64,000 nt of DNA from a virus (lineage: Duplodnaviria > Caudoviricetes), in the IMG/VR virus record IMGVR_UViG_3300033066_001295, positions 64,001 to 128,000 of that record. One strand, given 5' to 3'. The position numbers and the translations under genes are program-made. The notes under the pieces were generated by a model. That model did no database searches, was not told the DNA's origin, and worked only from the letters and a program-made list of their open reading frames with translations. Shown one piece after another: positions 1-64,000 of the stretch; the stretch's first letter is position 1, and each line of letters opens with the position of its first letter.

Positions 1-2
1 CT

Positions 3-137
3 CACCCAGTAGCTTTCATTCCACACGTCATCTGGGACGCTATCGCCTATGGTCTCCATGGGTATGGTGCTCTGCCGATTGTGAAGATCGGCTGCAAGTT
101 CTTCAACCTTGAAGAACTTGACGACGACGAAACCTGA
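3..137 (+). CDS. 3' end of a hypothetical protein (partial, runs off window start)
   Basis: Open frame HPVAFIPHVIWDAIAYGLHGYGALPIVKIGCKFFNLEELDDDET* ends at TGA 135-137, just before a terminator. Confidence 0.55.
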   Translation, partial: HPVAFIPHVIWDAIAYGLHGYGALPIVKIGCKFFNLEELDDDET

Positions 138-157
138 CAGCTACATAACACCTCAAG

Positions 158-185
158 GCTGGCGGAGAAATCCGCCAGCTTTTTT
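158..185 (+). terminator. Rho-independent terminator
   Basis: Perfect 9-bp stem GCTGGCGGA-GAAA-TCCGCCAGC followed by T6, lying between convergent genes. Confidence 0.85.
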
Positions 186-186
186 G

Positions 187-1119
187 TTATACAGCTTTAG
201 GCTGAACAGGCTCACCCTTGGGCTTTGGTGGAGAAGGGGCAGCAAATACCTCCCGCAGCTTTCGCCCTTCGGATGACTTTTCTGGAGTCGCCCAGTCCGG
301 CATTTTGAACGGTCGTTGAGGGCTACTTGTTCTGAATGGCCTGAAAGCTTCGGATACTGATTTCATATTTTTGCTGTTATCACTCTGACCGGATTCTTGT
401 TCAAGCTCAATTTCGATCTGACCCTTAGACTTTGGAGAGGCAAGGGCAGTTGTGTCGTGCATGTCCTTGAACTGCTCCCAAAGGGAACGTCCCATAGTTT
501 CAGCCTCCTCACGACTGTTAACTGCTTCGGACTTCAGTGTCTGGTAGCGGTTATAGAACTCGCCCCTGCCATCTGGTTTGACCACCCGCTCAACACGATA
601 GACGTTGATATAGGCTGGAAAACTCACCTGAGAATTGGTAAACACCATTTCGCTGTCAGCATCACCCATGTAGGCCGTGACATCTGAGTCATAGTAGTTC
701 TCATTCAGGAAGTAGGCTACTGCTGACTCCACAGAGTCACCCATGGTGCCTTTTCTTTGGTCCATGCCACAGTTGCGGCACCGACCATAAAGAGTGCCGC
801 CTAACCTGCCAAGAGAATACACAGGACCACCACAGCCACCGCACTCCCAATCAAGGTCGTTGTCATCATCACTATAATCAAGACGTGATCGTTGCGCGTC
901 GTCAGCTTTATTGTGTGGGGGAGGCTCTGGTGGGGCATAAATAGTGCCAAGGTCACCACCCCATTCACCGACGCCTTTACCATCTGCACCAAAGGCATTG
1001 GCAATGTCTCTGTCGCCCTCAAATCTGACAGCACCAGCCTGTAGGCAAGCCCTGCGCCAAGCACCATAAGTCTGGTACTCACGCTCCCCAAGATGATTCA
1101 AACCCTCTTTAAGCTTCAT
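187..1119 (-). CDS. Multi-module hypothetical protein with a Zn ribbon (possible virion/internal protein)
   Basis: CGGC...CRNC; start moved to ATG 1119 (MKLKEG), 4 nt after GTAGTTAT; linker segments SVESAVAYFLNE, MKSVSEAF, KLREVF. Confidence 0.65.
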   Translation of the reverse strand: MKLKEGLNHLGEREYQTYGAWRRACLQAGAVRFEGDRDIANAFGADGKGVGEWGGDLGTIYAPPEPPPHNKADDAQRSRLDYSDDDNDLDWECGGCGGPVYSLGRLGGTLYGRCRNCGMDQRKGTMGDSVESAVAYFLNENYYDSDVTAYMGDADSEMVFTNSQVSFPAYINVYRVERVVKPDGRGEFYNRYQTLKSEAVNSREEAETMGRSLWEQFKDMHDTTALASPKSKGQIEIELEQESGQSDNSKNMKSVSEAFRPFRTSSPQRPFKMPDWATPEKSSEGRKLREVFAAPSPPKPKGEPVQPKAV

Positions 1120-1123
1120 GGTA

Positions 1124-1131
1124 ATAACTAC
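1124..1131 (-). promoter_or_regulatory. Candidate late promoter motif GTAnnTAT
   Basis: GTAGTTAT-TACC-ATG; same geometry at 4089, 13197 and 22142. Confidence 0.45.
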
Positions 1132-1430
1132 TTTTCGATTGGATAGTTCGCTTTCAGTTCTTTGACGTGTAGATACCTCTGGCCGTACCACACGTGACCG
1201 TTTGCGTCTTCAAAAGCGGTCCACTTGAACAAGATGGGGGAACCGTCTGGTGAAAGCTCAGGTGTTTTGAACTTGCCATTTTCCCTGTCGGCAATCGACC
1301 GGATGGCAAACTTAACCTCCTCCTTTTGAGGTTTTTCCACCTCGACTACTTTAGGTTTTGAGGCAAAGGAGCACGACATGAGAAGTACTCCGACAACTGT
1401 TAGTGCTATACCGAGAATGAACATTTTCAT
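1128..1430 (-). CDS. Putative lipoprotein
   Basis: Basic N-terminus, hydrophobic stretch, lipobox-like LMSC. Confidence 0.55.
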   Translation of the reverse strand: MKMFILGIALTVVGVLLMSCSFASKPKVVEVEKPQKEEVKFAIRSIADRENGKFKTPELSPDGSPILFKWTAFEDANGHVWYGQRYLHVKELKANYPIEK

Positions 1431-3502
1431 TAGTATGGTGTTCCGCTTATGTGACTTACGACCGCTGTTATAGTAGGTGCCCCAACAGTGCTAACGACAA
1501 ATAGATGGGACCCCGAAATAGAGCCTTCACTTCCACTATTTGGGTCGAGACTTAGTGCTGTTGTAACACTTGAGTGCCTGCCAGAAAATGAAGCTGCTAT
1601 ACCAGATGTGCCATTGCCATTAGGGCCAGAGCCTCCAGCACCTGAGTTACCATAAATGTAAACTGCGTCTGAGTGGATAAGATCAACAAGACCACCATGG
1701 CCACCGTTGCCACCAGTCGAGTTCATATCACCACTGCTTCCGCCCGTACCACCATTCACACTAATAGAGCTAGTTACACTTGACCTGATTAGGCGTACAG
1801 TCCCCCCATTGCCTGCTGCTGAACCGGTAACTTCAGAATAGCCACCTGAACCACCGTTGCTATTAATTGTTGCAACAATGCAGTTGGTGAGTGTTATATT
1901 ACCAGCGTTACCACCCGTACCTGAATTGTTATTGCCATCTGAAGCTCCGCCATTACCCGCATTACCCCGAATTGTGGCAGCGTACACTCCGTACAGGTAG
2001 ATAGCTCCAGAAGAGCTACCACTACCGGCACCGGTGTCTGCTGTTGAGGCATCTACACCTATAATTGAAATGTTAACTGAAAACACCCCAATATCACGCA
2101 CTATTATGTCACCTTGAGCTACACTTAGTATGACTGAAATTGTTGTTCTTGATGCACCTTGGCCAAGAATAGAGATGTCTATTGACCCATTGGAGAGTTG
2201 AATTCCAGAAAAGGTTCCATAACCAAGATAAAACATCCTAGCACCATCATCAAATGCTGCCTGCATTGTAGCATATGGTTTGGCAGGGTTGCCTATGGCC
2301 GCTGTGCTATCATTTCCATCAGACTCAACCCAAGCTGAATAGTTTATCCCGATTGGGGTATTGCTGTAGTCTATCAAACCCCATACGCCTCCAGCACTGC
2401 TCACCAACATCTTATTGGCAGCAGAAGGAAGACCGGGAAGGGCTAGTGCTGTGAGAGCCTTGTTACTCTCTTTAATGGTAGAGTGTATTCTGGAAGGTGT
2501 ATCACCTTCAAAAGACAAGGTAACATCCACAGTAGCAGGACCAGAAACTCTGGCTGTGTAAACTTTGACCAGAAGTCTGTCAGTTAGTGCCAAAAAATGT
2601 GAGTCTGTGTCTGTTGAAGACCACGTAAGTGGTGTAAGTGAGGTATAAGAGAAATCTTGTGAAGTGTAAGTGTTGAGCAGTGTCTCTGTTGCATTAAGTG
2701 CTCTTTTGTAAAGCTCAACTTTTATTTTAGCTACAGGATTACTTCTATCATTACCTGTAGTAGCATAAATAACCAAATCACACATACCACTAGGTATGAC
2801 CTGAACTTGTGGCTCGTCTGTATTTGTGATAAATGCGGCAGCGAGGTTAAAGTCAGTTCCTGTATTGCTCTGGGTAACACCAGATTGTACATTAGTGCTC
2901 GGGTTTGGTAGCAGAGTACCGTAGCCACCAACATCTGCTTCGTCTGTCAGGTCAAAATAAAAAGCTCTACCGCCACTCCCTATGATGTTTGTAGCCGCAC
3001 TAGACTGACGTATAGTCTGAGGACTCCAGCTTCTCACTTCCGTGACCACACCACTTACAGCCTCATAGCTAGTTGCAGGTGTCTGAGTGTTCTCTTTTGC
3101 ATTTAGCGCAAGTTGGGTGGCACTTGAGACAGGTTTATTAGCGTCTGAGGTGTTATCAACATTTCCAAGTCCAACTTGAGTCTTGGTAACTGAATGTGGG
3201 TTTGAAGTATTTCCTGTATGTGACGACAGGCTTGATGTGCTTGCCTTTAGATCAAGAGCACTCTGAGTAGCACTTGAAATTGGTTTGTTAGCATCTGAAG
3301 TATTATCAACATTTCCAAGTCCAATATCAGACTTACTGGCCATCTGCACAAGTTGTGCCGGTGTGGCTGATAGTGAGTCTGTAGGGGCAGCACCAAGTGT
3401 GGCTGGACCTACGTCAACCATGAGACGCTTGATCAAAGCGGCATCAGCAATCTGATCCGAAGTGATTGCTGTCATCTTGAATGGGTGAATGGGGTCTGGC
3501 AT
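1430..3502 (-). CDS. Tail fibre / tailspike-like structural protein
   Basis: Two copies of (I/V)GLGNVDNTSDANKP(I/V)SSATQxAL, typical of phage fibre N-termini; Gly/Ser/Asn-rich beta-helix-like C-terminus after GNPAKPYATMQAA. Confidence 0.75.
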   Translation of the reverse strand: MPDPIHPFKMTAITSDQIADAALIKRLMVDVGPATLGAAPTDSLSATPAQLVQMASKSDIGLGNVDNTSDANKPISSATQSALDLKASTSSLSSHTGNTSNPHSVTKTQVGLGNVDNTSDANKPVSSATQLALNAKENTQTPATSYEAVSGVVTEVRSWSPQTIRQSSAATNIIGSGGRAFYFDLTDEADVGGYGTLLPNPSTNVQSGVTQSNTGTDFNLAAAFITNTDEPQVQVIPSGMCDLVIYATTGNDRSNPVAKIKVELYKRALNATETLLNTYTSQDFSYTSLTPLTWSSTDTDSHFLALTDRLLVKVYTARVSGPATVDVTLSFEGDTPSRIHSTIKESNKALTALALPGLPSAANKMLVSSAGGVWGLIDYSNTPIGINYSAWVESDGNDSTAAIGNPAKPYATMQAAFDDGARMFYLGYGTFSGIQLSNGSIDISILGQGASRTTISVILSVAQGDIIVRDIGVFSVNISIIGVDASTADTGAGSGSSSGAIYLYGVYAATIRGNAGNGGASDGNNNSGTGGNAGNITLTNCIVATINSNGGSGGYSEVTGSAAGNGGTVRLIRSSVTSSISVNGGTGGSSGDMNSTGGNGGHGGLVDLIHSDAVYIYGNSGAGGSGPNGNGTSGIAASFSGRHSSVTTALSLDPNSGSEGSISGSHLFVVSTVGAPTITAVVSHISGTPY
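3098..3335 (-). repeat. Intragenic 150-bp-period repeat (2 copies)
   Basis: TTATCAACATTTCCAAGTCCAA at 3153 and 3303. Confidence 0.85.
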
Positions 3503-3503
3503 G

Positions 3504-3731
3504 TTAAGAAACTTGTGAAACGTGTGTCTGAGCTAAACGAGTTTTTGGACTCGACTGAAAAGCAACCTCAGATACAATAAAGGGGACAGTTGCTTTTATT
3601 TTTGATATAACACTTGAAGAAGATGGAAGACTTGGGAAAACAACATCACCCGCATAGACAACATAAGCCTCATTGTAGGCAATCACGTTGGCCCCACTGG
3701 CAGTGATAACGGATGTAAGTGGTGCGGCCAT
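3504..3731 (-). CDS. Small hypothetical protein in the tail module
   Basis: Translationally coupled between 3731 and 3502. Confidence 0.55.
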   Translation of the reverse strand: MAAPLTSVITASGANVIAYNEAYVVYAGDVVFPSLPSSSSVISKIKATVPFIVSEVAFQSSPKTRLAQTHVSQVS

Positions 3732-4084
3732 TAGGAATCAAAGACGGCTCCAATAATGTCAATTTGAACATTGCTGGTTCTGTAATAGTGACCTTCAAGA
3801 GCAGCCTCAACTTGAGCATAAGCTCTCAGTTTTCTGTCTATACTGACATCAGAGGTGTAGTTGCCATTGACAATCACGGCAATTTTCCCATTGGCAGCAT
3901 CTGTGAGGTCGAAAGAGGATGAGCTTACGCTACTGGTCAGACTGACAAGGGCAAGGGCGTCACTATCTGAAATATCACGTTTTACCATGACACGGGCGGT
4001 GCATCCCGTGAGGTCAATGGCACTATTTGAACGGTTGGTGAATGTAGCGGAGATCGAAAAATCCGCCCCTTGCATGACTTCCAT
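3731..4084 (-). CDS. BppU-N / tail adaptor-like Ig-fold protein
   Basis: QGADFSISATF...IDLTGCTARVMVK...GKIAV pattern; start moved to ATG 4084 after GTAATTAT-N4. Confidence 0.6.
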   Translation of the reverse strand: MEVMQGADFSISATFTNRSNSAIDLTGCTARVMVKRDISDSDALALVSLTSSVSSSSFDLTDAANGKIAVIVNGNYTSDVSIDRKLRAYAQVEAALEGHYYRTSNVQIDIIGAVFDS

Positions 4085-4088
4085 GTGA

Positions 4089-4096
4089 ATAATTAC
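4089..4096 (-). promoter_or_regulatory. Candidate late promoter motif GTAnnTAT
   Basis: GTAATTAT-TCAC-ATG heading the tail-fibre operon. Confidence 0.45.
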
Positions 4097-4129
4097 AACA
4101 TGGGCAAAAAGAAATTGTTCTCCCATCGT

Positions 4130-4157
4130 TTGACAAATGTCTCAATGCTGATATTGT
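4130..4157 (+). promoter_or_regulatory. Sigma70-type early promoter
   Basis: TTGACA-N16-TATTGT, 10 nt before ATG 4168. Confidence 0.55.
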
Positions 4158-4167
4158 TAGGGTTATT

Positions 4168-4737
4168 ATGAGCACACGAGGAGCAATCGGATTCCGCATC
4201 GACGGAGAAGACAAAATTTCATACAACCACTCGGACAGCTACCCGGACTGGCTGGGTAAATCGTTCGTCAAACAAGCCAGAAAACTGGCGAAGGTGCCAG
4301 ACCTTGCTGACAAAGTTCGCAAGCTGCAAATGGTGGACCAGAATGACACTCCAACACAGGAGCAACTGGAAAGCCTAAAGAAGGCAGGCATTGTACCAAA
4401 CCTGAACGTCGGTAATCAGTCAGAAAATGACTGGTACTGTCTCTTGAGAGACAATCAGGGTGACCTGATTCAGACGCTCAAAACTGGCATCGCTATTGAC
4501 AGCGGGCCGTTCATCGCTGACTCACTCTTCTGTGAGTATGCCTATATCATCAACCTCGACACCAGAAAAGTTGAGTTTTACAGGGGGTTTCAAGAGGCTA
4601 AACATGACTTTGGGAGGTACGGGCACTTGAAGGAGACGTATCCAAATGGTAGCACCTATTGGGGGTGCAAGCTTGTTGGCGAATTCCCTCTCGACAATAT
4701 TCCACGCAACTGGGCCAAAGTCTTTCCAAAGGAGTAG
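4168..4737 (+). CDS. Conserved-looking phage hypothetical protein
   Basis: MSTRG...YNHSDSYPDWLG...FCEYAYIINLD motif pattern. Confidence 0.7.
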   Translation: MSTRGAIGFRIDGEDKISYNHSDSYPDWLGKSFVKQARKLAKVPDLADKVRKLQMVDQNDTPTQEQLESLKKAGIVPNLNVGNQSENDWYCLLRDNQGDLIQTLKTGIAIDSGPFIADSLFCEYAYIINLDTRKVEFYRGFQEAKHDFGRYGHLKETYPNGSTYWGCKLVGEFPLDNIPRNWAKVFPKE

Positions 4738-4740
4738 CAT

Positions 4741-5019
4741 ATGTCAGATCATCCAAATATCAAATCAATCAAGGCTGTCGATAAGGTCAAAGAACTTGTT
4801 CAAAATGACCCTATCAAGGCTTTCAGTGAGGCAATAAGGCTTGTAAAAGAACTGGCGGACTCGGCGGACAAAAGAGCCATGCCAGACGACTTTACCAAGC
4901 TGGTCACCATGGGACCTGCCCTTGCAACTACCGGTTTTGTGTCACAAACTGAAGTTCTGGTTGCGCTCTACCAGCTTGGGATCAGGCATGGTCGCGCTCA
5001 AGCCGCTCCAGCAGGCTGA
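4741..5019 (+). CDS. Hypothetical protein
   Basis: ORF 3 nt after the upstream stop. Confidence 0.6.
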   Translation: MSDHPNIKSIKAVDKVKELVQNDPIKAFSEAIRLVKELADSADKRAMPDDFTKLVTMGPALATTGFVSQTEVLVALYQLGIRHGRAQAAPAG

Positions 5020-5077
5020 CATGTAAACTTTTCGGCTTTTTCTTTACACATTTCTCAAACATGTAAACAATCCCACT

Positions 5078-5299
5078 ATGTCTAAACCGATCAAGGCAAA
5101 TATCACACTTGAAGCAACCAATGGGGCACCAGCTTTAGCTGCAATGATTGCGAAGCTCCTCGAACAAGCTGGTGCTGAGGTGTCTTTTTCTGACAAGAGA
5201 ATATCAAAATTATCCCATCGAAAGGTGAATCTTCAAGGTTTGAAGGTTAATTTTGGTCGTCTTGTTTGGGCACGTGAAGAAGAAGCCGATAGGTGGTAG
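5078..5299 (+). CDS. Hypothetical protein
   Basis: ATG ORF in the co-oriented array. Confidence 0.55.
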   Translation: MSKPIKANITLEATNGAPALAAMIAKLLEQAGAEVSFSDKRISKLSHRKVNLQGLKVNFGRLVWAREEEADRW

Positions 5300-5558
5300 T
5301 TATGGGTATGGACACTACACGTGCCGGTGAATTTGAAGGTCATGACAAAGAGTGGTTTGAAGACCATCTTTGCAGGGTTGCTGACGTGTATGTAATAGTG
5401 GAACTGGCTCCCAAGCACTTTAAGCCTGTCAAGATCGACAGAGCTATGGCTCTTGAACTTGTGTCTGGACCCGGTAAAAAGTACGGTTTTGTGTCAACAG
5501 CAGAAGACTATAGGACCTCATTGCTTATTGGGGGAATTGGCATTCACCTTTACCCCAT

Positions 5559-5810
5559 ATGATCAAATGTGCTGCCATCAAGAGTGAAAATGGTGCTGTC
5601 TATTCACTCCCCACACCAAACAGGCACAGAGACATTGTCATGCACATGATCATGCGTGGAGCCGGAGCAAGCGGGGAGCAAGGTTTTCTCACAACAGATG
5701 GTTCTTTTCTCACCAGAGAGGAAGCGGCCCATGATGCCTTGAAGAGCGGTCAAATTCAGTCGTTCGATGGCTTGGTTGGTGGTGTTCTTGCTACTGAAGA
5801 CTTGTGGTAG
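5559..5810 (+). CDS. Phage hypothetical protein
   Basis: RHRDI...QGFLTTDGSFLTREEA...EDLW pattern; ATGA overlap. Confidence 0.65.
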   Translation: MIKCAAIKSENGAVYSLPTPNRHRDIVMHMIMRGAGASGEQGFLTTDGSFLTREEAAHDALKSGQIQSFDGLVGGVLATEDLW

Positions 5811-5846
5811 TTGACATGACTAAAAGCCAAGTATAGCTTTAAGCCT

Positions 5847-6104
5847 ATGTCAGAAATACCTCAACCTATCTCAATTGATTCATCACCTGCTCAAGAAGTT
5901 CATGGGGAAGTAGCTCCAGCAGCTAACCCAGAAGGATACGAAACTACACATCAGGTGGCAAAAAGACTTTTGGATGGACCTGATGTCATCATGGTTTTGG
6001 CTGCCCCTGTATTCGATTCACCGGGTGATTGCATCGCCGTGCCACTGGAAGTGAGCTACCATGAAGTGAACGGAGTAGATTGTGCTGTAGTAGCAGCCAA
6101 GTGA
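5847..6104 (+). CDS. Hypothetical protein
   Basis: Preceded by TTGACA-N17-TAGCTT-N7. Confidence 0.55.
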   Translation: MSEIPQPISIDSSPAQEVHGEVAPAANPEGYETTHQVAKRLLDGPDVIMVLAAPVFDSPGDCIAVPLEVSYHEVNGVDCAVVAAK

Positions 6105-6469
6105 CTGAAATACCAGACAGGAACGATCCAGCCTTTTGGGACTGGATGGGGGAGGCTCAAAAAGAGCATCATTCAGGTGGTGCTCCTGTCAATCCGTTAA
6201 AGGCAACTTCTTGGATCGTAAAAGCTACCATATGTGGAGTAGCTAGTAATGACGCTGCCGATATACCTAAAATGGCTATAGGTACTCCGAGGTTTAGCAT
6301 ATCAACTAAACCGCAAACACTTTCTGTGGGTGGTCTTAGAGTGTCTGTTCCGACTATCTCAACGTACGAGTTTGAAGGCTATCTGAAAGAGGATGACTTC
6401 AACAAGATAATAAAGGACCCTAAATTTCTCATAAGAAGTGCTGATTGGAAGTTATGTTGGGGCTGTTGA
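6101..6469 (+). CDS. Hypothetical protein with FWDWMG motif
   Basis: GTGA overlap start; PDRNDPAFWDWMG is shared with the 38555 ORF. Confidence 0.55.
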   Translation: MTEIPDRNDPAFWDWMGEAQKEHHSGGAPVNPLKATSWIVKATICGVASNDAADIPKMAIGTPRFSISTKPQTLSVGGLRVSVPTISTYEFEGYLKEDDFNKIIKDPKFLIRSADWKLCWGC

Positions 6470-6493
6470 CAAGAGGGCTACTTTCGTTATATT
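6466..6493 (+). promoter_or_regulatory. Sigma70-type early promoter
   Basis: TTGACA-N16-TATATT-N5-GTG(6499). Confidence 0.65.
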
Positions 6494-6498
6494 GATGG

Positions 6499-6783
6499 GT
6501 GAGTCGTCCATTCCCAGAAATCATCAAAGGCTTGCCGATACCTCCAGACCCTCTGTCTTCAAGTGATGGAAGGCGTAGAATGGTGCGTGACCCAAGACCT
6601 GAAAGCCCTTGGAAAACATACTTCAGAGACAAGGCTGAGTATGGGGACAGTTTTGAAATACCGTACGCGCAGTTTGTGACAGCACTAAAATATGCCAGAC
6701 AGTACCACTTTTCCCTCAGAAAAATCAAGACAGACAAATTCAAGGGCAGTTGTCGCCTTTGTCATGTGTGGGTAATACACTGA
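6499..6783 (+). CDS. Small basic, possibly DNA-binding, protein
   Basis: IIKGLPIP...GDSFEIP...VWV pattern. Confidence 0.5.
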   Translation: MSRPFPEIIKGLPIPPDPLSSSDGRRRMVRDPRPESPWKTYFRDKAEYGDSFEIPYAQFVTALKYARQYHFSLRKIKTDKFKGSCRLCHVWVIH

Positions 6784-6796
6784 AATTAATGAAATT

Positions 6797-7447
6797 ATGC
6801 GTACGTTTGCAATAGGTGATGTTCATGGCGAGGCTGAGATTCTTGAGCGTTTAGTCAACTACGCTCCCATTATAAAAAGCGATTTGCTGGTCACTTTAGG
6901 GGACTACATCGACAGAGGGCCTGATTCTTGTGAAGTAATCAACTACCTGATAAACTATCCGGGAAAGTTGAAAGCTTTGAAAGGCAACCATGAAGAGATG
7001 ATGCTCCTTGCTCGAAGTACACGAGAGGCTTTACCAATCTGGATGGCTAACGGGGGTGGTAAAACACTCGACTCGTACCATGCTGCCTCTTTCAAGGACA
7101 TCCCGGATGATCACTGGAAGTTTCTGGAAGGGTGTAAAGACTACTATGATAGTGGCAGTTTCTTCTGTGTTCATGCTTGGGCTAACCCAGACAAGAGCTT
7201 GGATGATCAAGACTGGAATACAGCCCGGTGGTGTCATTTAGACCACTGGATGAAGCCCAATAATCGGCTCATGGTGTGTGGTCACACGCCACAATTTGAT
7301 GGTCGTCCTTTCTTTGACAAGGAAAGGAACATTGCCTGTATTGACACGGGTGGTTTCAAAACCGGGTGGATCACCTGCCTTGAACCTGAAACTGGTCATT
7401 ACTGGCAGGCCAGCAAGACTGATCTTCGAGAAGGTGATTTGTATTGA
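6797..7447 (+). CDS. Ser/Thr protein phosphatase (PPP / lambda-phosphatase-like metallophosphoesterase)
   Basis: GDVHG, LGDYIDRGPDS, KGNHE, VHA, CGHTP and IDTG motifs. Confidence 0.92.
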   Translation: MRTFAIGDVHGEAEILERLVNYAPIIKSDLLVTLGDYIDRGPDSCEVINYLINYPGKLKALKGNHEEMMLLARSTREALPIWMANGGGKTLDSYHAASFKDIPDDHWKFLEGCKDYYDSGSFFCVHAWANPDKSLDDQDWNTARWCHLDHWMKPNNRLMVCGHTPQFDGRPFFDKERNIACIDTGGFKTGWITCLEPETGHYWQASKTDLREGDLY

Positions 7448-7471
7448 CAAAACACTGACTTTCGATATAGT
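7444..7471 (+). promoter_or_regulatory. Early promoter (conserved-spacer class)
   Basis: TTGACAAAACACTGACTTTCGATATAGT-N6-ATG(7478); first 26 nt identical to the copy at 32105(-). Confidence 0.75.
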
Positions 7472-7477
7472 TACTGT

Positions 7478-7804
7478 ATGGACCATCTCCATCTAATCAC
7501 AGTAATTGCCGTCTTCGCCCTAGTGTGTGTAGCCCTTATCTTCTTCGTTATCAATGACATCAAAGGTCAGAGAAAAGAGAACGAGGTCTTCTGGTCCTTC
7601 ATGGACACAATCAGCAACAGGGCAAAAGCAGCTACTTCCTCTGAAGAGCTTTTTGAACTTCGGCGTGAACTGAAGGAGTATTGTGCTGAAAACAAGGTGC
7701 TTGCATACCGGCTCTTTAGCTCAGTTCAGAGAGTTCAAGATGTTATTTTTGACTGCCATGAAGAGCTTGTCAGGGAGGAACAGCAGCCCAGCACATCAGC
7801 ATGA
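7478..7804 (+). CDS. Membrane-anchored hypothetical protein
   Basis: N-terminal TM segment. Confidence 0.6.
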   Translation: MDHLHLITVIAVFALVCVALIFFVINDIKGQRKENEVFWSFMDTISNRAKAATSSEELFELRRELKEYCAENKVLAYRLFSSVQRVQDVIFDCHEELVREEQQPSTSA

Positions 7805-8160
7805 TAACAAAACTTTTTGAAGTAAGAGACGTGGCTACCTTTATCCCGGTTATGGCCGTGAGAATGAAGGCAAAAGTGCCAATATACTTCTACATGAAAG
7901 AGAGCAAGGCTGAAGAGTATCTTCTCAGACGTTCCGGGTTCTGGGGTGAGACAGGGTCAAACTTGGTTGGCCTAGCCATGCTTAGCGGTGAGGAAAGCCA
8001 CATGAACTTTGTCCCACATCTTTGGGAGGGCAGAACCATGACTACAGCCCACAAGTACATTGCTGAACACTTTGATGATCTTGAGTCAGGTAGTGTGATT
8101 GATGTCGAATTTATCCTTGGAGAGTCCGCTACTAAGAAAGTGAGTGAAAGACTAGCATGA
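7801..8160 (+). CDS. Hypothetical protein
   Basis: ATGA-coupled. Confidence 0.65.
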   Translation: MITKLFEVRDVATFIPVMAVRMKAKVPIYFYMKESKAEEYLLRRSGFWGETGSNLVGLAMLSGEESHMNFVPHLWEGRTMTTAHKYIAEHFDDLESGSVIDVEFILGESATKKVSERLA

Positions 8161-8645
8161 CACCCACCTCTTTTCAGGATCAACTCAGACAGGTTTCAGC
8201 CATGGTTGACACAATGCGTGCCGACTGCCAGTGGAAGCTGAAATCCATTAATGCCCTTATCTTGAGGTATGGTCGTCAGATGGTCATTTCAAAAAAGACC
8301 AAGTTGAGCAGTGACACACCTAAGCTGTGCTACCAGAATGCTTATCGGGCTGCCTGTGAGAACTCGAACCTGTTTTACTGTGAGGGCTATGTCAGTTTCA
8401 TGGGCATCCCAATCAACCATGCGTGGGTGGTGGACAAGGACGGCAATGGTTTTGAGCCTACGCTGAAATTCAAAAAAGGTGAATCACTGGAATACTTCGG
8501 CGTCACCTTTACCACTCCGTTCATCCTTGAGGAGAGTCTCAAATCAGGCCACTATGGTGTCTTTGGTGACATGCTCAAGCCTTGGCAGGTGGAATGGCTG
8601 AAGAGCGGAGAACTACCTGAAAACGCATTGTATCAATTCAAATGA
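8157..8645 (+). CDS. Papain/transglutaminase-fold-like phage protein
   Basis: CYQNA...YCEGY...HAWVVD (Cys/His pair). Confidence 0.55.
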   Translation: MTPTSFQDQLRQVSAMVDTMRADCQWKLKSINALILRYGRQMVISKKTKLSSDTPKLCYQNAYRAACENSNLFYCEGYVSFMGIPINHAWVVDKDGNGFEPTLKFKKGESLEYFGVTFTTPFILEESLKSGHYGVFGDMLKPWQVEWLKSGELPENALYQFK

Positions 8646-8819
8646 AAAAGCTTCCACACGAAAGAGTTGGCTTACCAGAGTTGGCATATAACATTTACTT
8701 TGGGCAAGGCTACAGAGAGGGGTTAAAGCCTCTTAGAGATTGTTTTCATAGGTACACCCGTGGCACCAAAGAACACAAAGCTTGGTCTGCTGGTCGTCGT
8801 GCCTCTAAACGTGGCTAAA

Positions 8820-10110
8820 ATGAAACTCATCCCATCCAAGGACATTCCTGAATATGGCTATTTTAACTGCCTGTCTTCTGAAGATGGTAAGGTGATCATG
8901 GGCATCTCTGTCGTCATCTTCGGCTACAGGGTGGTTGGTTATTGTAAAGGTGATTGTGGACCCCGAGTAAACTGGTGTGGAGGTGACAACCAGCTAAACG
9001 TAGAACGTCTTTTCTCCATGCTGAAAGCCATTCTGGAGAAGCGTGACACAACGGGTAACCCATTTGAAGGCCTGCCTATAGCTTCGGAAGTAAAACCCTT
9101 CTTCCTTGATGAAAAATTTGTCCGAGAGGTAGGCAACAAAGCAGGCGACTTCGCACTTGAAAAGGTGGCACCTCTGTCAGAGATTAGGGAACGCTACTGG
9201 AGGGCATCTGAGAAATGGGCGGCATAGAGTCAGACTACCCTTACTACTGGGAAGCTGTCATCATTTCACGTGATAACAGGGGGACCTTAGTGGAGTGGCA
9301 TGATGGTGAGAGGGAACGTCTCAAGGGTTATCTTGACATACCACTTCGATTCTTGGCCAACGGCACAAATGTCGGGGTGAGAGTAAAACTCGGCCAGCAA
9401 GGTAAGGTGACTGAACTCTGGCATGAAGTGAAAATCCTAAACCCTGAAGCCACGAAAGAATTTTGGAGGAAAACAAATGAGCAAACAAATCAAACCGGGC
9501 AGCAGGCCGAACAACCTTAAAGCCCTCGAATACATCATTGACACCCTTATGGAAGGCGTGCCGGAAGCACATCAACTTGCCATTGACTTTGGTAGGAGAA
9601 AACTTGCCATGAAGCTTCAAAAAGGCATCAAGGCCTATGAAGCATGGGCTGCTGAGGGGGCTGAAGCATGGGGAAGCCGATGAATACTCCAAAGAAAAGA
9701 AAAAAAGAGGACATTGCCAAGCTCGAAGCACTGGCAAGTGGCACTGGCTATGACAACGCAGCACTAGGCTTAGCCTATCTGAGATTCCAGCAGTTGCTGA
9801 CATTCAACCTGACTACCTATGCTATTCTTGAGCGGAGAAAGCTTGAAGGTGAGAATGTGAATGACATACTTGACGATATGATCCTTGCTGCCAACAAATG
9901 AAAGCTTCACTCACACTCAACTTTGAAGATGGCTCACAGACGGTGCTGACGTTGTCCAAGGCTATTGAGATCAACACGCTGCCACAGACAAAACAAAGTT
10001 TGTGTTTCAACCAGACCAGCAAGGGTGACTGGGTGATGTCATTCACAAAAGCGATGTTTGAGGGGAAGAAGATCAAGACCATCTCAATGAAAAAAACCGG
10101 AGAAGTGTAA
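8820..10110 (+). other. Run of overlapping small hypothetical CDSs (8820-9227, 9215-9520, 9477-9683, 9680-9901, 9898-10110)
   Basis: Tightly overlapped co-oriented ORFs with no recognisable motifs. Confidence 0.55.
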
Positions 10111-10152
10111 AGGACGCTAGTTGTACTTTGTCGGGTGTAAGTATCTTCCGCT

Positions 10153-10497
10153 ATGAAGAACGATGCCCTGATTGAGGATAATTTTGCTAGCGGCAGAAAA
10201 TGGCTAAAACTGCCGGACTATGAGAGGGATGCCTCAAAACCGATTGAGGATCAATACAAGGAACTCGAAGAGCACCACCAAAAAGAAGTCGAGGTACTTC
10301 TCAGCGAGATGAGGGGTATCTACTCTGACTTCTCCAGTGCCTTTCTCTTTCTCAAAAAGCTTGAAGGAAGCTTGATACAGGAAAACAAGTATCAAGGGGT
10401 GATGACCCAAAAGTTTCTTGAGTCCTTCGCCTTTAGGTGGGGATGGAATCCAAATGAGGTTCCAATGGTAGAGCACAAGGCCTTGACATCTGAATGA
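10153..10497 (+). CDS. Hypothetical protein
   Basis: Preceded by GTAAGTAT-N8; coupled to 10494-10751. Confidence 0.55.
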   Translation: MKNDALIEDNFASGRKWLKLPDYERDASKPIEDQYKELEEHHQKEVEVLLSEMRGIYSDFSSAFLFLKKLEGSLIQENKYQGVMTQKFLESFAFRWGWNPNEVPMVEHKALTSE

Positions 10498-10841
10498 CTT
10501 ATGTCATAGTCAAGCATGTTATCAGCACAGAGCAGATCGAAAGTGCCAGATGCATTGTCAATGACATTGCAGAGGACATCGACAACAAGGAGAATCGCCG
10601 TGAACTACGCACGGCTCTTGCCATCTATGCTGACCTGTTGAATGATGAGCGTGGAAAGCGTGAGGTCATCAACTCTGACAAGTTGTTAGTACAGCTTGCA
10701 AATCTCAACAAGTCTTTGGAGGAGCTAAAAGATGCCAGACGGAAAAAATGATAATGACGGTTGTGGGTGCCTTGGCTGTCTCTCTCTTATCGTGATAGCG
10801 ATATGGCTTTCTGTACTTGGTGCATGGGGCCTTAAAGAGCT

Positions 10842-11486
10842 ATGGAACCTGATCTTCTAAAAGGCTACACACCACCTTCAGTTCCGTCCTGTGTTCAGAA
10901 CAAACGTAAGAAGGAGCGTGAACTAGCCCGTCAGTGGGTTAGAGCAATGGTGGATGTTGTAGGTGAGTGCTACTGGTGCTCTGTTCCGCTAAGGGACACA
11001 CTCAAGAGCACTATAGATCACGTCATTCCAGTTTCCAAAGGAGGCACATCGGAGCTTCACAACATTGTTCTGTGCTGTAACCAGTGCAACAATGCCAAAA
11101 AGAATCATGAGAGCCTGATATGGGGTGCCAGACTTGTTCATTGGGCTATAAGATACATCCGTGAACGAAAAAATGAGTTTTCATGGAAGGACATCTATGG
11201 TCTGATAAAGTCAAAACCTGCTGTCACTGTCGAACACTCCAAAAGAAGGCCTATAGGTGAAGGTGTCATCAAAGAGGTAATGCGGAGGGGTGAGAGTAAA
11301 TCAGCGAAAACTCTTCGTGAGCGTTACTCCCCATTGCTGGAACCTTTTGAGCCTATGATGCATGTCAGGCATGGGTATGACAAGCACGTGCTCAAACGCC
11401 TGAATGACGCAAGAGAGAATCCAGCGGTAGCAAGGTATCAGCCACCAGAGAGCTTGCCGACCATGGGAAACATATGGCCGACGTAG
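10842..11486 (+). CDS. HNH endonuclease
   Basis: CYWC...TIDHVIPVSKGG...NIVLCCNQCNNAK. Confidence 0.88.
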   Translation: MEPDLLKGYTPPSVPSCVQNKRKKERELARQWVRAMVDVVGECYWCSVPLRDTLKSTIDHVIPVSKGGTSELHNIVLCCNQCNNAKKNHESLIWGARLVHWAIRYIRERKNEFSWKDIYGLIKSKPAVTVEHSKRRPIGEGVIKEVMRRGESKSAKTLRERYSPLLEPFEPMMHVRHGYDKHVLKRLNDARENPAVARYQPPESLPTMGNIWPT

Positions 11487-12098
11487 AACCAAAGGGGCCA
11501 TTCTGCATTGAGGTGAAAGAATGCGGTGTGTGGATGGAGACAACAGATGTTCCCACACTAGCCGAAGCACTGAAGGAGGCCTCTTTCCTGTGTAACTCTT
11601 TTCCTGAAGAGCGTATCAGAATATCGACAGGTGACTTCAAATTGTTATAGCTTGACAAGCAATAACAGATGGCCTACCCGTCAAGATGACTATTCGACAA
11701 GAGTTTCCCGTTGGAGTTACACGCGAAGAACTGCTATCTGCCATCTCTTCTGAGTATGGCAAAATGCTGGTAGCTTCCAATAAGGGCGACCGGGTTGGCA
11801 TCTCTACATCATCACTAAACATTGCCTGTCTGGCCATGAAGATGGATGAGTATTTTGGTGTCAAAGACAGCCTTGAGATACCGGCTGAACCCACAAAGCT
11901 TTTCACCCATGTCGAAGACAAAGACTTGTAAAATCAAGGTCATACCAAGACTGGCTAAAGGCCTGCGCTACAAGGTGTGGTTGGTTGAGAACAAGTGGGG
12001 TGGAACTAGCAACCCCATGGGCAAGAGAAGGGCCTTGAAGCTGGTTGAACCGGGCTGCTGCTTGATTCAAACATGGAGTTGTGTATCAGTCAAAAACC

Positions 12099-12740
12099 AT
12101 GAAAAGTGCTACTGAGCTATTTGATACCACTTGCCACTTTGGCAAACCGATAAGGACCAAAGCTGCCTGCCGTAATGCTATCGGACGGGTGGCTGAAGTT
12201 TTTGTGTCGAGGTCCCTTGATGTTGACATACTTCCGGTGGACGGAAGCAAAAAAGTCTGCCCGGATTTTGAAGGCGGGGAGATCAAGTCAGTAGGCAAGA
12301 GCAATTCAGTTATGCTATACCAGTGGAGGTTAAGCAAGGAGGCTGAGAGCTTTGACCCGAAGGACTACTTCTATGTCTTTGTCAGGCACACCTGCCCTAT
12401 CACCATCACCAACACGGCTGAGATTGTTGAACACTTTGCCAAAAATACACCAAGGCTTATCTGTACCAGCCTGCATGAGCTTCTCAGTATAACACGAGGT
12501 ATCAAGCCAAAGAAATTCAAGTGGTTTGGAGATCAAACTGTTGACCAAAGAATCGGTTATTACAGAAAAGGGTATGATCAAGGTGGGTGGCAATTTTCGC
12601 TTTCCCGGCTGAAGATAGTTCAGGGAGGGTACCGAACATGCAAGTGGAATGGCAGTGACATCGGTGTCAGGTTATTTGCCACAAAAGGCGCAAAGAAGTT
12701 TCTGAAAAATCAGTTTACCCTTCGAGATGAAATTCACTGA
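12099..12740 (+). CDS. PD-(D/E)xK nuclease-like protein
   Basis: GRVAE...CPDFEGGEIKS catalytic-like pattern. Confidence 0.5.
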   Translation: MKSATELFDTTCHFGKPIRTKAACRNAIGRVAEVFVSRSLDVDILPVDGSKKVCPDFEGGEIKSVGKSNSVMLYQWRLSKEAESFDPKDYFYVFVRHTCPITITNTAEIVEHFAKNTPRLICTSLHELLSITRGIKPKKFKWFGDQTVDQRIGYYRKGYDQGGWQFSLSRLKIVQGGYRTCKWNGSDIGVRLFATKGAKKFLKNQFTLRDEIH

Positions 12741-13196
12741 TAATGGCCTGTCAGCGGAGAAGTATTGGTGGACGAGTGAGTTTACCGAAGGTGGTGGTAC
12801 CTCAAATACCACTTCAACGTATATTCTCAGTCCATATTATGAGGATATTACACTTCATCAGGCTAAAAAAGACCCCCCATGTAAGCACAATTGGAGAAAT
12901 AAGTGGAAAAATCCCAAAAAGAGAGAACAGTACTGCACCAAATGTCCAGCGACAAGACTCTAAAGAAATATGTTGTAACCCACTCGGGTTGGTTTCTCCT
13001 TTGCCCTGTGTGGTTGGCAGATTTTGACAAGCCTGACATTGTGCCTATCCCAAAAGGCAGAATGTGGTGGCTGTTTGATCTCATGACAGCCCTTCAGCAA
13101 GGCCTGAACTTCATCATTGGTTTGTTCAAACCAGACTCCTGTGGGTTCGTGTTTCATCGAGTTCAGGAGGTGCCAAAATTTGAGATGGACGTTTAG

Positions 13197-13204
13197 GTAT
13201 CTAT
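13197..13204 (+). promoter_or_regulatory. Candidate late promoter motif GTAnnTAT
   Basis: GTATCTAT-CAAG-ATG(13209). Confidence 0.45.
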
Positions 13205-13208
13205 CAAG

Positions 13209-13763
13209 ATGCATCTGTCATCTACACATTTTGTAGCCTTGTTTGAGGGCTGGAAGGAAACTGAGAAAGCCCGTGCTGAGGCACGAAAGCTTACAGATAC
13301 AAACCCTTCCGAAGAGCAGAAAATGGCAGGCAACTATGCCAAAGGGAAGTTCTGGTGGAATGCGATGGAAATATCCATTGAGAACCCAAAAGGTTCAGTG
13401 CGGCGTGGGAAGGACAAGAAGGGTGTCGAATGGGAGACCAAGATGCCCGCTGATTATGGCTATATCCGTAGAACTGAATCGGAAGCGGATGGTGATCACA
13501 TTGATGTCTTCATTGGGGATGATTTGTCCTCACCCATGGTGTGGATTGTGAATCAGATGAACCCAGACAACGGACGCTTTGATGAGCACAAGTGTGTGAT
13601 TGGAGTGGTGCTTGAGAAGGACGCAAAGGAGCTTTATCGTAACGCTTACACTAAAAGCTGGACAGGTATGGGGACAGTTGTTGGAATGACTGTGGATCAG
13701 TTTAGGCTATGGGTAGAAAAGGGTGACACATCAAAAGAGGTACCTGAGAAATGGATTTTCTGA
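13209..13763 (+). CDS. Inorganic pyrophosphatase-like domain (type found in phage/plasmid polyvalent proteins), FxxLFE-tagged
   Basis: ISIENPKGSVRRG...MPADYGYI...DGDHIDVFIG...FDEHKC; N-terminal FVALFE. Confidence 0.75.
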   Translation: MHLSSTHFVALFEGWKETEKARAEARKLTDTNPSEEQKMAGNYAKGKFWWNAMEISIENPKGSVRRGKDKKGVEWETKMPADYGYIRRTESEADGDHIDVFIGDDLSSPMVWIVNQMNPDNGRFDEHKCVIGVVLEKDAKELYRNAYTKSWTGMGTVVGMTVDQFRLWVEKGDTSKEVPEKWIF

Positions 13764-13848
13764 AGAAACTTTGTGCGCTTATACTGAAAAAATTCAAGTG
13801 TAAAAAACCTCCGTCACCACCTTCAAATCTGAAGTGGGAGATTGATTC

Positions 13849-14097
13849 ATGGGACGAGTAGTTCACTGCAAAAAGTCCAAGTACGACGTGTACATTGGTC
13901 GTGGTGGTATCTGGGGTAACCCTTTTGTAGAAGGGCGTGACGGCTCTCGGGCTGAGGTGATAGAGAAATACCGTGAGTATCTTCTAGCAAATCCAGTGTT
14001 GATGAGCAAGCTGCCATCACTCAAAGGCAAGGTTCTCGGCTGTTGGTGCTCACCCAAGCCATGCCACGGGGACGTTTTAGCAGAGCTATCAAGTTGA
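13849..14097 (+). CDS. DUF4326 family protein
   Basis: YDVYIGR...WGNPF...LKGKVLGCWCSPKPCHGDVL. Confidence 0.85.
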   Translation: MGRVVHCKKSKYDVYIGRGGIWGNPFVEGRDGSRAEVIEKYREYLLANPVLMSKLPSLKGKVLGCWCSPKPCHGDVLAELSS

Positions 14098-14121
14098 CAG
14101 GAAGCACCTTGTTGTTATAAT
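14094..14121 (+). promoter_or_regulatory. Sigma70-type early promoter
   Basis: TTGACA-N16-TATAAT-N5-ATG(14127). Confidence 0.75.
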
Positions 14122-14126
14122 GTGGC

Positions 14127-14366
14127 ATGTCTGATATTGAATGGAAAACTCGCGAAGAAGTTCCTGAACATGACAGGAAAGTTCTCGCTTTCTCACCTGT
14201 CTATCCAGTTGGTCACCCAACCCGTTTCCGCATTTTGGACGGACAGTTTGTCCGCATCTGTGACGAAATTGAGAAGTGGTTTTACCTCGAAGACATCGCC
14301 CCCTGTCAGGATGAGTGTGAGGAAGCTGAATATGAGGTGGCTTTACCCAGAACTTTGAGGAGCTAA
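14127..14366 (+). CDS. Hypothetical protein
   Basis: Directly downstream of a consensus promoter. Confidence 0.6.
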   Translation: MSDIEWKTREEVPEHDRKVLAFSPVYPVGHPTRFRILDGQFVRICDEIEKWFYLEDIAPCQDECEEAEYEVALPRTLRS

Positions 14367-14750
14367 ATGAAAATACCAAAACTGTCAGACAACCCCACAA
14401 TCGGTGAAACACTTGGTTTTGCCATGAAGATCACCAATCAAGAGCAGGCCGACGCATGGTTTGAAATTCTTGTGCAAGATGGCATCAAAAGAAGGGGTGA
14501 CCTCCTTGTAAAGTTCAAGGACAATGAGAACCCAGCTTTCCGTGTCAGGTCTGAGATTGAAAAGATCATCAGAGGCAACCTCGGCTATTACGCCGGATAC
14601 TATGACCATGAAACCCGTGCTCGGGTTGAACGTCTGTTCAAGTGCTCACACCCAGTCTTTGGCTCTATCGAAGCCAATGGTGCTCCGTCTCCAGAAGAAG
14701 CCTTCAAAAAAGGTTTGGAGTTGGGATTAAAACATTTGACGGAAGTCTGA
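14367..14750 (+). CDS. Phage hypothetical protein
   Basis: NLGYYAGYYD...HPVFG motif. Confidence 0.65.
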   Translation: MKIPKLSDNPTIGETLGFAMKITNQEQADAWFEILVQDGIKRRGDLLVKFKDNENPAFRVRSEIEKIIRGNLGYYAGYYDHETRARVERLFKCSHPVFGSIEANGAPSPEEAFKKGLELGLKHLTEV

Positions 14751-14763
14751 CTTTTGATATAGT
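14736..14763 (+). promoter_or_regulatory. Early promoter (conserved-spacer class)
   Basis: TTGACG-GAAGTCTGACTTTTGA-TATAGT-N6-ATG(14770). Confidence 0.7.
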
Positions 14764-14769
14764 GTCTGC

Positions 14770-14982
14770 ATGACACCGTCTGAAAAGTCGCCTGAAATTG
14801 AAAAAGCCCTGAAGGATGTTTTTGGGGTAGATAGGCAGGAATCAATTCGTGCAAACACCTGCGTTGCCCCTCCAATTGGCTGTGGAAAGCCGATCACTGC
14901 TTTTCGTGATGAGACATCCCGTCGTGAGTTCACAATCTCCGGCCTCTGCCAAGACTGCCAAGACAAAATTTTCGGAGCATGA
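14770..14982 (+). CDS. Small Zn-binding phage protein
   Basis: C...GCGK...FRD..S.REF.ISGLCQDCQD.IF. Confidence 0.7.
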   Translation: MTPSEKSPEIEKALKDVFGVDRQESIRANTCVAPPIGCGKPITAFRDETSRREFTISGLCQDCQDKIFGA

Positions 14983-15341
14983 AAACCTACACCAATAATG
15001 ACCTCTGGGATTGTGGTGAGTACACCAAACCTTGGTTGCTGCCGCCGCTGGAACCGGGCATGACATCTTTGAATGACCCTGTTGAGATCAAGCCAAGATG
15101 TGAGTATTACCATTACTCAAACCCGAGAAGTCAGGGAGCCTTGATTTGTGAGACAAGTGGTTTTCCTGCTGGCTTTTTTAAGGACACCGAAAGTTACTTA
15201 CCTGAAGATGAGCTAAAGAGGTTTGCCAAGGTGGCTCTTAACCTACCCTGCACCCCAACACATGTCAGAGTTGTACACTGGTACAACGTGGCTACGGGTT
15301 ATAGCTGCCCAACTGTCGAAGCAATTTATCCAAAACAATAA
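14979..15341 (+). CDS. Hypothetical protein
   Basis: ATGA-coupled. Confidence 0.55.
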   Translation: MKTYTNNDLWDCGEYTKPWLLPPLEPGMTSLNDPVEIKPRCEYYHYSNPRSQGALICETSGFPAGFFKDTESYLPEDELKRFAKVALNLPCTPTHVRVVHWYNVATGYSCPTVEAIYPKQ

Positions 15342-15344
15342 ATC

Positions 15345-16280
15345 ATGGGAAGAGAACTAAAAAGAGTACCGCTGGATTTTGACTGGCCTTTGAACAAGCC
15401 TTGGAAGGGTTTTATCAACCCGCTCTATGTGGCCAAAGACTGCACCCACTGTAAAGGCAGAGGCGAATCGCCAAAAGCAAAGCACCTCAGTGACCAGTGG
15501 TATGGCTATGCGCCTTTCAAACCGGAAGATCGTGGCAGCAAGCCTTTCTCTTCAACGGAAGGTCCCGTGTATGAGTTTGCCAAGAGGCAGGTAGCTCGAA
15601 ACCCAGACTTCTTCTGCCGTGGAGGCCTACTGCCAGAGAGTATAGCCATTCAACGTGAGGCTGAGAGGCTTTGTGACCTGTGGAACCATCAGTGGTGCCA
15701 CCACCTCAATGCTGATGATGTGAAAGCTTTGATAGCTAAAGACAGGCTTTGGGACTTCACACGCACTCCACGGACTGATGAACAGCGTGAGATTGTGAAG
15801 GAAAAAGTGGCCAAAGGGGAAAACTCGTGGCTCCCAGAGAATAATGGTTATACCCCAACACCTGAAGAAGTGAATGCATGGAGCATTTGTGGCTTCGGGC
15901 ATGACTCCCTTAACTCGTGGGTTGTCATAGAGGCTGAGTGCAAACGCCTTGGTGTCGATTCCATCTGCAAGTTCTGCAAGGGCAAGGGTGCCATTTGGCC
16001 CAGTGACGAAGCTGAAAAGGCTTATGACAACTGGGAAAAGGAGGAACCACCAACTGGCGAAGGCTATCAGGTGTGGGAAACTGTGAGTGAAGGTTCGCCT
16101 GTAACACCAGTATTTGACACCCCAGAAAAGCTGGCCGACTGGTTGGTTGAAAATGACACTTCAATCACAAAAAACACCACTCGTGAACAGTGGTTGGCTT
16201 TCATCAATGGTCCCGGATGGGCACCCAGCTTTATCTCAGACTCCAAAGGACTAAGAACAGGAGTAGAAGCTATCTCATGA
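15345..16280 (+). CDS. Phage hypothetical protein with two CxxCxGxG motifs
   Basis: MGRELKRVPLDFDWP; CTHCKGRG and CKFCKGKG; YQVWETVSEGSPVTPVF. Confidence 0.75.
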   Translation: MGRELKRVPLDFDWPLNKPWKGFINPLYVAKDCTHCKGRGESPKAKHLSDQWYGYAPFKPEDRGSKPFSSTEGPVYEFAKRQVARNPDFFCRGGLLPESIAIQREAERLCDLWNHQWCHHLNADDVKALIAKDRLWDFTRTPRTDEQREIVKEKVAKGENSWLPENNGYTPTPEEVNAWSICGFGHDSLNSWVVIEAECKRLGVDSICKFCKGKGAIWPSDEAEKAYDNWEKEEPPTGEGYQVWETVSEGSPVTPVFDTPEKLADWLVENDTSITKNTTREQWLAFINGPGWAPSFISDSKGLRTGVEAIS

Positions 16281-16750
16281 GCACAATACCCACAACACCA
16301 ACACAAGACGTAACTGTCGGAACCCTCGAATATCACAAGAAGAGGGCGGCGGCGGCAACCAAGGACTTCAATGACTTCACCGATCCGAAGGGGTTTACGC
16401 CGGGTGATGTCCATTACTTCAACATCACTGACTGGGGCCTGCTTATCTATGTCCTGAGAGGCTACGCTTTGCTGGTTGACAAGGACAATAAGTCACAAAA
16501 AAAGGCCGTAACCATAGTGGCGTCATGTATGAATGATGCTAAAAAGGTGATCGCTAAGACGAGGGAACTTAACTGCAAGGGCACCAGCCCTCTTGCTGAT
16601 TGGCAGACCTGTGTCGAAAAAGCCCTTCAAGAACTGTACCCACACTGCCTCTTTGTGGAACTTGCCCCACCAAATTTTGACACAGAAAAAGCGTCTATAA
16701 CATTCTGCTATGATGACATCGGAGTAGTGGAAGAGCCAGCAACAGTTTAA
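16277..16750 (+). CDS. Hypothetical protein
   Basis: ATGA-coupled start MSTIPTT. Confidence 0.55.
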   Translation: MSTIPTTPTQDVTVGTLEYHKKRAAAATKDFNDFTDPKGFTPGDVHYFNITDWGLLIYVLRGYALLVDKDNKSQKKAVTIVASCMNDAKKVIAKTRELNCKGTSPLADWQTCVEKALQELYPHCLFVELAPPNFDTEKASITFCYDDIGVVEEPATV

Positions 16751-16773
16751 TCAACACAACACACACAACACAC

Positions 16774-17397
16774 ATGAAAACAGCACTCGGTATTATCGGC
16801 GTCCTCGCAGGCATTGTCCTCGTCGTGGGCGGAATCATCGGCCTCACTCTCATCGGCACCTACAACGGGATGGTCGGTGGTGAACAGGCAGTCAATCAGT
16901 CATGGTCTCAGGTTCAAAACGTCTATCAGCGGCGTGCGGACCTTGTTCCAAACCTCGTTGCCACCGTCAAGGGGGCGGCACAGTTTGAGCAATCGACCCT
17001 CACTGCAATCACAGAAGCTCGCGCCAGCGTCGGCAAGTTGAACATCAGTTCCTCACAAGCTCCGACAACGGCAGATGAACTCCAGAAGTTTCAGCAAGCC
17101 CAAGGTCAACTTGGATCAGCTTTGTCACGTCTTCTGGTTGTCTCTGAGAACTACCCGCAGCTTCGGGCTACATCCAACTTTGCCACCCTGCAAGCTCAGC
17201 TTGAAGGCACAGAGAACCGGATTAGCGTGGAACGCAGAAGCTTCACTGAGGCTGTCCAAACCTATAACAACAAGGTCAAAGGCTTCCCCGGTGTGTTTCT
17301 AGCCGGTGTATTCGGTTTCGCACCGAAGCCTTACTTTGAAGCGGACCAAGGTGCTGACAAGGCACCGAAAGTGGACTTCAACGTCAGCAAGAACTGA
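16774..17397 (+). CDS. lemA: LemA family membrane protein
   Basis: N-terminal TM; WSQVQNVYQRRADLVPNLVATVKG; ENYPQLRA; QLEGTENRISVER. Confidence 0.95.
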   Translation: MKTALGIIGVLAGIVLVVGGIIGLTLIGTYNGMVGGEQAVNQSWSQVQNVYQRRADLVPNLVATVKGAAQFEQSTLTAITEARASVGKLNISSSQAPTTADELQKFQQAQGQLGSALSRLLVVSENYPQLRATSNFATLQAQLEGTENRISVERRSFTEAVQTYNNKVKGFPGVFLAGVFGFAPKPYFEADQGADKAPKVDFNVSKN

Positions 17398-17497
17398 TGA
17401 AAAAAGTTCTCACCTTGGCTGTGGTCATCTTGGCCACAGCCATTGCTTACAAAGCACTCTGCTATCTCCCTGCATTTCTTCCACCTCAAACACTACC

Positions 17498-18250
17498 ATG
17501 AAAAAATTTCTTCTCCTAGCCTTATCGGCACTCTCGCTGCAAGCCTTTGCTGCTGAAAAACTCCCCCCAAGCCCTGAGCACTACTTCAACGACTATGCTG
17601 GACTCGTCAGCAAATCTACTGCCGACAGTCTCGAAGCCAAGCTTGTTGATCTCGAAAAACGGACCACGATTCAGTTCGTGGTGGCAACTTTCCCAACTCT
17701 TGAATCTGACTCACAAGTTACAGACTATGCCCAACGGGTCATGCAGTCATGGCATGTAGGCCAAAAGAAGACAAACAACGGTGTCACCCTGTTTATCTTC
17801 CTGAAGAACAAGGCAGGGAAAACTGACACGGTGATTCAAACTGGCTACGGCCTTGAAGGTGCCCTTCCTGATGCTACGTGCAAAGCCATCATTGACAACG
17901 ACATCAGACCCCATGTCAGAGCCGCTAAAGCTAACGGCAGTCAGTCAGAGTGGAATGCTGCTCTAACAAGTGGGGTAAACTCAGTCATCAAAGCTGCCCA
18001 AGGTGAATACAAAGCAGAGACCAGTTCACCGGATGTTGAGACACTGAAAAAAATTATCAGGCGGTTTTTCATCATCATCGTCTGCATCGTCATTCTCATG
18101 GTAATCATTGCCATCCTCGGTGGTGGAGGTAGCTACAGTAGCGGTGGTTATAGCAGTGGAGGAAGCTGGGGTAGCAGTAGCGGTGGCGGCGGAGGCTTTT
18201 CTGGTGGCGGAGGCTCCTGTGGAGGCGGCGGTGCCAGCGGTTCTGATTGA
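17498..18250 (+). CDS. TPM (DUF477) domain membrane protein with Gly-rich tail
   Basis: Signal peptide MKKFLLLALSA; NDYAGLVS; W.VGQKK.NNGV; TGYGLEGALPD; TM then GGGFSGGGG.GGGGASG. Confidence 0.9.
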   Translation: MKKFLLLALSALSLQAFAAEKLPPSPEHYFNDYAGLVSKSTADSLEAKLVDLEKRTTIQFVVATFPTLESDSQVTDYAQRVMQSWHVGQKKTNNGVTLFIFLKNKAGKTDTVIQTGYGLEGALPDATCKAIIDNDIRPHVRAAKANGSQSEWNAALTSGVNSVIKAAQGEYKAETSSPDVETLKKIIRRFFIIIVCIVILMVIIAILGGGGSYSSGGYSSGGSWGSSSGGGGGFSGGGGSCGGGGASGSD

Positions 18251-18291
18251 CATCTAACAAAACACACCTAACTTTTAACGTCTAACACACA

Positions 18292-18603
18292 ATGAAGTAC
18301 GAACTATCCAAGCAATACAAACGGGGGGCAGAAGTTGACTACCAAGGGCTTCTCTATGAGGCGACCACAAATGTCCCTGCTGGCATATCCCCGTCACATT
18401 TGACCTACTGGAGGCGCAAAGACAGTGCCTCTACATCAAGGGCTTCGTCAGATGACGACAGTGAAAGCTCATTCCGTTCAAGCTCGTTCTCAAGCTCGTC
18501 CGGTTATAGCTCGTCCGATAGCTCATCCTATGATTCTGGATCATCTGGGTTTGACAGCGGTGGCGGAGACTGTGGAGGCGGCGGTGCCAGTGGTTCTGAC
18601 TAG
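18292..18603 (+). CDS. CBM5/12-like beta domain fused to a TPM-type Ser/Gly tail
   Basis: YKRGAEVDYQGLLYEA...P....W; ends CGGGGASGSD like the upstream gene. Confidence 0.55.
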   Translation: MKYELSKQYKRGAEVDYQGLLYEATTNVPAGISPSHLTYWRRKDSASTSRASSDDDSESSFRSSSFSSSSGYSSSDSSSYDSGSSGFDSGGGDCGGGGASGSD

Positions 18604-18811
18604 CCATGCCAACTAACGACACACCGATCCATCTCGGTAAGGCGTCACAGGAAATCCCTGTGACGCTTTTTCAGGACCATCTTGATGGCTTATGCACCTT
18701 GATTCATTTCTGCAATGGGTTAGCGGCTTCCGGGAACGGTGAGGTTCCCGGCTCCTTTGAACTGGTCATGCACTACCGGGAGCTTAAATCAAGAGTAAAC
18801 GCCAGTAAGAA

Positions 18812-19258
18812 ATGAGTGAGTATATCAAACCCGGTGGGTGTAAAAAGGGTTACCTGTACAGGGTTTCGTCAAGGAACCTTAACAAGGCTGTTTTTGATGG
18901 AGATAATGGCTTCATAGGCATCCGAGAAAAATTCGGAGCTAGGTACCTCTTCAAGGAATATCACAAAGACACCGACAAGAACTTTGGCACCGTATTACCT
19001 CTTGAGGAGCTAAAGAAAGTGCCAAGTAGCATACCAATCACTGCCCAGCTTGAGCACGAACATGGTAACTTGTGGGGCAAACGTGGTGACACATGGGTGC
19101 CGATTATCAGCAGGAACCTCAAAAAAGATGAAGCTGCCCATGGCGGAAGGCAAGGTTTTGTTGACCTATGGGCTGATACAGGTGAAAGAACCGGCGATCA
19201 TGAGTACCCAAAAATCAGGGGCAATGACAAACTGATGAAGTGGCTTGAAAAACAATGA
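18812..19258 (+). CDS. Hypothetical protein
   Basis: SRNL...FIGIREKFG..YLF.EYH pattern. Confidence 0.6.
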   Translation: MSEYIKPGGCKKGYLYRVSSRNLNKAVFDGDNGFIGIREKFGARYLFKEYHKDTDKNFGTVLPLEELKKVPSSIPITAQLEHEHGNLWGKRGDTWVPIISRNLKKDEAAHGGRQGFVDLWADTGERTGDHEYPKIRGNDKLMKWLEKQ

Positions 19259-19815
19259 GCAGACCCCTAGCACCTGACGGTGGAAATGATCGAATCTACA
19301 CACCAAGATACATCGCAAATGGTCTGGTAAAGCACTTCAAACCTTCAGGTTATATGCTGGAGCCTTGTGCAGGTAGGGCAGACTATCAGCCCTTCTATGA
19401 TGCTCTAAGGCATAGATCAAGCTATGTTGAATGGTGCGAGATAGACTTGGAGAGAGACTTCTTTGAGTGGGGCACGTCCGTTGACTGGATCGTGACAAAC
19501 CCACCTTGGGGCAAGTTTAGGCGATTCCTCCAGCATAGCATGGAGGTGGCTGACAACATCGTTTTCTTGTGCCTTACCAATGCTTGGTACATGAAGGCAA
19601 GACAGCGTGACATCAAAGAAGCTGGCTTTGGTCTTGTCGAGATAGCACACATTGAAACCCCACCGGCACCATGGCCACAAGCTGGATTCCAACTTGGGGC
19701 TGGATGGTTAAGACGTGGGTGGAAAGGCAGCACCTATGTCCATGACTTGGTTATACCGGCTGAAGAAGACCACTTGGAAGCTTCTGTCCATAACCTGTCA
19801 CTCCAGTGTTCATGA
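19255..19815 (+). CDS. Amino (N6A/N4C) DNA methyltransferase
   Basis: YTP, LEPCAG (motif I), IVTNPPW (motif IV). Confidence 0.8.
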   Translation: MSRPLAPDGGNDRIYTPRYIANGLVKHFKPSGYMLEPCAGRADYQPFYDALRHRSSYVEWCEIDLERDFFEWGTSVDWIVTNPPWGKFRRFLQHSMEVADNIVFLCLTNAWYMKARQRDIKEAGFGLVEIAHIETPPAPWPQAGFQLGAGWLRRGWKGSTYVHDLVIPAEEDHLEASVHNLSLQCS

Positions 19816-20722
19816 AGACAAAAAAAGATCGTGGAATGGGCGTGTCACGTGATCTCGAATTGCTCGAAGCACGAGCGCATTCCTTTGGCAAAACTGGTGT
19901 GATTGAAGTGAGATGCCCGTCTGGAATATCAGTTTTACGTGTAAAGGACGCGCTCAAGTTGGCCAGCAATATCATCGAAGCAGTAAAAAAATGACAATCA
20001 CAGAAGGCCCTATAACATGGAAGGGGATTGAGCTTATCCCTGTTGGAACCAAAGTTGAACTGTTCAACAAGGAGTGGACCATAACATCACACCTTAGCTC
20101 ATACTATGCCCTCAAGTTTGAAGGACCGGGCTACATAGGAAAGACAACTGTCTCTTTCAACTCAACAGAACTGCTAAAGAAAAGCATAAGGCCATGATCA
20201 AGGTAACTGTAGAATTGGTTTCAGCAGTAGCTACACCGAGAATCCTATTCCTCGACGGTGATGAGATATGCAATGATGGCACAGGAGACAAAGACACTGG
20301 CAACTACAAGGTTACTTTATCAAAATTTGGCGGCTCAGGTATCTGGAAGAGAGGTGAAGTGAAAAACTTTGACCGCATGAATCGTGGTGCATGGGACCTT
20401 CTTTATGTTATACTTCACAAGCTAATAGGTGGAAGAAAAAATGAAAACACAACCTTCGCAGATAGTAGCAGTACTGAACAAAGTTGAGGAGCTATTCCCT
20501 CTTCCTGTTCGAGACAACCCACCATTCAAGGGTAACCACAGCATCACTCTTCAGGATGGTATATTGGTCATCACCATATGGTTCAAGAAGGGCGATAGGA
20601 TCATGGCACAGTCTTTTGCTTTTGAGGACGGAGAAACAAGCATCGAAGAAGACTTGGAAGAAATCAAGAACACTTGGGAAGACTGGCGATGGGAACGATT
20701 TCTCAAGAACACTGAATACTAG
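19812..20722 (+). other. Run of small hypothetical CDSs (19812-19994, 19991-20197, 20194-20487, 20441-20722)
   Basis: Overlapping co-oriented ORFs. Confidence 0.5.
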
Positions 20723-20750
20723 GCATCATCAAACTACTAAAGACTACTGA

Positions 20751-21320
20751 ATGAGAGTGATAGTTGCTGGCAGCAGAACTTGCAAAAAGTACCCCATCGT
20801 CAAGGAGGCTATAGAGCTATCTGGTTTCAAGCCAACGCTCATTATCAGTGGAACAGCTACAGGTGCAGACCGCTTCGGGGAAAAGTGGGCTGCCGAAAAT
20901 AACATACCTGTAGAACTATTCCCGGCAGACTGGTCACAGGGTAAAGGGGCCGGATACAGGAGAAATGAAGAGATGGCATCAAAAGCTGATGCCCTTGTTT
21001 GCTGCTGGGACGGAAAGAGCAAGGGCAGCAAACACATGATTGATATTGCCAAGCGTGTTGGCTTGAAAGTGTTTGTCCATGAGTTCAACCCAGAAATATA
21101 CTCTCTGAGACTACTCCCCTACTGGTCAAAGGTCACAATTAAAAGTGGTGAGACTCTTGAAAAATGGGTGGCTGGATACCACTGTCCAGCATGTAACAAG
21201 AGAGGTCAGTGGAGAACAGGTGTTTATTTTGACCACATGATGAGGTGCTTTAATGGGTGTGATCCAGCACCTATCTGGATTCCCGGAGAAACTTACCTCA
21301 AGTATGTTAAAAAGCTGTGA
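20751..21320 (+). CDS. SLOG-family (YspA/DUF2493-like) protein with C-terminal Zn ribbon
   Basis: VIVAGSR; IISGTATGAD; FPADW...AGYRRNEEM; WDGKSKGSKHMI. Confidence 0.85.
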   Translation: MRVIVAGSRTCKKYPIVKEAIELSGFKPTLIISGTATGADRFGEKWAAENNIPVELFPADWSQGKGAGYRRNEEMASKADALVCCWDGKSKGSKHMIDIAKRVGLKVFVHEFNPEIYSLRLLPYWSKVTIKSGETLEKWVAGYHCPACNKRGQWRTGVYFDHMMRCFNGCDPAPIWIPGETYLKYVKKL

Positions 21321-22137
21321 CAAAACTCTCCTGCCTCAGCCTTGAGTTATAGGCGGCAGTGTTGTCAAAACCTGCCTTTGAAGCTTGTGAGGCAGCCATG
21401 CTGGCACCCCATCCAGCTTTTCTCTCAGCAGCTTCTTTTTCGGCTGCTTCTGCCGCTTCGGCTGCGTTTCTGCTGTTAGACCTCAGCATGGCAATCTGCA
21501 TTGAGATACGCTTGTGATCCTCTGGAGTTGCTGTGTGAAGAAGAGCAGTAAGCTCAGCAATCTGTTTGGCTGTTTCTGGATCAGTCTGCCTGACAAACTT
21601 GCCACTATCATTGAACTCGTGCCACTCGTTGTCGTGAAAGTTGTCATCTTGAACCCACACTTTTCTGGCAGGCTTGTTGAGGTATGACGTTGTAGCTGTA
21701 GCAGCTTCAATCACCTTGGTTTTCCAGTCAGGATCAACCCTGATTACACTTCCATGAAAAGAGATGAGAACATTGTCTCCTGAAACCCATCCTCGACCGG
21801 GAGTCTTCAAGGCCAGTTTTGCTTCACGCCTCATCTGAAACTCTTTTGGATGTGCTGCAATCTCGTCATAACTGATTGTGTTAAACAGCCCGGTCCTGCC
21901 AATACTGACAAGCTCCTCATAATTTCTTGAATTCAAAGCAGACAGCTTGTTATGGGTCATGTAGCGCAATGGCTCACCAAAGACTAGCTCAACGTCGTCA
22001 GTGACTTCGTCTTGACCGGCAAAAACAATCTCCCCATTTATCCAGCCAAAGGTGACACAATTATTTTGAAAGGTGTGACGCTCAGTGTTGAATATCACTT
22101 CTTCGGCGTTCTCAAAAAGATGGATAAATTTTCCCAC
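21307..22137 (-). CDS. Hypothetical protein, FxxLFE-tagged (candidate internal head protein)
   Basis: Starts MGKFIHLFEN; preceded by GTATCTAT-N4. Confidence 0.65.
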   Translation of the reverse strand: MGKFIHLFENAEEVIFNTERHTFQNNCVTFGWINGEIVFAGQDEVTDDVELVFGEPLRYMTHNKLSALNSRNYEELVSIGRTGLFNTISYDEIAAHPKEFQMRREAKLALKTPGRGWVSGDNVLISFHGSVIRVDPDWKTKVIEAATATTSYLNKPARKVWVQDDNFHDNEWHEFNDSGKFVRQTDPETAKQIAELTALLHTATPEDHKRISMQIAMLRSNSRNAAEAAEAAEKEAAERKAGWGASMAASQASKAGFDNTAAYNSRLRQESFVTAF

Positions 22138-22141
22138 ACTG

Positions 22142-22149
22142 ATAGATAC
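22142..22149 (-). promoter_or_regulatory. Candidate late promoter motif GTAnnTAT
   Basis: GTATCTAT-CAGT-GTG(22137). Confidence 0.45.
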
Positions 22150-22171
22150 GTCAAACAGTGGTCACATCAGG

Positions 22172-22199
22172 TTGACACAAGTCCTACTTCTGTTATATT
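22172..22199 (+). promoter_or_regulatory. Sigma70-type early promoter
   Basis: TTGACA-N16-TATATT-N5-ATG(22205). Confidence 0.7.
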
Positions 22200-22204
22200 T
22201 TACC

Positions 22205-22618
22205 ATGAGAGAAGCCCTTCGCCCTCGCCGCCAACTGAAAGAGTTCATGAGCAGTTGTGAAAACCGCAAGTGGCTCAACGTAGGCTTTGGAAAAATCTAT
22301 GTCAGAAAGTCAAAGCGCATCTTTGAAAATGAAATGCACTCAGCTTTCGATGTGGCCACAATTGAAGTGAAAGAGGGAAGGCGTGGAAAGGGGCTTTTCA
22401 CCAATTGGCTAAACACTGTGGAAAAGTTCTGTGATGAACTAAACTTACCTGTGTACATTGAGAATGTTCACGAAGAGAGGTTCAGGAAGTTCTTCGAGAA
22501 GCAAGGCTACTTGCCAAGCCACACATGGGCCTGCTATTACAAGCCACCGTCTAGCTGGCACAAGCCTCAAGCTCAAGCTTTAGCTGACCCGGATGGTGCT
22601 GCTCATGAGCCTTCTTAG
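22205..22618 (+). CDS. GNAT acetyltransferase
   Basis: IEVKEGRRGKGLF acetyl-CoA loop; FFEKQGY; start set by the promoter. Confidence 0.7.
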   Translation: MREALRPRRQLKEFMSSCENRKWLNVGFGKIYVRKSKRIFENEMHSAFDVATIEVKEGRRGKGLFTNWLNTVEKFCDELNLPVYIENVHEERFRKFFEKQGYLPSHTWACYYKPPSSWHKPQAQALADPDGAAHEPS

Positions 22619-23051
22619 CTAAAGGGCAGTCAAGAAGACAGCGTTGCTCAGTTCTCGGGTTCTCTACGCAGACACCGATAAACCTTTCAGGCTTGCCTGT
22701 GCTCTTGCTATATGTAAACCGCCCGATACCCCTGATTACTTTGTGAGGATCAGAGGCAAGTCTGTAACAGCAGTTGAACTTTCCGCCCTTGGCAATTACG
22801 TCACTGATGCACTTGTTCACAGTTGGCAGGTCTTCAGGATGGACAAGCTTAGCAAAGTCCTCAAAAGTGCTTCCAAAGACTTGGTCAAGGTTAAAAAGCT
22901 CGTGCATCCTTCGGTCCCACACAAGTTTGTTCGTGTCTATATCCCAATCCCATACGCCTATCATGCCCACATCGAGGGCTAGCCTGAGACGTTCTTCAGC
23001 ACGACCTATCTGCTCACTAAGCTCTTCAAGTGTTCTCAAATTATCTGACAT
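22551..23051 (-). CDS. Stand-alone PAS (PAS_3-like) domain protein
   Basis: RLRLALDVGMIGVWDWDI...WDRRMHELF...VHPEDL...YRL...RFIG. Confidence 0.8.
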   Translation of the reverse strand: MSDNLRTLEELSEQIGRAEERLRLALDVGMIGVWDWDIDTNKLVWDRRMHELFNLDQVFGSTFEDFAKLVHPEDLPTVNKCISDVIAKGGKFNCCYRLASDPHKVIRGIGRFTYSKSTGKPERFIGVCVENPRTEQRCLLDCPLAKKAHEQHHPGQLKLELEACAS

Positions 23052-23059
23052 ACCTGAGA

Positions 23060-23329
23060 TTATTTGGAGGCATGTGAGAATACCCAAGCTATTAAGACCG
23101 CTACTGTCTGTGCTGCCGCATATACTCCGATGAGCATGTACTTCCAGTTTTCGAGTTTTGTCACGCGACTGCTTAGAGCCTCCGCGTGACTTTGGCGAAA
23201 AAAATTTTCTTTGATGTTATGGATGTCTTCCTGAATACTGGATACTGCCTTTCTCAGGTGTGAAATATCATCCCCAAGACGATTCCTGTATTCTTGCCGA
23301 AGTTGGGCCAGTTCTTCTTCGTTAGACAT
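23060..23329 (-). CDS. Coiled-coil protein with C-terminal TM (XhlA/holin-like)
   Basis: Heptad region, RVTKLENWK, then a hydrophobic C-terminus. Confidence 0.5.
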   Translation of the reverse strand: MSNEEELAQLRQEYRNRLGDDISHLRKAVSSIQEDIHNIKENFFRQSHAEALSSRVTKLENWKYMLIGVYAAAQTVAVLIAWVFSHASK

Positions 23330-23349
23330 ATCACTTTTTGAGGTCACTT

Positions 23350-23363
23350 GTATTTATACATAC
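23350..23363. promoter_or_regulatory. Overlapping divergent GTAnnTAT motifs
   Basis: GTATTTAT (+, 23350-57) 8 nt before ATG 23366; GTATGTAT (-, 23363-56) 8 nt before GTG 23347; also contains TATAAATA on -. Confidence 0.4.
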
Positions 23364-23365
23364 AG

Positions 23366-25540
23366 ATGAACCTATCCTTTCTGGAACTTTTTGAGACTGA
23401 GGCGACTGAAGCTGAGCTTATTGAGTCTGATAGTGTTATCATTGGCTGCACTAATCGAGATTTCTCCAGCAGGTCGAGGACAATACCGGCAGGTTCATTT
23501 TCAAGAGATGACATGTTTGGTCGTTACACGCACGAAAACTTGAGACTTGATGATGATTTCAACTGGAGATACCGTCCAGATACACGAACACTCTACTGGT
23601 GGACACCTCCAGTAGATGAGGAATACACCACTGCTGTCATTGCTTATATCAGGAAAAAAACAGGATCGGAACCACTGAGGCAAAAGAATGTTGAGTCCGA
23701 GCTATCACTTGCTCACGGTCTCAAAAATCCTGTAAAGGCAGAGAGCATCTTGTCTGAAGATTTTACAGACAGGCTGAAGTGGGTGGTTAATAATGAAAAA
23801 AACCCTGTAACAGCCTTCCTAACGCTTGATGCTGTTATAAGTAATAGGCCATCTTATGCTAGTGATATTAGGAAAGGTGCAGAGCAAGTCGCATCTGATA
23901 TGAGGTCACTTGCCAATGACAACTACGACCCAAGTATTCCTGAGACCAACACCCTTACAGATGCTCAAGTTCTTGAGAAGCTGAAACAGATGTTGGATGA
24001 ATGGCTGAGCACAGGCAAGTGGTATGATGACAGTGTGATCCCAGACAGAAGTCCTGTTGAAAAACTTGTCGGCTGGATACACAACTGGATGAGGAAAGGT
24101 GTTGAAGCAACGAACGAGATCAAAACCTTCATCAGGTTCAAGAATGAAATAGCAGACTGGTTCATGGCTACACGGCCAAACATCATGAGCCTGAAGCCAT
24201 CTCAAGCGGCAGCCAGATCACACAGGTGGCACGCTGCAATGGCGCGGAAGGACGCTGAGAGGATTGCCATCGAGGGCACAAAGCACCTGAAGAAGGTTGC
24301 TGAGTTGGGTGACGGTGTGGAAATATATGAACTTACAGTTAATGACCTGAAGGACGAAGGTTCCACCATGAAACACTGTATTGGGCGGATGCCACGTTAC
24401 ACTGATGGTATTACCAAAGGAACCAACAAAGCTTTCTCAATCAGGAGAGATGGCAAGAGGCTCTACACCGTCTTTACTACAACTGACAAAGGTAACATAG
24501 GTGGCCACAGCTTTGAATCACTACCGACAATCGAGCAGTTCAAGGCCAAGACTAACCTCATACCCGGCCAGAAGGGAACTGACATAGAGGCTGCCGTGGC
24601 TGCAAAGAAATGGTTCAAGTCGCAGGGGTACTATGTCAAGTGTCATGACCTCCACATATTGGCACTTGATGAATCGGTGGCTGAGTCTCTTCTTGCTGAA
24701 ATGCCTGTTGGCAAATTTGAGCTTATTGGTGATTGGTCACCGGGAGCAAAGCCACGTGGTTATGACAAGCCGTCCATTGGTATCGTAACCAGTCAGGCTG
24801 GTGTGGAAAAGATCAGGCAGAAGTGGGCGAAAGTAAATGAAACATTTGATATTTACTTGGTAAGATCACCGAAAGGCTACAAGCATGTTGAGGTGGGTGA
24901 GGTATCGCCGGAATGGGTGCAGAAAAATCTTGGCATCAACCTTGAATATGACGATGACAAGATCACAATGATCTACACCAACAACAAGGGTTCAGAAAAG
25001 GTTCCGATGACTCCTTGGACACTGGCTCACAGATTTGGTCATGCAAGTTCGAGGATGTTCAAAGACAGTAGCTACACAAAAGATGAGTCAAACCCTGTCA
25101 TGCACTTCACCCGTCAGCTTGACTCTAGTCTTACCAAGATAGCTCAGGTTGTTTATGGGATCAGCCAGTTCAAGGACTACTATGGTGGGTATTCTGGATC
25201 ATCAAACTACCCAAGAAAAGAGGTAATCTTCAGACAGATATGTCAAAATCTTGGGACCATGAAAAGTTGCCGAGATGGCAACCTACGAAACTGGGGAGAG
25301 TTTGCTTTTGAGGTGCTTGCCCAGTATATGATCACAGGTAAAGTATCACTGAACAGGAACCTTAGCAGTGTTCTTGCCACCAGCTTTGCATGGGGCAGAC
25401 CACAAGGGCCTTGGAAAAGGAGTATGTCACCAGAACAGCAAATAGCTGTTGAGGGTATCATTGATGACCTTGAGATGGAGGCTGAAAACTATGCTTTTGA
25501 AACCTTAAAGAGGGCAATTGGCCGAATTTATGTCATGTAG
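23366..25540 (+). CDS. Multi-domain FxxLFE-tagged protein containing a PcfJ-like domain
   Basis: MNLSFLELFETE; LKDEGSTMKHCIG..Y...FSIRRDG...IEQFK; C-terminal WTLAHRFGH metallopeptidase-like motif lacking Glu. Confidence 0.7.
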   Translation: MNLSFLELFETEATEAELIESDSVIIGCTNRDFSSRSRTIPAGSFSRDDMFGRYTHENLRLDDDFNWRYRPDTRTLYWWTPPVDEEYTTAVIAYIRKKTGSEPLRQKNVESELSLAHGLKNPVKAESILSEDFTDRLKWVVNNEKNPVTAFLTLDAVISNRPSYASDIRKGAEQVASDMRSLANDNYDPSIPETNTLTDAQVLEKLKQMLDEWLSTGKWYDDSVIPDRSPVEKLVGWIHNWMRKGVEATNEIKTFIRFKNEIADWFMATRPNIMSLKPSQAAARSHRWHAAMARKDAERIAIEGTKHLKKVAELGDGVEIYELTVNDLKDEGSTMKHCIGRMPRYTDGITKGTNKAFSIRRDGKRLYTVFTTTDKGNIGGHSFESLPTIEQFKAKTNLIPGQKGTDIEAAVAAKKWFKSQGYYVKCHDLHILALDESVAESLLAEMPVGKFELIGDWSPGAKPRGYDKPSIGIVTSQAGVEKIRQKWAKVNETFDIYLVRSPKGYKHVEVGEVSPEWVQKNLGINLEYDDDKITMIYTNNKGSEKVPMTPWTLAHRFGHASSRMFKDSSYTKDESNPVMHFTRQLDSSLTKIAQVVYGISQFKDYYGGYSGSSNYPRKEVIFRQICQNLGTMKSCRDGNLRNWGEFAFEVLAQYMITGKVSLNRNLSSVLATSFAWGRPQGPWKRSMSPEQQIAVEGIIDDLEMEAENYAFETLKRAIGRIYVM

Positions 25541-26060
25541 TTTTACCGGTCTGTTTGAGTCGAGCAACCCTTGGCTTAGTGTGAAGCAGTCAAGAACTGC
25601 TGAAGAGGCTGAGGCATGTCTCAAACAATTTGAGCAGGCTTGGGGCAGATATAGCACTGCTTTCTATATCAGCCCGAATGAGATCATCAAAGTGAGTCCT
25701 GAAGACAAAGCCTTCGCTGCCTTTGCCATGATGTGCCATAGAGGAAATAACAGCTTGTTTCCAAAGGTGTTTGACTTTGTGTCCCTGCCTGATGGCACGT
25801 TTTGTTGCAGGATGGAGAGAGTGACGCCTCTAATCAAATTCAAGGATGCCTATAGTGTCGAAGAGTTGGTTGATTGCCTTAGTGACGGCAGTGAGGTTCC
25901 AGTAGAGTATGATGGGCTGATGCAAAGTCTCCACTTCACCGAGAGTGACCTTGACTCATTTATAACACAAGTATCAAGCCTTGGTAAGAATGATATTCAT
26001 GTTAACAACATGGGCAGGCGCAAAGACGGATCGCTAGTTATTTTTGACCCTATAAACTGA
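25530..26060 (+). CDS. Protein kinase-like (ePK/APH fold), FxxLFE-tagged
   Basis: IIKV, FPKVF, RMERV, DIHVNN catalytic loop, IFDP. Confidence 0.7.
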   Translation: MSCSFTGLFESSNPWLSVKQSRTAEEAEACLKQFEQAWGRYSTAFYISPNEIIKVSPEDKAFAAFAMMCHRGNNSLFPKVFDFVSLPDGTFCCRMERVTPLIKFKDAYSVEELVDCLSDGSEVPVEYDGLMQSLHFTESDLDSFITQVSSLGKNDIHVNNMGRRKDGSLVIFDPIN

Positions 26061-26481
26061 TGGCTAGGTCTTTTCTCAACTTATTTGAAACAAGTGACGT
26101 TGCTGTCATAAAGTCTTTCATTAGAAGATATGTGCCTGAGAATGGTGGGTTGCAAGCTTGCCGTCATGGTGGTTGCTTTGAATTTGTGGAAGCGTTTATA
26201 GCTGAACATGACGATGCTGAAATGTGGGAGACACTTGAGCTAGATGATAGCCATGTCGGTCTCCCCTTAGTGATGTCTTTTGAACTGGTGAATCAACTGA
26301 TTGCAAGTGAGAAACAAAAAGCCAAAAATCCAGCAAATGTTGAGTATGTCACTGACATAGGTATCACTGGTGGGCACGCTGGCACAAATATGTTTTTGAT
26401 GCTGCTGGCATCTCGTCATTTGAAGCTATAACAAAGTATTTTGACTCCTTGTCAAATGTTCACTGGGTACGAACAACATAG
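26060..26481 (+). pseudogene. Papain-fold-like protein, FxxLFE-tagged, with an apparent frameshift near 26380
   Basis: GGCFEF...GGHA; the -1 frame continues WHKYVFDAAG to TAG 26481, 12 nt before the next gene. Confidence 0.5.
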
Positions 26482-26493
26482 GAGCACGAAGTC

Positions 26494-28599
26494 ATGATCA
26501 TCTACAGAGGAGTAAGTGCACATCAAAGACCAGCACCGGGGTGGTTCTATCATCCTGATATTGAGTTTGCACGTCAATTCACTCAGAGCGGTCAATTCAA
26601 TGAGATACTGAAAGCTGAACTTCAGGATGATGCAATCTATTACCATGACCCACTTCCTTACGGTGGTGACCCTGATGAAGTTGATGGTGTTATCGAGTTG
26701 GCCAAAGCTGCTGGCAAGTATGCTGTAGCTTGTGACGAAGGCGGCGGATATGAGCCTTCCATACTGGTGTTGAAGTCAGCACTGGCAAAGCGTGTGATGA
26801 GGTTGCTTGGTAGATGCACAGAGATGGACGAATCAACAAGCCTAGTTGAGGTCCACTATAGTGATGCCTTCCCAAAAGCATTCAATGAGTTTTATGCCAA
26901 ATGGAAGGGCAAGAAGTCCGATCCTAACCTCTATGTCAGGTTTGACAATGGCAACACCACAGATTCTCTATCCAGAGGTGCTAGCAGCAATCCAAGCCAC
27001 AGTGATCCAATTGGAACTTACGCTTACCCTTTGAAGTATGTTATCGACCATCCCGGAGACATCTGGTACGGACATAACAGCAAGTTCATCAAGGTTATCA
27101 GGAACAAAGCCAAGAACAAGCTGCTTCTCAGCAGTCTTGAATGGTGGAGAATGAAAAACCTGTTTTTCAGGTCAAGCATCAAAAATGACTTGGAACAGGC
27201 AGCCACATACTACCCTGACAGGGCTAAGGGTGTAACTGGTCCGGGAAAGATATTCATGTCAGCGGTTCAGATGAACTTCGATGACGCTGACCCACCAAGA
27301 AGCAAAAGAAAAGATGGCTACAAAGCTCCGGTGATACGGAGCAGTGAGGACCAGACAAGACGTATTTTGAGCCTTGGCATTGATGCTCTTGAGGATAGGG
27401 CCTCACGCTTGTCCCAAGCATCCATCAACGACCGTGAGCCTGAACAGATTGTGTGGCTCAGGCCGACTTCATTTGAAATACTTGATACATTCAGGCTGTC
27501 AGACCCCAAAACTCACCGGTCACAAGTCATTCTCGATGCTGACAGGATAAAGAGAAAAATAGCCGCCTTGGTAGCAGGTATCATGGGTGATGGTTTGAAG
27601 GACCATGAGAAGAACAGCAATGACTATTGGACCACGAAGGAGCGTAGGATAAACATCGAGCACTACGACTCGTCCCTTCAATGGCGAATGCAGAACCTGA
27701 AGATGGGGCAGAAGAAGCACAAGATGTTCAAGAAGTCGGAAAAAACCGGCTTCAAGGTCAACATTGACAGTGAGAGAGGCAAGTTTGCCTTCACCGTTTT
27801 CTCAGATGATAAAATCAAGCCAGCCCTTGGAGTATTTGCCATTAACTGGAAAAACTCCCCGGAGCAAGACTCTGGGGAATGCTACTCATTGGCAAGACAG
27901 AAAGCGGAGGAGAAAGCAGAACGTGATGCTAGGTGGGCCGAAGAAAGGATAAAAGAGGATCAGCGAATTATTGAGATATGGCCAAGCCAGATAATGGGTA
28001 GGTACAACATGCTGGCTAAAAGGTTGAATTTGCCGTTGATCCCGCCTAATCTTGACAATGACACTATCACCACCACTTACAGGGGAATGCTATCAAAAGA
28101 CTTTGATGATGTCTTAACCGGAGGTAGAGCTTACCTGCCAGCCCTTAAAGGTTATGAAGAGCTTGTTAAGGTAGCTGCCACGGGTGGTGGAAGACCAGCC
28201 AGAATACCACAGCACTTGATGAATGACGTGAACAACATTTTGACAAGGGACGTGAACGAATCAGAACAAGTTTGCAGAGCGGTCGATCTTGACGGGACAC
28301 TGGCTCATTATGACGGCTGGAAAGGCGAGCACCACATAGGCGAGCCTGTACCCAAGATGCTCGATAACGTGAAGACGTGGCTGAAGCAGGGCGACAGGGT
28401 TGTCATCTTCACCGCCAGAGCAAAGACGGATTCAGCCAAGAGCCATATCAAAAAGTGGTTGTCGAAGCATGGTCTCCCAGAGCTTGAGATAACTAACGTG
28501 AAGACACCAAAAATGGACTTCTTCTATGATGACAAGGCTGTTGGGATTGCTGCCAACACTGGCCTGCCTTCACTTAGCTTTGTCAAAATGTTTGAATGA
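26494..28599 (+). CDS. Multi-domain protein: two ADP-ribosyltransferase-like modules plus a C-terminal HAD phosphatase
   Basis: IYRGVS..GWFY; LYVRF..PIGTYAYPL..EPEQIVW (ART-like, tentative); AVDLDGTL..IFTAR..YDDKA (HAD, clear). Confidence 0.65.
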   Translation: MIIYRGVSAHQRPAPGWFYHPDIEFARQFTQSGQFNEILKAELQDDAIYYHDPLPYGGDPDEVDGVIELAKAAGKYAVACDEGGGYEPSILVLKSALAKRVMRLLGRCTEMDESTSLVEVHYSDAFPKAFNEFYAKWKGKKSDPNLYVRFDNGNTTDSLSRGASSNPSHSDPIGTYAYPLKYVIDHPGDIWYGHNSKFIKVIRNKAKNKLLLSSLEWWRMKNLFFRSSIKNDLEQAATYYPDRAKGVTGPGKIFMSAVQMNFDDADPPRSKRKDGYKAPVIRSSEDQTRRILSLGIDALEDRASRLSQASINDREPEQIVWLRPTSFEILDTFRLSDPKTHRSQVILDADRIKRKIAALVAGIMGDGLKDHEKNSNDYWTTKERRINIEHYDSSLQWRMQNLKMGQKKHKMFKKSEKTGFKVNIDSERGKFAFTVFSDDKIKPALGVFAINWKNSPEQDSGECYSLARQKAEEKAERDARWAEERIKEDQRIIEIWPSQIMGRYNMLAKRLNLPLIPPNLDNDTITTTYRGMLSKDFDDVLTGGRAYLPALKGYEELVKVAATGGGRPARIPQHLMNDVNNILTRDVNESEQVCRAVDLDGTLAHYDGWKGEHHIGEPVPKMLDNVKTWLKQGDRVVIFTARAKTDSAKSHIKKWLSKHGLPELEITNVKTPKMDFFYDDKAVGIAANTGLPSLSFVKMFE

Positions 28600-28740
28600 A
28601 CCCTGAACGCAGATACTACGCTGTCAGCAAACAAGGCTGGGACCTAAACTGGCACGCTCATTTCCGTTTTGAAGACGGTCGGGAGTCATGGGACCTCATA
28701 ACAAAAGAGGAGGCCCTGAAGATAGCTGAGGAGCTTGATG

Positions 28741-29172
28741 CTAAGCTGATGGAGAGTCCCCTTCACCGGAAGGGCTGAGTTCAGCCAAGATGCTGCCAGT
28801 GTCGAGCCAGTGCTGAAGATGCTTGACCAGCCTGCGGACCTGCTTCTCGTTCAGGTGCATCCGGGTGTGTAACAGAACCTCCTTCGGAAGTGGGTATGGC
28901 ACCCACCCTGTAGGCTGTCCGTTGAGAAACTCGGTCCCTTCCGGCAACTTCATTCCTAGCTTGAGAGCCTCGCGTCCAAGGATTTCTGGTTTACCGTCAT
29001 CTATGCCAAGCCATATCCAGCCAAGAGGATCGTCCACGCTGCCGTCTGCATTCTCACAGACAGCCCTTGAGCTTTCCTGAATGGAGCACGGAAGATTGTA
29101 CTCATCCTCGAAGTTGACGATCTCAAAACCCCTGTTTGTTCTGCCTTGCGGCCAGTCTTTTTCTTGCTTCAT
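28741..29172 (-). CDS. Phage hypothetical protein
   Basis: TNRGF...FED.Y...CSIQESS...IWLG...RMHL. Confidence 0.7.
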   Translation of the reverse strand: MKQEKDWPQGRTNRGFEIVNFEDEYNLPCSIQESSRAVCENADGSVDDPLGWIWLGIDDGKPEILGREALKLGMKLPEGTEFLNGQPTGWVPYPLPKEVLLHTRMHLNEKQVRRLVKHLQHWLDTGSILAELSPSGEGDSPSA

Positions 29173-31309
29173 AGACAGTTAATCAAAACGTCATTGTTGT
29201 ACTTGTCTTTGTATCGTCGTGACATTTCAAAGGTGTCAGCCTTGAACCTATCTGCCAATAGCTGGCGGAGTTCGATGCCATTCCAGTCTTTAGGGATGCG
29301 ACCAGACTTAATGTCACTGAGAACCTTGTCACGCAAAGACCTTGTCAGATCACGTACAAATCTCTGTTTTTCTGTTTTTGTCATGGTTATTCTCCGTTCG
29401 TGATTTTGATAAAACGTGGGCAGGATATTTCAAACTCTGCATTTTCTGCATTGCTCTGGTCGATCATGCTTTGCACCACTTTCATCACCCTTTCCTCAGT
29501 AACAACTGAGCCGGGTTTGTAGTCGATGTTAACACGCTCTTTGACCCCTGCTCCTGTGAGGCCAAGTCCAGCGTTACGCATGAGGTTGGACAGTTGTCGC
29601 TTTCCTCGCACCCACTCAACCGTTGCGACGGGGTGTTTCAATTTTTCTTCTGACATGCGTTTGCTTTCATGTGGGCTAAAATTTTCCTTGCTTGGTAGTA
29701 ACTATGGCACCAAGCAATAGACATAAGCACCCAGCCTATTGCTACATAGTTTCTTGTGATTACCATAGCTACAATGGCTAAACTTGTTGGGATAAGGTTA
29801 AGTAGGAACATCCGCTGTATCAGCTTTAGCTCAGCAGCCAGAGGCCCTAACTCAGGATTTTCATCCAGCAATTTTTCAAGGCTTGTCACAGATGCATATA
29901 GGTTGTCCTTCACCTCATCATTTGCTTCAGATTTGGTTATATGCCATTTCCACTTGGTAATGACCTCCTTAGCCTTGTCATGTGGTAGGGAGGCAACTGC
30001 TTGAAAGTTTCTTTTCAAGACTCTCAGTTGATGCCAGAGAACCAGACGTTGATAGCAGTAGTTGAAAAAATTGGTCACTCTGGTCATGGTATTCTCTTCA
30101 GGGTAAAGTTCAGTTCTCCGATCTCAAAGTTCAACTTGGCCATGAGCTTCCACCTTTCGGCTTGCTCATAGAGGGGGGAGGCCGGAATTGAGCCTCCTCC
30201 TTTGCTCGTCTCAGTAAAAATTGAACTCCAGTAATCCAGTTCTACCTGAAGAACAGTTTTCTTGAGCATGAGGTTGCGAAGCCTACGCTTGACCCTGTTT
30301 CGTTTTGAGAAGTACCTAAACATATCACTTGTCTGGGTAAGTTTTTCTCACACAGCCGTAGTCTTCCCTGAGTATATGATATTTGCCGTGAGTAACACAA
30401 AATGCTGGTAGGTCTTTGGGATCAAGTCTTGGAAGACCGGCCTCTTCCCTCACCAAATTCCAGATGAAAAGTGCATTTGGGTTAGCCCCAGTATCAGTAA
30501 CGGTCCTGAAGTGGTCTTTTTCCACCTTTTGAATGAATTCTACTATACTCATTGTTTTATTGGTTTCCCGTCGTTCAGACGTTGAGAGAGGGTTTTGTTT
30601 CGCTTGGTAAGCCTCTTTCCCACCACAGGCACGTTATACCTGTGCTTCCAAGCAAGATCACGCTCAGTTTCCACCTCTTTGGGTGTTAACTCACGAACAC
30701 GGTTTATCAGTTGAGTGCGAAAACGTCTCACTTTTTTGCTGACGCCACGATAGACAACAAAGATGCCATTATCACCCGGATCATAACGGTTGAGGCTTTC
30801 TGCTGAAATGCTCTTTGGGCCGTTGGAAATTCCGAGAGACAAGCCACCGTGGGCATCGAGGTCAAAGAATTCACCAAGGCTGGTGCAGGCAACGGCTCTG
30901 GCTCGTCTGTCGTGTAGTCATACATCTCCTTTCGCCGTCGCCTGACCAGCAGCGTTAGCCTCAATAAATTCCAGCGTTGACGCCATTCCGACCTTCACAT
31001 CTCCCCCGCGCTCGATGTCCGCTAAGTATCGGATACCAGCCGCGCCTTTGGTGTAGTCGTCCACGCATTCGCGCACGTTTAGGCATTTGCCTTTTATTTC
31101 TGAGTAGTCGTTCGCGGATGTCGCTTTGACCGTCTTTCCAATATACTGATCGTAGTCGTGTAGTCGTTTCATAAATCAAAAGTGGTTTCGGCGGATTTGC
31201 CGGTTGTGTCGATGTAGTCAGCGAAGAGTTCGTTCAGGCTTCTGTCGAGAGCGACATGACGCTGGCGATGTTCTTCGGTGCTTGCTGGGTTTGCGGTTTG
31301 GTTTGGCAT
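29169..31309 (-). other. Run of small hypothetical CDSs (29169-29384, 29387-29656, 29638-30087, 30084-30323, 30325-30552, 30549-30842, 30918-31172, 31169-31309)
   Basis: Coupled co-oriented ORFs; 31169-31309 (46 aa) is below the ORF-track cutoff. Confidence 0.55.
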
Positions 31310-31318
31310 AAGGCTTAT

Positions 31319-31346
31319 ACTATATCGAAAGTCGGTTACTTGTCAA
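31319..31346 (-). promoter_or_regulatory. Early promoter (conserved-spacer class)
   Basis: TTGACA-AGTAACCGACTTTCGA-TATAGT-N9-ATG(31309). Confidence 0.75.
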
Positions 31347-31737
31347 TTGGAAGCTTCACTGTTTTGTTAGTTCCGGGCTTCCATCCAAAGCACATGTCAA
31401 TTATGTTTTGCATGTCACCTTCATTGATGGCTGATAGCATTCTCGTCCCGAGTCTGCCCTTGGCGTAAAACTTGATTTTGGAAAGGCGATTACCAAACTC
31501 CTTCGTAAGGTCTGGAGTATCCAATAGAGGGATAGGTGGTCCGAACTTGAGATCACCGAGAGTGTCCACGGGTGAAAAAGTCATTTCTGGCTGACTTCAC
31601 AGCCAACTCTTCCTTGCCTCCCAAGCTCTTTGTCAGCTTGAAGAAGACCACTTCAGCAGGGCAGGTGACAACACCATTCTTGCCTGAGTATCGCACCCAG
31701 TACCAGCCTTCAGTTTTAGGCGTCTTCTTGGACCACT

Positions 31738-32070
31738 TCATGCGGCGGCAGCGACTGGTTGCTTTGCTTCGACACGGATCACGTTGTAGGTGTAGATTTC
31801 CCACTTGGACCACACCAGCTTGCCGTCCTCATCCTCATCGTTGGCGACATAAGCAACCGTTTTGCTGAGCTTGGCAGGACGCGTACCTTGGCCGGGTCCA
31901 TCACCGCAGTAGAGCGTGTGTGTGGCACCACGATCAGCAGCCCAGTCATTAGGGGGACCGTCGAAGAATGTGTGGTACTTTTTGAATTCCTTCTCACGAA
32001 CGACCGTGTAACCACGGTTGGAAAGTTCAGCGTAGAAGGGAGATTTTGAATTTGGAAAGTCGTAGGCCAT
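31738..32070 (-). CDS. Hypothetical protein
   Basis: Start MAYDFPN at 32070 set by the promoter. Confidence 0.65.
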   Translation of the reverse strand: MAYDFPNSKSPFYAELSNRGYTVVREKEFKKYHTFFDGPPNDWAADRGATHTLYCGDGPGQGTRPAKLSKTVAYVANDEDEDGKLVWSKWEIYTYNVIRVEAKQPVAAAA

Positions 32071-32077
32071 GGTAATT

Positions 32078-32105
32078 AATATATCGAAAGTCAGTGTTTT
32101 GTCAA
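32078..32105 (-). promoter_or_regulatory. Early promoter (conserved-spacer class)
   Basis: TTGACAAAACACTGACTTTCGATATATT-N7-ATG. Confidence 0.75.
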
Positions 32106-32755
32106 TCAATCAATATGTAGAATCGTTTCCAGAGGCACCACTGACTCATTTGAACATTTCTCTGATTCAGCAGATGATCTACTGGTAAACACACGAGCAT
32201 TTTGTAGGCTCGAATCATAAGAGCGTTTGCTACCTAATGGAGTCATGAACTTACCATCTTCACGTCTGATAACAAAAAGGTTCATGGTTAGTAATCGAGC
32301 CTGAGTTCATCAAACGTCACTGCAAAGGACGGGTAGTTCCTCACCAGAAAACTGCGCAACAGCTTGGCGTTTGCGTTTGAGTTGACCGGTGGCAGAGACA
32401 AAAGCTCAGCCGTGTAGGCAGAGAAGGAAGCACGCTCAGCAGCGGCTGATTCACTCTTTGGCTGGTAGCCTTGGTTGTTGAGATCATTCATAGGGCTGCA
32501 ACTTGCTGTTCGATTTGCCACTCTTCAAGAGACTGGCCGAAGCGGGTTTCCATGCTGAAGTCAGCCACGAAGTCGGGGGTGAGAAACCCAAGCTCAAGCT
32601 GAAGCTTATCGTCAAGGCTCTCCAGCGTGTTGGAACTTGAACTGTCACTGTTGTAACGAGCGACATAGACAGCGTCACGCAGGGCGCGAACTTCGTCGTC
32701 AGAGAGGTGGAGGATGATGGTGTTGTTGTTCATGGTGGTGTAGTGGTGCGAGTTG

Positions 32756-33205
32756 TTAAGCCAAGACCGGCGCGTTGTTCAGGTAGGCGTCAGGGACGAC
32801 AATCTCAGGGTTCTTCTTGAAGAACTCCACGGTCCTCTTGAGGGAGCCGAAGAAGTCGCGGAAGGTGATGTTCTCGACCACCCAGAGGGCGACTTCCTGT
32901 GACACCTCGTACCAGCCGAAGCTCTCACAGATGAAGTAGCGACCGTCAACACAAACCACATCTCCACAGGAGAGGGAGCGAAGCTTGAGGCCACAGTGGG
33001 AAGCCCACTCCGTGCCGTCCACATGATTGCACTGACGAAAGATGGTATCAAGAGCTTGCTCTGGAGCCAGACCTTCGATCAGGTTGTCAGGGAAAGCGTA
33101 AGTGAGAGTGACGCCTTCAAGAGCCTCATATGTTGAACCCTTGTGGGCGAGGAGGCAAAGAACTTTAGCGCGAGTGGAACCGGTGGTGGTGTTGGTGGTG
33201 CTCAT
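32756..33205 (-). CDS. YodL-like domain protein
   Basis: LDTIFRQCN...RSLSCGDVV..DG.YF.C.SFGW. Confidence 0.6.
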   Translation of the reverse strand: MSTTNTTTGSTRAKVLCLLAHKGSTYEALEGVTLTYAFPDNLIEGLAPEQALDTIFRQCNHVDGTEWASHCGLKLRSLSCGDVVCVDGRYFICESFGWYEVSQEVALWVVENITFRDFFGSLKRTVEFFKKNPEIVVPDAYLNNAPVLA

Positions 33206-33212
33206 GGAGGTA

Positions 33213-33240
33213 ACTATATCGAGAGTCAGTCAGTTGTCAA
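33213..33240 (-). promoter_or_regulatory. Early promoter (conserved-spacer class) with A-tract upstream
   Basis: TTGACA-ACTGACTGACTCTCGA-TATAGT-N7-ATG(33205). Confidence 0.75.
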
Positions 33241-33524
33241 AGAGAAAAGATGTTTTTTGGATAAATTTTCTGTCTCAAATGAAACCCTGACTCTGTGCTG
33301 ACAGTGCGGCGACTCTCTTTGCAGCTTTAATGCTAAAGCCTTCGCCTGTTCCGCGCTCACCTTCGCTCCCCTTGTTGTTGTAAGTGTGCCAGCGGCATGT
33401 ATCAGGGAAAGCCACGGCTGCAATGTGCTTGGTGATGGCATTAACTAATTCCCATCGTTCCGGCAATAATGGCGATGTTGCTGGCTTATGCACCCAGCCA
33501 GTTGTCAACGAGAAAAGATGTTTT

Positions 33525-33735
33525 TTACTTATTTCGCCCATTAATCCACCCCCATATCTCTTTTCCAAACACGGCCTCTACCGCTGCTTCAAACATCCAA
33601 TGCTCAAAGTCCTCTGTGTGGCCTCTTTTAGCTAAGCAGTCGATATATTCTAAAACTACTGTCTGCAAAGAGCTAAAGTCAGGATTATCAAGGGGCTTAG
33701 GCTTTGTATCAGGTAATTGGTATATTGCGACTCAT
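33525..33735 (-). pseudogene. Hypothetical phage gene with a frameshift in its first 8 codons
   Basis: The ATG at 33735 stops after 8 codons; the adjacent frame reads LPDTKPKPLDNPDFSSL...EHWMFEAAVEAVFGKEIWGWINGRNK*. Confidence 0.5.
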
Positions 33736-34031
33736 TCTCCCACCTCCGCAAGTTGGCCTGTGAAACTGCTTCTGCTGATATAGCTGCGACGACCATAGAT
33801 CGAACGCATCTGTGACAGGTGGTTCGGGTGGACTCCGACAAACTCTTCTTCTGGAGCCTCTTCTTCAACCACCTCTGGGAGATTGTCCTCCGGTGTGTCT
33901 TCACCGAAAATGTCATCCTCGTCTTTCACCTTCGGCTCTTCACCGAAAAGGTCCAACTTTCTCTTCCGGCTATCCAGAACTTTAGTGTACTCTTCGAGCC
34001 AATCTTCGTGTGGAATAGTGATTTTGGTCAT
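33732..34031 (-). CDS. Acidic hypothetical protein
   Basis: Directly after a promoter; E/D-rich core. Confidence 0.6.
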   Translation of the reverse strand: MTKITIPHEDWLEEYTKVLDSRKRKLDLFGEEPKVKDEDDIFGEDTPEDNLPEVVEEEAPEEEFVGVHPNHLSQMRSIYGRRSYISRSSFTGQLAEVGE

Positions 34032-34038
34032 GGAGCCG

Positions 34039-34066
34039 ACTATATCGAAAGTCGGTCATCTGTCAA
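34039..34066 (-). promoter_or_regulatory. Early promoter (conserved-spacer class)
   Basis: TTGACA-GATGACCGACTTTCGA-TATAGT-N7-ATG. Confidence 0.75.
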
Positions 34067-34075
34067 ACAGAAATA

Positions 34076-34450
34076 TCAAATATCGAGTAAATCTACAACA
34101 CTGCCAGCCAGTTCATGGGAGCAATCATCAAGAAATTGAACTTTCCCGTCGTTCACCCATGTATGGCAAATAATCCAGTCGATGTCCAGAGTCTCGCCTG
34201 CCATTGCCTTGGCATACTCTTCATTTGTCATGTCTCTCACTTTCTTTGTGAGGATGCTCGGTCGAAGTGTTGGCTTCTCTATATCACCATTCCACGTCCA
34301 GCTATTTGTGCCTTCACGTTGACCTTTGAGAATAACAGGAAGTATTCGTTGAGGGATTGGACCGGGCATCTTCAATTCCACAAAGGAGGCCTCTTCTGGA
34401 GGGCACTCAACCCACTCACCATTTTCACGCCTGACTGGTTTAGCTTTCAT
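34076..34450 (-). CDS. DUF6527-like protein
   Basis: WTWNGDIEKPTLRPSIL...CHTWVNDGKVQFLDDCSHELAG. Confidence 0.7.
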   Translation of the reverse strand: MKAKPVRRENGEWVECPPEEASFVELKMPGPIPQRILPVILKGQREGTNSWTWNGDIEKPTLRPSILTKKVRDMTNEEYAKAMAGETLDIDWIICHTWVNDGKVQFLDDCSHELAGSVVDLLDI

Positions 34451-34680
34451 GACTAAAGTTCATATAGAATATCATTCCAGTAGGTCCATCCAATGGTTGA
34501 ACCTTCACCAGTTCTGCTGCTATTAGTTCCGGGTAAACTTCCCTGATAATGCAGGAAAAGTAGCCTCTACGAAGTTTAGTTGCAACCACTTCAGGGCATG
34601 TGGCAATAGCTATCGAGGCTATTAGTGAACCAAAGAATCTTCGAGGCTATTAGTGAACCAAAGAATCTTCGTCTTGTCAT
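34440..34680 (-). pseudogene. Mini-gene: twin-arginine-like leader plus T4 gp23 major-capsid (Gol region)-like peptide, frameshifted by a 28-bp duplication
   Basis: Removing one repeat copy gives 70 aa: MTRRRFFGSLIASIAIATCPEVVATKLRRGYFSCIIREVYPELIAAELVKVQPLDGPTGMIFYMNFSHES. Confidence 0.7.
34613..34668 (+). repeat. Perfect 28-bp tandem duplication
   Basis: TCGAGGCTATTAGTGAACCAAAGAATCT x2. Confidence 0.97.
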
Positions 34681-35062
34681 TCTATCAGATGTTGAACAGT
34701 TCCATGGAGTGGTCCAAAAAAACAGGGAACCCAATCGGACAGGCTGTTTGACATGACAGGTCTTCCGCCGCTGTCACGATCTACAATAGCTGTGACGTGA
34801 GGTACTTTATTGGTGCTATCATCAGCACCCTCGACTTTGAAAGCTGCCACAAGGCCATTACTGGAACGTGCTGACACATTGAGGCTTCTCCTCTGACCGG
34901 CAGTGCCTATGTGGTCTCCAAAGGTAAGTGTGCAGTGGTGGCAGACAAGTTCCCCCTTCATTTGAGGGAAGCACTTTGAGGCATATGCCTTCAAAGCCTG
35001 CTGTGAGGCATCATCGAGAACAATGGCTGTCCATTTCTTGCCCTCAAATAACCTTGAAACAT
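34677..35062 (-). pseudogene. 2H phosphoesterase with a frameshifted N-terminus
   Basis: HCT and HVT motifs; the ATG at 35062 needs one extra T to give MFSRLFEGKKWTAIVLDD. Confidence 0.6.
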
Positions 35063-35258
35063 CACACCCTCTCTGCTGAAATAGACTTAAAGTTATACCA
35101 CACCAAAGCTACAGGCCAGAAAAGAGTGTTGACGATGGCGTTTAGAGAAACAAAAAACGCTGGCATACGTGTCTTCTGGGCGATGCTCACAATCTCCTTT
35201 GAATGACAGATAAGCCAGATAAGGCCTGTTATAAAGTATGCTTGAGCAAGTACTAATG

Positions 35259-35600
35259 TCATATTTTCAGAGTTTTGAGTGATTTTTCTATAGCGTCAGC
35301 GTAAGGCTTGAACATGACACCACTGTAGAAATGACCGGGGTATCCGATCTTGGCCTTCTTGGTTTCCACGAGTGTGATAAACTCAACAGCCTGACTCTCG
35401 CTGAAATGGTTGAAGTACACCTTGGTCGTGCTGTCGATGTACATCTTGTAGTTCTTGTCAGTTGGAATGATCTCAGAACCGGCCTTGATTTTCTCAAGAG
35501 CTATGGAAGGCTTTAGTCCTCCGCAATGTGAGCAGGTGTCATCGTCACGCCAGTGAGCACCTTCACATCTCCACCAAAAAGTATCTTTTTCTTCAGGCAT
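35259..35600 (-). CDS. Hypothetical protein
   Basis: CSHCG...PTDKNYK.Y...YF.HFS...IGYPGHFY. Confidence 0.6.
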   Translation of the reverse strand: MPEEKDTFWWRCEGAHWRDDDTCSHCGGLKPSIALEKIKAGSEIIPTDKNYKMYIDSTTKVYFNHFSESQAVEFITLVETKKAKIGYPGHFYSGVMFKPYADAIEKSLKTLKI

Positions 35601-35671
35601 CGGAGCTAAATTACATTGATTTCAATCTGTGCCAAGACAAAGTTATAAAGTCAGCGAAAATAACTACCGAC

Positions 35672-36118
35672 ATGACAACATTTTCACCAGATGTGCTAAA
35701 ATCAGCAGCGTTTTACGCTGGCTTTGTCTTTCCAAAAAACTGTTTCATCCCACTAGACAATGCATACGCCTGTGTCGATGACAGCGAGGCCATGAAGTTT
35801 GCTGCTGAGTGTGCGGCCCAGTCTCAGTTTATTCTCAAGCTATGGACCGAAGAGAGGAAGGACTGTGACAAGTTCTCCCGTCTCACTCAAGCTGTAGCCA
35901 TGATGGCTCATGCTCTTCAGTCAAACAGCAAGGCAGGTCTCGCTGTTGGTGTGCTTGGCTATACCCGCGATGATGGTGAACGTCATTCAGTCAATGCCAT
36001 CTTTGGCAAAGTGAGGGGGAAGACGGAGGTAACCATCCGTGTGTTTGAACCTCAGACCGGAGAAGAGCTTTTCCTCTCCGACAAGGAAAAAGAAAGCTGC
36101 CTTCACCTACTAATCTGA
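35672..36118 (+). CDS. Transglutaminase/papain-like hypothetical protein
   Basis: DCDKF...HSVN...FEPQ (candidate Cys-His-Glu triad). Confidence 0.55.
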   Translation: MTTFSPDVLKSAAFYAGFVFPKNCFIPLDNAYACVDDSEAMKFAAECAAQSQFILKLWTEERKDCDKFSRLTQAVAMMAHALQSNSKAGLAVGVLGYTRDDGERHSVNAIFGKVRGKTEVTIRVFEPQTGEELFLSDKEKESCLHLLI

Positions 36119-36225
36119 ATAGGGCACTGAAGGTAATGTTATAGTGACCTTCTGAGGTGAAGGTTCAGCCTTCTTTGACTGACAAGAAGGCAACGACAGA
36201 AGCAGAGCAATAACAGCGAGGTATT

Positions 36226-36774
36226 TCATGCAAGTGTAAGGTTAGCGTCTGGGAAATAGCTTGGTAGGTCACCCCACAACCCAAATGTCTTCAGGATAGC
36301 CTCGGCTTTTTGGGCGGCAGTGGCAGTAATGAAAACATCAATGTGGTTGTATAGCCCTGTCATGTTACGGAGGTGTATGAAGTACACGTCTCTGTCACTA
36401 GCTCCAACCCTCAGTTGATCTCCAGTGTAAATATCAAACTCAGAGGTAACAATGGGCCTCTCTGAAGACAGAAGTTTTTCAACCTCGGAGATACTATCAA
36501 GACTTGAGGTGTATCTTGGGCCATTATAATGTCTGATTTGATTTTCAGTGAGGAAACCTTCGGCAACGTGCATGTCATCAAGTGATCTGACATAGTTTGG
36601 TATCGGACCCATTCCCGTACCCTCTGTATGCCACGGCTGACCATCAAATAATTCTGGGTGCTCTTTGATGTCAAACATACCAAAGGGCTGCCCGCTGTAC
36701 AAGTTTGGGTTAACGCCCACACTGCTCCAGCCACAGCACTCGGCAATAGCCATGTTTTGTTCAACTTCCGTCAT
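36226..36774 (-). CDS. Member of the 4-copy paralog family, with internal duplication
   Basis: IAECCGW...PNYVRSLDDMHVAE...PRYTSSLDSISEVE...ATAAQKAEAILKTFGLW. Confidence 0.65.
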   Translation of the reverse strand: MTEVEQNMAIAECCGWSSVGVNPNLYSGQPFGMFDIKEHPELFDGQPWHTEGTGMGPIPNYVRSLDDMHVAEGFLTENQIRHYNGPRYTSSLDSISEVEKLLSSERPIVTSEFDIYTGDQLRVGASDRDVYFIHLRNMTGLYNHIDVFITATAAQKAEAILKTFGLWGDLPSYFPDANLTLA

Positions 36775-37030
36775 AGTTGTTCTTGTTAGCACCTCTTGAT
36801 CCAGCTATCCAGCCACTTTCCCAAAAGTTGGCCAGTATCATTTCAACATCACCACCGCCCATACCATAATTGAGCATGATGTTACGGCAGCGGTGGTAGT
36901 ATTCTGAATCGGTGAAGGCGAGCCAGTCCTTGTGCCACGGTGATCCGTCACAAGTTGTTCCTGAGAACTCCAGCTTGATAGGTGGAACTGGAACTTGGTT
37001 TTTATCGTTGGAACAGTCACTCATTGACAT

Positions 37031-37945
37031 TCATCGAGGTGCGTTCACCATGACTGGATCAATCCAGATGGTTTTGATACTGACGTTGCCCTTACCATAG
37101 TGCTGTTCTCGATAGTGGCCAATGCGCCAGTGGGTTTCAGGAGAAGCATGGGTGCCTGTCACTTCTGATTGAAGAGCGTACCTTCGTCCCAAAAACCTTG
37201 GTGTCCAGAACTCCCTTTGACCATGTTTACCCTTCACCCTCTTGATGAAGGACGCCTCCTCTACATTCTCGGGTCGCAGGTGAAACAACATCACCAGTTG
37301 TAATAGGAGGGGGATAAGCTGTCCTTGAGTGAACACAGTCACCTTGGCAGGGTCTTCACCAATATCCCATTTTGACTTGTGTGTTTCAATTTTCGATTCG
37401 AGGTCAATAACACCATCCTCAATAGGGATGAAGGCATACCAGTTGGTCTGGCTGGTTACTGATGTGGCAGTGCAGAGAAGACGATCCTCCTTTGAGTGTG
37501 ACTGCAAGCCTATGCCAAGATTGAGCAGGTCTCCGGGTGATACAATGGAGATGGACATCACCGCCACATCTTCACCATCATCACCTTTCAAAACACCTTT
37601 AGGGAGAACGAAATGAATACATGGAAAACCAAGTTTTACTTCATTGCGATCCCAATACTTCGGTGGGGTTGTCTTGAGCAGTGCCTTGAGGATATTGGGT
37701 GAGACAAGATAGAAGGGGTAGTCACACTTCTCCGCCATCATAGTGGAGACATAGGCTGGCAGTGCTTCCTCCTTCAGTGAAGGATCAATCTTCAAGATTT
37801 GTGGCACAGCAAAGCCATCAGCGAACACCTGCCTCAGAGAAGTGAGGGAGTGATACTCAGGAGGGAATTCAAAGGTCTTGTGGCACCATCGGTCGAAAGA
37901 CTTGATAGTCTTGCGTGCTGAGTCAATGAGGGCTTCTGGCTTCAT
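37031..37945 (-). CDS. Phage hypothetical protein
   Basis: C-terminal HASPETHWRIGHYREQHYG...WIDP motif. Confidence 0.75.
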   Translation of the reverse strand: MKPEALIDSARKTIKSFDRWCHKTFEFPPEYHSLTSLRQVFADGFAVPQILKIDPSLKEEALPAYVSTMMAEKCDYPFYLVSPNILKALLKTTPPKYWDRNEVKLGFPCIHFVLPKGVLKGDDGEDVAVMSISIVSPGDLLNLGIGLQSHSKEDRLLCTATSVTSQTNWYAFIPIEDGVIDLESKIETHKSKWDIGEDPAKVTVFTQGQLIPLLLQLVMLFHLRPENVEEASFIKRVKGKHGQREFWTPRFLGRRYALQSEVTGTHASPETHWRIGHYREQHYGKGNVSIKTIWIDPVMVNAPR

Positions 37946-38554
37946 GTTAGAAGACGTTAGCGCGAAGGTACTCGTTAGTTGCCCTGTAGAGCTTCAGTTC
38001 AACATCAGGTGGCAGCAATCCAGCAGCAACGGCAACATTGATAAACTGAAGCTGGATGCAGACTTTTTGTTCCGTACCGATAAGCCCGCTGAGCTTTTTA
38101 AGGCTCTCTCTCACCTCTGGAGGCACTGGAAGTCCTTCAGTAGGGTCTCCTGAAAAGGCCTCATTCACCATGTTCACGAAGGTGAGACCGGGGTCACTTG
38201 CTACCAGAACCGCAGGCAGGATTTCCTGTAGCATCTTGGCGATGGCAACTTTCTTCAGTCGCCCAATTTTGTTCCTTAGTTCGTCGGGTATTTGCATTTT
38301 GAAATCTAGGCTATATCAGTTTGTTGTCAATTTTCTTCTGCTTGAAACCCAAAAACTTTGATCCTCCTGAACTTCCTCACTGTGTTGTCTAAAGTCCTGT
38401 CCACAGTTACCACACGCCACTTTTTTACCATTCATGGTTTTGCAAGTAGGGCATCTAGCAGACTGGCTCCAGCCAAAACCTGTAGGCCGGAAAATAAACC
38501 CTTTGCCTTCGCAGTCAGGGCAATCAACCAACTTCCATAGTGGGGTTGAGCACA

Positions 38555-39106
38555 TCAGTAACAAAACCACCCTCCACACTTTTTGCACCTCACGCCACTG
38601 TAGCAAGTCGGGTCGGCCTCATGATCACAGTTGGGGTCGGCGTCATAAAGCTTAGTGTGAGCAAACTGGTTGAATGACTTAGACTTGACCACAGGATCAT
38701 GTGTCAGTTCATTGGCCACTTTGGCTGCGTCGCTGTACTTCTCGTCACACTCATCACAAAGCCACACAAACTGAGTGATACCTAGCAAAGGCCCGACTGG
38801 TAACTTGCTAGTAAATGGGCCTGTAGTAATAACAGGTTTAGGCCCACTGCTACTACTGCTAAACACTCCCGGTAAATCTGCACCTATGTCGTGCCCATCG
38901 GCATCGACACACTTGCCCATCCAGTCCCAAAACTCATCCTTGTCACGAGAGGGGCAGTCACCAACATCAACTACTGGGGTGGCAGCTTTCTGAGCTTCCT
39001 TGGAAGCTTTCAGTTCATTAGCTACAGAGATAGCAGAACTTAGGGGATATGATGAGGAGCAACCCATATCAGGAATCAGTTTTGATTGAGTAGTAAGGCA
39101 TCCCAC
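38555..39106 (-). CDS. Cys-rich hypothetical protein with FWDWMG motif
   Basis: CPSRDKDEFWDWMG; LYDADPNCDH...SGVRCKKCGGWFCY. Confidence 0.55.
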   Translation of the reverse strand: MGCLTTQSKLIPDMGCSSSYPLSSAISVANELKASKEAQKAATPVVDVGDCPSRDKDEFWDWMGKCVDADGHDIGADLPGVFSSSSSGPKPVITTGPFTSKLPVGPLLGITQFVWLCDECDEKYSDAAKVANELTHDPVVKSKSFNQFAHTKLYDADPNCDHEADPTCYSGVRCKKCGGWFCY

Positions 39107-48872: not shown

Positions 48873-49523
48873 TCACACTTTTATGCATGATGCCTCGTAG
48901 TTTGCCACCCTTATCAGGCGAAGGTTCAGAAGCACATGTGATGGGGTAGGTTTCAAACCGGTCCTGTCCTCCCATTCTTTGACCATCTTTGCAAAGTCAA
49001 CCCTCTTACCATTGAACCTGATGAAGTTGGCAAAGGAGGCAAACTCCTGCGCTTCAGCCTCACTGACTTCATGGTCAGCCGCATATTCAATCCACGTATT
49101 GCAGTAGGCTTTAAGAGCCTCCTCAATGCTTTTCAGGTACGGTATCTGAGGTGTTATACACATCTCGATCTCTTTAGGTGAGCCAACCCTAGCAGCCAAA
49201 CTCTCTGAAGAAGGAAGGACAAAGCCATCAAACTCAGGCTTATTGAAAATTTCAAAAAATGGACGCTTAGTTGAGCATACTTCCATATACCCAGTTGTCA
49301 TACCATCTTCCTCAACTATCTTTCTCCTGAAAAAGAACCATGAGTCTTGACCACCAAAGGTCACTTTCGGCTTTGCTTCAACAAAAGCATGGATTGACTC
49401 ACATAGCTTCCAGTACGAGGGGAGGCCAATGTTCCTGAAGTCTCCCATAGGAGCAGCAGAGGCAGGAATGAAAGGACTGGCAAGCAGTCCAGTGAGTGTT
49501 TTAAGGAAGGTTGATCTTTTCAT
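48873..49523 (-). CDS. Hypothetical protein with Tat-like leader
   Basis: MKRSTFLKTLTGLLASPFIPASAA. Confidence 0.55.
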   Translation of the reverse strand: MKRSTFLKTLTGLLASPFIPASAAPMGDFRNIGLPSYWKLCESIHAFVEAKPKVTFGGQDSWFFFRRKIVEEDGMTTGYMEVCSTKRPFFEIFNKPEFDGFVLPSSESLAARVGSPKEIEMCITPQIPYLKSIEEALKAYCNTWIEYAADHEVSEAEAQEFASFANFIRFNGKRVDFAKMVKEWEDRTGLKPTPSHVLLNLRLIRVANYEASCIKV

Positions 49524-52272
49524 GGATAGTCATAAGCTCTCGGTAAAAGTTTCTTGTGAACAAGCTGAGATGCACCTTCCAAGCAACTTTGTCTGTCATT
49601 CTAGCACCAGCTACTGTGCCTCCAATCGCATAGATGTCCTCCCAGATATTAGTGTTCATGACAAAACTATTATCCTGAATAATGACATCACCACGTCTCC
49701 TGATACATTTCACAGCACGACGCTTCATCGACCTCATAGCCCGAAGAGCCTGTGCTCGTGTAGGCCATAGTTTTCCTCTGTTATAGACAGTCTTTGGCAT
49801 CAGGGAAACAAGTTTTCAGCTTGTGGGCAGAAGCAGGCAGCGTGTGTTGATCGAACACACCTGCAAGGCCCGCTCTTCTGAGAATTGCATGACCCAACTA
49901 CACATGGAGTATAACCATTTGTCAACTTCGGAGTATGACAAGACGCGAGTGCTAGGCAGAGAAAGAGATACCTCATGGGCTTTTGAGCCTTCCTGTTATT
50001 GTGTCATGAAGCTTGAACCGGGCTTTGAACCTCTCCATGACACCCTTAACTAGATCAAGTTCAGACTTCTTTTCTGGACTGATGAAGTTTGGATAGTCGA
50101 TTATCCCTGATGTAAAGCTTAGAGTCATTGCCTCACTCACCAAATCAAAGCACTTGTCACAGTAGTGGCCATAGAACCACTCTGCACAGTCCTTGCATGT
50201 GTACTTGCACATCACACGAGTAGCTGGTTTAGAGCAGGTATCACACGTCCCCCCAATATTAAGGGTTGTTATAACACCATCCCCTGTGTCAACCGACTCG
50301 GACAGCCTCTCTTGAGTAACCAGCCTAGCAGCATTGCCTTTAAGAACCATCTTGGCATTATACTCCGACTCAGTGCCGTACATACCAAACAATGCTGAAC
50401 CTCCGTTATAGGTCCACTCAAAGAGATAGATAGGCTCACTGCGTGTCTCCTGTTTGTTATTGATGACGTAGTAGTAGGTGCTCATTTGCTTTGTCTGCAT
50501 TAGCTACAAGATGCCTCAAGCGTTCATGACTGGGAAGCTTAGACCCAAGCTGAGCAAGGGAGCCGTCAACACCGCTGATATAATACTGCTCTACACCTCC
50601 GTACCTCCCATAGTGAACTCGGTCTTGCAAAGCTGACGGGAGGTTTAGAAATGCCTCGTTGTCTGTGCTCATGAGTATCTGGGTGGACCCCGTTCAAGTA
50701 TCTGGATGCGCTTCAGTAAGTCGAGCAACTTCTCGTCCACTGTCTTGGCCTGCCAAGCTGCCATGGCTTCACGGTGCTCCCGTTCACTGCATTTGTTACA
50801 CTTGGAGTTTGTGTGTAATGTTTCATACTCACAAATGCGGCAATACTCATCTCTTACGAAGGCCATATTACTTGGTAGAAGGGTAAAGAATACCCTTTAA
50901 CAGTGAGCGATCACTGGTTATTTGTCTCAAGATATTTGAAGCTGCTCTAGCCGGAGACATGCCATTAGCAACCAGTTGCTTAAAGACAACATCAGCAAGT
51001 TCAGACAAGATTTCTGGGTTATCAACTAGCCTGTTGTTACCCTTCTCCCATTCATCAATGAACTGACCGAGCGTTGACAAATCATGTGGCCCATCATGTT
51101 CAGGCCCATACTTGTTCTTGAGTACGCGGAATGTTTTGTCTTCAGGAAAGACACGGATAACAAGACAGGCTGGAGTCCACCGGCACCCATCAATGATTTG
51201 GTCACCTGAAAAAATGATGATTCGACTAGCTTCGTGCGTGCTCATAATTTTTGTCTTTCCACCTCCACCACTGCCACCACTTGGGCGGAGTATAGCCAAA
51301 TGATTTAGCCTGTTCCAAGGCATCACGCAAGGCCTCTTCCGAAGAAGATCGACCATTCACTGTTACCTCAGACCAAGAGCCATTTCGTGAGGTCCACGAT
51401 ATAGATTGTCCATATGTGATCATTTAGTCAGTTCTGTTTTCAGGTGGCTTAGTGTATCGTTACCGGTGTACCTTTCCCAGTGTAACACGATATTCTCAAG
51501 AGCATCAGCATTACCTTGTGTTTCTACTACTTCAATAGCGTTGATCACCGCACTGGCACAGACATCAGTCAGGCCGCTGGCAACAGAAATGAATTGGGCA
51601 TTGCCTTTAACAGTTTCAGGACCGTACTCATGGAGCGGTATAAATGCAACAACAGAGCCTTCAAGGTCTTTCAACATCGGTGTGCTGCTCGGGTCATCAG
51701 TATCAGTAGCTACATGCCACGGACCTAATGCTGCCCTCTTCCTCAGCTCAATGATGTCCTTGCATAGCTCCTTGATTTCAGCCGCCCTCTCCCCAAGCCG
51801 TCTGTGTGCTGGGCAAAGGTAGCTCGTGTATCCGGCAGAGATGAGATTGGAACTGAACCGGCACTTGTAGGCGTTGAGGGGGTCATCAACAGGTGTGCAT
51901 CCATCTGTCCGTGGAATGGGCTTGGTCTCCCGTCCACATCGGTTGCACCAATGATAGACGGAATGATCCGCACTCTCACACCTGACATCAATGTGACCGA
52001 GGAGGAGGCAAAGGAGTTTGTTGATATAGTTCATAGATAAGTGATCCGACAATTCTTCTCACAGGATACAACTAGCAACTGCCTAATACTAAGCACTCTG
52101 GCACCAGCTTCTTCAGGGTATCTGTCATAAATCCAGCCTTTGCGTACTGCGCCTATCCTGTTGTCAACCCAGTAGTGATTGCCCCGCTTGTCCACAAAAT
52201 GACGGGTGCCACCATCAAGAAAAGTGCTGGTGCCTCTACTACCACCATAAGGCTCAACTATGACATCAGGCC

Positions 52273-52983
52273 TCATAGAGAGGAAACCATCTCTTCAAAG
52301 TAGGGTGGAAGCTTGTCATACGCCTGCCAAGTGTCATCAGCAGCAACAGCATAAAACCACTTGACTCCACGTTTCTTGGCAAGGTCCAAAGCTGGTTTGA
52401 AGTCAGACTCTTTCATGGCAAAAACAGCTTGGTTACCCTGACTGCTTGGCTTGCTCTTGAGATAACCTTTGGTCTCCCACACCAGTGTGTACTTACATGT
52501 AGTCTTCATGTCATAGCCCGGATTGGCAATGCTTGTGGCAGCTTCAGGGACACTCGTGTTCCTCTGCCAGTCATCAAAGAAGAACTGGTTGACACCGTAC
52601 AGACTCTTCCACTTGCTTGCGTCGTCCTGTATATCAGATGATGGTCTCTGAGTGCTCTTGTCACCCTGCCATGTCACCATGTCGATGTAGCCAAACAGAA
52701 CAGCATTGTTCCCTTTCAAGCTATTGATCACCTTGTCCCACCCTTTGTCCTTGGACTTGCCCGGACCATCTACCACGTTCAAGATGACGCCGATTTTCTT
52801 GCTGCGTGACGCATCAACTACCTGACTGGCATAGCTCAAGTCATAGAGCGGCACCAACAACTGGATGGTAGATGATGGCTTTGAAACATCAGGCAAGGGC
52901 ACCTTTGAAAGGTCTGGCACTGGGATCAAACAAGATGCCAGAGCGAAGATAGAAACGGCTGATAGGATGATGCTTTTATTCAT
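52273..52983 (-). CDS. Spherulin-4 / GH135-like lipoprotein
   Basis: Lipobox LASC; LLVPLY..VILN..GPG..W..LFGYI..W..YGV.QFFFD. Confidence 0.7.
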   Translation of the reverse strand: MNKSIILSAVSIFALASCLIPVPDLSKVPLPDVSKPSSTIQLLVPLYDLSYASQVVDASRSKKIGVILNVVDGPGKSKDKGWDKVINSLKGNNAVLFGYIDMVTWQGDKSTQRPSSDIQDDASKWKSLYGVNQFFFDDWQRNTSVPEAATSIANPGYDMKTTCKYTLVWETKGYLKSKPSSQGNQAVFAMKESDFKPALDLAKKRGVKWFYAVAADDTWQAYDKLPPYFEEMVSSL

Positions 52984-54379
52984 TGAAATTTGAAGGGGTT
53001 GTTAAAACATTTCAGCTTTGCTTTTACTAGAAACCTTTTTCGATTGCGTCATTAAGGAAGTGGAGAACACGCTTCTTAATGGATGGTTCAGAATACCTTG
53101 GGATAGCAGTGCCATTGTTGATAGTGGCAATATCAGTAGGCAGCACAGGGTTTATCAGACCAAGTGCTAACAGGGCCTTATTTGTCACGTCACGAAGCTT
53201 TGACGTATTCGTAAAGGCAGAGCTATTAAAGTCAGAACAGTTATGAAATGAGAAGTCGCTGGGGTCTGAAACAAGCCTTGTGTAGTGCCCAATAGCACAG
53301 CACTTAGACTTACCATCAGTAAAATCTCCTGTAATCCAGTTCTTCTCTGGAATGTTTGAGAGCAAGCGTAAAGCGTGCTGGCAGATTGTCTCACCTGCTC
53401 GTTGCTGATATGTGTTATCCATAAATTGTTCCAGTCGGTCATGCGTCAAGCATAATATGAACTTTACCAGCAACCTCATTACATGGTCCACGTTCTGGAT
53501 CACCAAGAATAAGGTCTGAGCCTTCGCGCCTGATATGCCACCCAGCTTCAGTACCACAAGGGTTGCTGGCATTGGCAAATTCAACCACCTGCTCGTCAGT
53601 CCAGTCAGCAGGAACACACACCTGCATGTCGAGAACGCCATAGTAGGATACAGTGGCTCCTGAAGGAATGGGGTCACTGAAGGCTGCATTAGCCACGTCA
53701 TTGTTCATGAGGGTTGCCACTCTCCTGCCGATGGAGTCCTGAATCTTGGCAGCCTCAGTCTCGTCCATATTGCGTGAAAAAGATGTGCGACCAGTAAGAA
53801 AGCCCCAACCGCGCATATCGAGAATACGGTTGCCTTCGCTATCTTCGATCCACTGAATGACAGAAACCGGCACACAGTAAAGCGGATTTGTGGTGCTCAT
53901 ATCAGATTCCCACAAAAAGGCACCCAAAAACCCATTTCCTACCTGCAATCGGGTAAATTCGTCCTCAAGATAGTACCAAGTGACAGTGGACATAAAGCGC
54001 AAAATGGTTACACATTTGGCTCCTCACCAAGCTCCTTTACCACTCTTTCCCGCTCCTTCCACCCTGCCCTGCTCCCCTCGTAACCTTCCTCTTTTAACAT
54101 TGGCTGCCTTGCTCTGTGCAAGTTCCACCCGGATGCAAAGCAATCCATCTCGTTCAGTGTCATGGACCTCACTCTCTTTAGCTTACCTGCCTCTGTGGTA
54201 AGTGTTATTGGCTTGTCCTTTGTCATAGCTCTTGTGTAATAGGTTGTTCAGGAAAGTATAACACTGTCCGGTAAATGCCGCAACACTCATGATAACAAAG
54301 AGGTGTCAAGGTCTCCCAGCCTTCAGCAAACTTGTCAGCAAGTGCGTGGATACCCTCATGCCCGCTCTCCTGATCATAC

Positions 54380-54724
54380 TCAATTATTGCTATCTTCATC
54401 TTCCCAAAGGCCAAGGGTGCGAAGGAAGGCTTCTGCGCGTTGGGCGGCAGTGGTGTGTATTTCTGCAAAATAGCCCAGAGAGTCTCCAGATAGAAGGAGG
54501 CTAACATAGTCTTGTTGCTGCTCTTCAGTAAGCACCTTCTCTGCCTCATGCATGGCATTGAGGTCAGAGAGGTAGTCTGGAAGCCAATAGCAAATTGATC
54601 CATCTGGGTTTCTATCCCACTTCTTTTCTTCTTTCCAGTGTAGTAGCCCATTCCCTAACTTAGGAGTACCTTTAGTCCACCCACAAGCTTCAGCTATTTT
54701 GACTCTCTGTAGTTCAGGCTTCAT
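54380..54724 (-). CDS. Member of the 4-copy paralog family
   Basis: IAEACGW..PDYLSDLNAMHEAE..TAAQRAEAFLRTLGLW. Confidence 0.7.
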   Translation of the reverse strand: MKPELQRVKIAEACGWTKGTPKLGNGLLHWKEEKKWDRNPDGSICYWLPDYLSDLNAMHEAEKVLTEEQQQDYVSLLLSGDSLGYFAEIHTTAAQRAEAFLRTLGLWEDEDSNN

Positions 54725-55076
54725 CTTCCCAAAGGTTGAATGTTCTGAGGAAGGCTTCTGCTCTTTGTGAAGAGGTGGCGTGAATAGCACGACCAAAACG
54801 ACCCTCCCAGCCAGTTGTGTCCCCGTCTTCATCACGCTGGAACATGCTTCCGATATAGTGTCTGAATGTAGCACGCTGTCCACGATTCATTGTTGCCTCA
54901 GCCTCATGCATAGCGTTGAGGTCCTCTAGGTAGTTGCGAAGGTGCTGCCTATGCTTGCCGTAAATGGAGCCGTCTGGAGGTATTCCAGCGTAAGAGGCAC
55001 AGGCGTTATTACATCGCTCAACGGATGTCCAGCCTTCAAGCTTGGCTATGTTGATGATGATCTGACTGTCTGTCAT
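54714..55076 (-). CDS. Member of the 4-copy paralog family
   Basis: IAKLEGW..NYLEDLNAMHEAE..ATSSQRAEAFLRTFNLW. Confidence 0.7.
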   Translation of the reverse strand: MTDSQIIINIAKLEGWTSVERCNNACASYAGIPPDGSIYGKHRQHLRNYLEDLNAMHEAEATMNRGQRATFRHYIGSMFQRDEDGDTTGWEGRFGRAIHATSSQRAEAFLRTFNLWEDEA

Positions 55077-56647
55077 GATGTTGTCAGTGATCTCTTCTTC
55101 ATCGAAAGGGGTTTGTTCTGACGGGCAAGCCTGTTGGAACACTGAAACTTGGCACAAATCCACTCCTCAGTCCTCCCACACTTCCATGCCACCCTGATCT
55201 TCTCCTTATCAGTAAGGGTGATCCTCTTGTAAGGGTCACGCTTGAAGCCACAGGAACACTGAAAGGCTGCATCGTTATACTTCTTGCCACACTGGCAGGC
55301 ATACCACACTAAAGGGGTTGGGGTTCGGTTACTCATCTTGATATAAACTCAATAACTCCCTTCAGAAACATAAGGGCACTCACCAAGGCTAGTATAACAG
55401 CAATTGGCATAAGCCACAAGCCGCCACCTTCCTCAATTATTTGGTTTGGAGGAAAAACAGGAGGGGGAGGAACGGGTGTCTTCTTGCATGGTGAAGAGGG
55501 GGCACCACAATAGGGACACTTTTCATTCTCCTTGACCTTGTTGTTACAATAGGCGCAGATGTTCATGTGTTTCCTTTAATTGCCTCCTTGGCTGCCTTCA
55601 GTTTTTCCATGGCATCCGTTAAGACTGGACGAACGGTTTCATGCAATGACCTGACACCAGCCTCATAAGGTTTGAGGTAGTGCTTGCCCAAGTGCTCATA
55701 GAACACCTTCAGGAAGTCATCCACATTATAACCGCACATCTCATAAAGAGCGCAGGCTTCGACTTCGCTGAGTTCGAGAGTGACTGATAAGGTTGCCCCG
55801 ACAGAGGCTTTTGCCAGCTTAGCCATTGTAGAATGGGTTTGGGATTACAAACATCAGGTAAGGTATGACAAGATTGAGCAGTTTGCCACTTTCAGACTTA
55901 CCCATGAAGAACAGGATAGCATCATCACTATTTTTGAACCTCCTGCTACAGAAGCACTCAAATGACACGGCCCATGCAAAGAGTATGGTCTCTTTGTACA
56001 TCAAGCAATACACCACACTTTCACGTGTGTCTGTATCGAATGACTGGAAGGAGAAGTTGTTAAGCATGTGGGTTTAACCAGATTTCTTCGAGTTTGGCGA
56101 GGTTGTTGAGAACGATGTTGATGGACTTCTTTGACACCTTGCTGTGATCATGGATGAGGGCTATAAGAGCCTTCCGGGAAAGACGGCTGTTATTGAGGGC
56201 CTTCATCGAATTTGAAATCTGAAGAAGAGCCTTGGTGATCTCATTAGCATCAAAGACAAAGGGTGGTTCAGGTGGTGGTGGTGGCTGTTTCATAGTTGTA
56301 GTACACTGTTAATCAAGCCTAACATGGCTTGTATAGAAGATGTTTTGGCTGTGGGCAAGTCCTTCAGTGCATCACGGACAACAACAAGTGCAGTGGCATA
56401 CCTCCTCCTCTCGTTGAGTGCCTCTGAAAAGCTAGACATGGCAGTTCTCACATCCTTGTGCAATTCTGCAACTTCGTTCCGTGCCTTCTGGAGAAATTGA
56501 ACATTCTTCTCCCTGAGTTCTGTTAGAGTGAAGTCAAGAGTGGACGAGTGGCGTTTCTCATCGGCCAGACGTTCTTCAAGTGTGCTCAGATCATTGAGAA
56601 GGTCTTCTACATCGAGAAGGCCTTCTTTGAACTGCTGTCTGCGCCTG

Positions 56648-57028
56648 TCATATTTTGGGGTGCTCATCGAGGGTCTTGATTAAAGCTTTCACTCTCTGTT
56701 TGGCGGTGGCTGATACCACCTCTCTTGCTGGAATGCTGCGTTGTGTCCGCACCCTCATGTAAGTGACCTCACAGAGGTTATGGAGGTAGGTGTTCCAGAT
56801 GTTCTCACCCTTGCTCCTCAGCACCTTTTCAACCTCATTAATGGCATTGAGGTCGTCGTCATAAACCGGGATATAATACATTTCCTCCCCGATCTCAGGT
56901 TTAGCACAAGGCCTTCCATGACCGCTTATGTGGCGACCGGAGGGGCTGACAATCCACCAGTAATCAGAAAATTCAGCAACCTCGAAGCCGTGAAACTTGG
57001 CTATCCTAACTCTCTCTTTGGCAGTCAT
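56648..57028 (-). CDS. Member of the 4-copy paralog family
   Basis: IAKFHGF..PVYDDDLNAINEVE..ATAKQRVKALIKTL. Confidence 0.65.
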   Translation of the reverse strand: MTAKERVRIAKFHGFEVAEFSDYWWIVSPSGRHISGHGRPCAKPEIGEEMYYIPVYDDDLNAINEVEKVLRSKGENIWNTYLHNLCEVTYMRVRTQRSIPAREVVSATAKQRVKALIKTLDEHPKI

Positions 57029-57262
57029 TTCAGTCTGAGTAGTTTTCCGGTTCCACTGCATTTGGGGCACCAGCCTTTGCTGGATGGGTAGGCAAACTCA
57101 CCGTTCATGCAGCCCACTTGGTCACATTGAATCAGTTTCATGTTTGGAGGGAGAGGCGTGCTGGCTTCAAGCTCTGCTATCCTTGCCTCAAGAGAGCGTG
57201 ACACAAGAGATGGAACAAACAAATGCCTTGCCCCGTCCACCTTGAAAACACGGATATTGGCA

Positions 57263-57562
57263 TCAGTTTTCATCGTGGTTAACCGGACTCGGTTGTGATA
57301 ATACAATGTTGGGCCTCCATCCGCGCATTTGCCCCCACATGCCGTTCCATGTCCATCCGCCGCCATTGTGGGTGATCCATTTTGCGAGCACGATGGATGT
57401 CCATTCGGCTTTCTCGGCCTTTGGCGCGTGGCGTCTGCTACGATGGTAGATCAGCACTTGGATCAGTGTTCCGTCCTTCGGTGCCTCACTCATCCGCCGC
57501 CAAGGCCCAACAATTTGCTGCTCCCGACACGGCGGGCTGATTAGTTTTCCTGAGTCACTCAT
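57263..57562 (-). CDS. DUF551-like small phage protein
   Basis: WRRMSEAPKDGT.I...GWRP; related APKDGT ORF at 47489-47779. Confidence 0.5.
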   Translation of the reverse strand: MSDSGKLISPPCREQQIVGPWRRMSEAPKDGTLIQVLIYHRSRRHAPKAEKAEWTSIVLAKWITHNGGGWTWNGMWGQMRGWRPNIVLSQPSPVNHDEN

Positions 57563-57871
57563 GCTGTTGATTCCTTTCTGGTTGATCTGCCGCCGTGCCG
57601 GAGAGCAAGGCGTTAGGAGTCCCAGATATGTGGTTGTCGTATCGCATCAGCCCCAGCTTTCGCAGAGCCTTACCGAAGGCCATCGCGCAGACTGGTGGGC
57701 CTCCATTATTGGAGTATCGCCATGCCAGCGGATATTCTTCGTATGGAAAGACCGCGTTAATGAGTTCGTGGTAGCCGATTCTCGGTTTCCACGCCGCCCG
57801 GATTCGGTCACACAGCGGACTCCTAACAATTCGCTGATGTGACCGCCGGGTAGTGATTGGTGTCGGATATT

Positions 57872-58228
57872 TCATACTTCTTCAATTAGCCCACTTCTGA
57901 CGTACCAGTAGAGTATATCAGCTATTTCGTCAAACGAATAGCCTTCATCATTGAGCTTGGCCAGAGTGTAGTTTATACCATCACAGGAGCCAAGATAGCC
58001 AGACTCACTCTTCAAGCCACCGATCCCTTTTGGTGGGTAAATCAGACAGCCACCGTACCTTATAGAGCCAATTGCTGAAACCCCTTTTAGCCCTTTAATC
58101 CGGCAAAGAACACCAAGGCAACAGTTACTTTCCTCACCTTGCCAAGTAGAGGCTAACCTGCCTGTGCCTTGTATGTACTCACCTGAACGGAGAGCATCAA
58201 TCAATTCGAGTGCATCTGATTTATTCAT
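57872..58228 (-). CDS. Phage hypothetical protein
   Basis: ALRSGEY.QG.G.L..CCLGVLC..LAKLNDEGYSFDEIAD. Confidence 0.7.
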   Translation of the reverse strand: MNKSDALELIDALRSGEYIQGTGRLASTWQGEESNCCLGVLCRIKGLKGVSAIGSIRYGGCLIYPPKGIGGLKSESGYLGSCDGINYTLAKLNDEGYSFDEIADILYWYVRSGLIEEV

Positions 58229-58609
58229 GGTCCCAACCTATTTCTTTTGATATTTGTGGTGTAAAGCCCCCACAAGCGTGAAGGCGAGAGGCGATGTGAT
58301 CAAGTGTTTTGCACTCACTTTCGAGCTTGGAGCTAAACTCTGGTGTGCCTATGGCTGAAGAGCCGGGAGAAGGAAGAAACCTCCACCATGCACAAAGCTG
58401 TTCTCGGGAGGCTTCTTTGATCTGACCTTCTGTAGGATATATCATGTCTCCATGAAACTTGTCAAACTTATCCTTTGATATGGTAACCACGCTCTTGTCA
58501 TCAAAGTAGCTGATTGTTTTTGGTTCGTGCAATGGCACCATTGGCATCTTGCCCACGGCTGACATGAGAGCCGTAGGGTTACCGTGCTTGTCTTTGACCA
58601 AGTAATAGT

Positions 58610-58939
58610 TCACTTCTGTGGGATGATGATGGTTGTCTCGTTATGTGATGTCTTACCACTTTGAATGTTCCTGTTAACTGACACAGGATCATCTGTCACC
58701 ACCTTCCCATCATTGATGAAGAGATAAACAAAATGAGCACTAAGCCCACGTGACACATGACCAACTTGAAACCGGTAGAGCTTCCTCCCATCAGATAGGT
58801 TACAAACAAACTCAGGCTGTGTTACATCAGCAACAGTGGTAAACTTTGGGTCATACACTGAGTCACCTGTGCCGGGTTGACGGTCACAAGCAGCCAAGCT
58901 TAGGATGGTGACGAGGGCGATTAGTTCGATGTATTTCAT
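58610..58939 (-). CDS. Putative lipoprotein
   Basis: Lipobox LAAC. Confidence 0.6.
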   Translation of the reverse strand: MKYIELIALVTILSLAACDRQPGTGDSVYDPKFTTVADVTQPEFVCNLSDGRKLYRFQVGHVSRGLSAHFVYLFINDGKVVTDDPVSVNRNIQSGKTSHNETTIIIPQK

Positions 58940-59592
58940 GGTTTTGATGTGTGTGATCCGTCGTTAACAAATGCTGCACAGGTCTCACCGCCCTCACCAC
59001 AAAAGAAAACACGGGCATGTTTCTGGTCTCGGGTGATCCAGCGAATGCAGCTTTCCCTGACACTGCACTCGTCATTGTGACAACGCGCTATGTCGGCTGC
59101 TGGCCAGTTGGTGAATACTCCTGCTTTATTACTCATCTTGGTGCTCCAAAGTCTTTCCACACTTCCCCATTAATTGACCAAGGCAGACTACCTGTCTCCT
59201 CCTTTAGTCTCGAAAACTCATCGGTGGTAAGTCTGGCGAAGAAGGCCATCATTGCCTCCAGTTCTGTTCTACCAGTTCCTACTGTTGGTGATCCGGGGCG
59301 TTTAGGCCACACCAAGTCACAAATAAAACCAGCATCATCACCAACAGGTATTATCTCAAACTTCATCTTTTGGTGTATTTCACCCGGTAACGACCAACAA
59401 CATTGCCATTGGCGTCCTGCAAAGAACGCTGGTCACAACAATTGGTCACATGTTTGGCTGCATCACGCAGAATGGAAGCTATGTGGGTGAGTGCGGTCAA
59501 CTGGCTCACCTCTGGGTCATCGCTTTCACCCTGAAAAGCAGCGTTCTCACAGGTAAGTTCAAGGCTGAATGATTTGACTTTTGACTTCGATG

Positions 59593-60210
59593 TCATGGGG
59601 CAGCAACGTGTTGGTTGGTTTCAACTGAGATAACTGGGTAGGGTGCCTTGCCACCTTCAAACCAGTCATGGCCAAGGCAGTACACTCGTGGGAAACCAGC
59701 CGCTTCAGCATCTCGTGCAAAACTGGTTTCCGGTGTGGAATTGATGATTAGGCCGCGCTTTTGCTGGTTAGGGGCAGCAACATTGACAGGCTGAAAATCG
59801 AATGGACTGTCAAGGTTTCCCGCTCCGGGGACACACGGAGAGCAAAACTGGGCGTACGTGTAGTAAGGCGACTTGGTAACAATGGCATCATTGTCCAGAC
59901 AGTCAGCTATGGCATACCCATCCTTGTTATAGGACCACCCGTTTGATTCGATGAAGTCTGGCATGTCGGCATCAAACTCCTCGCCACATTCTGAGCAGGT
60001 GATTGTGTCACCCCAGTTGTCAGCGTGCTCTTCATGGCCACACTCTGGGCACTCGAAGGCATCCTGTGGTGTTCCGTAGTCTGGATCAACGTCATCCAGT
60101 GCCTCTGGCATGATGGAGTTACAGGAGATAACCCCATAGCTGTAGCCTGTAGCATGGTCGATGTTGGTCCGACCAAGACCGTAGTCAATTCCGGGGTGCG
60201 AAGCTTTCAT
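59593..60210 (-). CDS. Zn-ribbon hypothetical protein
   Basis: CPECG..CSECG; CSPCVPGAGNLD. Confidence 0.65.
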   Translation of the reverse strand: MKASHPGIDYGLGRTNIDHATGYSYGVISCNSIMPEALDDVDPDYGTPQDAFECPECGHEEHADNWGDTITCSECGEEFDADMPDFIESNGWSYNKDGYAIADCLDNDAIVTKSPYYTYAQFCSPCVPGAGNLDSPFDFQPVNVAAPNQQKRGLIINSTPETSFARDAEAAGFPRVYCLGHDWFEGGKAPYPVISVETNQHVAAP

Positions 60211-61516
60211 TTACTTTTTTGATGGATTGGATTACTGCTTCAATTTCTGCCCAATGTGGGGCAGCCTTCAAGTCTGCCAGTTCCTTGTCAGTAGGCTTCC
60301 TGACAGTGAGATCATCGTTGAAGAGCAGCACATGCTGGCACTTCAAACAGAGGGAGACGGAGTCGATGGAATTGGGTTCAGGGGTACCATCACCAGTGGC
60401 ACAGTCAACTTTACACCCACAGTATGGGCAAGCATTCTCTGGTGTTGATATAGGCTCTGAACTCAAGCCTTTGAGGAGGTTTTTAATCGCGTCCATTGTC
60501 GTCGTAAGGTTTGATTTTCTTGAAGCTGATTGGCTGGGTGTCTGAACCGACTTGGCGAACAACATTGTCGGCCAAGGCATCCTTCTGATCTTCAGAAAGG
60601 GCATCATACTTCTTTTGGGCTTTGCCGGTCATCCGCTCATTGATGCGATCACCAATAGAGGTTCCACCAAGACATCCAGTGTTAAGGATGTAGGCTGCTA
60701 AGCCAGTGAAAAGGGACCCGAGAAGCCAGCGAAAATCGCCAGTCAGGAATGTAATGACAACGAGGGCAAAAGCCGTTCCACTCAAAAAAGTGATCACTGT
60801 GTAGCGAATATAGGGCATGGGTTTCATAGATTGTTGTTGTTATAGTTCTGGAATTCTCTCAAGGCCGTGTCGATCTTATGGGCCAAAACTCCCGGATAAC
60901 CGAAGTGAGCAAGCTGTTCTTGAGCGTCACTCAGGGCTGAAACAAGCTTACGCACTGTCTCAACAGGCACTGCTTTTACTTCTGGGATGTCCTTGTTCTT
61001 GCCCATCAGAGCATGAGTGTGGTAGGGCCAGCCACAGTAAGGCTCGACACAGACACCACTTTCTGACATCTTGGATTCTGGGATAACCCCGTCAGTAGCA
61101 CACTCAAGCTCATAGGTACGACGGTTAAGGGCACTGGTAAGCTGAAATACCCGGTAGTTTAGGTTTGCCACCTCAGCCTTTAGACTGGAAAGTTCGTCCA
61201 TTATGCCACCTCCTTTGCATCAAGGCCATAGGACAACTCACCCCACTCCAAGCTGTCACCAACAGCGTTCAGCCATGACTTGAACTGGGACCGGTAGCCT
61301 TCAGACTTTTCGGCAACATCCGTGCCCTGCTTACCACCATCAGGTGGCACAAAAAAGCTCACAAAGCCATTGATTGGAGAGTGACAAATTTCAGAAGGTG
61401 ACAAACTGAGGGCTTCAGCCTGCTTTCTGGCCGCATGGATGTTGGCAAGACCATCTGGGAAGAAGACGGAAGCCGTCACAACAATTGCCTTGTGGATGAT
61501 CTTGCTCATGGAAGAG

Positions 61517-61544
61517 ACTATATCGAGAGTCAGTCACTTGTCAA
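61517..61544 (-). promoter_or_regulatory. Early promoter (conserved-spacer class)
   Basis: TTGACA-AGTGACTGACTCTCGA-TATAGT-N7-ATG(61509). Confidence 0.75.
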
Positions 61545-61858
61545 CAGGAACCAACTCATAATCATAATCGTCCACATAACCGGATTCCTAATCTCGGGAT
61601 TCGTTCACCGTCACCACCCTGTAAAGTCCATCCTTACACGAATCAAAATTTATAATCTTGCTCAGCACAAATTCTGCGCCAATCATCCCAGCATCTTCAC
61701 TCAGCACCTGATAGCCACTGCTAAGCCTCTTTATAAAAGTGAGACTCTTACGCTGGTGTAGGCCGCGCTTATCACGCCACGTTCCAGTGGACAACCTGAC
61801 AACACAAACTGGTGGTGGCTCTTTCTCAGGAAAAACACCAGCCAGTGCTAGCTCTAGC

Positions 61859-62137
61859 TCATTCGATATGCTTGATAACCCCACGATGGTCAGGCTCCCC
61901 CCATACTCGTTGCTTGTTCTTTACAAGCTTCTTCAGTGCTTCATCCATCAAGTCAACACCCTGCATTTCTGCGATCTGGGCGAGGAGGAGCAGGCAATCG
62001 GCCATTTCCTCCCCATCTGTCGGGCATAAGGCAAGCTCTGCCACCTCGTCTGCCAAGTGGGCTATCTTCGCATCGACAGTTTGACCCGGAAACTTCTCAT
62101 TGGAGAAGGCAGCAACTTCTTTCTGAAAGGATAACAT
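61859..62137 (-). CDS. MazG-like / DUF550 all-alpha NTP pyrophosphohydrolase
   Basis: HLADEVAEL...EEMADCLLLL...KL..NK.R.W. Confidence 0.7.
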   Translation of the reverse strand: MLSFQKEVAAFSNEKFPGQTVDAKIAHLADEVAELALCPTDGEEMADCLLLLAQIAEMQGVDLMDEALKKLVKNKQRVWGEPDHRGVIKHIE

Positions 62138-62646
62138 CAGCGTATAAGGTGGCGAATGGCTTTTAGCTTGGCAATGCGGTGTCTTTCAACAGCAACAGCT
62201 AAAGCTTCTGTGGCAGCTTTCAGTTCGGCCATAACAGCTTCCTTGTTACAGCTACCATTAGCTTTAAGCTGGCGAAAGACAGGTGGAACATAAGCTTTCA
62301 CCCTTGGCTTAGAGCCATTCCCATTTGAACTGAAATCAACTTTTTGGATTGTTGGGACAGGTATGACAGGGGCAGAAATAGGCTCGTCCTCACCGGCAAC
62401 GTGGTTGAGTGGCCCAAGTTTGCTCACTTCAGCCTCAGTCTCCTTCAAGTCATCCTCAGAGGGTTCAGGATCATCATCTTCCTCCTCATCTTCATCTTCG
62501 CCATCTTCATCTCTGCTAGCATAAATGCTGCGTTTGGACCTTGGCTGTTCTTCAAACTCATCTTCCTCATCTTCGTCTCTTCTTGAGATAAGGGTCTCCG
62601 TGTCGTCCCACAGGGAGGAAGGGTTATAGTAATGGTTTCTTGACAT
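62137..62646 (-). CDS. Highly acidic hypothetical protein
   Basis: Long D/E tract followed by a C-terminal helix. Confidence 0.6.
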   Translation of the reverse strand: MSRNHYYNPSSLWDDTETLISRRDEDEEDEFEEQPRSKRSIYASRDEDGEDEDEEEDDDPEPSEDDLKETEAEVSKLGPLNHVAGEDEPISAPVIPVPTIQKVDFSSNGNGSKPRVKAYVPPVFRQLKANGSCNKEAVMAELKAATEALAVAVERHRIAKLKAIRHLIR

Positions 62647-62726
62647 GGCAGGGAGAACTAAATGTGTGACAAGATTGAGTGTCAAATCAATTTGACACAA
62701 TGACTGTTATTTATTTTCTACACTAA

Positions 62727-63194
62727 CTAGAATGGTATATCATCATCGTCTGGAGGCTCAAACCCATCATCGTCATCATCGAGACCACTGTAGGAATGGA
62801 ACTTGGTAGTTTCAGGTTTTTTGAGCGTCAAACTACCATCAGGCTGGCGCGTCCCCTTGCATGAAGGGAACTTCGAGCATCCAAAGAAGTAGGTTTTGTT
62901 TGTCTTGTTCTGCCTCAAACGCATGGGTGACCCACACTTAGGACACTTCAACTTGGACTCCAACTCGTAAAGCCTTCTCTCTTCCTCTAGGCTTATATCA
63001 GCTTCGCTAACTTCAGCTTTAGGTTGAGGGAACCTACTCTTTTCTGCGTAAAGCCATTCACTCAGCAGTTCATAGCAGTCCTCACACAGATGGAACTTTT
63101 CCACCTTGTAGTCATCTACGGGAGGCCCAAAAACAAGGCCTCCCGGAGCGTTAAGGGTGTTACCACACTTCTGGCAAAGAACGCTGAGACTCAC
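62727..63194 (-). CDS. Topoisomerase-type C4 Zn-ribbon protein with SSB-like acidic tail
   Basis: CPKCGSPMRLR...FFGCSKFPSCKGT; ends DDDDIPF. Confidence 0.75.
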   Translation of the reverse strand: MSLSVLCQKCGNTLNAPGGLVFGPPVDDYKVEKFHLCEDCYELLSEWLYAEKSRFPQPKAEVSEADISLEEERRLYELESKLKCPKCGSPMRLRQNKTNKTYFFGCSKFPSCKGTRQPDGSLTLKKPETTKFHSYSGLDDDDDGFEPPDDDDIPF

Positions 63195-63532
63195 GACCCT
63201 ACGTCAACGCGATAAACTTGAGGGTTTTCCTTGTCGATCTCGGCCACTGCTCGGAGAGTTCTTTCGACCTCACCGATGTGACAACCACACCGAGGGCAAA
63301 ACTCAACCACGTTAGTGGGCAGGGACGTTTGTGCTTCTGCCACAGGGGCGACCGGAGCACTCACCACCCTCTTGACCTTTGGCTTGGTGCCTGTGGGCTT
63401 TGAGGATGAATTGCGGCTCCAATGGCGACCTTCGTGGGCACGAAGTTTATGGATGGAAAGGCCAGCTTGGGTCTTGAATGACTTTTCACACTGATCACAC
63501 TTGAATACTTCTACAGCAGTTTCGGTGCTCAT
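63191..63532 (-). CDS. C2H2 zinc-finger protein
   Basis: FKCDQCEKSFKTQAGLSIHKLRAH; a second CPRC. Confidence 0.7.
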   Translation of the reverse strand: MSTETAVEVFKCDQCEKSFKTQAGLSIHKLRAHEGRHWSRNSSSKPTGTKPKVKRVVSAPVAPVAEAQTSLPTNVVEFCPRCGCHIGEVERTLRAVAEIDKENPQVYRVDVGS

Positions 63533-64000
63533 GATTGTTTCTCTTCGTCCTGTTTTGTTTCTCCCTGACCCTGCTCGGACACAGCACACGGCCAGAGGCT
63601 TGGGCTGTCAAGCCAGTTGTCTGACGAGTGCCCCTCACTTGATCTCTTCTGTTTGTCCCATTGTGAGAGGGAAAACTCCTCAGTGGGGACGCCAAACCCA
63701 AAATAGTCGATCTCGCTGAATTCTTTAAGGCCCACCTTGCCTTTAGCCTCGACAGCCATGAGCGCGAGGGTGAAAGCCCACATCACAATCTGACCCGGAG
63801 AGGTGGACAGGTAGGTGCATAGAAACTTCAGCTTTGGGTCAACAAAGTCAGCCATGCCAACGCTGGCAAGTCTGTTTTCGAGTATCTTGGCTAGGAACAG
63901 CTTGCCACTTTCAGAGGTAGCCTCAGCCCAGACAGAGGACACCTTGGTGTCATCAGCCATGAACATTTGAAGGTACATCTTCGTTTCCTCTTCGGTGAGA

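What the first reader, a model, noticed from the sequence alone, without database searches (positions are those of the whole stretch)
34440..34680. Hidden mini-gene encoding a stand-alone T4 gp23 Gol-region-like peptide, switched off by a 28-bp duplication
Seen: this apparent gap in the ORF track contains a perfect 28-bp tandem duplication (34613-34668). Collapsing it restores a 70-aa ORF that overlaps both neighbours: MTRRRFFGSLIASIAIA...IIREVYPELIAAELVKVQPLDGPTGMIFYMNF. Established (sequence from memory): T4 major capsid gp23 contains VRRAIPNLIAFDICGVQPMNSPTG, the Gol region that binds EF-Tu and triggers the Lit protease. The pattern R...P.LIA.....VQP...PTG..F is matched here. Inference: an isolated capsid epitope on a twin-arginine-like leader could be a decoy for capsid-sensing defences, an EF-Tu modulator, or an inhibitor of competitor capsid assembly. 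The duplication could be a reversible switch. The peptide also suggests a T4-like capsid elsewhere in the genome.
Basis: partly seen in the sequence, partly recalled or inferred. Interest (0 to 1): 0.8.

Follow-up and report, generated by a model that had tools for sequence, protein, structure and literature searches.

The report
Broken export-tagged capsid-fragment mini-gene
A large uncultured T4-like phage carries a small gene that joins a bacterial twin-arginine (Tat) export-type leader to a copy of the most conserved stretch of its own head-shell protein; the gene belongs to a widespread family I found described in no paper, and in this genome it is knocked out of frame by a fresh 28-base duplication.

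Summary
A perfect 28-bp tandem duplication (34613-34668) frameshifts a minus-strand gene. Removing one copy gives a 70-aa ORF that is tightly coupled to both neighbours. That 70-aa protein occurs letter for letter in two other assemblies, and a 69%-identical form occurs in a third. All three have one copy of the 28-mer and the same gene order.

The C-terminal half matches Pfam Gp23 above its cut-off. As a family profile it matches T4 gp23 residues 86-134 (E 1e-11), which contain the Gol stretch. The N-terminus is a Tat-type leader. The phage's real 471-aa capsid gene lies 66 kb away, outside the window.

The gene is not an orphan. About 60 protein clusters from large uncultured phages share the leader plus the motif, and all are annotated as hypothetical. 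I found none in 50,697 cultured-phage records.

The same leader also occurs on other capsid fragments, so the common theme is a piece of capsid protein rather than Gol and EF-Tu specifically. This scan has noted the same design on other DNA; my results agree with those notes independently.

The reversible-switch idea is unsupported. Only 1 of 4 related sequences has the duplication, and the gene next to it is also frameshifted. The duplication is a recent null allele or an assembly artefact. The function is untested; my best guess is an envelope-directed mimic of the capsid N-arm.

The parts
34440..34680 (-). Mini-gene locus as it stands: 241 nt, made of a 213-nt gene plus the 28-nt duplication. 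The ATG is at 34680-34678 and the stop at 34442-34440.
   Evidence: One-copy orthologues in L004, L005 and L006 give an intact 70- or 75-aa protein.
34613..34640 (.). Copy 1 of the 28-bp tandem duplication
   Evidence: The unit is bounded by a 3-nt microhomology (TCG on the + strand), which is why TRF counts 2.1 copies.
34641..34668 (.). Copy 2 of the 28-bp tandem duplication, absent from three related sequences
   Evidence: Alignment A1. The gaps against L004 sum to 28 nt.
34591..34680 (-). Truncated product of the broken allele: 29 codons. The first 13 residues are the start of the Tat-type leader (TRRRFFG...). The rest is out of frame up to a TGA.
34440..34589 (-). 49-codon GTG frame that holds the rest of the gene without its leader. 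The GTG starts 1 nt after the stop of the truncated frame, so re-initiation is conceivable but not shown.
34452..34550 (-). Segment homologous to the N-arm / Gol region of T4-type major capsid proteins (residues 35-67 of the repaired protein)
   Evidence: PF07068 at 32.6 bits. It is 61% identical over 33 aa to the phage's own capsid protein, residues 85-117. The family profile matches T4 gp23 residues 86-134 at E 1e-11.
34677..35062 (-). Upstream coupled gene, 128 aa in relatives, with two HxT motifs. Here it lacks 1 nt near its start, at about 35056.
34076..34450 (-). Downstream coupled gene of the DUF6527/BubE family, 124 aa
   Evidence: PF20137 at 30.1 bits and phrog_3362 at E 5.7e-22. The same neighbour follows the mini-gene in L004 and L006.

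Best explanation
This is a real accessory gene of a roughly 208-kb T4-like phage, caught in a broken state.

In its intact form, as seen in three relatives, it encodes a 70-aa precursor with two parts. The first is a twin-arginine (Tat) type signal peptide: T-R-R-x-F-F-G, a short Ala/Ser/Ile-rich core, then A-I-A before T-C. The second is a passenger of about 50 aa that copies the N-terminal arm of the mature T4-type capsid protein. This is the stretch that contains the Gol region in T4.

In this genome a 28-bp tandem duplication, bounded by a 3-nt microhomology, shifts the frame after codon 13. The leader is therefore cut off from the passenger. I read this as a recent loss-of-function allele, or possibly an assembly artefact, and not as a regulated switch.

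How the intact protein works is inferred, not shown. It sits among early-type accessory genes. The leader would take it to the Tat translocase at the inner membrane. The passenger has no confident fold of its own and keeps the same conserved residues as the capsid protein. It most likely acts as a competitive mimic of the capsid N-arm, occupying a partner that would otherwise meet that arm.

My odds for the partner:
- a host factor that senses or binds the capsid protein, about 0.3
- the phage's own capsid or scaffold, about 0.2
- an envelope target unrelated to capsid binding, about 0.2
- EF-Tu as in T4, about 0.1
For: Anatomy. The duplication and the repaired ORF are confirmed. The ATGA overlap and the 11-nt overlap show the one-copy frame fits the operon exactly.

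Real gene.
- The 70-aa protein is found at 100% identity on a 63.5-kb Logan contig and on a 909-bp JGI contig.
- A 69%-identical 75-aa form lies on a third contig.
- All three have one copy and the same downstream DUF6527 gene.
- Between the 86%-identical relatives, codons 44-70 have 6 synonymous and 3 non-synonymous differences. A crude dN/dS is about 0.2.

Family.
- phmmer against 1.84 billion representatives gave 57 hits at E <= 1e-3. Almost all were 66-170 aa.
- 24 aligned members have invariant RR and a nearly invariant F at +2.
- A profile search found about 60 clusters covering both leader and motif, on contigs up to 261 kb.
- All 24 aligned members hit PF07068, and 8 of 24 hit TAT_signal and TIGR01409.

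Homology to Gol. The profile matches T4 gp23 residues 86-134 at E 1e-11. In T4 this N-terminal region is disordered inside the unexpanded head and becomes the external arm and N-fist (PMC9546572). It is also the most conserved part of gp23 (PMC3014915).

Match to the phage's own capsid. 14 of 17 residues from VQP onward equal the phage's own capsid protein. The 13 other capsid variants I compared match at 10 of 17 at most. Nine of the 14 shared residues use different codons, so this is not a recent copy.

Context. In four genomes the neighbours are small accessory genes, not head genes.

Loss rather than switch. The upstream gene also carries a 1-nt deletion relative to L004, and L005 calls the same intact 128-aa gene there.
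Against: - Export has not been shown.
- P0001 itself does not reach the TAT_signal models; only 8 of 24 relatives do, and weakly.
- Several members have Pro just after the likely cleavage site, so the leader may stay on as an anchor.
- The AlphaFold2 model is of low confidence (pLDDT 69, motif as coil). It says little either way.
- No partner has been identified.
- The match-to-own-capsid test rests on one genome and 14 capsid variants.
- I cannot check reads, so the duplication could be an assembly artefact. From my memory, 28 equals k-1 for k = 29, a common assembler setting.
Confidence: 0.7

Rival explanations
1. The duplication is an assembly artefact, for example an unmerged overlap. The phage in nature has the intact 70-aa gene.
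For: The two copies are perfectly identical. Apart from the duplication, the gene differs from L004 and L005 by one synonymous base. From my memory, 28 = k-1 for k = 29, so an overlap that was not merged would give exactly this.
Against: SNP density against L004 shows no break at the duplication, so there is no sign of a chimeric join. The copies are bounded by a 3-nt microhomology, as expected of replication slippage. The neighbouring gene has an independent 1-nt frameshift, which fits real decay of this small operon.
Confidence: 0.25
2. One reading: the 28-bp duplication is a reversible on/off switch for a Gol-like peptide that modulates EF-Tu or Lit-type capsid sensing.
For: A perfect tandem duplication can be lost again by slippage or recombination. 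The passenger is homologous to the T4 Gol region. In T4, Gol binds EF-Tu and activates Lit (PMC3014915).
Against: - Only 1 of 4 related sequences has two copies, and none has three.
- The repeat is a unique 28-mer, not a repeat tract.
- The adjacent gene is also broken.
- A free Gol peptide activates Lit in T4, so it would harm the phage rather than protect it.
- The leader points away from the cytoplasm, where EF-Tu is.
- The same kind of leader carries a non-Gol capsid segment elsewhere.
Confidence: 0.07
3. The gene is a functionless remnant of a partial capsid-gene duplication.
For: It covers only about 33 of the 376 profile positions of Gp23. In this genome it is indeed broken.
Against: About 60 clusters keep the same two-part design with invariant RR-x-F. 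The motif is under purifying selection. Synonymous sites against the phage's own capsid gene are saturated, yet the peptide is kept. Gene boundaries are exact in the relatives.
Confidence: 0.04
4. The intact protein works on the phage's own head assembly. For example, it could tether or time early capsid-protein assembly at the inner membrane by docking where the N-arm docks.
For: The passenger equals the N-arm, which in T4 contacts the scaffold in the prohead and neighbouring subunits after expansion (PMC9546572). Its C-terminal half tracks the phage's own capsid variant.
Against: The gene lies far from the head genes, among accessory genes. It is missing from complete related genomes such as G006 and G008, and it is broken here. 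It is therefore dispensable.
Confidence: 0.2

Closest known systems
Gol region of T4 gp23 (about residues 93-122) and the e14 Lit protease / EF-Tu exclusion system
   Same: The passenger is homologous to this exact stretch: the family profile matches T4 gp23 residues 86-134 at E 1e-11. In T4, a 29-residue peptide from this stretch is active on its own (PMC3014915).
   Different: In T4, Gol is part of the capsid protein and not a separate gene. It acts in the cytoplasm. Here the segment is a stand-alone gene behind an export-type leader. EF-Tu binding and Lit activation are untested, and the phage has no Peptidase_U49 match.
T4-type major capsid protein gp23 and its vertex paralogue gp24 (Pfam PF07068, HK97 fold)
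   Same: The sequence matches the family above Pfam's cut-off. Like gp24, it is an extra capsid-derived gene alongside the main capsid gene.
   Different: It is only 70 aa and covers profile positions 11-43 of 376. It has no P or A domain, so it cannot form a shell. It also carries a signal peptide, which no capsid protein has.
Twin-arginine (Tat) signal peptides of bacterial exported proteins (Pfam PF10518, TIGR01409)
   Same: It has the S/T-R-R-x-F-L-K type motif at the N-terminus, a mildly hydrophobic Ala/Gly/Ser-rich core and an A-x-A site.
   Different: The leader is phage-encoded and very short (n-region of 1-4 residues). The passenger is a peptide of about 50 aa with no predicted fold or cofactor, unlike typical Tat cargo.
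Hepatitis B virus precore protein / e-antigen (an analogy from general knowledge, not homology)
   Same: A virus makes a second, signal-peptide-bearing version of its capsid protein that goes to the secretory route instead of into capsids.
   Different: It is an animal virus using the Sec/ER route, and the whole core domain is exported rather than a fragment. It acts on adaptive immunity, which has no counterpart here.
Tat-leader plus capsid- or portal-fragment mini-proteins noted earlier in this scan on other phage genomes
   Same: The design is the same: a Tat-type leader followed by a short piece of the phage's own head protein.
   Different: Those copies are intact. This one is frameshifted by a 28-bp duplication, and here it is coupled to a DUF6527/BubE-family gene.

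Membership tests
Pfam PF07068 Gp23 (T4-type major capsid protein) | Match to the family model above the gathering score | tested here: met
   32.6 bits against a cut-off of 24.4 for the 49-aa frame. The repaired 70-aa protein scores 31.3 bits.
Pfam PF07068 Gp23 (T4-type major capsid protein) | Full HK97-fold body (P domain, A domain, insertion domain; about 450-520 aa) able to form capsomers | tested here: not met
   The match covers only profile positions 11-43 of 376, and the protein is 70 aa. The genome's real capsid protein is a separate 471-aa gene.
T4 Gol peptide | Sequence homology to gp23 residues about 93-122 | tested here: met
   Profile A2 matches T4 gp23 (6UZC, 5VF3) at residues 86-134 with E about 1e-11.
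T4 Gol peptide | Binds EF-Tu domains II/III and licenses Lit to cut EF-Tu | not testable with these tools
   The host is unknown and there is no binding assay. The literature basis is PMC3014915.
Tat (twin-arginine) signal peptide | N-terminal R-R-x-F-[LF] motif followed by a mildly hydrophobic core and a short c-region | tested here: met
   The motif here is T-R-R-R-F-F-G, followed by S-L-I-A-S-I-A-I-A and then T-C. RR is invariant and F nearly invariant in 24 relatives.
Tat (twin-arginine) signal peptide | Recognition by the curated models PF10518 / TIGR01409 | tested here: inconclusive
   8 of 24 family members hit each model (best E 0.005 and 0.0017). P0001 itself does not.
Tat (twin-arginine) signal peptide | Tat-dependent export | not testable with these tools
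   This needs reporter fusions in wild-type and tat-mutant hosts.
Undescribed family: Tat-type leader plus capsid N-arm mini-proteins | Leader and Gp23 motif in one short protein, alignable end to end | tested here: met
   Full-length matches to proteins of 66-124 aa. See also alignment A2 and the profile search.
Undescribed family: Tat-type leader plus capsid N-arm mini-proteins | Intact reading frame | tested here: not met
   In this window the frame shifts after codon 13. The frame is intact in L004, L005 and L006.
Phase-variable (contingency) switch | Hypermutable repeat tract with several copy-number alleles among close relatives | tested here: not met
   The repeat is two copies of a unique 28-mer. 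Three relatives have one copy and none has three.
Phase-variable (contingency) switch | Both alleles present within one population | not testable with these tools
   No reads are available.

The most novel reading that the evidence does not exclude
Tat-tagged fragments of the phage's own capsid protein are a counter-defence device. Early in infection they present the conserved capsid segments that host immune sensors recognise. They bind those sensors without triggering them. Through the Tat leader they then hold the sensors at the membrane, or carry them out of the cytoplasm as piggy-back cargo, before the real capsid protein is made. The broken copy here would then mark a lineage whose host lacks the sensor.
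Probability: 0.15. Interest if true: 0.9.

Novelty: new variant of a known kind. Interest (0 to 1): 0.6.

Why it matters
The Gol stretch is the most conserved part of T4-type capsid proteins, and it is a classic trigger of abortive infection. Why it is so conserved remains open. A stand-alone copy with an export leader, kept by many large uncultured phages, shows that this stretch, like other capsid pieces, has been reused for a job outside the capsid.

If the job is immune evasion or control of head assembly, it would be a new way for phages to use their own structural proteins. It would also give a small, easily expressed tool for probing what binds the capsid N-arm.

For annotation, such genes should not be called "major capsid protein" fragments or pseudogenes.

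For this genome, the practical result is that the gene is currently non-functional, or else mis-assembled.

Tried and rejected
- **Complex prediction.** I ran the mature capsid protein (residues 69-471, alignment A3) with the passenger (residues 19-70, alignment A2). The verdict was "no answer", score 0.00. It counts neither for nor against binding.
- **AlphaFold2 of the 70-aa protein with the family alignment.** pLDDT was 69: three helices, with the motif as coil. That is too weak for a fold search.
- **ESM Atlas look-up.** No usable hit.
- **IMG/VR scan with the family alignment.** Single-protein scans gave mostly short contigs without the capsid gene. I could therefore test whether the mini-gene tracks its own phage's capsid only in this genome.
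- **Large metagenome contigs carrying family members.** These are not held for whole-record search.
- **Cultured phages.** tblastn of P0066 found 1984 records, but these were capsid genes. None covered 80% or more of the query. DNA of the region has no match in the phage collection.
- **Literature.** Searches on the Gol region, on twin-arginine with capsid, and on capsid decoys found no description of this design.
- **Lipoprotein reading of A-T-C.** Rejected, because Thr before the Cys does not fit a lipobox and other members lack the Cys.
- **Outer-membrane beta-signal or SurA-type aromatic motif.** Rejected, because the aromatic pattern is not conserved across the family.
- **Ribosome hop across the duplication (as in T4 gene 60).** Considered, but there is no supporting signal.
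- **Phage-encoded Tat or Lit components.** There is no TatA above the cut-off and no Lit-type peptidase in the phage.
- **Promoter scan.** Nothing above the shuffled expectation near the gene.
- **AcrVA2-like label.** The relative's 304-aa neighbour carries this precomputed label. hmmscan on the window's copy did not reproduce it.

Full report
**1. The observation**

The region was read directly. Tandem Repeats Finder gives one array at 34613-34671: period 28, 2.1 copies, 100% identity, score 118. The two 28-mers are identical, and it is the only perfect tandem duplication in the window.

All genes here run on the minus strand. As the sequence stands, an ATG at 34680 opens a frame that reads the first 13 residues of a leader. 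It then runs out of frame to a TGA after 29 codons. One base later a GTG opens a 49-codon frame that ends at 34440.

Removing one copy joins the two frames into a 70-aa ORF. Its ATG overlaps the upstream gene's stop as ATGA. Its last 11 nt overlap the start of the downstream gene at 34450. So the one-copy version fits the operon exactly.

**2. The gene is real and the one-copy form is ancestral**

A search with the repaired 70-aa protein found the identical protein (P0001) and a 69%-identical 75-aa protein, P0002.

- P0001 is encoded on a 63.5-kb Logan contig (L004, about 95% nucleotide identity to the window) and on a 909-bp JGI contig (L005).
- P0002 is encoded on a third contig (L006, about 86% identity).
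- All three have one copy of the 28-mer. The window differs by a clean 28-nt insertion (alignment A1; gap sum).
- In L004 and L006 the gene is followed by the same DUF6527-family gene. L005 ends just after the mini-gene.
- Between L004 and L006, codons 44-70 carry 6 synonymous and 3 non-synonymous differences. The linker is almost completely replaced, and a crude dN/dS for codons 44-70 is about 0.2. The leader and the motif are what selection keeps.

**3. What it encodes**

The C-terminal half matches Pfam Gp23 above its cut-off (32.6 bits against 24.4; profile positions 11-43 of 376) and PHROG 138, "major head protein".

The window is bases 64001-128000 of a 207.8-kb IMG/VR virus record. The true 471-aa Gp23-family capsid gene lies at 31729-33144 of that record. 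The mini-protein is 61% identical to residues 85-117 of it.

A profile of the mini-protein family matches T4 gp23 in the Protein Data Bank at residues 86-134 with E about 1e-11.

According to the T4 head structures, residues 66-105 are disordered and face the scaffold in the unexpanded head. They later become the external arm and "N-fist" (PMC9546572). [quoted passage not shown]

The N-terminal 18 or so residues read as a Tat-type signal: T-R-R-R-F-F-G, an Ala/Ser/Ile core, then A-I-A before T-C.

**4. It belongs to a large unnamed family**

- phmmer of P0001 against 1.84 billion representatives gave 57 hits at E <= 1e-3. Nearly all were 66-170 aa, and many align over the whole query.
- Twenty-four members with a leader were aligned (A2). 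RR is invariant, F at +2 is nearly invariant, and the VQP...GP...F core is kept.
- A profile search found 198 short proteins. About 60 clusters cover both leader and motif. They lie on contigs up to 261 kb, and every one is named "hypothetical" or unnamed.
- All 24 aligned members hit PF07068. Eight of the 24 hit Pfam TAT_signal and eight hit TIGR01409, the expected weak scores for so short a model.
- PHROGs has no family covering the leader-plus-motif design; its hits span only the motif.
- In 50,697 cultured-phage records, a family member finds only capsid genes. No record covers 80% of the query.
- Four literature searches found no description.
- In three other large contigs the gene sits among small accessory genes, not head genes. 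Those neighbours include NAD-salvage, NADAR, polynucleotide kinase-phosphatase and a T7 gp5.9-like protein.

**5. The theme is capsid fragments, not Gol alone**

This genome has only one other ORF with a Tat-type leader, a 136-aa protein outside the window. Its residues 37-63 resemble residues 281-307 of the phage's own capsid protein, in the spine-helix region. This was the third-best non-self hit of the capsid protein against all six-frame segments of the genome (E 0.09). The phage's own capsid was the best hit among 76 capsid proteins. The evidence is weak taken alone.

It gains weight from a complete 224.7-kb IMG/VR phage (G006). Its 92-aa protein has a leader 90% identical to that of family member P0078. 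Its passenger, however, matches Gp23 profile positions 142-196 at 51 bits and is most like capsid proteins of its own clade. A third phage (G008) has the same leader on an unrelated 35-aa passenger.

A leaderless 161-aa protein in this genome also carries the Gol-like motif.

Earlier notes of this scan describe the same design on other genomes, including portal fragments. I reached the reading before seeing them and confirm it for this genome and for G006.

**6. The passenger tracks the phage's own capsid**

From VQP onward, 14 of 17 residues equal the phage's own capsid protein. For the 13 other capsid variants in hand, the figure is 10 of 17 at most. Nine of the 14 shared residues use different codons. 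This is long-kept similarity rather than a recent copy. With one genome and few comparators, it is a lead and not proof.

**7. The duplication: switch, loss or artefact**

- The unit is bounded by a 3-nt microhomology, as replication slippage would leave.
- Only the window has it; three relatives do not.
- Against L004 the window has three other uncompensated indels. One is a 1-nt deletion at about 35056, at the very start of the upstream coupled gene. L004 and L005 both call that gene intact at 128 aa.
- Two hits within 400 bp look like decay of a dispensable pair of genes, not regulation.
- SNP density shows no break at the duplication, so there is no sign of a chimeric join.
- I cannot see reads, and 28 is k-1 for k = 29 (from my memory), so I keep an artefact at about 0.25.
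- A programmed switch has nothing in its favour beyond the fact that any tandem duplication can revert.

**8. How it probably works**

What is shown:
- the two-part design;
- its conservation;
- its homology to the capsid N-arm;
- its accessory-gene setting.

What is inferred:
- The leader takes the precursor to the Tat translocase.
- The passenger has no confident fold of its own (pLDDT 69, motif as coil) but keeps the capsid's conserved residues. It therefore acts as a mimic of the capsid N-arm toward some partner.
- The leader and the non-Gol classes make a cytoplasmic EF-Tu role less likely.
- In T4 a free Gol peptide triggers Lit, so a simple "decoy" would need to bind without activating.

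Capsid proteins are known triggers of several defences (PMC13728456). This is why I rank a host sensor first among the partners, but with low confidence.

A complex prediction with the capsid protein gave no verdict.

**9. Verdict**

The gene is a broken member of an undescribed but widespread family of export-tagged capsid-fragment mini-proteins, and its function is unknown.

Noticed in passing
window 34677-35062 (-): In relatives the upstream coupled gene is 128 aa, starts M-F-T-R-L-F-E-G and has two HxT motifs, with a weak hint of a 2H phosphoesterase (tRNA_lig_CPD, E 0.31). The window lacks 1 nt at about 35056, so only a 105-aa TTG frame remains.
   Followed up: partly
window 34076-34450 (-): The downstream coupled gene belongs to DUF6527/BubE (PF20137 at 30.1 bits; phrog_3362 at E 5.7e-22). 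BubE was recently shown to be a Ser-His peptidase of bacterial ubiquitination-like (Bub) operons (bioRxiv 10.1101/2024.11.21.623953). A phage copy could undo host tagging. I did not check its catalytic residues.
   Followed up: partly
same genome, outside the window: G000 156739-157149 (-) = L014:1216-1626: A 136-aa protein, the genome's only other ORF with a Tat-type leader. Its residues 37-63 resemble the phage's own capsid protein at residues 281-307 (spine-helix region). The 112-aa ORF just upstream ends in an F-N-K-F-A-Y-P stretch resembling capsid residues 78-84; that match is not significant.
   Followed up: partly
same genome, outside the window: L003:1225-1710 (-): A 161-aa leaderless protein. 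It starts with a Gol-like motif (PF07068 at 19.5 bits, below the cut-off) and ends with F-D-K-F-S-F-P, which resembles the capsid stretch that lies just before the motif. The order is permuted relative to the capsid protein.
   Followed up: partly
L025:2001-2279 (IMG/VR G006) and L030:2001-2180 (G008): Two complete large phages have small proteins with a leader about 90% identical to that of family member P0078 and the same K-x-G-S tail, but different passengers. One passenger is a capsid segment (Gp23 profile positions 142-196) and the other is unrelated. This looks like cassette swapping inside a fixed leader-and-tail frame, next to tRNA-like sequence.
   Followed up: partly
proteins P0027, P0028, P0035, P0039, P0049: A second, leaderless class of short stand-alone Gol-motif proteins. 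They end in W-K/L/Q/R-x-E-G-F, and their motif variant is the one seen in cyanophage-like capsid proteins.
   Followed up: no
window about 26378 and about 31566: Two further uncompensated indels relative to the 95%-identical relative L004 (-10 nt and +1 nt). They probably change the ends of two small genes.
   Followed up: no
window 37031-37945 (-): The orthologue of this 304-aa gene in L004 carries a precomputed AcrVA2-like Pfam label (PF26125). hmmscan against the local Pfam copy gave no hit for the window's protein.
   Followed up: partly
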